A DNA stretch of 36,586 nucleotides from Frankiaceae bacterium (GCA_030840515.1 JAVEEJ010000181.1:1-36586); one strand, 5' to 3'. Shown: positions 1 through 36,586, numbered from the stretch's first letter. The notes: generated by a model not told the origin, from the letters alone. Translations and numbers: made by a program.

Positions 1-57
1 GCTGATGGTCGCCGTACGGCTGTCAACGGGGGTCACTGGGCCGTTCGGGGGCTCAGG

Positions 58-831
58 GTGACCGGGGTTCCTGCCGAGGGACCGGGCATGTCTTTGACCA
101 ATGACCTCGAGCGCACCCGGCGCGACCGCGCCCTGCTCGATGACCTCATAGCCAATCCGCAGCGCCTGGGCCCTGACTTCCAGCCCATCCGGCGGCTCGC
201 CGACGACACCGTGGTCGCTTACAAGGCGACCGGTCGCGGCCAGGCGGGCACCGACCTCGCGGACACCCTGACGCTGCTCGAAGCGGCGCAAGGGCTCGGT
301 GTGGTGGAGCGCCTGGACTGGGCGTTCCGCTGCCTCGCCTTCGACGTCGCGATCGACGCCGGGCTGCAGGCCGAGGTGCACCTGACGCCGGAGCCGGAGA
401 CCTTCGGCTCGGCCTGCCCTCCGCGGCTCGCGGTCTCCTTCGGTCGTGGCAAGCGCGCGCTTACCGTGGGCGCCGAGCTGCACCTGCAGGCGTTCGACGA
501 CTCGGTCGCGATGCGGCGTGCGGTCGACGAGTGGCGCGAGTACGGATGGAAGGTCGTCGTCGCCGACGTGGCGGACCGCGAGGACGCCGTGGGTCTCATC
601 CCGGTGCTTCGACCCGACTACGTCCAGCTGGACATGTCGCTGCCAGGGCGTACGGCGGTCGGCACCGCGCCGTCCGTGCGCCGGCTGGTTTCCGCGGCAC
701 TGGACAACGGCGCCGAGGTCATGGCGACCCGGGTCGACGTACCTTCGCGTCGTCCGGAGGCGGCTGAGCTGGGCGCGACCTGTGCCCGCGGTCTCATCCT
801 CGGCGCACCGGGACCGCTGCCGCGCTCCTAG
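58..831 (+). CDS. Stand-alone EAL-domain-like protein with degenerate catalytic motifs
   Basis: 257-aa ORF with strong third-position GC bias. EAL-fold landmarks occur in the expected order but are mutated: FQPIRRL (QPI); AYKATGRG where E-A-L-x-R is expected; VVADVADRED where DDFGTG is expected; PDYVQLDMSL where dy-K-iD is expected; VMATRVDV where AEGVE is expected; ARGLILGAP where QGylfsrP is expected. Alternative ATG start at 88. Confidence 0.7.
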   Translation: MTGVPAEGPGMSLTNDLERTRRDRALLDDLIANPQRLGPDFQPIRRLADDTVVAYKATGRGQAGTDLADTLTLLEAAQGLGVVERLDWAFRCLAFDVAIDAGLQAEVHLTPEPETFGSACPPRLAVSFGRGKRALTVGAELHLQAFDDSVAMRRAVDEWREYGWKVVVADVADREDAVGLIPVLRPDYVQLDMSLPGRTAVGTAPSVRRLVSAALDNGAEVMATRVDVPSRRPEAAELGATCARGLILGAPGPLPRS

Positions 832-851
832 CTCGCGCGCTCCTAGCTCCG
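822..851 (+). repeat. Direct 15-bp duplication (GCGCTCCTAGCTCGC / GCGCTCCTAGCTCCG) containing the EAL-like gene's stop codon
   Basis: In frame this reads CCG CGC TCC TAG CTC GCG CGC TCC TAG. That gives two in-frame TAG codons 15 nt apart (829-831 and 844-846). Confidence 0.85.
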
Positions 852-901
852 CCTGTGGACAAGCCCGGCGGCGGGTTCTCGGACCTGTCCAGACTCCCGC
901 C

Positions 902-1174
902 ATGCACACAGACGTCCACCCGGAGAGCCTGGGCGCTGCGGCTACTTCGTTGGCCCGCGTCGCGGCCGAGCTAGCCGAGGCGCGCCAACAGCTGTCCGCC
1001 GTACACGCGCGCTCCACCGACCTCGGTCGCGCCGGTGCGGCCGCAGCGCACGAGACCTGGCGCAGCGCCGACCGGGCGCTCACCGGAGTGAGCGAGAGCG
1101 TGTCCTCGCTGGGTGACGCGCTCCGGTTGCTGGCGACCGTCTACGCCGACGTAGAGCGCGGGGCCGTGCGGTGA
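902..1174 (+). CDS. Small all-helical protein, EspC/WXG100-like (possible type VII secretion partner or chaperone)
   Basis: ATG at 902 lies in frame inside the 446..1174 ORF. The 90-aa product MHTDVHPESLGAAATSLARVAAELAEARQQL... resembles the 'v-dPeaL-aaA--L---A--L' opening of EspC/ESX-associated small proteins. Its stop overlaps the next start (GTGA at 1171-1174). High GC3. Confidence 0.6.
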   Translation: MHTDVHPESLGAAATSLARVAAELAEARQQLSAVHARSTDLGRAGAAAAHETWRSADRALTGVSESVSSLGDALRLLATVYADVERGAVR

Positions 1175-2451
1175 GCGCGACGGTGCTGGAGCCTCCCGCT
1201 CCGGCCTACCCCGCTCCCGTCACCCTGCCGCGGGTGGCGGCGAGCCCGGTTGATGCGCGCCGGCTCGCACGGGCTTATCGGGAGAGCGCGCGGACGACTG
1301 AGGACGCCGCGCGGCAGCTGCGTCAGGTGGTGCAGGGCCTGCCGTGGGCGGGTCGCGCGGCTCAGTCGAGGTGGGTACCTGCGGAGGTCGTGCTCGGGGA
1401 CTTGCACCGGCTCGCGGAGGGGTTGCACGAGGTGGCCCGCTCACTGGAGTCCTATGCGCACGCGTTGGACAAGGCGCACGAGAAGCACCACTGGTCGCTG
1501 AAGAAGCTCGCCGTCATCGGTGCCGTCGTTGTCGTGACCGCGGTCGCGGTGACCGTGACGATGGGAGCCGCGGCCGTTGCTGTCGGCACAGCTGAGGCGG
1601 CGCTCGCGGAGGGCGCTCTGGCCGGGGCTGGCGCGGCGGTCACTGCAGCGACTGCCGCGGAGGCTGGTGCCACCGCCTCACTGCTGTCCTCGGCCGGGAT
1701 GATGACGGGCCTGCGCGTGCTCGGGACGTTCGTGCTGCCGAAGCTCGCCCAGGCCGAGATCGCGGGTGGTTTGTCCGCCCTGCAGCAGGAGGTGTTCGCT
1801 GGGGAGATCTCTGGTTCGCAGGTCCTGCTCGACATGCAGCTCGGTCTGGCAGCCTCCGCGGCGACTGGGGCGGGCCTGCGCGCGGTGCGGGGCGCGGAGC
1901 TGACGGGTGCGGTGGGATGGGCGGCGCCCCATCTGGTGGTCGGCGCGGGCGTGGCAGGGACCAGTGCGCTCGGGCAGTGGGAGACGACGGGATCGGTCTC
2001 GGCGCAACGGGTGGCGCGCGACGGCGCACTCGGCGCCTACTTCTCGGGAGTCGGCTGGACCATCGCCCGCAACAGCGGGCTGGCCTACGCCACGCCCCGC
2101 GAGATCGAGCTCAGCAAGCGCTACAACTGGAACAACCCTGACACCCTCGCCAGACATGTCGCCGATCACGCCGCCGATCTCGGCATCACGAGCCCCGAGG
2201 AATACGTCCGGCAAGCACAGGCCCTGCTGCGCCGCGCCGAGGTGGGCGAAGTGGAATGGGGCTGGCAGCCTAGACATCGGTCCGTTGCAGTTTTGGACCG
2301 AACGAGTGGGACCTTCGCGACGTTCGATCCCGTGACCCGGGCCACGAAGACGCTCTACTCGCTGCTCGCCGGGGGCCAATCCGATTCGTATGTCACGTAC
2401 TACTGGAAGCGCTACGTGGAACCATGGCCCCGTGGGAAATGGGGAGTCTGA
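1171..2451 (+). CDS. Putative T7SS-type secreted polymorphic toxin: WXG/T7SS-signal-like N-terminus, Ala/Gly/Val-rich multi-TM region, unassigned C-terminal domain
   Basis: 426-aa ORF. Residues ~28-105 (DARRLARAYRESARTTEDAARQLRQVVQGLPWAGRAAQ...SLESYAHALDKAHEK) form a helix-turn-helix pattern with a W-x-G turn followed by AA, as in WXG100/T7SS-signal N-terminal domains of actinobacterial toxins. Residues ~110-290 are hydrophobic and A/G/V-rich. Residues ~300-426 are a polar globular domain rich in W/Y/H/R. Translationally coupled to both neighbours. Confidence 0.65.
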   Translation: MSATVLEPPAPAYPAPVTLPRVAASPVDARRLARAYRESARTTEDAARQLRQVVQGLPWAGRAAQSRWVPAEVVLGDLHRLAEGLHEVARSLESYAHALDKAHEKHHWSLKKLAVIGAVVVVTAVAVTVTMGAAAVAVGTAEAALAEGALAGAGAAVTAATAAEAGATASLLSSAGMMTGLRVLGTFVLPKLAQAEIAGGLSALQQEVFAGEISGSQVLLDMQLGLAASAATGAGLRAVRGAELTGAVGWAAPHLVVGAGVAGTSALGQWETTGSVSAQRVARDGALGAYFSGVGWTIARNSGLAYATPREIELSKRYNWNNPDTLARHVADHAADLGITSPEEYVRQAQALLRRAEVGEVEWGWQPRHRSVAVLDRTSGTFATFDPVTRATKTLYSLLAGGQSDSYVTYYWKRYVEPWPRGKWGV

Positions 2452-2452
2452 C

Positions 2453-2764
2453 GTGACGGATCCCGTGACGGTGTGCCCAGTCTGCGGCTGGCCACAGATG
2501 GAGGCTGACGATCGAGGCGAGCCCTTGGCACATGAGATCTGCGCCTGCTGTCGGACGCAGTTCGCCAAGAGCGAGTTCGACATCGAGTGGAGCTACGGGG
2601 TCGGCGATGACGGTGCTGCCTACCTGCTCCTCCGCAAGGCTTGGATCGATGCCGGTGCCCCTTGGGCACATGGGTCGCCACCGCCCGGATGGGATCCCGC
2701 GAAGCAGCTCGAGCAGGCGTTCGGGCGACCAGCTCACTTGCTCGACCCGCCACTCGAGGGATAA
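2453..2764 (+). CDS. Small CxxC...CxxC zinc-ribbon protein, candidate cognate immunity protein
   Basis: GTG at 2453 lies 1 nt after the upstream TGA (2449-2451). A GGGGAG Shine-Dalgarno sits at 2441-2446. Product MTDPVTVCPVCGWPQMEADDRGEPLAHEICACCRTQF... has two Cys pairs and then a Trp-rich tail (AGAPWAHGSPPPGWDPAKQL). The ORF track's 2390 start would overlap the upstream gene by 62 nt. Confidence 0.6.
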   Translation: MTDPVTVCPVCGWPQMEADDRGEPLAHEICACCRTQFAKSEFDIEWSYGVGDDGAAYLLLRKAWIDAGAPWAHGSPPPGWDPAKQLEQAFGRPAHLLDPPLEG

Positions 2765-2895
2765 CCGAGCGAGGCGCAGGTCCAGCGCTGCGGCTTGACC
2801 GCAACACGCCGGCGATTCTTGGTCCTGTCACGGTAACGGCGGTGCCACGGCGGCGAAGCGGACTAGCGCGGGCCCGCGGCGTCACGGCGACTGAC

Positions 2896-2920
2896 GATTG
2901 CCCCGCCCAGCGGGGCAATC
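2896..2920. terminator. 10-bp perfect hairpin between convergent genes (GATTGCCCCG-cccag-CGGGGCAATC)
   Basis: Inverted repeat read directly: arms 2896-2905 and 2911-2920, 5-nt loop. It lies between the + cassette (ends 2764) and the - TrmH gene (ends 2989). No U-tract on either strand. Confidence 0.4.
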
Positions 2921-2988
2921 GCCATCGGCGCGAGGTCAGCCCCCTGGTGCCTTCAGACAATGGCGCCGCAAGGGCGACGGCGCGAAGG

Positions 2989-3792
2989 TCAGCGCGGCCC
3001 GAGCGCATAACACGCAACGGCAGCGGCGGCCGCCACGTTCAGCGAGTCCACCCCGTGGTGCATGGGAATGCGCACCGCCAGATCGCCCTCGCGCAGCGCG
3101 GATGACGACAGCCCCGGGCCCTCGGCCCCCAACAGCAGGGCCACCTTGTCCGACGCCGAGAAGGACAGCGACCGCAGATCCACCGCGTCGGGCGACGGAG
3201 TGAGCGCCAACAGCTGGAAGCCCGCATCCCGCAGCACGCCAAGGTCACCTGGCCAGGCATCTGCCCGCGCATAAGGCAGCTGCAGCACAGCGCCCATCGA
3301 CACCCGCACCGCGCGCCGGTACAGCGGGTCGGCTGACAAGGGATCGAGTACGACGCCGTCCATGCCGAGACCGGCCGCCGCGCGGAATACAGCGCCGACG
3401 TTCGTCGGGTTGTTCACCTGCTCCAGGACGACCAGCCGCGACGCCGACGACGCGAGTGTGGCGATCGACGGGACAGGAACCCGGCCGAACGAGGCGAGCG
3501 CGCCGCGGTGCACGTGATAGCCGGTGACGGCTTCGAGTACGGCGACCTCCGCCGTGAAGACCACCGCGTCGTCCGGCAGCACGTCGGAGAGCGTCGACAA
3601 CCATCGCGGCTCCGCCAGGACAGTGCGCAGTGGATACCCGGACCGGAGCGCGCGCTCCACCACCCAGGCTCCTTCGGCGATGAAGAAGCCACCCCCGGGC
3701 TCGATGGAGCGGCGGCGTACGACGTCGGTGAGGTCGCGGTAGTCAGCCAGCCGCGGATCGGCGGGATCCGTGATGGGGACGGCGGTGCTCAG
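2989..3792 (-). CDS. TrmH/SpoU-family RNA 2'-O-methyltransferase
   Basis: SpoU motifs NVGAVFRAAAGLG, LLLGAEGPGLS and IPMHHGVDSLNVAAAAAVACYAL. The ORF track starts at GTG 3663. However, the same frame stays open upstream and encodes ...ITDPADPRLADYRDLTDVVRRRSIEPGGGFFIAEGAW, the conserved N-terminus of this family as I recall it. No ATG or GTG occurs in that stretch. The best candidate start is CTG at 3792-3790, overlapping the upstream TGA. A conservative call is 2989..3663. Confidence 0.75.
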   Translation of the reverse strand: MSTAVPITDPADPRLADYRDLTDVVRRRSIEPGGGFFIAEGAWVVERALRSGYPLRTVLAEPRWLSTLSDVLPDDAVVFTAEVAVLEAVTGYHVHRGALASFGRVPVPSIATLASSASRLVVLEQVNNPTNVGAVFRAAAGLGMDGVVLDPLSADPLYRRAVRVSMGAVLQLPYARADAWPGDLGVLRDAGFQLLALTPSPDAVDLRSLSFSASDKVALLLGAEGPGLSSSALREGDLAVRIPMHHGVDSLNVAAAAAVACYALGPR

Positions 3793-4151
3793 AGGTAGAG
3801 CCCGGTCTGACCGTCGTCGAGCCGTGCCGCGGCGACTGCGTGGATGTCGCGCTCGCGCAGCAGGATGTACTCGGTCCCGTGCAGCTCGACCTCCGCGCGG
3901 TCCTCCGGATCGAACAGGACACGGTCGCCCGTCTGCACCGCGCGCACGGTCGCCCCGACCGCGACGACCTCGGCCCAGGCCAGTCGCTTGCCCATCTGCG
4001 CGGTCGCCGGGATGACGATGCCCGCACTCGATCGGCGCTCCCCCGCCTCGCCGTCCAGGCTGACGAGCACCCGGTCGTGCAGCATCCGGACCGGCAGCCC
4101 CGCGTGCTCGGAGGCGGCGTTGCGGGCGGCGTTCGCTGGCATGACGACCAC
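3789..4151 (-). CDS. GroES/Cpn10-family co-chaperonin-like protein (paralogue type)
   Basis: MLHDRVLVSLDGEAGERRSSAGIVIPATAQ...AEVVAVG...VQTGDRVLFDPEDRAEVELHGTEYILLRERDIHAV matches the GroES layout (l-DRVLV-, mobile loop, GD-Vlf, ey-il-e-DIlAv). GTG 4151 or ATG 4142 as start. Confidence 0.8.
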   Translation of the reverse strand: MVVMPANAARNAASEHAGLPVRMLHDRVLVSLDGEAGERRSSAGIVIPATAQMGKRLAWAEVVAVGATVRAVQTGDRVLFDPEDRAEVELHGTEYILLRERDIHAVAAARLDDGQTGLYL

Positions 4152-4160
4152 GCTAGCGAC

Positions 4161-7100
4161 TCACAGCGCGAGCTCGACCCAGACCACCTTGCCGATGCCG
4201 GCCGGCCGGATTCCCCAGTCGCTCGCGACGCTGTCGACGAGGAACAAGCCACGTCCGCCTTCGTCGTCGAGCGCCGCCCGGCGCAGTCGCGGCAGGCTGC
4301 GGTCGGCGTCGGCCACCTCGACCACGAGCCCCTGCTCGCGGCAGCGCAGCCGAAGCGTGCACGGCGGGGAGCCGTAGCGCATCGCGTTGGTCACCAACTC
4401 GCTGACGATGAGCGTCACGGAGTCCGCGACGCCCTTGACCCCCCGCAGCTCGAGCTGCTCGAGCGCCCAGCGCCGAGCCAGCGCGACCTCGCCGTCGGCG
4501 TTCCCGATGTGACGGACCGACCACGCTGACGCGGCCTTGCGAGTGGGAGCGACGCGGGCGACGAGTACGGCGACGTCGTCACCGAAGTCCTCGTCGGCGT
4601 TGACCGCACGCAGCGCCGCCGCGCATAGTGCCGCCGCCGACTCGGTCACCCCGGCCAAGGCATCACGCACCAGGTCGATGCCGACATCGATGTCGCGCGT
4701 GCGCTCCTCGATCAGCCCGTCGGTGTAAAGGACGACCCCACCGCCGGGTGGCAGCGGGATCTCGGCCGCGACGTAGCGTGGGCCACCGACACCGAGCGGC
4801 GTCCCCACCACCAGGTCCAGCGTCATCGGCCGCGTTCCGTCGGGGTCGAGGATCAGCGGTGGTGGGTGGCCTGCGTTGGCCAGCACCACGGTGTTGGCCC
4901 CGGGGTCGAAGACCGCGTAGATCGCGGTGACGATCTGCACCTCCTCGAACCCGCGCACCACGCGGTCGAGTCCGGCCAGGACCTCATCGGGTGGCAACTC
5001 CATCGCGGCGTAGGCGCGTACCGCGGCCCGCACCTGGCCCATCACCGCGGCGGCCCGGATGCCGCGGCCCATGACGTCGCCGATGACCAAGGCGGTGCGA
5101 CCGCTCGACAGCGCGATCACGTCGAACCAGTCGCCGCCGACCTCGGTGCCCACCGTGCCCGGCACGTAGCGGTGCGCCACCTCGAGCCCCTCGGCCTCGT
5201 GGTGGTCCGCAGGCAGGAGGCTCTGCTGCAACGTCAGCGCGACCTCGGCGCGCTCCTCGAACTGGCGGGCGTGGCCGATCGCGGTCGCCGCACGCCGCCC
5301 CATCTGCGCGAGCAGGTCGAGGTCGTCCTCGCTCAGCCGGCGCCCCGACGGACCGTTGGCCAACGTCATCGTGCCGATGTTCTGCCCCGCGACGATGAGC
5401 GGCACGATGGCCACGGAGCGGTTGCCGATCTGGCGCAGGAGCTCGAGGTGCTCCTCGCCGCGGCCCCGCGTCTCGACGTACCCCTCGGGGAGCTCTGCCA
5501 GCAGTCGCGGTTCACCCGTGCGCGCGACCTCGTGCACGGTCGTGCTTCCCGTGTAGCCGTTCTCCAGGTCGACCAGCTTCGCCATGGCAGCGTGGAGCTC
5601 GGCATCCGCGTGGGCGAACGCCACCGCCCGCAGCCCTCGCTCGTCGGCGAGGTTGACCCAGCAGCAGTCGGCGAGCCGCGGCACCACGAGTCGCACGACC
5701 CGCGCCAGGTTCTCCTCGTAGTCGAGCGAGCTCGACAGGGTGCGGCCCACCTCCGCCAGCATCGACAGCCGGTCGCGCTGGTCCTGCGCAACGGACAGCG
5801 CGGCCCGCTCGGACTCGAGCAGCGCCGCGCGGTCGAGTGCCTGCGAGCACTGCGAGGCGATGGCCTCGACCAGCCGGCGCTCCTGGTCCCCGACCTCGCG
5901 CGATCCGTACCAGCCCAAGGTGAGCACGCCGAGCCTGCGATCGCGCACCTCGAGCGGCAGCAGCGCCATGGACTGCTCGCGCGCCTCGATGCCCGTCAGC
6001 ATCGGGTAGCGCGCATCGCGTTCGGTGAGGTCGTGCCACCACTGCGCCTGGCCCGCCCGGAAGACCTCGCTCGCCGGCAGCTCGGCATCCACCGGGAACG
6101 TCGTGAACCGCGTGCGCACCTCTGGGTCCAGCCCGACGGCCCGCACCAGCTCGAGGCTTCGACCGTCGGGGGTCACGTGGATCAAGCTGGCGTTGTCGGC
6201 GGCGAGCAGCGTCGCGACGCGACTCATCACGACCTCGGCGACGTCCTCCACGGTCCGCGCCTGGGACAGGCCACTGGTGATGTCGTGCAGCACCGCGAGC
6301 CGGGAGACCGCGGCCTCTGCCGCCACCCGCTGGCTCTCTGCAGTGCGGTGCGCCTCGCGCTCGGCCGCGTAGATGCGCGCCGCATCCAACGCGGCGCCGG
6401 CTCGGCGGCCGATCTCGGCGGCCAGCTCGACGTCTTCCGGGGGAAAGTGGCCCGCGTGCTCGGACGCCAGGCCGACCACTCCGACGACCCGGCCCCCGGC
6501 CATCAGGGGAACCGCCAGCGCAGCGCGCAGGCCCTGGCTCTCGAATGCGTGGCGTGAGGTGTCGCTGGGAGCGATGCTCGCCACGACCTCAGGCGTCATC
6601 TCGATCGCGACCGCCACGCCCTCCTCGGCTGCGCGCCGGTTGGGGTGCGCCGGCGGGTAGTCGACGAGAGCGCCAACCGGGCTCCAGCCCTGCGGAGGAC
6701 CGCCCTGAGCGTCGTGGACCAGAACCCGCCTGAAGGCGAGCGGCTCCTCGACCAGGTCGACGACGATGTGGGCGGCGAAGCTCGGGACGAACAGCTCGGC
6801 GAGGCCCGCCACGGTGCGCTCGAGGTCGAGCGCGACGCTGAAAAGCTCGGAGCAGCGGGACAAGAACGCCAGCCGCCGGCTCGCTGCGGCAGCCATCGCT
6901 GCGGCGGCGGTCGCCTCGCTGACGTCGATGACGACCAGCCCCAGGCAGGCCGGCCCCCCATCGGGCTCGAGCCGCAGCGCTGAGACTCGCCAGCTGCCAC
7001 CCTCGGCGCCCCCGGGCGTGACGACCAGGTCGAGTGCCGGGACGCCGGTGGCGAGGACCTGCGCGAAGCGCGACTGGAGCGGCCCGAGTGGCGGCACGGC

Positions 7101-7280
7101 TTCCCCGAGACCCTTGCCTGCGCAGTCATCGGACGGGGTGCCGGCGAGCTCTTCGAGCGCGCTGTTGAGCCGCAGGCAGCGCAGGCTCCCGTCGAGGACA
7201 GCGAGCCCGACCGGGGCGTGGTCGAACAGCTCCCGGTGCATCAGCAGCCCCTCGGCATCCTCCGACGCACCTGTGACCAC
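4161..7280 (-). CDS. Multidomain PAS-GAF(x3)-PP2C (SpoIIE-type) phosphatase with C-terminal RsbW-like HATPase domain
   Basis: 1039 aa. N-terminal PAS-like segment (LFDHAPVGLAVLDGSLRCLRLNSALEELAG), then repeated GAF-like segments. PP2C/SpoIIE motifs: GGDWFDV, VIGDVMGRG, VLYTDGLIE. C-terminal anti-sigma-kinase-like motifs: SELVTNAMRYG, DDEGGRGLFLV. Alternative ATG start at 7241. Confidence 0.85.
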   Translation of the reverse strand: MVTGASEDAEGLLMHRELFDHAPVGLAVLDGSLRCLRLNSALEELAGTPSDDCAGKGLGEAVPPLGPLQSRFAQVLATGVPALDLVVTPGGAEGGSWRVSALRLEPDGGPACLGLVVIDVSEATAAAAMAAAASRRLAFLSRCSELFSVALDLERTVAGLAELFVPSFAAHIVVDLVEEPLAFRRVLVHDAQGGPPQGWSPVGALVDYPPAHPNRRAAEEGVAVAIEMTPEVVASIAPSDTSRHAFESQGLRAALAVPLMAGGRVVGVVGLASEHAGHFPPEDVELAAEIGRRAGAALDAARIYAAEREAHRTAESQRVAAEAAVSRLAVLHDITSGLSQARTVEDVAEVVMSRVATLLAADNASLIHVTPDGRSLELVRAVGLDPEVRTRFTTFPVDAELPASEVFRAGQAQWWHDLTERDARYPMLTGIEAREQSMALLPLEVRDRRLGVLTLGWYGSREVGDQERRLVEAIASQCSQALDRAALLESERAALSVAQDQRDRLSMLAEVGRTLSSSLDYEENLARVVRLVVPRLADCCWVNLADERGLRAVAFAHADAELHAAMAKLVDLENGYTGSTTVHEVARTGEPRLLAELPEGYVETRGRGEEHLELLRQIGNRSVAIVPLIVAGQNIGTMTLANGPSGRRLSEDDLDLLAQMGRRAATAIGHARQFEERAEVALTLQQSLLPADHHEAEGLEVAHRYVPGTVGTEVGGDWFDVIALSSGRTALVIGDVMGRGIRAAAVMGQVRAAVRAYAAMELPPDEVLAGLDRVVRGFEEVQIVTAIYAVFDPGANTVVLANAGHPPPLILDPDGTRPMTLDLVVGTPLGVGGPRYVAAEIPLPPGGGVVLYTDGLIEERTRDIDVGIDLVRDALAGVTESAAALCAAALRAVNADEDFGDDVAVLVARVAPTRKAASAWSVRHIGNADGEVALARRWALEQLELRGVKGVADSVTLIVSELVTNAMRYGSPPCTLRLRCREQGLVVEVADADRSLPRLRRAALDDEGGRGLFLVDSVASDWGIRPAGIGKVVWVELAL

Positions 7281-7289
7281 CAGGGAAAT

Positions 7290-7817
7290 CTATCCCGGGC
7301 TGGCCAGCCCCAAGCACACCTCGGCCCGCGGCAGCTCGGCGAGCCGTGACGCCGGCAGCACCAGCTTCGAGCCGCGGATGCCGCTGCCCACCACGACTGT
7401 TCCGGCCTCCAGCACCGCGGCGTCGACGAGGACCGGCCAGGTCTCGGGCAGCCCGACCGGGGTGATGCCGCCGTACTCCATGGAGCTCTGCGCCACCGCG
7501 TCGTCCATGGCGGCGAACGAGGCCTTGCGCGCGTCCACCTTGCGCCGCACGAAGCCGTTGACGTCGGTACGTGTGGTGGCGAGTACGACGCACGCGACGA
7601 GCGTGGTGACCTCGCCGCGTCGCGCCGCCACCACGACGCAGTTCGCCGACCTGTCCATCGGCCAGTCGTAACGCGCGCAGAACGCTGCCGTGTCCGCGTC
7701 CGTCGGGTCGATCGGAGCCACCTGGACGTCGTCCCAGCTGAGCGTCTCCAGCGCGGCGCGCACCGAAGGCCCGAGCAATTCAGGCGCCGACCGCCACGGG
7801 ACCGGGTGCAGGCTCAC
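7290..7817 (-). CDS. YbaK/ProX-type aminoacyl-tRNA deacylase domain protein
   Basis: 175 aa; ...GGITPVGLPETWPVLVDAAVLEAGTVVVGSGIRGSKLVLP... matches the YbaK/EbsC fold signature. Lies 9 nt upstream of the PP2C gene. Confidence 0.7.
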   Translation of the reverse strand: MSLHPVPWRSAPELLGPSVRAALETLSWDDVQVAPIDPTDADTAAFCARYDWPMDRSANCVVVAARRGEVTTLVACVVLATTRTDVNGFVRRKVDARKASFAAMDDAVAQSSMEYGGITPVGLPETWPVLVDAAVLEAGTVVVGSGIRGSKLVLPASRLAELPRAEVCLGLASPG

Positions 7818-7843
7818 GCTCGGATCCTGCCCTTGCCAGCAGA

Positions 7844-7857
7844 TCGAACGTGTGTTC
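7844..7857. promoter_or_regulatory. LexA SOS (Cheo) box TCGAAC-GTGT-GTTC
   Basis: The sequence cGAACgtgtGTTCc at 7845-7858 fits CGAACRNRYGTTYC at every position. It also fits 10 of 12 defined positions of the mycobacterial TCGAAC-N4-GTTCGA consensus. It sits in the 50-bp divergent intergenic region, 11 nt upstream of ATG 7868 and 27 nt from the YbaK GTG (7817). It is the only GAAC-N4-GTTC in the window. Confidence 0.65.
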
Positions 7858-7867
7858 CCCTAGGGCC

Positions 7868-8881
7868 ATGCGCTGGGACGGGCAGACGGACGCCGGGGCT
7901 CCGCTCGCCCTCATCGAGCAAGGGGCGGTCACGCGGCGCTTCGACACCCCTCGCTTCCAGGGCATGGAGTTCTACGAGGTGCACGCGCGCAGCGTGCTCA
8001 ACCGGGTCCCGGACAGCTCGCCGGTCCCCTTCCGCTGGACCGTCAACCCCTACCGCGGCTGCTCTCACGCCTGCACCTACTGCTTCGCGCGCAGCACCCA
8101 CAGCTGGCTCGACCTGAGCCCCGGGCTCGACTTCGACCGCCGGGTCGTGGTGAAGGTCAACGCACCTGAGGTGCTGCGACGCGAGCTCGCCCGGCCCCGG
8201 TGGGCGAGGGAGCGGGTAGCGCTCGGGACCAACGTCGACCCCTACCAGCGGGTGGAGGGCCGCTATCGCCTGATGCCCGGCATCATCGAGGCGTTGCGCG
8301 ACAGCGCGACACCCTTCTCGATCCTCACGAAGGGCACCCTCATCCTGCGGGACCTCGAGCTGCTCGCCGGCGTCGCGCAGCGCGTCCGTGTCGAGGTGGC
8401 GATGTCGATCGGCAGCATCGACCCCGACGTCTGGCGGGCCACCGAGCCCGGCACCCCCTCCCCAGCCCGCAGACTCGAAGCCGTCAGCCGGATGCGGGAG
8501 CGCGGTCTGCGGCCCACCGTGCTGTGCGCGCCCTTGATCCCGGGCCTGAGCGACTCGCGAGAGGCGATCGAGGCCACGGTGCGCGCCTGCGCGGATGCGG
8601 GCGCCGTGAAGGTGACCGGCATCCCGCTGCACCTGCGTCCCGGGGCGCGCGAGTGGTTCCTGGAGCGCATCTCCGACACCCACCCGCAGCTGCTCCCCCG
8701 GCTCCGCCAGCTCTACCGCAGGGGCGCCTACGCACCCGCTGACTACCGTCGCGAGATCGGCGCGTTGGTCGCCTCCGCGGCGCGGCGGCACGGCGTGCAC
8801 CGCGACCCCGAGCCCGTGGAGCCGGGGCCGACGGACCGCGCCGCGAAAGAGCAGGCGCCGGAGCAGCTCAGCCTGTTGTGA
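7868..8881 (+). CDS. Rv2578c-family radical SAM protein (SplB-like, DNA-repair-photolyase-like)
   Basis: NPYRGCSHACTYCFAR carries the CxxxCxxC radical SAM cluster motif in the context typical of the Rv2578c/SplB-like family. The ORF track's start at GTG 7850 lies inside the SOS box, so ATG 7868 is preferred. Confidence 0.85.
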   Translation: MRWDGQTDAGAPLALIEQGAVTRRFDTPRFQGMEFYEVHARSVLNRVPDSSPVPFRWTVNPYRGCSHACTYCFARSTHSWLDLSPGLDFDRRVVVKVNAPEVLRRELARPRWARERVALGTNVDPYQRVEGRYRLMPGIIEALRDSATPFSILTKGTLILRDLELLAGVAQRVRVEVAMSIGSIDPDVWRATEPGTPSPARRLEAVSRMRERGLRPTVLCAPLIPGLSDSREAIEATVRACADAGAVKVTGIPLHLRPGAREWFLERISDTHPQLLPRLRQLYRRGAYAPADYRREIGALVASAARRHGVHRDPEPVEPGPTDRAAKEQAPEQLSLL

Positions 8882-9662
8882 TGCCCGGCGGGTTGGACGT
8901 GATGACCGCATCCGCGAGCCCGACGGCGACGGCTTCGCGTGCGCCGAGCCACCAGTCCTTGCGGATCCAGCGGGACCTGATCTGCCGCTCGGTCAACGAC
9001 GACCGGGCGCTGAGCAGCGCGACGATCCGACGCTCCATCTGCTCGTAGAACTCGACTCGGTCGCCGAGCTCGCTGCTGCGGCCCTCCGCCCCACCGCTGA
9101 CCTCGTGGACGAGCAGGAACGCGTTCTCGCCCATGACTCGCTCGTCCGCGGCCTGCAGCACGACACCGCCCATGGAGGCGGCCCGCCCGAGCACCTCGAT
9201 GCGCAGGTGGTGGCCGGCATGGCGCAGCCCGGTGAGGAAGTCGACGAGAGCGAGCCCGTCGAGGACCCGGCCACCCGGTGAGTTCAGCACGATGCGCAGA
9301 TCCGCCCCGGGCTCACGCCGTGACCACGCCGCGAGGGTGCTCATCGCGGTGCGCACCGAGACCTCGTTGACCTCGTCGTAGAACGTGTAGCTCAGGTCGT
9401 GCGCCGCTTCCGACCGGGACTCGGCATCCCGGCGCAGCGCAACAGCGAGCTCGAGCTCGGCCTTGTCGGCGTCGGCCACTGCACGGCGCAGCTCGGCAGC
9501 AGCCCGCTGCATCGAGATCTGCTCCCGCAGCGCTTCCACCCACGCGCCGTACTCGTCCGGATCGACCGGCGCCAGCCCCACAGACGGGGCGCTGGCGAGG
9601 ACGGCGTCGAGGGGCAGGCGCTCGGCGGTCGGCTGGGGACGCTGAATAGGGATCGGCATCAC
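8868..9662 (-). CDS. ClpP-fold serine protease with ~95-aa N-terminal coiled-coil extension
   Basis: LNSPGGRVLDGLALVDF, GRAASMGGVVLQAADERVMGENAFLLVHEVSGG and RKDWWLGAREAVAVGLADAV reproduce the ClpP Ser (ASMG), His (VHE) and Asp (RKD) contexts. The N-terminus is Ala/Glu/Arg-rich and helical. Start at GTG 9662 or ATG 9659. The 3' end overlaps the radical SAM gene convergently by 14 nt. Confidence 0.75.
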   Translation of the reverse strand: MMPIPIQRPQPTAERLPLDAVLASAPSVGLAPVDPDEYGAWVEALREQISMQRAAAELRRAVADADKAELELAVALRRDAESRSEAAHDLSYTFYDEVNEVSVRTAMSTLAAWSRREPGADLRIVLNSPGGRVLDGLALVDFLTGLRHAGHHLRIEVLGRAASMGGVVLQAADERVMGENAFLLVHEVSGGAEGRSSELGDRVEFYEQMERRIVALLSARSSLTERQIRSRWIRKDWWLGAREAVAVGLADAVITSNPPGITTG

Positions 9663-9717
9663 GGAGACGACGGTAAGGGCGATTGCTCCGCTCAGCAGGC
9701 GATTCGGACCAAGATGG

Positions 9718-9987
9718 TCACTCTGCGCGGGGGTGCCTAGTCCGTCTGTGCGCTCCCTGGGGGTGCACCTCAGCCGGATCGGGTGGGCAGTCGGCCAGCG
9801 CGCCGCGCAGCAGCTGCAGCGCGCTCCTGGTCAGTGCCTCGGCCTGCTCGTCGCTGAGCCCCTGCTCGCGGGCCACCCGGGCGCTGCCTTCGCCGTAGCC
9901 GAGCGCCGTCACGACCGCCTCCCGCTCAGGCGCAGGGAGCGCGGCCAACGCGTCCTCCAGCCGCGAGAGCAGCTCGGCCTCGCTCAT
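9718..9987 (-). CDS. Sigma-70 region-4-only (ECF r4_2-like HTH) small protein
   Basis: 89 aa. ALAALPAPEREAVVTALGYGEGSARVAREQGLSDEQAEALTRSALQLLRGAL matches 'L-Lp--eReal-L----g-s--eiA---g-s-gtvksrl-RA---Lr--l'. The same frame upstream hits a TAG at 10093-10095 with no start codon and no region-2 sequence. Confidence 0.65.
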   Translation of the reverse strand: MSEAELLSRLEDALAALPAPEREAVVTALGYGEGSARVAREQGLSDEQAEALTRSALQLLRGALADCPPDPAEVHPQGAHRRTRHPRAE

Positions 9988-10097
9988 CCCCTCGGAGCTG
10001 GCGACAGCGCTCAGCGCATCGGGTGAGAGGTACGCCGGACGGTGCGGGCGCGAGCTGCTCAGGGCGTTCGCTCCTTCGCGTCGGGGTGGGAACTACT

Positions 10098-10127
10098 CGG
10101 CCGCCCGGGGTTTCCCCCGGGCGGCCG
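10098..10127 (-). terminator. 13-bp perfect GC hairpin (CGGCCGCCCGGGG-tttc-CCCCGGGCGGCCG), terminator-like with no U-tract
   Basis: Arms 10098-10110 and 10115-10127 read directly. It lies downstream of the minus-strand sensor gene (stop at 10316) and upstream of the sigma4-only gene. Confidence 0.4.
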
Positions 10128-10280
10128 CTGCACCAGCCCGCCAGGTCGCCTCACGGCGGTGCGCCGCTCGTGGCGGCATGTTTGGGACCGGGGGCCATGG
10201 ATCGAGCTGGTGCAGTCCCCCATGCTACCTCTCGGCACTGGAGTGGAGCGGCTCAAACGGGCGACATCAGCCTTGCCCGG

Positions 10281-10300
10281 CAGCGCTCCTCGGAGCGCTG
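10281..10300 (-). terminator. Short hairpin CAGCGCTCC-tc-GGAGCGCTG just after the sensor gene stop
   Basis: 9-nt inverted repeat arms at 10281-10289 and 10292-10300, 16 nt downstream of the stop at 10316-10318 on the minus strand. No U-tract. Confidence 0.3.
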
Positions 10301-10315
10301 ATCGGACGGGCCGAT

Positions 10316-13069
10316 TCAGACCGCCCGCAGCCGGCGTGGGGGCTCGGTGCTCGGCTTGGGGACCGTCGGCGTCCGCGTCAACGTGGCGCGCAACAACGTG
10401 CCCTCGCCGAGGGTGACCACCTCGACCTCGCTGGCGATCGCCCGCACCAGGAACAGTCCGCGGCCCCGCTCCGCCTCGTCGGAGGGCAGCGACCGGCCGA
10501 GCTCGTCCAGGCGCCCGGGATCCACCCCGTCGTCGTGGACCTCGATCAGGACCGTGGAGGGGGTCACGGTGGCGGTCAGCCGCACCTCGTGAGACGCGGC
10601 CATCACCGCGTTCGCCAAGAGCTCAGAGGCAGCGAGTACGACGTCGTCTGCGTTGTCCATCACCGTGCCCAGCCAGGCCCTCAGCTCGGCGCGCACCTCA
10701 GGCACGGACGCGAGCTGCGGCGAGGCGACCCACTGACGGGAGACCGTCTCGGCCTCGACCGGAGTGCGGCGCAGCACCAGCGCGAGGGTGTCGTCGTGAC
10801 GTTGCGCGCCGGCGAGGGCGCGGTCGATCAGCTCGCGACTGAGCTCCGCGGCAGGCAATGAGCTGAGGGCAGTGGCGTGGCGCACCAGCGCCTCCATGCC
10901 CTCGATGACGTCCTTGCGCGCCTCGATCAGCCCGTCGGTGTAGAGCACCAGCGCGTCGTCCACGCCGAGGGTGGTCTCGACGACGACATCGCTGCCCGCG
11001 CCGGGCCATCCGATGGCGCAGCCACTGGCAGCGAGCTGCTCGACCTCGCCGTCGGCCCGCACCAGCAGAGCGGGCGGGTGTCCACCAGCGGCGACCCGCA
11101 GCCGGCCGGTCGAGGGGTTGTAGCGAGCGATCACGACAGTGGCCACCAGCTCCGGGTGCTGCGCGGACAGCAGCTCGTCGGCGCGGACCACCACGTCCTC
11201 GAGCGGTCGTCCTTCGGCGGTGACGACGCGAAGCGTGTGGACAACGGCGAGCGCGTCCTTGGTCGCGCCGACACCGTGCCCGAGGACGTCCACGACGCAC
11301 AGGTGCACCTCACCGTCGGGCAGCACCTGCCAGTCGTAGATGTCGCCGCCGGTGGGTGCGGACGGGTCCGACGGAAGGTAGGACACGCCGAGGTCCGCGC
11401 CGGCGACTTCGGGCCGCACCGGCATGACCGCCTGCTGCAGCTGCTCGACGACGGCACGACGTGCAGCCTCGGCCTCCGCGAGCCTGCCGACCTCCTCGCG
11501 CAGCTCCTCGACCTCGGAGCTCGTGGTGACGTCACGGGCGACGACGACGAGGGCCTGGGCCTGTCCTTCGTCATCGCGCGCGACGCTGTAGGAGCACATG
11601 AGACGGCGTTCGCCTTCGCCGGCGGGGCTGACGACGAGGTCGGCCGGCAGCACACCGCCGGCGTGCCAGCCTCCGATGTCGACGGTGTTGCCCGCGACGG
11701 TGCGGGCGCGCAGGCGCGTGAGTGCGCCCGGGCGTCCGATCACGTCTTCGGCGGCAAGGCCGGTGGAGCGCACCAACGCCGGGTTCCAGGACAGGACGGT
11801 CCCGTCACGCCCGATCGTCGCGATCCCGTCGCTGGTGGTGCTCACGATCTCCGCGAGCCGACGGCGCTCTTCCAGCACGCTTGCCAGCAGCCGGCCGCGT
11901 CCCAGTGCGCTGGCCGCCTCGCGCGCGAGCGCCTCGAGCACCGTCATCTCGCCGTCACCGAAGCCCTCGAGGCCCGCGCGGTCGAGCACGATCAGCACGC
12001 CGGTGAGACGGCCTTCGACCAGCAAGGGGGCCGAGAGGCACTCGCGGTGCCCGCGTTCGGTGAGCTCGCGGCCGAGCGGGTCGCGCCGGTCGGCGACGAG
12101 CCGCATCGGGCCGGGCTGCGCGGCGAGTGCGCCCTCGAGCGAGGCGACGTCGTCGGGCTCGAGGACGACGGTCTCCCCCTGGTCGCTGACCCGCCTGACC
12201 TCACGCACGCCGTCACCGCGCAGCACAAGTGAGGCCGCGCCGGCGTCGAAGCAGGCCGCGACCTCGGCGAGGAACGCCGAGATGCCGTCTCTGGGGTCGA
12301 GCGGAGTGGCGAGCGCCTGGGCAGCCCGGTGCAGTGCGTTGAGCCGGTGTCGCTCCGCGCGCGCTACCGCGTATCCGCGGTAGGCCAGGTGCAGCACCAC
12401 GAGTGGTACGGCGAACAGCACCACGGCCGCGGGATGTGCCACGTACGCGAGGACGTAGAGCATGCCGATCAGCGCGTTGACTGCCCACCCGCCGAGCCAG
12501 CCCGGGACCATGACGGGTGCGAGCTGGCGCAGCACCCCGGCGGCCCGGCTCGGATCGGCAGCCATCAGGACCAGGACGAAGGCCGCCTGGTTCACGAGGA
12601 GTACGACGGCCAGGCCGGCGAGCAGTGCGGCGAGGTTCCCAGCCGTCAGCCCCGGCCCGTTGCTGAGCGCGTCGACGACGAGCGCTCCGCACCCGGCGGC
12701 GAGTGCCATCTCCGCGATGTTGAAGGCGACCTTGATCGGCGTGTTGCGTCGCAGCACGCCGGTCGCCAGCTGACCCGCTGCCACGGCGAGCACGACCCAA
12801 GGCGCAGTGAAGGAGAACAGCAGGGGCGCCAGGACAGCCTCGACCAAGTTCAGCGCGTTGACCTCGCGGCCGACGCGGAACCGCACCGTGAACCACTCCG
12901 CAGTGGCGACGAGCAGGGCGAGCGCCGGCAGCGCGGGCCAGGAGACGCGTCCCGGCGGGGGCCCGCCGTCGGCTCCGGCCAGGGCCACTGCGGCCGCGGC
13001 GAGCGCGAGCACGCCGACGTACGCCCCCAGCAGGGGCGTGAGTCGAGTCGACGTGCGCGGCCGCGGCAT
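10316..13069 (-). CDS. Membrane-anchored GAF-PAS-PP2C (SpoIIE-type) phosphatase with C-terminal RsbW-like HATPase domain
   Basis: True start taken as ATG 13069 (MPRPRTSTRL...), 2 nt after the S8 gene stop. About 260 aa of multi-TM hydrophobic sequence, then a GAF-like segment and a PAS-like segment (IVSTTSDGIATIGRDGTVLSWNPALVRSTG). PP2C motifs: GGDIYDW, VVDVLGHG, VLYTDGLIE. HATPase motifs: SELLANAV, HDDG, ERGRGLFLV. The first 56 codons of the track ORF are an alternate-frame read of the upstream repeat. Confidence 0.85.
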   Translation of the reverse strand: MPRPRTSTRLTPLLGAYVGVLALAAAAVALAGADGGPPPGRVSWPALPALALLVATAEWFTVRFRVGREVNALNLVEAVLAPLLFSFTAPWVVLAVAAGQLATGVLRRNTPIKVAFNIAEMALAAGCGALVVDALSNGPGLTAGNLAALLAGLAVVLLVNQAAFVLVLMAADPSRAAGVLRQLAPVMVPGWLGGWAVNALIGMLYVLAYVAHPAAVVLFAVPLVVLHLAYRGYAVARAERHRLNALHRAAQALATPLDPRDGISAFLAEVAACFDAGAASLVLRGDGVREVRRVSDQGETVVLEPDDVASLEGALAAQPGPMRLVADRRDPLGRELTERGHRECLSAPLLVEGRLTGVLIVLDRAGLEGFGDGEMTVLEALAREAASALGRGRLLASVLEERRRLAEIVSTTSDGIATIGRDGTVLSWNPALVRSTGLAAEDVIGRPGALTRLRARTVAGNTVDIGGWHAGGVLPADLVVSPAGEGERRLMCSYSVARDDEGQAQALVVVARDVTTSSEVEELREEVGRLAEAEAARRAVVEQLQQAVMPVRPEVAGADLGVSYLPSDPSAPTGGDIYDWQVLPDGEVHLCVVDVLGHGVGATKDALAVVHTLRVVTAEGRPLEDVVVRADELLSAQHPELVATVVIARYNPSTGRLRVAAGGHPPALLVRADGEVEQLAASGCAIGWPGAGSDVVVETTLGVDDALVLYTDGLIEARKDVIEGMEALVRHATALSSLPAAELSRELIDRALAGAQRHDDTLALVLRRTPVEAETVSRQWVASPQLASVPEVRAELRAWLGTVMDNADDVVLAASELLANAVMAASHEVRLTATVTPSTVLIEVHDDGVDPGRLDELGRSLPSDEAERGRGLFLVRAIASEVEVVTLGEGTLLRATLTRTPTVPKPSTEPPRRLRAV

Positions 13070-13071
13070 GC

Positions 13072-14841
13072 TCAGTCCCAGACCCCGTACCAGGTCGAGC
13101 CCTGGAGCGATGCGCCGTACCACGTCGACCCCTCGGTGCCGCCGTACCAGGTGGAGCCGTACCAGGTCGACCCGTACCACGTGGAGCCGTACCAGGTGGA
13201 GCCGTACCAGGTGGAGCCGTCGAGACCGCTGGCCCACTGGCTGGAGTACCAGGTGCTACCCGTCCAAGCCGAGCCGGTGTAGCCGTACGGGTCGTAGTAC
13301 GTGCCCTGCGCGGTCTCCGCGCCCTTGACCGCGTCGCAGTCCTTGTCCAGCGAGCGCTGGGCGGCGGCGCACGGGCGGCCCGTCACGTGCTCGGTCCCGC
13401 GCGCGGACTCCAGCCCACCGGGCTCGAACGTCGTACCCGCTCCGTCCGAGGGGGTCCGGGCGTAGGTCGCGAACGGCTGCGGCACCGAGTGCACCGCGCG
13501 GTAGCCGTCGACCACGCCGGCTCCCACGCCGGAGGCGTCGCGAGAGAAGGAGGCCTGCGCCGTGGCGACGAGGGCTCCCTTGAGCTGGTCCGGCGACCAG
13601 TCCGGGTGCGCCTGGAACGCGAGCGCAGCAAGCCCCGAGACCACACCCGTGGACTGCGAGGTGCCGGAGCCGCGTCGGTAGGGCGAACCCGAGAGCGGCC
13701 CGCCGGGAGCAACCTCTTCCACCCGACTTCCCGGGCTGCGCAGCGAGACCACGTGGCCGCCGGGGGCTGCGATGTCCGGCTTGGCCAGACCCTGGGCAGT
13801 CGGGCCGCGACTGGCGAAGTTGGGAAGCGTGTCGTCGGTGACCGTCGAGGTCTCCCGATCGTCCACCGCGCCGACCGTGATCACGAGCGGGTCGTCGGCG
13901 GGCTTGCTGATCGTCCCGGTCGCGGGTCCGCGGTTGCCCGCAGCCACAACCACGGCCACACCACTGGTCCAGGCTCGCTCCACCGCGAAGTTCAGCGGGT
14001 CATGGCGGTAGTCCGCGGTGCTGTCGGTGCCGAGGCTGAGGTTGAGGACCCGGATGCCGTAGGTGTCCTTGAACGAGACGGCCCACTGGATCGCAGCCAG
14101 CACCTTGCTCACGTCGGCCGACCCGTCGCGGCCCGCGATCTTGATGCTCACGATCTTGGCCTCGGGCGCCACACCGCCGTAGAAGCCGTAGCTCGCGGCG
14201 CCGGACCCGGCGATCAACCCGGCGATGAACGTGCCGTGGCCGTAGGAGTCGTTGCAACCGGCCTCGCCGGAGAAGTTGACGCAGTCGTCGCCCGGCATAC
14301 CGGTGACGGGGTCGGCGACGTTCAGCACAGTCGAGGCCAGGTCCGACACCGGCGCTACTCCGGTGTCGATGAGCGCCACCGTCACGCCCTTGCCCGTGAC
14401 GCCGTCCGCATTCAGCCGATCGGCACCGACCTCGTGGCGGTACACCGGCCGGGGCAGGTCCTCGAGGTCATGGCCGTAGAACTGGAAACCGCCTCGGCCA
14501 CCCCCGTCGATGCTGCGCATCGACACGTGGTCATCGGGAGTGACGGCCAGCACGCCCGACGTGGACCGAAGCGCCGCGATCTGGTCGGCGGGGACGGTGG
14601 CGGCGAAGCCTCGGACGATCGGGAGGTCGCGGGTGACGACGCCTCCGAGCGCACGCACCGCGGCCTTGGCACCCGCCTGCGCGCCGGGTGCCTGAACGAT
14701 GACGGAGGACGAGCCGATAGCCGGTCTCGTGGTGGATGCGGCCGTCGGCCCTGCCGCGGCACCGCTGGACAGCACGGCGACGAGCACTGCGGCCCCGACC
14801 AGGCCTACCGACCGAACGCGCTTGAGCACCGCTGACCCCAC
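13072..14841 (-). CDS. Secreted S8 (subtilisin-family) serine peptidase with C-terminal STWYG pentapeptide-repeat tail
   Basis: Signal-peptide-like N-terminus (VGLVGAAVLVAVLSSGAAAG). Catalytic contexts: VALIDTGV (Asp), SYGHGTFIAG (His), GSGTSQSTGVVSG (Ser). C-terminus: ...GSTWYSSQWASGLDGSTWYGSTWYGSTWYGSTWYGSTWYGGTEGSTWYGASLQGSTWYGVWD. Confidence 0.9.
   Translation of the reverse strand: MGSAVLKRVRSVGLVGAAVLVAVLSSGAAAGPTAASTTRPAIGSSSVIVQAPGAQAGAKAAVRALGGVVTRDLPIVRGFAATVPADQIAALRSTSGVLAVTPDDHVSMRSIDGGGRGGFQFYGHDLEDLPRPVYRHEVGADRLNADGVTGKGVTVALIDTGVAPVSDLASTVLNVADPVTGMPGDDCVNFSGEAGCNDSYGHGTFIAGLIAGSGAASYGFYGGVAPEAKIVSIKIAGRDGSADVSKVLAAIQWAVSFKDTYGIRVLNLSLGTDSTADYRHDPLNFAVERAWTSGVAVVVAAGNRGPATGTISKPADDPLVITVGAVDDRETSTVTDDTLPNFASRGPTAQGLAKPDIAAPGGHVVSLRSPGSRVEEVAPGGPLSGSPYRRGSGTSQSTGVVSGLAALAFQAHPDWSPDQLKGALVATAQASFSRDASGVGAGVVDGYRAVHSVPQPFATYARTPSDGAGTTFEPGGLESARGTEHVTGRPCAAAQRSLDKDCDAVKGAETAQGTYYDPYGYTGSAWTGSTWYSSQWASGLDGSTWYGSTWYGSTWYGSTWYGSTWYGGTEGSTWYGASLQGSTWYGVWD
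13078..13262 (-). repeat. 15-bp tandem repeat array (TCCACCTGGTACGGC, coding S-T-W-Y-G); five near-perfect units at 13141-13215 flanked by degenerate copies
   Basis: On the + strand: gccgtaccaggtgga / gccgtaccaggtcga / cccgtaccacgtgga / gccgtaccaggtgga / gccgtaccaggtgga. Additional gtaccaggt/gtaccacgt cores near 13087, 13117 and 13247. Confidence 0.9.
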
Positions 14842-15205
14842 CCCTCGTGCACCTCAGGGCACGCCTCTAAGGACGCGCCTCCGCGCGGGTACCCGGACTG
14901 GGGTGCGCCCAATCGCGCTGACGACCCCAGATGTTGCAGATCTGCGAGACGGTCTCACTCTGTGTCACTAGACGCCCGAGGATAGCCCGCGATGTCCTGT
15001 TTCGTCACGAGAGACGCGGGCGCCCTGCCGAGGAGCTCAGGTCGCAGGCCGCGGGATGCCACCGCGCACAGCTGGACGCGGCCAAAGCCGGGCAGCAGAC
15101 AAAGCGGGACAACCGGGGGACTAGTCATCGGTAGTCACCTCTGGAGCGGGAATTTGGGCCGGATGGTCTGTGCGGAAGGCGAGCCCGCGACCCGATCTTC
15201 AGAGC

Positions 15206-15754
15206 ATGGACATCACGCCAGCAACCGCAGTCTCCCTGCCCGTCGTGGCTGTCGAGGTGCTCCCCGCGGTTCGAGCTCCGCGCCGCTGGCGGCTCGGCCA
15301 ACCAGCCGCTACGTCGCGCCCGGAGCCCGACGCGGCCGAGTCGGCCGCTCCCGAGCCGGCCGGCGAGGACGCTGTGGTCGAGGCTGAGATCGAGGCGGCC
15401 GCACCGCTCGCGCACTTCGGTCGCTGGCTCGCCGACCTCGAGGGCACGCCTTCCGCGCCCCCGGCCGAGGCCGTGGCGCCAGAGGCTGTCGAGCTCACGG
15501 AGCTGCCCTCGGCGGAGGCTGACGACGAGCGGCTGCGCGGTCTCGCCCAAGAGGTGAAGGACCTCGCGGAGGAGCTCGAGACCGTTCGCCAGCGGGCAGC
15601 TGCTGAGCGCATGCGGCTGCTCGAGGACCTGAGCGTCGCCCGCGAGGCCCGACACGCCGCGGAGCAGGAGCTCGCCGCGATGCAGGCCGTCCTCGAGGTG
15701 GCCGAGCGCCAGGTCCCCCGTCCCCGCCTGGGGTACGTCCACTCCGCCGGCTGA
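15206..15754 (+). CDS. Hypothetical Ala/Glu/Pro-rich protein with C-terminal coiled-coil
   Basis: ATG 15206 lies in the 15170..15754 ORF, and this frame has consistently high GC3. The C-terminal part (ERLRGLAQEVKDLAEELETVRQRAAAERMRLLEDLSVAREARHAAEQELAAMQAVLEVAERQ) has heptad-like character. No family recognised. Confidence 0.5.
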   Translation: MDITPATAVSLPVVAVEVLPAVRAPRRWRLGQPAATSRPEPDAAESAAPEPAGEDAVVEAEIEAAAPLAHFGRWLADLEGTPSAPPAEAVAPEAVELTELPSAEADDERLRGLAQEVKDLAEELETVRQRAAAERMRLLEDLSVAREARHAAEQELAAMQAVLEVAERQVPRPRLGYVHSAG

Positions 15755-15876
15755 GCGTCTCCTGAGGCGCTCGGCCCCGTACGACGGCCCCCCGAGGCAG
15801 GAACGGCCCTGGCGAGCGCGAAGTCAGTGAGCAGGCAACGGCACCGGCCGTCGCTGAGCTCCCCGGAGGCCCCCTC

Positions 15877-17328
15877 GTGCGTGCACGCCTTCTCCCAGCC
15901 CTCGTCGGCATCACGGTCCTCGGCGCTGGGATCGCCGTCGGCGTGAGCGCCACCGCGGCGAAGAACGCCCGGCCCACCGTCGCCTACCACGGCAAGATCA
16001 TCACGGCGCAGCCCAAGACCCGCCCGGCCAACCGCGCCGTCGCCTACCGCGGCCGCCCGCTGGTGCTCCAGCAGACCTACGTCGGCCGGGGTGCGGCCGA
16101 GCCCACGATCGGGCTCGACAAGTCCGGCACGGCGTTCTACGCGGCGTCGACCTTCGACAGCGTCGTCGGGCAGGCCCACACGATCCTGCTGCGCTCCAAG
16201 GACACCAACAAGACCTGGAAGTCGGTGCAGCCGACCGCTGCGGGCGCCGACCTGCACCCCCAGACGCTTGACCCCTACGTGTACGTCGACCCTGACTTCG
16301 GCCGGGTGTTCAACGTCGACCTGGTCGGCGCGGCCTCGGAGATCTCCTTCAGCGACGACAAGGGAGCCACCTGGAGCCACACGGTGGTCAGCTCGGCAGG
16401 CGTGAACGACCACCAGACCCTCACCTTCGGCTTCCCGCCGCGCGAGAGCAGCTACCCGCTGCTCGACCCCAAGCTGCCGAAGATCGGCTACTACTGCGGC
16501 AACACCGTGGCCTTCGAGACCTGCGCGCGGTCCTTCGACGGCGGCCTGAGCTGGAGTCAGCTCCCGAGCCCGCCCTACACCGGCGCCAGCACGCAGCCCG
16601 GCGGCAGCGGCTTCTGCGGCTCGCTCGCCGGTCACCTCGTCACGGACCCGATCGGCAACGTCTACATGCCCAAGGGGCACTGCGACCTGCCGACGATCGC
16701 CATCTCCTCAGACGCCGGCACCACGTGGAAGGACGTGCCGGTCAGCACGACGATCCACGCTTCCGACATCCAGACCTCGGTGAGCTCGGACAAGGCCGGC
16801 AACCTGTTCTACGTCTGGTGGGACTCGGTCTACCAGCTGCCCTACCTGTCGGTCTCGCGCGACCACGGCAACACCTGGTCCCCGGCCCGGATGATCGCGC
16901 CGCCAGGGGTGACCCAGGTGAACTTCCCGACGATCGAGGCCGGCGACCGGGGACGGATCGCGATCAGCTTCCCTGGCACCACCGGCGACCCGAGGGACCC
17001 CAACCGCCCGTGGAACACCTACGTGGTGATCTCGACCGACGCCCTGACGGCCAACCCCACGTTCGTCTCCAGCACCTCCAACATCCCGAGCGACCCGGTG
17101 CACCGCGGCAACTGCAACGCCCGCTGCGCGGGGATGTTCGACTTCCTCGATGTCGTGGTGGCACCCGCGGGCCAGGGCGTCGTGTGGGCGACCGCTACCG
17201 ACACCTGCACGAGCGCTGCCTGCAAGGACCCTGACGGCAGCGCCCGCTCCGCCAGTGACGCAGCCGGCGTCGCGGTGCGTCAGGTCTCAGGTCCCGCCCT
17301 CCGTGGCAAGAAGCCGTATCTTCCGTAA
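15877..17328 (+). CDS. Secreted Asp-box (BNR) repeat beta-propeller protein, sialidase/glycosidase-like
   Basis: Signal peptide (MRARLLPALVGITVLGAGIAVGVSATAA). Four S-x-D-x-G-x-T-W type Asp-boxes: SDDKGATWS, SFDGGLSWS, SSDAGTTWK, SRDHGNTWS. CGGAGG Shine-Dalgarno 7 nt upstream of GTG 15877. Confidence 0.8.
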   Translation: MRARLLPALVGITVLGAGIAVGVSATAAKNARPTVAYHGKIITAQPKTRPANRAVAYRGRPLVLQQTYVGRGAAEPTIGLDKSGTAFYAASTFDSVVGQAHTILLRSKDTNKTWKSVQPTAAGADLHPQTLDPYVYVDPDFGRVFNVDLVGAASEISFSDDKGATWSHTVVSSAGVNDHQTLTFGFPPRESSYPLLDPKLPKIGYYCGNTVAFETCARSFDGGLSWSQLPSPPYTGASTQPGGSGFCGSLAGHLVTDPIGNVYMPKGHCDLPTIAISSDAGTTWKDVPVSTTIHASDIQTSVSSDKAGNLFYVWWDSVYQLPYLSVSRDHGNTWSPARMIAPPGVTQVNFPTIEAGDRGRIAISFPGTTGDPRDPNRPWNTYVVISTDALTANPTFVSSTSNIPSDPVHRGNCNARCAGMFDFLDVVVAPAGQGVVWATATDTCTSAACKDPDGSARSASDAAGVAVRQVSGPALRGKKPYLP

Positions 17329-17366
17329 TGGCACGACTCGTTCCATCCCTCCCGAAAGGCACCACA

Positions 17367-19400
17367 ATGCGACCGCTTCCCGCCAGACTCGCTCTCGCCG
17401 CCGCAGGCCTCGGCCTGCTCGCCAGCGGGATCAGCGTCGCCGGCTCCGCCACCGCGGCCGGGGCCGACCAGTCGATCACCGCGCCGAGCAAGGCCGGCAA
17501 GACCGCGACCGTGGCGTGGACAGGCACGATCCCCGTCGGCGCTTCGGTGCTGCTCGTCGGCGACCCGCTCGCGGTGTGCGACGAGGCCGACCCGACCAAG
17601 GGCGACCGGCACACGATCCAGGTCACACTGCCCGCGTCGCTCCCGAAGGGCGTGCAGCTCACCGGCATGTTCAGCATGGACTGGGACTCCCCCAACGGCG
17701 GTGTGGAGGACGAGAAGCTGGTCGTGCTCGACCCGCACGGAGCCGTGATCGGCGACAGCGACACCGGTGGCCAGACCTTCGAGACCGCGCCCGTGACGAA
17801 GCTCGAGAACGGCATCTACACGGTCATCGCCTGCCCGTTCCAGAACCCCACCCCCAAGGCCTACAGCGGCAAGCTGACGATCTACGCGACGACCAACGTC
17901 AGCTCCATCGCCAAGGGCGTCACCCGGCCCACCTACATCCAGACCACGGCTCCCAAGCCCTTGGCAGCAGACGCCGGAGAGCCCTCGATCGGCTCCAACT
18001 GGAAGTCCGGCGCAGTCATGTTCCAGTCGGGTACGACGACCTACCGGGTCACGTTCAACGACAAGGCCAAGACCTCGACCTGGACCGACCGGACAGGCAA
18101 CACGACCGGCGTGACCACCCTCGACCCGATCCTGTGGACCGACAACACCACCGGCCGGACGATCGTCTCGCAGCTGCTGCTGGCGTGCTCGGCGGCGGAG
18201 TACACCGACGACGACGGTGCGACCTGGGTCCCCAGCCAAGGCTGCGGTGAGGGCACCGCGCTCGACCACCAGACCATCGGCGGCGGGCCCTACCCGGCCG
18301 AGACCGCTGCGCTGGGCACCGTCTACCCCCACCAGGTCTTCTACTGCATCCAGGGCGCTGTCGCGGCGTTGTGCGCGCGGTCCCTTGACGGCGGCCTGAC
18401 GTTCGGCAACGCGGTCCCGGCTGCCACCACGGAGTGCGGCGTGCTCCACGGCCACATCCGCGTCGCGGGCGACGGCACGGTCTACCTGCCGTTCAACAAC
18501 TGCAACGGCCGCCAGGGCGTCTCGGTGAGCCGCGACGGCGGGCTGACCTGGAACATGAAGATCGTCCCGGACTCGCTGGCCGGCACCAACGACTCGTCGG
18601 TGCACGCCGGCAAGGACGGGACCGTCTACTTCGGCTACGCCGACGGCACGGGCCACGCCAAGGTCGCGGTGTCCCGCGACCACGGCGACCACTGGGCACC
18701 GAGCGTCGACGTCGGTGCGGCCTACAGCATCCAGTCCACCGAGTTCTCCGAGATCATGGTCGGCGACAACGACCGTGCGGCGTACGCGTTCCTCGGCACC
18801 CCGACCCGCGGTTACTACCAGGGCCAGAAGTTCGGCCAGGACGCCTCAGGCGACCGTTATGTCGGCGGCGAGTGGCACATGTACGTGGCGATGACCTACG
18901 ACCGCGGTCGCACCTGGACCACGGTCGACGCCACTCCCAAGGACCCGGTGCAGCGCGGCTGCGTGTGGAACGGCGGCGGCGGCAACAAGTGCCGCAACCT
19001 GCTCGACTTCAACGACATCACCCTCGACAAGATCGGCCGCGTGATGGTCGGCTTCGCCGACGGCTGCACGAGCTACGCCACCCCGTGCTCCACGTCCAAG
19101 GACGTCGGTGACAACAAGTTCGAGTCCCACGGCGCGATCATCCGCCAGCTCACCGGCAAGACCCTGTTCAAGAAGTTCGACGGCGTGCTGGCCGGATCCA
19201 CCACCGGAGGCATCGGCACTCCCACGGGTGGCGGCACGGGCAGCACCGGTGGAACGGGCACCGGGTCGGGCTCCGGCAGCGGCTCCGGGGACGGCGGTGG
19301 GCTTGCCACCACCGGCAGCAGCCCGCTCGTCCCGGCACTGGGAGTGACCCTGCTCCTGCTCGCTGCTCTACCGTGGCGGCGTCGCCGGGTCAACGCGTGA
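17367..19400 (+). CDS. Cell-wall-anchored Asp-box (BNR) beta-propeller protein with N-terminal beta-sandwich-like domain and LAxTG sorting signal
   Basis: Start preferred at ATG 17367 (GAAAGG 8 nt upstream; MRPLPARLALAAAGLGLLASG signal peptide). Asp-boxes: TDDDGATWV, SLDGGLTFG, SRDGGLTWN, SRDHGDHWA, TYDRGRTWT. C-terminus has a Gly/Ser/Thr linker, then LATTG, a hydrophobic stretch and RRRR (class E sortase type LAxTG signal). The track ORF starts at 17328, overlapping the upstream TAA. Confidence 0.8.
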   Translation: MRPLPARLALAAAGLGLLASGISVAGSATAAGADQSITAPSKAGKTATVAWTGTIPVGASVLLVGDPLAVCDEADPTKGDRHTIQVTLPASLPKGVQLTGMFSMDWDSPNGGVEDEKLVVLDPHGAVIGDSDTGGQTFETAPVTKLENGIYTVIACPFQNPTPKAYSGKLTIYATTNVSSIAKGVTRPTYIQTTAPKPLAADAGEPSIGSNWKSGAVMFQSGTTTYRVTFNDKAKTSTWTDRTGNTTGVTTLDPILWTDNTTGRTIVSQLLLACSAAEYTDDDGATWVPSQGCGEGTALDHQTIGGGPYPAETAALGTVYPHQVFYCIQGAVAALCARSLDGGLTFGNAVPAATTECGVLHGHIRVAGDGTVYLPFNNCNGRQGVSVSRDGGLTWNMKIVPDSLAGTNDSSVHAGKDGTVYFGYADGTGHAKVAVSRDHGDHWAPSVDVGAAYSIQSTEFSEIMVGDNDRAAYAFLGTPTRGYYQGQKFGQDASGDRYVGGEWHMYVAMTYDRGRTWTTVDATPKDPVQRGCVWNGGGGNKCRNLLDFNDITLDKIGRVMVGFADGCTSYATPCSTSKDVGDNKFESHGAIIRQLTGKTLFKKFDGVLAGSTTGGIGTPTGGGTGSTGGTGTGSGSGSGSGDGGGLATTGSSPLVPALGVTLLLLAALPWRRRRVNA

Positions 19401-19454
19401 CCTAGGCAACATCCCCGCACGTTCGGGCGGCTTGCCCTCGGGTAAGCCGCCCGC

Positions 19455-20906
19455 GTGCGTCTACGACGAGTTCTCGACACGGCAGATGTCGCCGCCTATG
19501 CCCTCGCCCACAAGGGCGACGCTCCCGGCGTCGACGAGGGGCTGCAGCTGGTCACCAAGTCGGCCGACTTCTCCGCGATCTGGCTGGCGACCGCCGCAGC
19601 GCTTGCCGCGACTCAGGGCCGAGCCGGGCGCCGAGCGGCAGCTCGCGGCCTGCTCTCGATCGCCATCACGAGCGCCGTGGTGAACGGGCCCATGAAGTCA
19701 GTGGTCCGCCGCCCGCGCCCCGACAACCGCCTCGTCCCCGTCGACCGCATCAAGCACCGCACCACCCGAACCACCTCGTTCCCCTCCGGCCACAGCGCCA
19801 GTGCGGCTGCCTTCGCCGTGGCTGCGAGCGCGGAGCTGCCGGCTGCAGCCGTGCCACTCGGCACGATGGCGGCGCTGGTGGCAGCAAGCCGGGTGCGCAC
19901 CGGCGCGCACTACCCGGGCGACGTGCTCGCCGGACTGGCGATAGGTGCGGGGGTGGCGCTCTCCACCAAGCGGGTCTGGCCTGTGCCCCCCGCCGAGGCG
20001 GCGCTCGCGCATCCAGGGCACCCTGACCCGTCAGCCGTCCGCGAGACAGGCAAAGGCGTCAGCGTCGTCGTCAACCCCGACGCCGGCCCGGCCTTCTCGG
20101 CGGCGCCTGCAGAGGTGCTACGCGAGCGGCTCCCCGACCTGCGGATCGTGGAGATCGCCCAGGGCGAGCTGGACAAGGCGCTGGCAAGCGCGCGCGACGG
20201 CAGTGACGTGATCGGTGCCGCCGGAGGCGACGGGTCCGTCAACGCCACAGCGGCTGTCGCTCTCGAGCACGAGCTCCCGCTGGTCGTCGTACCCGCCGGC
20301 ACCTTGAACCACTTCGCCCGCGACATCGGCCTCGAGACCGTCGACGACACCATCGACGCACTCCAGAAGGGCGCAGTGGCCGAGGTCGACGCAGGGCTGA
20401 TCGCGGGGGAGGTCTTCCTCAACACAGCGTCGTTCGGGTCCTACGTCGAGCTGGTCGACGCCAGGGAGAAGCTCGAGGGCCGGATCGGGAAGTGGCCCGC
20501 GGTCGCGGTGGCGCTCGGCCGGGTGCTGCGCTCCTGCCCGCCGGTCGAGGTCGAGATCGACGGCGAGCCGCGCCGCGTCTGGATGGCCTTCTTCGGCAAC
20601 TGCCGCTACCGCCCGGCCGGGTTCGCCCCGAGCTGGAGGGAGCGCCTGGACGACAACCTCATCGACGTCCGGATCATCGACGCCGAGATGCCGTACGCCC
20701 GCACCCGCCTGCTCTTCGGCGTGCTCACAGGGACGCTCGGACGCAGTCGGGCCTATGAGCAGCGGACCGCCGGCTCGGTCCGGGTGCGCTCGCTGCAGGG
20801 GCCGCTGCGGCTGGCGCGTGACGGCGAGGTCTTCGACGGACCGGCGGAGTTCGCCGTGGAGAAGGCCACCCGCCGGCTTCGCGTCTACGCCCGACCCGCA
20901 GACTGA
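19455..20906 (+). CDS. Bifunctional PAP2 phosphatase / diacylglycerol-kinase-family (LCB5/YegS-like) lipid kinase fusion
   Basis: PAP2 motifs: KSVVRRPRP, PSGHSASA, SRVRTGAHYPGD. Followed by the DAGK catalytic-domain pattern: VSVVVNPDAG..., IGAAGGDGSVN, VVVPAGTLNHFARD. Confidence 0.85.
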   Translation: MRLRRVLDTADVAAYALAHKGDAPGVDEGLQLVTKSADFSAIWLATAAALAATQGRAGRRAAARGLLSIAITSAVVNGPMKSVVRRPRPDNRLVPVDRIKHRTTRTTSFPSGHSASAAAFAVAASAELPAAAVPLGTMAALVAASRVRTGAHYPGDVLAGLAIGAGVALSTKRVWPVPPAEAALAHPGHPDPSAVRETGKGVSVVVNPDAGPAFSAAPAEVLRERLPDLRIVEIAQGELDKALASARDGSDVIGAAGGDGSVNATAAVALEHELPLVVVPAGTLNHFARDIGLETVDDTIDALQKGAVAEVDAGLIAGEVFLNTASFGSYVELVDAREKLEGRIGKWPAVAVALGRVLRSCPPVEVEIDGEPRRVWMAFFGNCRYRPAGFAPSWRERLDDNLIDVRIIDAEMPYARTRLLFGVLTGTLGRSRAYEQRTAGSVRVRSLQGPLRLARDGEVFDGPAEFAVEKATRRLRVYARPAD

Positions 20907-20911
20907 CCGCC

Positions 20912-21649
20912 GTGGACCTGCCCGCGGGGGTGAAACGGCGCCTCGACCCCGCCGAGCGCTACGGGCTGCGCCTGACCCTGTTGGCCGCCGCAGTCGTGCT
21001 GGTGGGCATCCCCTTCGGGCTGCTGCTCGACCAGGTGAAGCGCAACGGTCCGCTGGTGCGCATGGACACCTACGCGGCCAACCACCTGCACAACTGGGTG
21101 CGCGCGCACCCGTTGGTGAAGACGGTCTGCGAGGTGGTGAGCTTCTTCGGCAGCCCGGTGTGGTTCTACGTCATCATCGCCGTCGCAGCCACGTTCTGGT
21201 GGGTGCGGGGACGGCGTCGGCTGAGTCTCTACGTCCTGGTCACCACTGTCGGCGGTGGGTTGATCGACACGGCGGTGAAGGTCGCGGTCGACCGCAACCG
21301 TCCGTCGCTGGATCACCCGATCGCCACCGCACACGGCAAGAGCTTCCCGAGCGGGCACACGATGGTGACGACGTACGGGTACGGCGCACTGCTGCTGAGC
21401 TTCCTGCCGCTCATGCCACCGCGGGCTCGCCGGCCGGCCATCGGCGCGTGGCTCACCATGGTGGCGCTGGTCGCCGCCTCCCGGCTTGGCCTCGGCGTGC
21501 ACTACATCACCGACGTCGTCGGCGGGTTCGTGCTCGGCCTCGCCTGGCTCGCCGCCGCGACCGCGGCGTTCTCGATCTGGCGGGTCGAGCGCGGGCGCAA
21601 GCCGGTCGAGGTGGCCGAGGGCCTCGAGCCTGAGGCGGCGCGCGACTGA
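20912..21649 (+). CDS. PAP2-family membrane phosphatase
   Basis: Motifs KVAVDRNRP, PSGHTMVT, SRLGLGVHYITD, with several TM segments. Starts 5 nt after the upstream stop. Confidence 0.85.
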   Translation: MDLPAGVKRRLDPAERYGLRLTLLAAAVVLVGIPFGLLLDQVKRNGPLVRMDTYAANHLHNWVRAHPLVKTVCEVVSFFGSPVWFYVIIAVAATFWWVRGRRRLSLYVLVTTVGGGLIDTAVKVAVDRNRPSLDHPIATAHGKSFPSGHTMVTTYGYGALLLSFLPLMPPRARRPAIGAWLTMVALVAASRLGLGVHYITDVVGGFVLGLAWLAAATAAFSIWRVERGRKPVEVAEGLEPEAARD

Positions 21650-21665
21650 GCCTCCCCCGCCAGGA

Positions 21666-21688
21666 TTGTCGGCCGGGGAAGGCAGGAT
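21666..21688 (+). promoter_or_regulatory. RecA-NDp-like (PafBC-type) damage-inducible promoter candidate, TTGTCGGcc-N8-cAGGAT
   Basis: Compared with the published tTGTCRgtg-N8-TAnnnT motif: the TGTCR core matches, the spacer is exactly 8 nt, and the -10 retains A2 and T6. The hexamer ends 7 nt before GTG 21696, which would make the helicase mRNA leaderless. Confidence 0.3.
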
Positions 21689-21695
21689 CGCCCCT

Positions 21696-23774
21696 GTGAG
21701 TGACCTCCGCAGCCGTGCGCAAGCCGTGCTCGAGCGGCTCGTGACGCCGGAGGCCACGCTGCGCGACGACCAGTGGGTGGCGATCGAGGCGCTCGTCGCC
21801 GACCGACGCCGCGCGCTCGTCGTCCAACGCACGGGCTGGGGCAAGTCGGCGGTGTACTTCGTCGCCACCGCGCTGCTGCGCGAGGGCGGCGCGGGCCCCA
21901 CGGTCATCGTCAGCCCGCTGCTCGCGCTCATGCGCAACCAGGTCGAGGCCGCGGCCCGGGCCGGCATCCGCTCCCGCACGATCAACTCCGCCAACACCGA
22001 GGACTGGGAGGCGGTCCACGCCGAGATGGCCCAGGACGAGGTCGACCTGCTGCTGGTCAGCCCGGAGCGGCTCAACTCCCCCGCGTTCCGCGACACGGTG
22101 CTGCCGTGGCTGGCGCAGGAGGCCGGTCTCGTCGTCATCGACGAGGCGCACTGCGTCTCCGACTGGGGCCATGACTTCCGGCCCGACTACCGCCGGATCA
22201 GGACCCTGCTCGCTGATCTGCCGCCGGGGTCGCCGGTGCTGGCCACCACGGCGACCGCGAACTCCCGGGTGGTGGCGGACGTCGCTGAGCAGCTCGGTGC
22301 CGACGCGCTCGTGCTGCGTGGACCGCTCGAGCGAGAGTCACTGAGGCTGGGGGTCGTCGCACTGCCGAGTCCTGCGCAGCGGCTGGCCTGGCTCGCCGAC
22401 CACCTGCCGTCCCTGGACGGCAGCGGGATCGTCTACACGCTGACCGTGGCGCAGGCCGACGAGGTCGCCGCCTTCCTTCGCAGCACAGGGCTGACCGTGT
22501 CCTCCTACTCGGGCCGCACCGAGAACGCCGACCGGCTCGCAGCCGAAGAGGCCCTGCTGCGCAACGAGATCAAGGCGCTCGTGGCCACCTCCGCGTTGGG
22601 GATGGGATTCGACAAGCCGGACCTCGGCTTCGTCATCCACCTCGGCGCGCCGTCGTCACCGATCGCCTACTACCAGCAGGTCGGTCGCGCGGGCCGGGCC
22701 ACGGAGAAGGCGGACGTCGTGCTGCTGCCCGGCGCGGAGGACGAGGCGATCTGGCGCTGGTACGACTCCATGGCCTTCCCCCCGCCGGACGCAGTGGCGG
22801 ACGTCCTCGCCGTGCTGGCGGAGGCCGACCGCCCCGTCTCGACCGGCGCCCTCGAGCCACGGGTCGAGCTCTCCCGCTCGCGGCTCGAGCTGGTGCTCAA
22901 GGTGCTCGACGTCGACGGCGCGGTGCGACGGGTCAGTGGGGGCTGGACGGCGACAGGCAGACCGTGGGAGTACGACGAGCCGCGCTACCGCCGCGTCGCG
23001 GAGGCGCGCTCTGCGGAGCAGCAGGCGATGCGCGACTACATCGCCGGCGCCGGGTGCCGCATGGAGTTCCTGCGTCGCCAGCTCGACGACCCTGCGGCCG
23101 CGGCCTGTGGCCGCTGCGACAACTGCACAGGGGTACCCGTGGACCCCGCGGTGTCCGAAGGCTCGCTCGCTGCCGCGCGCGGCGAGCTGGCCCGCGCCGG
23201 CGTCGAGGTCGAGCCGCGCAAGATGTGGCCCACCGGCCTCGAGTCCGTCGGCATCCCGCTCAAGGGCCGCATTGCGGCTGAGGAGTCGGCCGAGCCGGGC
23301 CGGGCGCTCGCGCGCTGGAGCGATCTGGGCTGGGGTCCGCGGCTGCGTGAGCTCCTCGGCCCGGGCACCCAGGACGCCGTCGTACCCGTCGACGTGTTCA
23401 ACGCTGTGCTCATCGTGCTGCGCGACTGGGCCTGGGAGACCCGCCCCGACGCCGTCGTAGCGGTCGACTCGCTGACCCGTCCCCGCCTCGTCAGCCACCT
23501 TGCGCAGCGGGTAGCCGCCGCCGGCCGCCTGGAGCACCTCGGGGTCGCGCGACGGCTTCCGGTCGGTCGTCCGGCCTCGACCGTCAACAGCGCGCAGCGC
23601 GTGAAGGCCCTGCACACGGCGTTCGACACCAGCGCCCTGGTCGTGGACGGGCGCACCGTGCTCCTGGTCGACGACGTCATCCGCAGCGGTTGGACCACCG
23701 CGCTGGTCGCGCGCCAGCTGCGCCAGGCCGGTGCGCTGGCGGTGCTGCCGCTGGCGCTCGCCCTGGACGCTTAG
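21696..23774 (+). CDS. rqlH: RqlH-type RecQ-like ATP-dependent DNA helicase with tetracysteine Zn module and C-terminal phosphoribosyltransferase-like domain
   Basis: GTG 21696 is the first start after the upstream PAP2 stop. Helicase motifs: QRTGWGKSAVY (I), VIDEAHCVSDWGHDFRPDY (DEAH), LATTATA (III), ATSALGMGFDKPDLGFVIH (V), QQVGRAGR (VI). Zn module: CRMEF...CGRCDNC. C-terminal TVLLVDDVIRSGWTTALV resembles a PRPP-binding loop. The 692-aa length and the absence of an HRDC domain fit the mycobacterial RqlH clade. Confidence 0.85.
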   Translation: MSDLRSRAQAVLERLVTPEATLRDDQWVAIEALVADRRRALVVQRTGWGKSAVYFVATALLREGGAGPTVIVSPLLALMRNQVEAAARAGIRSRTINSANTEDWEAVHAEMAQDEVDLLLVSPERLNSPAFRDTVLPWLAQEAGLVVIDEAHCVSDWGHDFRPDYRRIRTLLADLPPGSPVLATTATANSRVVADVAEQLGADALVLRGPLERESLRLGVVALPSPAQRLAWLADHLPSLDGSGIVYTLTVAQADEVAAFLRSTGLTVSSYSGRTENADRLAAEEALLRNEIKALVATSALGMGFDKPDLGFVIHLGAPSSPIAYYQQVGRAGRATEKADVVLLPGAEDEAIWRWYDSMAFPPPDAVADVLAVLAEADRPVSTGALEPRVELSRSRLELVLKVLDVDGAVRRVSGGWTATGRPWEYDEPRYRRVAEARSAEQQAMRDYIAGAGCRMEFLRRQLDDPAAAACGRCDNCTGVPVDPAVSEGSLAAARGELARAGVEVEPRKMWPTGLESVGIPLKGRIAAEESAEPGRALARWSDLGWGPRLRELLGPGTQDAVVPVDVFNAVLIVLRDWAWETRPDAVVAVDSLTRPRLVSHLAQRVAAAGRLEHLGVARRLPVGRPASTVNSAQRVKALHTAFDTSALVVDGRTVLLVDDVIRSGWTTALVARQLRQAGALAVLPLALALDA

Positions 23775-23852
23775 CCGCCAGCGGCGGAACCGACCGGGAC
23801 ACCGCCCCGTCCAACGCGCGAGGGCCGATCTCCGGCCCGCGGGGAGGACACC

Positions 23853-24320
23853 ATGCGGCGAGCAGGGATCTGCGTGACAGTGCTGACGGCGGCGCTCGCG
23901 ATGATGGGGGCGAGTACGGCGGCGGCATCGACCAACCTCAAGCTCTACGGCTCGATCAAGGGGCAGTGGCGCGCCTTCCACTCCTCGGCGGACTCTGGCC
24001 TGAAGTACCGGCTGAGCAACTCCCAGGGCACCACCAGCGCCGGCACCGCGTTCCTCACCGCCACCAGCGGCAGCCTCGGCTTCGTGCGCTCGGCCTACTG
24101 CGAGGCGGCTGCCGTGGTCACCACGCCGAACGGCACGATGAACGTCCGGATCCGCTCGCAGGTCCAGTACAACGGTGGCTACGGCTGCAAGAACTACCCG
24201 TTCTACTTCCGCATCGAGAGCGGGACGGGCTCCTACTACGACACCACCGGACGGGGCACCGGGAAGCTGGCCATGATCGGCGGCGACCACGGAACCTTCA
24301 CCATCGTGTTCAACAAGTAG
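23853..24320 (+). CDS. Small secreted hypothetical protein
   Basis: Strong GGGGAGGA Shine-Dalgarno 5 nt upstream of ATG 23853. Signal peptide MRRAGICVTVLTAALAMMGASTAAAS. Gly/Ser/Thr/Tyr-rich, beta-rich-looking mature part with two Cys. No family recognised. Confidence 0.65.
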   Translation: MRRAGICVTVLTAALAMMGASTAAASTNLKLYGSIKGQWRAFHSSADSGLKYRLSNSQGTTSAGTAFLTATSGSLGFVRSAYCEAAAVVTTPNGTMNVRIRSQVQYNGGYGCKNYPFYFRIESGTGSYYDTTGRGTGKLAMIGGDHGTFTIVFNK

Positions 24321-24358
24321 TGCTGGACACGTAGTACTGGGTCAGTAGGGGCTCGGGC

Positions 24359-25153
24359 TCAGGGGCTGCCGGGCACCACGGAGTATCGGCGGTTGGCCAA
24401 CGACGGAACCTTGGCCCGCACCTCCACCACGCACTCGGCCGCGGCCTCAGCGACGGCCACGGAACCGTCCTCGTCGCCGAGCTCGACCAGCACCTCCCCG
24501 AACGGGTCGATCACGGTGGAGGCACCCGCATAGCGGGGTGGCGATTGCGCCGCGCCGATGACGTAGGCCGTCGACTCGATGGCGCGGGCCCGCAGCAACG
24601 TCAGCCACTGGGTTCGCTTGAGATGGCCGGCGACCCACGCTGCGGGTACGGCGAGAGCCGTCGCGCCCGCATCGACCAGGACGCGTGCCAGCTCGGGGAA
24701 GCGCACGTCGTAACACGTCATCACACCGACGGTGAGCTCGTCGACCGCGAGCACCAGCGTTCCTCCGTCGCCGGGCAGCAGGCGGTCCGACTCACGCCAG
24801 CCCAGCGCGTCGAACAGGTGGATCTTGCGGTAGGCCCCGCGGATCCCTCCGCCGTCCACCGCCGTCACCGTGTTGAAGCAACGCCCCTCTCCCGGGACGA
24901 GCTCGAACATCCCCGCGATGACCGTCAGGCCGGTCGAAGCCGCCAGCGCCGTGAGCCCCTCGACCCACGGGCCGTCGAGCGGCTGCGCGGCGAGCTCGTT
25001 GTCCTGCGCGCCGAAGTCGAGCATCGCCGCCTCGGGCGCGACGATCAGCCCGGCGCCCTGGTCGGCCGCCGACTGCGCGAGCGAGGTGAGCACGGCGAGG
25101 TTGTGCTCCCACGAGCGGTCCGAGACCGCCCACTGCGCGGCTGCCACCTTCAC
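24359..25153 (-). CDS. Carbon-nitrogen hydrolase (nitrilase-superfamily) protein
   Basis: Only the C-terminal 264 codons of the 769-aa track ORF look real. Start GTG 25153 (MKVAAAQW...). Glu-Lys-Cys triad contexts: LIVAPEAA, AYRKIHLFD, GVMTCYDVRFPE. Confidence 0.85.
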   Translation of the reverse strand: MKVAAAQWAVSDRSWEHNLAVLTSLAQSAADQGAGLIVAPEAAMLDFGAQDNELAAQPLDGPWVEGLTALAASTGLTVIAGMFELVPGEGRCFNTVTAVDGGGIRGAYRKIHLFDALGWRESDRLLPGDGGTLVLAVDELTVGVMTCYDVRFPELARVLVDAGATALAVPAAWVAGHLKRTQWLTLLRARAIESTAYVIGAAQSPPRYAGASTVIDPFGEVLVELGDEDGSVAVAEAAAECVVEVRAKVPSLANRRYSVVPGSP

Positions 25154-25177
25154 AGCGGAGACCGTACGCTTCGGCGC

Positions 25178-26353
25178 GTGCCGGCCCACCTCGTTCACCG
25201 CATGCAGGGCTACGGGACCACCATCTTCGCGGCGATCACCGCCCTCGCCGCCGAGCACGACGCGGTGAACCTCGGGCAGGGCTTCCCCGACAGTGACGGC
25301 CCGCCCGGCATGCTCGCCGTGGCGGCGCAGGCGCTGACCGGTGGCGGGCGCAACCAGTACCCGCCCGGGCCAGGCATCCCCGAGCTGCGCGCGGCCGTCG
25401 CCGCTCAGCGCGCCCGGGACTACGGCCAGGAGCTCGACCCCAACGGCGAGGTGCTGGTCACCGTCGGCGCAACCGAGGCGATCAGCGCCGCTGTGCTCGC
25501 GCTCGCCGAGCCCGGTGACGAGGTGCTCGTCCTCGACCCCTGCTACGACTCCTATGCCGCGGCGATCAGCCTCGCCGGCGCCGTACGCGTCTCCGTCCCG
25601 CTTCGTCCCGACGCCGATGGCCGTTTCGCGCTCGATTCCGACGAGCTGCGGGCGGCGGTGACACCCCGCACCCGGGTGCTGCTGCTCAACTCCCCGCACA
25701 ACCCGACCGGCACCGTCCTCACCACCGCCGAGCTCGAGGCCGTCGCGGCGATCGCCAACGACCGCGACCTGACCGTCGTGACCGACGAGGTCTACGAGTA
25801 CCTCGTGTACGACGGCGTGCGGCACCAGCCACTCGCGCTGCTCGACGGGATGGCCGAGCGCACACTGTCCGTGAGCAGTGCGGGCAAGACCTTCAGCGTG
25901 ACCGGGTGGAAGGTCGGCTGGGCCTGCGGCCCGCGTGAGCTCGTCAGCGCGGTCACCACCGTCAAGCAGTTCCTCACGTTCACCGCCAACAACGCGCTCC
26001 AGCTCGCGGTCGCACACGCCCTGGACCACGAGATGGACTGGGTCGCCGGGTTGCGCGAGAGCCTCCAGCAGCGCCGCGACCAGCTGGTCTCCGGGCTGAC
26101 GGAGTCGGGATTCGTCGCGCACCGCCCGCAGGGCACCTACTTCGTCCAGGCGGACGTGAGCGCGCTCGGGCAGGACGCCCGCGAGCTGGCTCTGACCCTG
26201 CCGGCCTCGCACGGAGTGGCGGCGATCCCCACCGCCGTGTTCGCCGCCGACCCCGCGCCCTGGACCGGATACCTCCGCTTCGCGTTCTGCAAGCAGCCCG
26301 CCGTGTTGGCGGAGGCCGTGACGAGGCTCACCCGCGCACCCCTGCCGGGCTGA
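25178..26353 (+). CDS. Class I/II PLP-dependent aminotransferase (DapC/Rv0858c-like)
   Basis: Motifs: NLGQGFPD, NQYPPGPGIPELR, LLNSPHNPTG, SSAGKTFSVTGWKVGWACGP (PLP-Lys), LRFAFCK. Start at GTG 25178 or ATG 25202; the longer form fits the usual N-terminal length before the G-T-T-I-F motif. Confidence 0.85.
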   Translation: MPAHLVHRMQGYGTTIFAAITALAAEHDAVNLGQGFPDSDGPPGMLAVAAQALTGGGRNQYPPGPGIPELRAAVAAQRARDYGQELDPNGEVLVTVGATEAISAAVLALAEPGDEVLVLDPCYDSYAAAISLAGAVRVSVPLRPDADGRFALDSDELRAAVTPRTRVLLLNSPHNPTGTVLTTAELEAVAAIANDRDLTVVTDEVYEYLVYDGVRHQPLALLDGMAERTLSVSSAGKTFSVTGWKVGWACGPRELVSAVTTVKQFLTFTANNALQLAVAHALDHEMDWVAGLRESLQQRRDQLVSGLTESGFVAHRPQGTYFVQADVSALGQDARELALTLPASHGVAAIPTAVFAADPAPWTGYLRFAFCKQPAVLAEAVTRLTRAPLPG

Positions 26354-26377
26354 GCCGCGGAGCCCTACGATCGCGGC

Positions 26378-26788
26378 ATGTCGGTCCTGGGGGTGGGCGC
26401 CGGCGGTGGGCACAGCCTTCCGCTCATCGTGGCGCGGGAGTTCGCGACCAACGTCGCCGTACCCGTGTTCCTCGTCGACGCCTCCAACGAGCTGGTCTTC
26501 TACAACGAGGCCGCGCAGATGGCCTTCGGCACGCCCTTCGCGCAGCCGGGTGTGATGAAGCACGGCGACTGGTCCGAGCGCTTCCGCCCGACCCGGCCCG
26601 ACGGCAGTGACTACCCGCGCGAGGAGCTGCCCGTCGTGGTGGCGCTCGAGCGGCATGTCGCAGCGCACGGTGTGATGCAGGTGAGCGCGCCCGACGGGGC
26701 ACGAGTGGACGTCGAGATCACCGCCATCCCGCTCTGGTCCTCACCCGACGAGTTCGCGGGCGTGATGGCCATCGGCTGGATGGCGTGA
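26378..26788 (+). CDS. Stand-alone PAS-fold protein
   Basis: 136 aa. ...VPVFLVDASNELVFYNEAAQMAFG...VSAPDGARVDVEITAIPLWS...FAGVMAIGW follows the PAS core pattern. Its stop overlaps the next gene's start (GTGA at 26785-26788). Confidence 0.65.
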   Translation: MSVLGVGAGGGHSLPLIVAREFATNVAVPVFLVDASNELVFYNEAAQMAFGTPFAQPGVMKHGDWSERFRPTRPDGSDYPREELPVVVALERHVAAHGVMQVSAPDGARVDVEITAIPLWSSPDEFAGVMAIGWMA

Positions 26789-27666
26789 CCACCGTCCGGG
26801 TCTGGGGGTCACGAGGGTCCATCGCCGCCTCGGGTGCGCAGACGATCCGCTACGGCGGCAACACGAGCTGCGTCGAGCTCAGGACCGACGACGGCTCCGT
26901 GATCGTGCTCGACGCCGGGACCGGGATGCGCGAGCTCGGCGCGCAGCTCGCGCTCGAAGGCGTTCGCGAGGTCCATGTGCTGCTGAGCCACCTACACCTC
27001 GACCACCTGCAGGGGCTGGCCTTCTTCGCCCCGCTCTACGACGCCGACACCACGATCCACCTCTACGGCCCGCCGTCACCGCTGCAGTCACTGTCGGAGC
27101 GGATCAGCGCCTACATGTCCGACCCACTGTTCCCCGTGCACCTGGCGCACGTGCCCTCGGACCTGCAGATGCACGACGCGCCCTATGAGTCGATGGCGAT
27201 CGGTTCGGCCACCGTGCTCGCCTGCCCGCTCGCGCACCGCGGCCCCACGGTCGGATGGCGGATCGAGGACGCGGGTCGCTCGCTCGTCTACATGCCCGAC
27301 CACGAGCCCGCGATGGTCACGCGGCTGGAGACCGCCGACCCGTCCTGGGTGTCGGGCGCCGGCCTGGCGCACGAGGCCGACGTGCTGCTCCACGACGCGC
27401 AGTACACCGAGGAGGAGTACCCCTCCCACCGCGGCTGGGGGCACTCCTCGATCGCGCACGTCGTGCAGTTCGCGCGGCTTGCGGCCGTGCGCCGCCTGGT
27501 GCTCTTCCACCACGACCCGAGCCACTCCGACGCCGAGCTCGACTGGGTGCACGCACGCGCGGTGGAGCTCTGGGGTGCCGGCGAGGATGCACCGCTCATC
27601 GCACACGACGGCATGGCTTTCGAGCTCGCGGCACTGGGGGCGCGTCGCACCGCGACGCCCGCCTGA
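26785..27666 (+). CDS. MBL-fold metallo-hydrolase
   Basis: HVLLSHLHLDHLQG (HxHxDH), downstream HDAQY and LFHHDP metal-ligand-like motifs. 293 aa. Confidence 0.85.
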   Translation: MTTVRVWGSRGSIAASGAQTIRYGGNTSCVELRTDDGSVIVLDAGTGMRELGAQLALEGVREVHVLLSHLHLDHLQGLAFFAPLYDADTTIHLYGPPSPLQSLSERISAYMSDPLFPVHLAHVPSDLQMHDAPYESMAIGSATVLACPLAHRGPTVGWRIEDAGRSLVYMPDHEPAMVTRLETADPSWVSGAGLAHEADVLLHDAQYTEEEYPSHRGWGHSSIAHVVQFARLAAVRRLVLFHHDPSHSDAELDWVHARAVELWGAGEDAPLIAHDGMAFELAALGARRTATPA

Positions 27667-27667
27667 G

Positions 27668-28168
27668 ATGATGTCCGGCATGTCCCTGTATGACATCCCC
27701 GTGCACACGCTCAGCGGCCACGAGACGACGCTCGCCGAGCACAAGGGCAAGGCGCTGCTCATCGTCAACGTCGCGTCGCGTTGCGGCCTGACCCCCCAGT
27801 ACGCCGGCCTCGAGCGGCTGCACGAGGCGTACGAGGCACGCGGCTTCGCCGTCCTCGGCTTCCCCTGCAACCAGTTCCTGGGCCAGGAGCCGGGCACCTC
27901 CGAGGAGATCGCCGAGTTCTGCTCCGCGACCTACGGCGTCACGTTCCCGATGTACGCCAAGGTCGACGTGAACGGCCCTGACCGGCACGGCGTGTACGAC
28001 GAGCTCGTCGCGACGCCGGACAGCGAAGGCACGGCCGGTGACGTGCAGTGGAACTTCGAGAAGTTCCTCGTCTCCCCGGACGGGTTGGTCGTCGGCCGCT
28101 TCCGGCCGCGCACCGAGCCTGAGAACTCTGAGCTGGTTGCCGCGATCGAGGCTCAGCTTCCCTCCTGA
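27668..28168 (+). CDS. Glutathione peroxidase (Cys-type)
   Basis: NVASRCGLTPQY, LGFPCNQFLGQEPG and WNFEKFLV are the three canonical Gpx motifs. Candidate starts are ATG 27668, 27671 or 27680. The upstream part of the track ORF (27185-27667) overlaps the MBL gene in another frame. Confidence 0.9.
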   Translation: MMSGMSLYDIPVHTLSGHETTLAEHKGKALLIVNVASRCGLTPQYAGLERLHEAYEARGFAVLGFPCNQFLGQEPGTSEEIAEFCSATYGVTFPMYAKVDVNGPDRHGVYDELVATPDSEGTAGDVQWNFEKFLVSPDGLVVGRFRPRTEPENSELVAAIEAQLPS

Positions 28169-28183
28169 TACTCTTCAGGGGAA

Positions 28184-28209
28184 CGGGGCGAGTCCGCTCC
28201 GGTTTTTTT
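28184..28209 (+). terminator. Intrinsic terminator: 7-bp stem (CGGGGCG/CGCTCCG, one G-U), 4-nt loop, then T7 run
   Basis: Stem 28184-28190 / 28195-28201, loop AGTC, then G plus TTTTTTT at 28203-28209. It begins 16 nt after the gpx stop. A genuine U-tract is unusual in sequence this GC-rich. Confidence 0.7.
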
Positions 28210-28285
28210 GTGCAACACCACGATCACGCAGCTCCCATCGGCGCGAATACGCGCCGGGTGTGTTTCTCACCGATTCGCCTAGGCA

Positions 28286-28319
28286 GTCTCGAGACGCGCG
28301 CCATCTGCTCTCTCGAGAG
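28286..28319 (+). promoter_or_regulatory. Twin 10-bp CTCGAG-centred palindromes (GTCTCGAGAC, CTCTCGAGAG) in the helicase leader; the second overlaps the GAGAGG Shine-Dalgarno
   Basis: Palindromes at 28286-28295 and 28310-28319. The shared TCTCGAGA cores can also pair with each other (8 bp, 16-nt loop). ATG is at 28332. Confidence 0.25.
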
Positions 28320-28331
28320 GTCTTCTTCTTC

Positions 28332-29894
28332 ATGCTCACGTTCGCTGAGCTCGGCTTGCCCGAGCCCCTCGTCACCACCCTGACCCGCCGCGGCATGACC
28401 GCGCCCTTCGCCATCCAGACCGCCGCGCTGCCCGACGCACTCGCCGGCCGTGACGTCCTCGGCCGGGCGCAGACCGGCAGCGGCAAGACCCTGGCCTTCG
28501 GCCTCCCGCTGCTTGCTCGCCTCGCCGGCCGCCCGGTGCGCTCACGTCGCCCGCTCGGGCTGATCGTGGTGCCCACTCGCGAGCTCGCCTTCCAGGTCGT
28601 GGACGCGCTCGCACCGCTCGGCCACTCGCTGGGCGTCGCGGTCACCTCCGTCGTCGGCGGTGCGCCGTTCGGCAAGCAGGTCACTGCGCTGTCCCGCGGT
28701 GCCGCCGTCGTCGTCGCCACCCCGGGACGGCTGGAGGACCACATCCGCCAGGGCACGGCTTCTCTCGACGACGTCGAGATCGCCGTACTCGACGAGGCGG
28801 ATCACCTCTGCGACCTGGGCTTCCTGCCTGCGGTCCGTAGGCTCCTCGACCAGGTGAAGCCCGGTGGCCAGCGGCTGCTCTTCTCGGCGACGCTGGACAC
28901 GGCCGTGCGCAGCATCGTGGATGCCTACCTGAGCAATCCGGTGACGCACTCCACGATGCCCGAGGGCCAGCCGGTCGTGAAGACCGACCACCACGTCCTC
29001 GTCATCCACCCGCGCGACAAGTCCGCAGTGACCGCGGAGATCGCCAGCCGAAGCGGACGCACCATGTTGTTCGTGCGCACCCAGCACGGGGCCGACCGCC
29101 TCGCCACGCAGCTTCACCGGGTCGGTGTCGGCGCCGGGTCACTGCACGGCGGCAAGACGCAGGCGCAGCGCAACAAGGCGCTCGCTGCCTTCAAGGACGG
29201 CACCGTCTCGGTCCTGGTCGCCACTGACGTGGCCGCCCGCGGCATCCACGTCGACGACGTCGACCTCGTCGTCCAGATCGACGTGGCGGCGGACAGCAAG
29301 GACTACCTGCACCGCGCAGGTCGCACCGCCCGAGCAGGCAACGCCGGCACGGTCGTCACGCTGACCTCGCCGCAGGACGAGCGGAGCGTCACCAACATGG
29401 TGAAGCGCGCCGGTGTCGACGTGCGCTCGACGCGGGTGAGCCCGGGCAGCCCCGAGCTGACCGACATCACCGGATCGGCTGCGGTCTCCGGCGAGCCCTG
29501 GATCCCGCCGGCGGAGAGCCGCTCCGAGCGCGCCGACCGACCCTTCCGCGGCGCCCGTTCGGCCCGCGCCGACCGCCCGGTCCGTTCGGACCGTCCCATG
29601 GGCTCCGACCGCTCCGTACGTCCGGATCGACCCGTTCGCTCGGACCGTCCCGTGCGCTCGGACCGTCCCGTTCGCTCGGACCGTCCGGTCCGCGATGACC
29701 GCCCCGTGCGCTCGGAGCGTCCCGCCCGGTCCACCAGCCCGACTCGGACCCACAGCAGCCGACCGGAGTCAGCCCCACCCGTGCGCGACGACCGACCGCG
29801 CCACGAGCGGCGTGCCAGCCTCCAGCCTCGCGCGGGGAAGCCGGCGTTCCGGGGCGAGGTGCGCTCAGAAGGCCGCCGTACTCGCTCCGCCTGA
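28332..29894 (+). CDS. DEAD-box ATP-dependent RNA helicase with Arg/Pro-rich repetitive C-terminal tail
   Basis: Motifs: FAELGL...PFAIQ (Q motif), AQTGSGKT (I), PTRELA (Ia), VLDEADHL (DEAD), SATL (III), HRAGRTARAG (VI). ATG 28332 is in frame in the 28038..29894 ORF. Confidence 0.9.
   Translation: MLTFAELGLPEPLVTTLTRRGMTAPFAIQTAALPDALAGRDVLGRAQTGSGKTLAFGLPLLARLAGRPVRSRRPLGLIVVPTRELAFQVVDALAPLGHSLGVAVTSVVGGAPFGKQVTALSRGAAVVVATPGRLEDHIRQGTASLDDVEIAVLDEADHLCDLGFLPAVRRLLDQVKPGGQRLLFSATLDTAVRSIVDAYLSNPVTHSTMPEGQPVVKTDHHVLVIHPRDKSAVTAEIASRSGRTMLFVRTQHGADRLATQLHRVGVGAGSLHGGKTQAQRNKALAAFKDGTVSVLVATDVAARGIHVDDVDLVVQIDVAADSKDYLHRAGRTARAGNAGTVVTLTSPQDERSVTNMVKRAGVDVRSTRVSPGSPELTDITGSAAVSGEPWIPPAESRSERADRPFRGARSARADRPVRSDRPMGSDRSVRPDRPVRSDRPVRSDRPVRSDRPVRDDRPVRSERPARSTSPTRTHSSRPESAPPVRDDRPRHERRASLQPRAGKPAFRGEVRSEGRRTRSA
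29571..29732 (+). repeat. Nine tandem 18-bp units (consensus GACCGTCCCGTKCGCTCG) encoding (D-R-P-V-R-S)n
   Basis: Units start every 18 nt from 29571. Protein: DRPVRS DRPMGS DRSVRP DRPVRS DRPVRS DRPVRS DRPVRD DRPVRS ERPARS. Confidence 0.85.
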
Positions 29895-30039
29895 TCGTCC
29901 TCCCGCCCGTCCGCTGAGACCCAGGTCACAGCGGACTCGCGGCCTATGTCCGATCGCGGGCGAAAGGTCGCCCGTCACGGTCGGTGACGACGACTCGTTG
30001 TCCATCGCGTACGGGGATCACGCGAAGGAGGCGAGGACA

Positions 30040-30195
30040 ATGGACGAGCTCAAGCAGGCCACTGCGCGCTCGGTCGACGCGACCCAGCTGACCTCAGCCG
30101 CCCGGCTGGGTGACCTGCTCGCCGCGGTGCGGATGAGCTGGGACGAGCTGTTCGACCTCCCCGAGCCGCGCCCGCTGCGGACGACAGCGGCCTGA
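30040..30195 (+). CDS. Small hypothetical protein (51 aa)
   Basis: Near-consensus GAAGGAGG Shine-Dalgarno at 30024-30031, 8 nt before ATG 30040. Product MDELKQATARSVDATQLTSAARLGDLLAAVRMSWDELFDLPEPRPLRTTAA. High GC3. It is the 3' end of the longer 29695..30195 track ORF, which otherwise overlaps the helicase. Confidence 0.5.
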   Translation: MDELKQATARSVDATQLTSAARLGDLLAAVRMSWDELFDLPEPRPLRTTAA

Positions 30196-30282
30196 CCACA
30201 CGGTCGCCGCTCGGGCGGGTCCGCTCGGTTGAGCGATGATGGGCTGACGCACCTGCCCGTCACAGCGATCGAGAGGAGCCGC

Positions 30283-31191
30283 GTGCCGCTTGACCCGAGC
30301 GACCTCTACCGGCTCGAGCCGGAGCTCCCGAACGCCCCCGGCATGGTGCTGGTCATCGCGCTCGACGGGTTCATCGACGCCGGCTGGGCCCGCCGCCTCG
30401 CCCGCACCCACCTGCTCGCGACCCTCGAGCCGACGCTGGTGGCGACCTTCGACGTCGACCAGCTCTACGACTACCGCGCGCGCCGTCCCGCGATGGTGTT
30501 CGTCGAAGACCACTGGGAGAGCTACGAGGATCCTGAGCTGGTGCTGCATTGCCTGACGGACGGTGCGGGCACACCGTTCCTCCTGCTCTCGGGTGCCGAG
30601 CCCGATGTCCAATGGGAGCGCTTCGTCACCGCGGTGCACGAGCTGGTGGTCCGGCTCGGCGTTCGGCTGACCGTCGGCCTCAACGCCATCCCGATGGGCG
30701 TGCCGCACACGCGAGCGGTCGGTGTGCTGCTGCACGGATCGCGCAAGGAGCTCCTCGGCGACCAGCTGCCGTGGATCGACACGGTCCAAGTGCCGGCCAG
30801 CGCGGCGCATCTCATCGAATACCGGCTCGGCAAGCTCGGCGTGGACACCATGGGCCTTGCCGTCCAGGTCCCGCACTACGTCGCCAACGTGGACTACCCG
30901 GCCGCCGCGCTCGCACTGGTGCAGGAGGTGGCGCGCGTCGGTGACCTGTCACTCCCGGTGGACGAGCTCGTGACCGCGGCTACCGAGGCGAGGGCCGCGA
31001 TCGACGCGCAGGTCGAGGACAGCCCCGAGCTGGGCCAGCTCGTTTCCGCGGTGGAGCAGTCCTACGACGAGTTCCTCGCCGGGCGGGCCCAAGCGCGCAT
31101 CGACGGGATGTCGCTACCGACCGGCGACGAGCTCGGCGCTCAGTTCGAGGCCTTCCTCGCGGAGCGCACCGACAAGGACGACAAGGCCTGA
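30283..31191 (+). CDS. PAC2 (proteasome assembly chaperone 2-like) family protein
   Basis: GMVLVIALDGFIDAGWARRL... and the overall ~300-aa layout match actinobacterial PAC2-family proteins. GTG 30283 is preferred because of the GAGAGGAG Shine-Dalgarno at 30271-30278. Confidence 0.75.
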   Translation: MPLDPSDLYRLEPELPNAPGMVLVIALDGFIDAGWARRLARTHLLATLEPTLVATFDVDQLYDYRARRPAMVFVEDHWESYEDPELVLHCLTDGAGTPFLLLSGAEPDVQWERFVTAVHELVVRLGVRLTVGLNAIPMGVPHTRAVGVLLHGSRKELLGDQLPWIDTVQVPASAAHLIEYRLGKLGVDTMGLAVQVPHYVANVDYPAAALALVQEVARVGDLSLPVDELVTAATEARAAIDAQVEDSPELGQLVSAVEQSYDEFLAGRAQARIDGMSLPTGDELGAQFEAFLAERTDKDDKA

Positions 31192-31204
31192 CGCGCGCCG
31201 CTGG

Positions 31205-31258
31205 TCAGCGCAGCGTCACTCACCGCAGCGTCACTCACCGCAGCGTCACTCACCGCAG
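31205..31258. repeat. 15-bp tandem repeat (CGCAGCGTCACTCAC x3 plus partial copies) spanning the 3' end of the minus-strand methyltransferase gene
   Basis: Units at 31209-31223, 31224-31238 and 31239-31253, with a partial unit at 31254-31258. On the minus strand each unit reads GTG ACG CTG CGG TGA, in frame with the gene. Confidence 0.9.
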
Positions 31259-32428
31259 AGCGACCAGCAGCGACTTCTCGCCGTTGTCGAAGTAGGCCGA
31301 GCGAGTTCCCTCGGTCGGCGGCACCACGGCGTGGACTTCACGGAACCCGGCCGCCAGCAGCAGCTCCGCAAGCGCCTGTCGATCGGGTCGCATCTCGGTG
31401 AGGTAGCGGATGTTGCCCGGCTCCAGGGTCACCTGGTCGCGGTGGAGGTAGATGTTGCCCCACCCGCGGAAGTGCACGTTGTCGGGGAACACGGGAGTGT
31501 CCGACTCGACGAGCGCGACCTGGTCCGTCAACTCGAACAGGTTGCGGGCGAACAGCAGCGGGTTCTCCATGTGGTAGATCACACCGAGCGCGAGCGTCAC
31601 GTCGTAGCGCCGGCCGAGGCTGCGCGCCCAGTCAGCCTTCTCCAGGTCCACGCGACCGATGCGGCCGCCCTTCTGGTTCTTGAGCGCCCGGATCAGCCAC
31701 ATGCGCGAGATGTTGCTGATGTTGAGCTCGATCGCGTCGACGTCACTGACACCACGGTCGAGCAGCCAGTTGGTGACGTAGCCCTCTGCGGCGCCGATGT
31801 CTACGAATGAGCGGTCGGACGGCGCGGTCACGCCGGCGATCACCAGCGCTCGGTCGATCATGTCGAGCATCGCGTCGACCCGTGTGGAGTAGGCGGAGTA
31901 GAACCCCTCCGTCTCACGCAGCTCGGGCAGGCCGTGGTGGTAGCGCCAGCGGACCTGGCTCATCGCCTCGGCGCGCAGCTCATCCGTGGGCCGGCCCAGA
32001 TAGGGGTTGGTGTCGTCCCAGGCGACCGGCTCGGACGGGAGGCAGAACTCGTCGAGGCTGCGCTCGCAGAAGCGCTCGCCGAAGACCTCGTCACGGGTCC
32101 AGACCGCCCGGTCCTCCGTATCCCCGGCCTCCGAGGCCGTGGCGAACCGGGTCGCTGCGTCCCGATCGGTGGTGACCACCGGCAGGGTCTCGGGCGGCAG
32201 GGGTCGCGCGGTCGCGGGCCTGGAAGCCGCGGGAAGTCGGCGGGTGCGCTCGACCACGAGCAGCAGTCCGACCAAGGATCCGCCCGCGAGGACCGCGAGA
32301 CAGGCGAGGCTGAGCTCGGGTGCGATGAAGGCGAACACCACGCTCGCGGTGACGAGGACGGCCACCCCGCCCACAGCCAGGGGAAACCTGCGCGCAACCG
32401 TCTTCAGCGCCGTCAACTCCGCCGACAT
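31250..32428 (-). CDS. Membrane-anchored class I SAM-dependent methyltransferase
   Basis: Two N-terminal TM segments (FPLAVGGVAVLVTASVVFAFIAPELSLACLAVLAGGSLVGLLLVV). SAM motif I FVDIGAAEGY, and the post-I/II pattern DAIELN...YDVTLALGVIYHMENP. Confidence 0.8.
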   Translation of the reverse strand: MSAELTALKTVARRFPLAVGGVAVLVTASVVFAFIAPELSLACLAVLAGGSLVGLLLVVERTRRLPAASRPATARPLPPETLPVVTTDRDAATRFATASEAGDTEDRAVWTRDEVFGERFCERSLDEFCLPSEPVAWDDTNPYLGRPTDELRAEAMSQVRWRYHHGLPELRETEGFYSAYSTRVDAMLDMIDRALVIAGVTAPSDRSFVDIGAAEGYVTNWLLDRGVSDVDAIELNISNISRMWLIRALKNQKGGRIGRVDLEKADWARSLGRRYDVTLALGVIYHMENPLLFARNLFELTDQVALVESDTPVFPDNVHFRGWGNIYLHRDQVTLEPGNIRYLTEMRPDRQALAELLLAAGFREVHAVVPPTEGTRSAYFDNGEKSLLVALR

Positions 32429-32554
32429 CGAGCCCTGCCCTTCCTCGTGACCGCTCCCCCGCGACGGTGTCGCCGCACGACTCTAGGGGGATCCGGCAAG
32501 CCCGCCGCGCACCGACGGGCGTGGCGGCCCGTGCCTGCCCCGCTGTAACGGCGT

Positions 32555-33658
32555 TCAACCGTTCTCCGCGAGGGGCCACACGGCAGCGGCCCCCGCAGTC
32601 CCAGCCGCCCCGCGCACTGCGCTGCGCAGCACGTCGGGGGCGACGCCGGAGTCCAGGCAGCCCAGCAACAGCCGCGCACCACTGTTGTCGGGGTCGTCCT
32701 CGATCGCTCGCTCCAGCGCGATGGTGACGATCGCGCCGCCCCCGGCCAGGTAGGCAACCCAGGCCAGAGTCGTGCACAGGGCGGCGTCGAAGGGCGGCGC
32801 GCTGCGCGTGCACAGGTGCTCCAACAGCTGCTGTAGCTGCTTGGGCTCGTCGAGCCCGGACTGGACGACCCGGTCCCGGGTCTCTCCATCGAGGAGCGAG
32901 GTGATCAGGGCCCGGCAGGCGTCGTCGTCGAGCCGATGCCGTGGGTCGCGGGCCTGCTCGAGTGCCTGTCTCCAGCAGTGCAGGATCGCGTCCCGCTGGC
33001 CTTGCGGGTTCTCCAGCCGGGCGAGGGCCTGGTCAATCGCAACCTCGGTCAGCGCGGCGACGGCGAAGTCCTCCCCGAGCGGATGGACCCCGGCGATCGA
33101 GCGCTCCAGGTCCTCGCGGCTGGCCAGCGTGGCACGCCCCGCCAGCACGGCCTCGGCCACGGCCAGACCCAGCCCCTCCCCACCGGCGTCGTCGGCAAGC
33201 GGAGTGCCGGCCGCCGGGCAGCACTCCGACCGGTCGCAGCGGTAGGACCACCAGCGCCCGTCGCGGACCAGCAGCGCGTCGGTGACGCTCAAGCCAGAAC
33301 CCAACGCCGCCTGGTAGAGCCGCTCAGCGAGCTCGGTGTGGGGATGGCCCTCGGCCGTGTCCTCATCCGCCGTCCAGATGGCGAACAGGATCCGTGTCGC
33401 GTTGTCCTCGAGCGCGCGGTCGATGATCTGCTGCACCACGACGCCGGGCATCTGCACCCCCGGTGGGGGCAGGTCGAGGCGCTGCACCAACCCAAGCCGA
33501 CCCCGCGGCTCGCGCAGGGCCAGGGCCACCACCGACTCGTGCGGCGTGAACCCCAACAGCTGAGGGATCAGCAGGGCCAGCTCACCCGGGCGCGAGATGC
33601 GTGCGACCGGCGTGCTGGCCTCAGTGCTCGGTGTCCTCGAGGCACGGTGACGTCTCAT
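32555..33658 (-). CDS. DUF4192-family protein
   Basis: N-terminal ISRPGELALLIPQLLGFTPHESVVALAL matches the characteristic DUF4192 opening (l-spadliaavPyLLGF-PedSlVvl) as I recall it. 367 aa. GGAGGG Shine-Dalgarno upstream. Confidence 0.7.
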   Translation of the reverse strand: MRRHRASRTPSTEASTPVARISRPGELALLIPQLLGFTPHESVVALALREPRGRLGLVQRLDLPPPGVQMPGVVVQQIIDRALEDNATRILFAIWTADEDTAEGHPHTELAERLYQAALGSGLSVTDALLVRDGRWWSYRCDRSECCPAAGTPLADDAGGEGLGLAVAEAVLAGRATLASREDLERSIAGVHPLGEDFAVAALTEVAIDQALARLENPQGQRDAILHCWRQALEQARDPRHRLDDDACRALITSLLDGETRDRVVQSGLDEPKQLQQLLEHLCTRSAPPFDAALCTTLAWVAYLAGGGAIVTIALERAIEDDPDNSGARLLLGCLDSGVAPDVLRSAVRGAAGTAGAAAVWPLAENG

Positions 33659-33710
33659 GTCACCACCCTCCGCCGCCGCGAGCTGGTGGCGCTGGGCTCA
33701 TCTGGCCGGC

Positions 33711-33778
33711 TGTGGAGAACGGGCTGGGCTAACCGGCCTGTGTGGACAACCGCCGTGCCTGCGCAGTCCGGTGTGGAC
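33711..33778. repeat. Three direct copies of CCGG-N(1-3)-TGTGGA(G/C) spaced 30-31 bp apart, upstream of the DUF4192 gene
   Basis: TGTGGAG at 33711, TGTGGAC at 33741 and TGTGGAC at 33772, each preceded by CCGG. They lie in the intergenic region between the CocE/NonD stop (33789) and the DUF4192 start (33658). Confidence 0.3.
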
Positions 33779-33788
33779 GGCGGTAGGG

Positions 33789-35609
33789 CTAGCGCAGCAG
33801 GCTGACCGTTAGGTACGACGGGTGCGCCGCGTCGTGCACGACCGACATCACGTCGCCCACGCTGTTCGCCAGCTGCGGCGCGGGTGCCGCGAGGTGCGGT
33901 GTGTCGAAGGCCTCGATGCTCAGTCGCAGGTGGTGGCCGGCCGCGATCGTCGCGCCCGTCGGGAAAACCTCGACGTCGATGGGCACCGCCGTACTCGTCG
34001 GCATGTCCTGCTGCGACGCCTTGGTGAACGGGTGCCACGGCACGACGAGCGCATCCCCGAGCCGCAGCGACTTCTTGGCGTCGAGCGCACGCAGCGAGAG
34101 CACCTGCCATCCACCGGTCAGCGCGTTCGCCGTGCCGTCCGGCGCGACGTCCTCGAGCCGCAGCGCGAGCATCCCGTCGGCGCGCGTTGTCGACACCCAC
34201 AGGTGCGCGTTGACCGGGCCGTAGAGAGTCATGGGCTTGGTGACTGACAGGTCGTACGACGTCGCCTGCAGGTCATCGGCACGCGCGTTGGACTCGCATG
34301 GGGTGCCGCTCCAGGCCGCGCCGGCCGTCCACTGCGTCGCCGACCGGCTGCACAGCCCCTGCGACGGCAGCGGCAGCACCGCGTCGCTGCCACCGCTCGC
34401 CTTGCCCTGCACCATGCCGCCGGGCTGGCCGGGCAGCGCAGCGCCGGTGAGCCCGAGGTTCGCGGTGCGCACGCCGCCGCCCATCCAGTCCTTCGCCGTG
34501 CGCCACTTGTCGGTGCCGAGGTCGTACCAGGTGACGGGCGCGATGTCCTTGTCGAGCCCGCGATCGGCTACGCCGCGCACGTAGTGGTCGAACCAGCGCA
34601 ACGCGAGGGTGTTGAGGTCGGGCACGCCCTGGGCGGGCAGCCCGGCCCCGGTCGAGCCCTGGGTGTGCGTCCACGGGCCCATCAACAGCCGGGTCGGCAC
34701 GTGGTTGGCGCGCAACCGCTTGTAGATCAGCGGCTCGCTGCGCTGGAACAGGTCGTGCCACCCGCCGACCACGAAGGTCGGCACCTGGATCTTGTCGATG
34801 TTCACCAGCGGCGAGCGCTGCGCGTAGAAGGGGCCGTCGTACGCGTTCTCCCCGCCGCTCAGCGACGACGCCACGGTCTGCGCCTGGAAGTTCGCAGCAC
34901 CTGCGACGTGATCGGTGAACGCCTTGAATCCGCCCTGCGGGTCGCCACTGATCGCCGGGCCGACGAGGCCTATCGAGGTGACCAGCCCGAGCCACAGCGG
35001 GATGAAGCCGACGTCGACCTGACCACCGGACGCGACCACGTCGCGGTACGCGTCGCCGTTCGGGACGATCGGGAACGCGGCCTTCAGCGCCCGCGGACGC
35101 TGCTCGGCGGTGAAGAGCTGGTTGATCGCCAGGTAGGACTCGCCGAGTGTCGCGATCCGGCCGTCGCTCCACGGCCGCGCGTGGCTCGCAGCCCAGGCCA
35201 CGAGGGCCATGCTGTCGGCCTGCTCCTTGGGCCCGAAGCTGTCCCACTGGCCCTGGCTCGAGCCCGTGCCGCGCACGTCGACCGTCACCTGGACGTAGCC
35301 GCGCTGCACCAGGTAGTCGGCGCGGTAGGAGAGGGCATCGACCGACTTCGAGTACGGCGTCTGCGTGAGGATCACCGGGAAGCGCCCGGGAGCCGGCTTG
35401 CCGTCGGTCGTCGCCGGGAGGTGCAGGTCGGCCAAGAGCACCGTGCCGTCGGACATGGTGATGGGCACGTTGTTCTGGTTGACCACCCCGTAGGTCGCCG
35501 GGCGCGGCTGCCACTGCTTGGCCGGCTGGTGGCCGGGAGTCGCATAGGCGGCGCTGGCGCAACCGAGCGCGAAGAGGGTTACGGCGGCGACGGCGGGGCG
35601 GAAGCGCAC
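33789..35609 (-). CDS. CocE/NonD-family (S15 X-Pro dipeptidyl-peptidase-like) alpha/beta hydrolase, secreted
   Basis: Signal peptide MRFRPAVAAVTLFALGCASAAYA. PVILTQTPYSK, the nucleophile elbow LGESYLA, and a long C-terminal beta-sandwich region typical of the family. Confidence 0.85.
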   Translation of the reverse strand: MRFRPAVAAVTLFALGCASAAYATPGHQPAKQWQPRPATYGVVNQNNVPITMSDGTVLLADLHLPATTDGKPAPGRFPVILTQTPYSKSVDALSYRADYLVQRGYVQVTVDVRGTGSSQGQWDSFGPKEQADSMALVAWAASHARPWSDGRIATLGESYLAINQLFTAEQRPRALKAAFPIVPNGDAYRDVVASGGQVDVGFIPLWLGLVTSIGLVGPAISGDPQGGFKAFTDHVAGAANFQAQTVASSLSGGENAYDGPFYAQRSPLVNIDKIQVPTFVVGGWHDLFQRSEPLIYKRLRANHVPTRLLMGPWTHTQGSTGAGLPAQGVPDLNTLALRWFDHYVRGVADRGLDKDIAPVTWYDLGTDKWRTAKDWMGGGVRTANLGLTGAALPGQPGGMVQGKASGGSDAVLPLPSQGLCSRSATQWTAGAAWSGTPCESNARADDLQATSYDLSVTKPMTLYGPVNAHLWVSTTRADGMLALRLEDVAPDGTANALTGGWQVLSLRALDAKKSLRLGDALVVPWHPFTKASQQDMPTSTAVPIDVEVFPTGATIAAGHHLRLSIEAFDTPHLAAPAPQLANSVGDVMSVVHDAAHPSYLTVSLLR

Positions 35610-35726
35610 GGCGGTCTCCTGGGGGGTGGGAGGACGTCCTGGTGCGGTGCTACCCCTTCACTACGCCGTCGGACCCCGGATCCCTGCTCAACTGTGCAGG
35701 GCGCTGCGTTCAGCGGCGGTGCCGGC

Positions 35727-36395
35727 CTACGTGCGCTGCAGCCGACGCTCGCCCGGTGCGGGCTGCGAGTGCCGGATCGTCACCGACATCCGCGGCGCGA
35801 CCGGCTTGGTGGTCTTGGGCACGGTGTGCTCCCAGTCGCTCTGACAGGCGCCGCCCATGACCACCAGGTCGCCCTCGCCGGGGTGGAGCTCATGGAGCGC
35901 CTTCGTCGTGCCGCGCTTGCGCAGCAGGAACCGCCGCCGGGCGCCGAGCGAGACGGTGGCGACGACCGGGCGGGTCATGACGTGCCGGTTGCGGTCGCCG
36001 TGCCAGGCGACCGAGTCCGAGCCGTCGCGGTAGAGGTTCACCCAGACGCGGTCGAAGTCCACCCCGTAGCGCTGCGACAAGGGCGTGCAGAGCGCGCTCA
36101 AGGACACCGGCAGGTCACCGTCCTCGCGGTCGACCGACCAGCCCGCGGTCAGCCGGGGCTCGGGGAGCTCGCGCTCCCACATTCGCACGGTGCGCTGCTG
36201 CCACCGGGCGTCCGCTGCCAGCTCGGCGAACAGCGCATCCGCTCCGCCGAGCCAACCCGGGCAGTAGTCGACCCAGGAGTCGGCGTCGAGCTCGATCCGT
36301 CGCAGCCCGGCGTACTCGAGGTCGGGCCGCGGCTCCCCCGCGCCGAACTGGGACCCGTCGAACAGCGACGGCTGCCAGTTCACCTCCGCGCGCAT
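35727..36395 (-). CDS. alkB: AlkB-like Fe(II)/2-oxoglutarate-dependent dioxygenase (alkylation repair)
   Basis: WHGDRN (H-x-D), DWEHTVPK (distal His) and RMSVTIRH (R-x-S-x-T-x-R 2OG-binding) in the canonical order. 222 aa. Confidence 0.8.
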   Translation of the reverse strand: MRAEVNWQPSLFDGSQFGAGEPRPDLEYAGLRRIELDADSWVDYCPGWLGGADALFAELAADARWQQRTVRMWERELPEPRLTAGWSVDREDGDLPVSLSALCTPLSQRYGVDFDRVWVNLYRDGSDSVAWHGDRNRHVMTRPVVATVSLGARRRFLLRKRGTTKALHELHPGEGDLVVMGGACQSDWEHTVPKTTKPVAPRMSVTIRHSQPAPGERRLQRT

Positions 36396-36405
36396 GCCTC
36401 AAAGG

Positions 36406-36586
36406 CTACGTCGCGATGTGCTTGACCTGGCCTGACGCGTCGAAGCTGACGGTGACGGCGCCCTGCTCGCTGCAGAAGGTGTAGTCCGAGGCGCCGCGGC
36501 TGCTGGGCTGGCCGAGGAGCGTGACGACCTCCTCCCAGGACATGCCGTGCTTGACCTGCTTCACGACGTCGCGGGAGAGGTCGGGG
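36406..36586 (-). CDS. Partial CDS (5' end outside window), small BamE/SmpA_OmlA-like domain protein
   Basis: Hand translation of the minus strand gives ...PDLSRDVVKQVKHGMSWEEVVTLLGQPSSRGASDYTFCSEQGAVTVSFDASGQVKHIAT, with TAG at 36408-36406. The GM-s--eV---LG-P pattern is typical of SmpA/OmlA-like domains. High GC3. It ends 10 nt upstream of the alkB start. Confidence 0.5.
   Translation of the reverse strand, partial: PDLSRDVVKQVKHGMSWEEVVTLLGQPSSRGASDYTFCSEQGAVTVSFDASGQVKHIAT

What the first reader, a model, noticed from the sequence alone, without database searches (positions are those of the whole stretch)
902..2764. Translationally coupled three-gene cassette resembling a type VII-style polymorphic toxin/immunity module with no recognisable toxin family
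**Seen in the sequence:**
- Three + strand ORFs are packed with a GTGA start/stop overlap (1171-1174) and a 1-nt gap (2451/2453).
- ORF1 (90 aa) is all-helical. It opens VHPESLGAAATSLARVAAEL, like EspC/WXG100-type ESX partners.
- ORF2 (426 aa) begins with a helical hairpin carrying LPWAGRAAQ (W-x-G followed by AA) and ...SLESYAHALDKAHEK. This is the pattern of WXG100-like / 'T7SS signal' N-domains found on actinobacterial polymorphic toxins.
- ORF2 continues with ~180 aa of Ala/Gly/Val-rich hydrophobic sequence and ends in a ~130-aa polar domain.
- ORF3 (103 aa) is a CPxC...CxxC zinc-ribbon protein in the position where immunity genes sit.
- A -10-like CAGACT at 890-895 ends 6 nt before ATG 902, so the transcript may be leaderless.

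**Inference:** this is a secreted toxin with a helper and an immunity protein.

**Caveats:** no T7SS core gene (eccC, eccB, mycosin) lies in this window, and the flanking genes are housekeeping-like. The secretion route is therefore unproven, and the domain combination may be undescribed.
Basis: partly seen in the sequence, partly recalled or inferred. Interest (0 to 1): 0.8.

Follow-up and report, generated by a model that had tools for sequence, protein, structure and literature searches.

The report
Actinobacterial WXG-type polymorphic toxin–immunity cassette
The three overlapping genes are a bacterial "weapon cassette": a small helper, a toxin with an exchangeable RNase-like tip, and a matching antidote, and a near-identical strain carries a different tip and antidote at the same spot; the kind of system is already known, but this version has an unusual hydrophobic middle and a new zinc-ribbon antidote.

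Summary
Three coupled + strand genes sit at 902-2764.

- **ORF1** (90 aa) belongs to the EsxAB/EspC clan. It carries a YxxxD/E export motif, conserved in 9/9 relatives.
- **ORF2** (426 aa) has three parts: a WXG100-like hairpin with invariant W59-x-G61, a 198-aa Ala/Gly/Val-rich middle with one TM-like segment, and a C-terminal domain modelled confidently (pLDDT 96).
- **The C-terminal domain is recognisable.** It is homologous to the CdiA toxin domain of PDB 8EY4 (family profile E=1.4e-11; Foldseek TM 0.70). Colicin D tRNase is its next structural neighbour. Its family (876 cluster representatives) sits at the extreme C-terminus of Rhs-repeat, DUF637/RHS (CdiA-like) and T7SS_signal proteins. 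No Pfam model covers it.
- **Tip and downstream gene were swapped together.** A Frankiales MAG is 97-100% identical on both flanks, but window 2144-2854 (toxin tip plus ORF3) is replaced there by an unalignable tip plus an unrelated downstream gene.
- **Tip subtype and downstream gene co-vary** in 3/3 + 3/3 loci, so ORF3 (CxxC…CxxC) is the cognate immunity protein.

T7SS export and RNase activity are inferred, not shown; no T7SS core gene was seen in any flank with gene annotation. The architecture matches known actinobacterial WXG100–toxin–immunity cassettes (mycobacterial prophage PEST cassettes, CpnT). I rate it a new variant of a known kind, of moderate interest.

The parts
853..860 (+). 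Conserved intergenic motif CTGTGGAC upstream of ORF1; possibly a regulator or alternative-sigma site, function unknown
   Evidence: Invariant in six syntenic loci whose surrounding intergenic sequence diverges. It lies 28 nt from the -10-like hexamer, which is too far for a sigma-70 -35 element.
890..895 (+). -10-like hexamer CAGACT, ending 6 nt before ATG 902; candidate promoter of a leaderless transcript
   Evidence: CA[GC]ACT is conserved at the same distance from the ATG in six loci. No canonical sigma-70 promoter was found by the scan. No Shine-Dalgarno sequence is visible between it and the ATG.
902..1174 (+). ORF1, 90 aa: EspC/WXG100-clan helical partner with a C-terminal YxxxD/E motif (Y81-A-D-V-E85)
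   Evidence: Pfam WXG100 E=5e-4 over the full length, below the gathering score. Relatives hit EspC 9/9 (best 1.7e-7) and WXG100 6/9. YxxxD/E is present in 9/9. A similar gene lies upstream of the trunk in at least 20 of 31 loci.
1171..1491 (+). ORF2 residues 1-107: WXG100-like helical hairpin (helices 26-56 and 68-105) with W59-x-G61 in the turn
   Evidence: W59 and G61 are invariant in A1. 8/13 homologues hit PF06013 and 5/13 hit PF25547 WXG100_2. Foldseek matches EsxA/EsxB structures with TMt 0.67-0.85, prob 0.90-1.0. Model pLDDT here is only about 60.
1492..2085 (+). ORF2 residues 108-305: conserved Ala/Gly/Val-rich hydrophobic trunk with one TM-like segment (about residues 108-141, nt 1492-1593)
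   Evidence: 77% AGVLTS, 10% charged, KD19 peak 2.55. Conserved across the trunk family. AF2 pLDDT is below 50. No tandem repeats. No Pfam hit.
2128..2451 (+). ORF2 residues 320-426: C-terminal toxin domain with a colicin D-like BECR fold, homologous to the CdiA-CT of PDB 8EY4; invariant H329, H333 and Y345
   Evidence: PDB profile search: 8ey4_A E=0.024 (A2) and 1.4e-11 (A4). AF2 pLDDT 96. Foldseek: 8ey4_A TMt 0.70, then colicin D 5znm/1tfo/1v74. 876 cluster representatives at E<=1e-3, with the domain at the extreme C-terminus of proteins 103-3155 aa long, including RHS-repeat, DUF637/RHS and T7SS_signal carriers.
2144..2854 (+). Swapped segment: toxin tip after the N-W-N-N-P-D junction, ORF3, and about 90 nt downstream
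   Evidence: Window versus L001 (Frankiales MAG) shows 97-100% identity on both flanks and about 40% (unalignable) identity here. GC3 is 0.74-0.76 here against 0.85-0.95 in neighbouring genes.
2453..2764 (+). ORF3, 103 aa (or 99 aa from GTG 2465): CxxC…CxxC zinc-ribbon protein, inferred cognate immunity protein
   Evidence: It follows type-A tips in the window, L002 and L006, while type-B tips are followed by an unrelated 115-119 aa protein. Only two other clusters were found among 5.8 billion. Only sub-threshold Pfam CPCC hits. No PDB sequence relative.
2855..2866 (+). GAAGCGGACTAG: remnant of the last four codons of the type-B immunity gene, marking the right recombination junction
   Evidence: Alignment with L001 resumes exactly here, inside the 3' end of L001's immunity gene.
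2895..2921 (.). Perfect 12-bp GC-rich hairpin between the convergent ORF3 and SpoU-methylase genes; likely a bidirectional terminator without a U-tract
   Evidence: RNA fold -35.2 kcal/mol, z = -4.58, 0/200 shuffles fold as well. Identical in L001. Not called by the T-run-based terminator scan.

Best explanation
This is a chromosomal polymorphic toxin–immunity cassette of the actinobacterial WXG100/ESX (type VII) kind.

**Proposed mechanism**
- ORF1 is a small EspC/PE-like helical hairpin carrying YxxxD/E. It pairs with the WXG100-like N-terminal hairpin of ORF2, which carries W-x-G. Together they form a four-helix bundle that presents the composite T7SS export signal. This pairing is inferred.
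- ORF2 is the toxin. Its conserved trunk includes a 198-aa hydrophobic Ala/Gly-rich region with one TM-like helix. This region probably inserts into an envelope or target membrane to present or translocate the tip. This step is a weak inference.
- The exchangeable C-terminal domain of ORF2 has a colicin D-like BECR fold and is homologous to the CdiA-CT of PDB 8EY4. It most likely cleaves RNA (tRNA or rRNA) using the invariant His329/His333 on the helix ahead of the sheet. This activity is inferred from the fold and from conservation.
- ORF3 is a zinc-ribbon protein. It binds and neutralises the tip in the producer. This role is inferred from co-variation.

**Expression and evolution**
- The three genes are translated from one, possibly leaderless, transcript by coupled reinitiation.
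- The tip and ORF3 were acquired together by recombination at the conserved N-W-N-N-P-D junction, displacing an earlier tip/immunity pair. This is shown by sequence comparison.
For: **Helper (ORF1)**
- Relatives hit EspC 9/9 and WXG100 6/9, and carry YxxxD/E 9/9.
- The NTGA overlap with ORF2 is found in 13/13 loci.

**Trunk (ORF2 N-terminus)**
- W59/G61 are invariant, WXG100 Pfam hits occur in 8/13 homologues, and Foldseek matches EsxA/EsxB.

**Polymorphism**
- The trunk carries at least five tip classes, including PF18431 RNAse_A_bac at E=1.3e-18.

**Tip**
- It is homologous to 8ey4_A, from the entry titled 'Contact-dependent growth inhibition toxin-immunity protein complex from E. coli O32:H37': E=1.4e-11 by profile, and TMt 0.70 by Foldseek on a pLDDT-96 model.
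- Colicin D tRNase is the next structural neighbour, prob 0.66-0.90.
- The family has 876 cluster representatives. The domain always lies within a few residues of the C-terminus, on RHS-repeat, PT-TG, DUF637/RHS and T7SS_signal proteins.
- In the colicin-like BECR group the catalytic His sits on the pre-alpha element (bioRxiv 10.64898/2026.08.28.747851). This matches the position of H329/H333.

**Immunity (ORF3)**
- Type-A tips are followed by the ORF3 family in 3/3 loci. Type-B tips are followed by an unrelated 115-119 aa family in 3/3 loci.
- Against L001 the flanks are 97-100% identical, 2144-2854 is unalignable, and a 12-nt remnant of the displaced immunity gene remains.
- GC3 is lower in the swapped part.

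**Precedent**
- WXG100–PT–Imm cassettes with demonstrated toxicity and immunity exist in Mycobacterium prophages (PMC10654092).
Against: - No T7SS core gene (eccB/C/D/E, mycP) lies in the 36.6-kb window (20 further ORFs scanned) or in the annotated flanks of L001, L003, L004, L007 and L008. The rest of the genome could not be searched.
- ORF1 and ORF2 themselves score below Pfam/NCBIfam thresholds for WXG100. The assignment rests on relatives and on a hairpin model of pLDDT about 60.
- ORF1 lacks a strict W-x-G.
- A long hydrophobic region with a TM-like helix is unusual for a T7SS substrate and is modelled with pLDDT below 50.
- Foldseek E-values are weak (0.09-1), although probabilities are high.
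- No activity is published for 8EY4 in the searched library.
- ORF3 has only two known relatives and no structural or family match. No complex was modelled.
Confidence: 0.72

Rival explanations
1. It is a toxin/antidote pair, but it is not exported by a T7SS. ORF2 would be a membrane-anchored protein (single TM helix about 108-141) acting in cis, for example as an abortive-infection or addiction module. Alternatively it is delivered by some other route, and the WXG-like hairpins serve only for ORF1–ORF2 assembly.
For: - No T7SS gene lies in the window or in the annotated flanks of related loci.
- ORF2 has a strong TM-like segment.
- The authors of the PEST cassette paper list phage defence as an open possibility for such cassettes (PMC10654092).
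Against: - The YxxxD/E + WxG pair is conserved exactly as in T7SS substrate dimers.
- Relatives of the tip sit on secreted delivery scaffolds: RHS-repeat, CdiA-like and T7SS_signal proteins.
- Tip/immunity displacement between near-identical strains is the signature of inter-strain competition loci.
- T7SS substrates are commonly encoded far from ecc loci (established knowledge of mycobacterial esx and pe/ppe genes).
Confidence: 0.15
2. ORF3 is not an immunity protein. It would instead be a zinc-ribbon chaperone, export adaptor or regulator specific to this tip, with immunity provided elsewhere or not needed.
For: - Zinc-ribbon immunity proteins are uncommon.
- ORF3 has no match to any immunity family or to the partner chain of 8EY4.
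- T7SSb toxins use several small partner proteins (PMC10653861, listed).
Against: - ORF3 sits immediately downstream of the toxin, is coupled to it, and is exchanged together with the tip.
- Type-B tips have a different protein in the same position.
- RNase_A_bac-tipped relatives have yet other small downstream genes.
- Export adaptors would be expected to track the conserved trunk, not the variable tip.
Confidence: 0.06
3. The C-terminal domain is not an RNase. It would be a toxin with another target, or a non-toxic binding domain, and the colicin D resemblance is only a shared fold.
For: - Foldseek E-values to colicin D are 0.13-1.1 with TM 0.45-0.56.
- Sequence identity is 12-15%.
- No published activity was found for 8EY4.
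Against: - The domain is homologous to a domain deposited as a CDI toxin in complex with its immunity protein.
- It always occupies the toxin position of polymorphic toxins.
- Two invariant His and an invariant Tyr lie on the helices preceding the sheet, where colicin-like BECR RNases place their catalytic His.
Confidence: 0.2

Closest known systems
PEST (phage-encoded ESX-secreted toxin) cassettes of Mycobacterium abscessus/chelonae prophages (PMC10654092)
   Same: - Three-gene cassette: a ~100-aa WXG100-type protein, a polymorphic toxin with an N-terminal WXG domain, linker and variable C-terminal TOX domain, and an immunity gene that co-distributes with the TOX domain.
- Recombination occurs within cassettes.
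- A PE/PPE-like heterodimer of the small protein with the toxin N-domain is predicted.
   Different: - This cassette is chromosomal, sitting between housekeeping-like genes (EAL, SpoU methylase, GroES), not in a prophage.
- It is in Frankiales-type soil bacteria.
- ORF2 finds no tblastn match in 50,697 phage records.
- The trunk has a 198-aa hydrophobic region with a TM-like helix rather than a simple linker.
- The tip and immunity families differ.
M. tuberculosis esxF-esxE-cpnT-ift operon (CpnT/TNT toxin and its immunity factor)
   Same: - Small Esx gene(s) upstream, then a toxin with an ESX-dependent N-terminal domain and a C-terminal toxic domain, then an immunity gene immediately downstream. 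The whole unit is encoded away from the ESX core locus (as summarised in PMC10654092).
- A membrane-associated N-terminal or central part, from established knowledge of CpnT.
   Different: - One small partner gene here, not two.
- No sequence comparison with CpnT could be made here.
- The tip is an RNase-like BECR domain, not an NAD+ glycohydrolase.
- The likely target is other bacteria rather than host cells.
CdiA-CT of E. coli O32:H37 (PDB 8EY4) and the colicin D tRNase domain
   Same: - The ORF2 tip is homologous to 8ey4_A (profile E=1.4e-11) and has the same fold (TMt 0.70).
- Colicin D (5znm, 1tfo, 1v74) is the next structural neighbour.
- It has a conserved H-x3-H on the helix ahead of a four-stranded sheet.
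   Different: - The delivery scaffold is a WXG trunk, not a type V CdiA filament or a colicin.
- ORF2's own subtype is a divergent member (about 15% identity to 8ey4_A in the Foldseek alignment).
- The immunity protein is unrelated to any PDB chain.
LXG toxins of Firmicutes T7SSb with Lap/DUF3130-type partners
   Same: - Conserved helical N-terminal targeting domain and variable C-terminal toxin.
- Small helical partner gene(s) upstream and an immunity gene downstream (PMC9600955, PMC10801868, listed).
   Different: - No LXG domain hit.
- The host phylum is actinobacterial.
- The N-domain is a ~100-aa WXG100 hairpin with a PE/EspC-like partner.

Membership tests
EsxAB clan (WXG100 PF06013 / EspC PF10824), tested on ORF1 | Profile match over the whole ~100-aa helical hairpin at the family threshold | tested here: inconclusive
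   ORF1 itself scores WXG100 20.6 bits (E=5e-4) against a gathering score of 27.3, and EspC E=0.034. Its relatives score EspC 9/9 (best 1.7e-7) and WXG100 6/9 (best 1.5e-6). Membership therefore rests on transitive homology.
EsxAB clan, tested on ORF1 | C-terminal YxxxD/E export motif on one partner of the dimer | tested here: met
   Y81-A-D-V-E85. Y is invariant and D/E is at +4 in 9/9 aligned relatives. The motif was also found in 18 of 31 loci by a crude regex scan, which missed two loci known to have it.
EsxAB clan, tested on ORF1 | W-x-G in the hairpin turn | tested here: not met
   ORF1 has W53-R-S-A. Relatives have WRSG/WRAG or no W at all. As in PE/EspC-type partners, the WxG is supplied by the other chain (ORF2 W59-A-G61).
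WXG100-headed (T7SS-type) polymorphic toxin, tested on ORF2 | N-terminal WXG100-like helical hairpin with a conserved WxG | tested here: met
   W59/G61 are invariant in 13 sequences. PF06013 hits occur in 8/13 homologues (best 6.5e-7) and PF25547 in 5/13. Foldseek matches EsxA/EsxB with TMt 0.67-0.85. ORF2 itself has no Pfam hit.
WXG100-headed (T7SS-type) polymorphic toxin, tested on ORF2 | Conserved trunk carrying alternative, unrelated C-terminal toxin domains | tested here: met
   Five tip clusters were found among 24 complete trunk genes, including RNAse_A_bac (PF18431, 1.3e-18) and the 8EY4-like family.
WXG100-headed (T7SS-type) polymorphic toxin, tested on ORF2 | Immunity gene immediately downstream that co-varies with the tip | tested here: met
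   Type A tips pair with the ORF3 family in 3/3 loci, and type B tips pair with an unrelated family in 3/3. Tip and downstream gene are swapped jointly between 97-100% identical flanks.
WXG100-headed (T7SS-type) polymorphic toxin, tested on ORF2 | Export depends on a type VII secretion system present in the genome | not testable with these tools
   Only a 36.6-kb contig is available. No ecc gene lies in it or in the annotated flanks of relatives. An S8 protease at 13072-14841 has T7SS_mycosin as its best hit, but at 167 bits against a cutoff of 278.75.
WXG100-headed (T7SS-type) polymorphic toxin, tested on ORF2 | Tip is toxic and is neutralised by the downstream protein | not testable with these tools
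   This needs expression experiments.
8EY4-like / colicin D-like BECR toxin domain, tested on the ORF2 tip | Sequence homology to a solved toxin domain | tested here: met
   8ey4_A scores E=0.024 with the 7-sequence profile and 1.4e-11 with the 32-sequence family profile, covering chain residues 10-88 of 88.
8EY4-like / colicin D-like BECR toxin domain, tested on the ORF2 tip | Fold: helices followed by a four-stranded antiparallel sheet | tested here: met
   The AF2 model has pLDDT 96 and pTM 0.88, with elements H-H-H-E-E-E-E-H. Foldseek gives 8ey4_A TMt 0.70 prob 0.99, and colicin D 5znm_B prob 0.90, 1tfo_A 0.82.
8EY4-like / colicin D-like BECR toxin domain, tested on the ORF2 tip | Conserved catalytic His on the helix preceding the sheet; RNase activity | tested here: inconclusive
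   H329, H333 and Y345 are invariant in 32 sequences and about 95% conserved in 161 aligned domains. Their catalytic role and the substrate are untested.
PF21725 T7SS_signal trunk | Profile match to the 241-position signal domain | tested here: not met
   No hit for ORF2 or its 12 homologues. hhalign of A1 against a T7SS_signal protein (P0023) aligns only the toxin tip.
LXG toxins (PF04740) | N-terminal LXG domain | tested here: not met
   No LXG hit in ORF2 or its homologues.
Cys_rich_CPCC (PF14206), tested on ORF3 | Profile match at the family threshold | tested here: inconclusive
   It is the top hit for two of the three family members and the second hit for the window's ORF3. However, E=0.077-1.2 (9-13 bits against a cutoff of 24.5), and the match covers only about 25 of 75 profile positions, the two Cys knuckles.

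The most novel reading that the evidence does not exclude
The conserved 198-aa Ala/Gly/Val-rich hydrophobic trunk, with its TM-like helix, would be a previously undescribed membrane-insertion or translocation module. It would let an actinobacterial T7SS substrate carry nuclease tips across a target cell's membrane, playing the role of the CdiA entry domain or a colicin translocation domain. ORF3 would found a new zinc-dependent immunity family for colicin D-like RNases.
Probability: 0.2. Interest if true: 0.65.

Novelty: new variant of a known kind. Interest (0 to 1): 0.4.

Why it matters
**Why it is worth following up**
- Interbacterial T7SS toxins are well studied in Firmicutes but barely in soil Actinobacteria.
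- This locus is a clean natural experiment. Two near-identical strains differ only by a 0.7-kb toxin-tip/immunity swap with mapped junctions. That makes tip-specific immunity and strain exclusion directly testable.
- It links a large toxin-tip family that has no Pfam model (876 cluster representatives on RHS-repeat, CdiA-like and T7SS scaffolds) to a solved structure and to the colicin D fold.
- It shows a rare trunk whose hydrophobic middle might explain how such toxins cross membranes.

**Why it is not a surprise**
- The overall architecture has already been described.

Tried and rejected
**Pfam and NCBIfam on the three window proteins**
- Only sub-threshold hits were found.

**Searches that returned nothing or little**
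- A word-indexed homologue search with the isolated tip found nothing, not even the protein itself. This is a tool limitation.
- ORF3 homologue search found two clusters only.
- A metagenome scan with the ORF3 alignment found nothing.
- tblastn of ORF2 against phage genomes found no match, so there is no direct kinship with PEST toxins.

**PDB sequence searches**
- ORF3, the ORF3 family and the type-B immunity family gave noise only, so neither resembles the 8EY4 immunity chain.
- The ORF1 family profile was dominated by designed coiled coils. ESAT-6 and PE25 appeared only at E about 1.

**Literature**
- Searches for 8EY4 and for O32:H37 CdiA-CT found no paper.
- No paper containing 'CPCC' together with 'immunity protein' or 'polymorphic toxin' appeared among the ten best-ranked results.

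**Sequence-level checks**
- The trunk is not a T7SS_signal (PF21725) domain.
- The central region is not a PGRS-like repeat: no tandem repeats.
- No canonical sigma-70 promoter or T-tract terminator was found.
- The S8 protease in the window is not a confident mycosin.

**Not attempted**
- I did not model the ORF1–ORF2N or tip–ORF3 complexes.


Full report
**Observation.** The three + strand ORFs exist as described.
- ORF1 is 902-1174 (ATG, 90 aa) and ORF2 is 1171-2451 (GTG, 426 aa). They share a GTGA overlap.
- ORF3 runs from GTG 2453, or from GTG 2465, to 2764.
- In the two relatives of ORF3 whose upstream DNA could be read, the ORF starts with GTG directly before T-T-C-P-V-C. This aligns with the window's second GTG at 2465.
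- Automatic gene calls elsewhere used the internal ATG (88 aa) and so drop the conserved CPVC motif.
- The ORF1/ORF2 NTGA overlap is present in 13 of 13 related loci. Several toxin/downstream-gene junctions are also ATGA or GTGA overlaps. The coupling is therefore a conserved feature, not chance.

**Context.**
- The window is a 72% G+C actinobacterial contig.
- Upstream of the cassette is an EAL-domain gene. Downstream, on the other strand, are a SpoU methylase, GroES and a PAS-GAF-SpoIIE protein.
- The 20 further gene-like ORFs scanned are housekeeping-like, with no ecc gene.
- One S8 subtilase (13072-14841, minus strand) has T7SS_mycosin as its best NCBIfam hit. It scores 167 bits against a cutoff of 278.75 and shows a hint of an I9 propeptide. 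I do not count it as a mycosin.

**ORF1.**
- By itself it scores below threshold: WXG100 at 20.6 bits, E=5e-4, over its full length, and EspC at E=0.034.
- An alignment with eight relatives taken from upstream of ORF2 homologues shows an invariant Tyr followed by Asp or Glu four residues later in 9/9 (YADVE in the window).
- All nine hit the EspC model (best 1.7e-7) and six hit WXG100 (best 1.5e-6). Weaker hits go to PE, PPE and EspB_PE, which are all T7SS substrate families.
- ORF1 has no strict W-x-G.
- ORF1 therefore looks like the YxxxD/E-bearing partner of a T7SS substrate dimer, as PE and EspC proteins are. That comparison rests on established knowledge of ESX substrates.

**ORF2 trunk.**
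- Only 14 homologues were found among 5.8 billion clusters. Five species were found among 185,579 reference genomes, all MAGs labelled Frankiaceae, Mycobacteriales or Actinomycetota. Twenty-two more loci came from soil metagenomes.
- Residues 1-300 or so are conserved, and W59 and G61 are invariant.
- Eight of 13 homologues hit WXG100 and five hit WXG100_2.
- The AlphaFold model of the full protein has a helical hairpin at 26-56/68-105 (pLDDT about 60). Foldseek matches it to EsxA/EsxB structures with TM 0.67-0.85 on the target.
- Residues 108-305 are 77% Ala/Gly/Val/Leu/Thr/Ser, with a single strongly hydrophobic stretch at about 108-141. This region has no repeats, no family match, and pLDDT below 50.
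- The trunk is not the Pfam T7SS_signal domain. A profile comparison with a T7SS_signal protein aligned only the tip.

**ORF2 tip.**
- Pfam has no model for it.
- A profile of seven tips found PDB chain 8ey4_A at E=0.024. The molecule name is 'PT-VENN domain-containing protein'. The entry title is 'Contact-dependent growth inhibition toxin-immunity protein complex from E. coli O32:H37'.
- An exhaustive HMMER search of 1.84 billion representatives found 876 proteins at E<=1e-3 and 316 at E<=1e-10.
- In 153 domain hits the domain almost always ends within about 10 residues of the protein's C-terminus. The carriers range from 103 to 3155 aa.
- The carriers include RHS-repeat proteins (one with a PT-TG pre-toxin domain and SpvB), a DUF637/RHS protein and a T7SS_signal protein.
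- A 32-sequence family profile raises the 8ey4_A match to E=1.4e-11 over nearly the whole chain.
- With that alignment the tip is modelled at pLDDT 96 and pTM 0.88, as helices followed by a four-stranded sheet and a final helix.
- Its best structural neighbours are 8ey4_A (TM 0.70, prob 0.99) and then the colicin D tRNase domain (5znm, 1tfo, 1v74; prob 0.66-0.90).
- W320, L326, H329, H333 and Y345 are invariant.
- A recent preprint on BECR RNases places the catalytic His of the colicin-like group on the helix ahead of the sheet. This is where H329/H333 lie.
- The tip is thus a recognisable polymorphic-toxin domain, most probably an RNase. Activity and substrate remain inference.

**Polymorphism and immunity.**
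- The same chromosomal site (EAL – small gene – trunk gene – small gene – SpoU) occurs in six other contigs.
- Their tips fall into two subtypes of the 8EY4-like family.
- Subtype A (window, L002, L006; L005 is cut off) is followed by the ORF3 family. Subtype B (L001, L003, L004) is followed by an unrelated 115-119 aa protein.
- Against L001, a Frankiales MAG, the window is 97-100% identical at the nucleotide level from 1 to about 2143 and from 2855 onward. The stretch between is unalignable.
- The left junction falls just after the codons for N-W-N-N-P-D, a motif conserved across the tip family.
- The right junction falls inside the last four codons of L001's downstream gene. The window keeps those codons as a functionless GAAGCGGACTAG at 2855-2866.
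- This suggests that a subtype-A tip with ORF3 replaced a subtype-B pair.
- GC3 is 0.74-0.76 in the swapped part, against 0.85 in the ORF2 N-terminus and 0.86-0.95 in neighbouring genes.
- More distant trunk genes carry RNAse_A_bac tips (12 loci) and at least three other endings, with other small downstream genes. They sit in other chromosomal contexts, next to a DNA ligase gene or within the proteasome locus.
- ORF3 has two conserved Cys pairs (C-P-V-C, C-x-C-C). It gets only sub-threshold hits to the CPCC zinc-knuckle family and has no relative in the PDB.

**Expression signals.**
- In six syntenic loci the intergenic region upstream of ORF1 keeps CTGTGGAC, and it keeps CA[GC]ACT 6-7 nt before the ATG.
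- There is no visible Shine-Dalgarno sequence, so a leaderless transcript is plausible but unproven. The E. coli-type promoter scan finds nothing.
- A perfect 12-bp hairpin at 2895-2921 (-35.2 kcal/mol, z -4.6) lies between the convergent ORF3 and SpoU genes.

**Comparison with what is known.**
- Three-gene cassettes of a WXG100 protein, a polymorphic toxin with a WXG N-domain, and an immunity gene are described in Mycobacterium prophages as PEST cassettes. Those have shown toxicity and protection, and recombination between cassettes (PMC10654092).
- The same paper points to the esxF-esxE-cpnT-ift operon as a relative.
- The present cassette shares that architecture. It differs in being chromosomal and in having no sequence match to phage genomes. 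It also has a distinct trunk with a long hydrophobic region, an 8EY4-like tip and a zinc-ribbon downstream protein.

**Verdict.**
- It is a new variant of a known kind.
- Toxin/immunity status is well supported by comparative genomics. T7SS export and RNase activity are reasonable inferences. The role of the hydrophobic trunk is open.

Noticed in passing
window 821-849: An exact 15-nt tandem duplication (CGCGCTCCTAGCTCG, 1.9 copies) spans the stop codon of the EAL-domain gene. It is also present in the near-identical MAG locus L001.
   Followed up: partly
window 853-860: CTGTGGAC is invariant in the EAL-to-ORF1 intergenic region of six syntenic loci. It lies 28 nt upstream of the -10-like hexamer. 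It may be a regulator or alternative-sigma site.
   Followed up: partly
window 13072-14841 (-): A 589-aa S8 subtilase has T7SS_mycosin as its best NCBIfam hit (167 bits, below the 278.75 cutoff) and a weak I9 propeptide hit. It is not adjacent to any ecc gene.
   Followed up: partly
window 4161-7280 (-) and 10316-13237 (-): Two large paralogous sensor proteins flank a radical-SAM / ClpP-like / YbaK-type editing gene group. Pfam on the second shows GAF, PAS, a SpoIIE phosphatase domain and an HATPase_c_2 domain. The syntenic copy of the first in L001 shows PAS, GAF and SpoIIE.
   Followed up: no
window 9718-9987 (-): An 89-aa ORF matches only the C-terminal region-4 part of ECF sigma factors (E=6.7e-5). 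It is either a truncated sigma or a stand-alone domain.
   Followed up: no
L008 10001-11613 and L009: A trunk homologue (P0013) has an unclassified C-terminus and a coupled 105-aa downstream gene. It sits inside the Pup-proteasome gene cluster and is preceded by a 272-aa unknown gene instead of an ORF1-like gene.
   Followed up: no
L025, L026, L030: These trunk-family genes end after about 310-370 aa without any recognisable toxin tip. They may be tip-less or decayed copies.
   Followed up: no
BFVD entry A0A9E7CKV2 (456 aa): One viral protein shares the tip fold (Foldseek E=8e-4, prob 1.0, 21% identity over 109 columns). It may be a phage-borne polymorphic toxin with the same tip family. Its name and host are not available.
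   Followed up: no
L007 11384-11447: The RNAse_A_bac-tipped homologue P0012 has no called downstream gene before a convergent gene 64 nt away. Its immunity gene may be missing, very small or located elsewhere.
   Followed up: no
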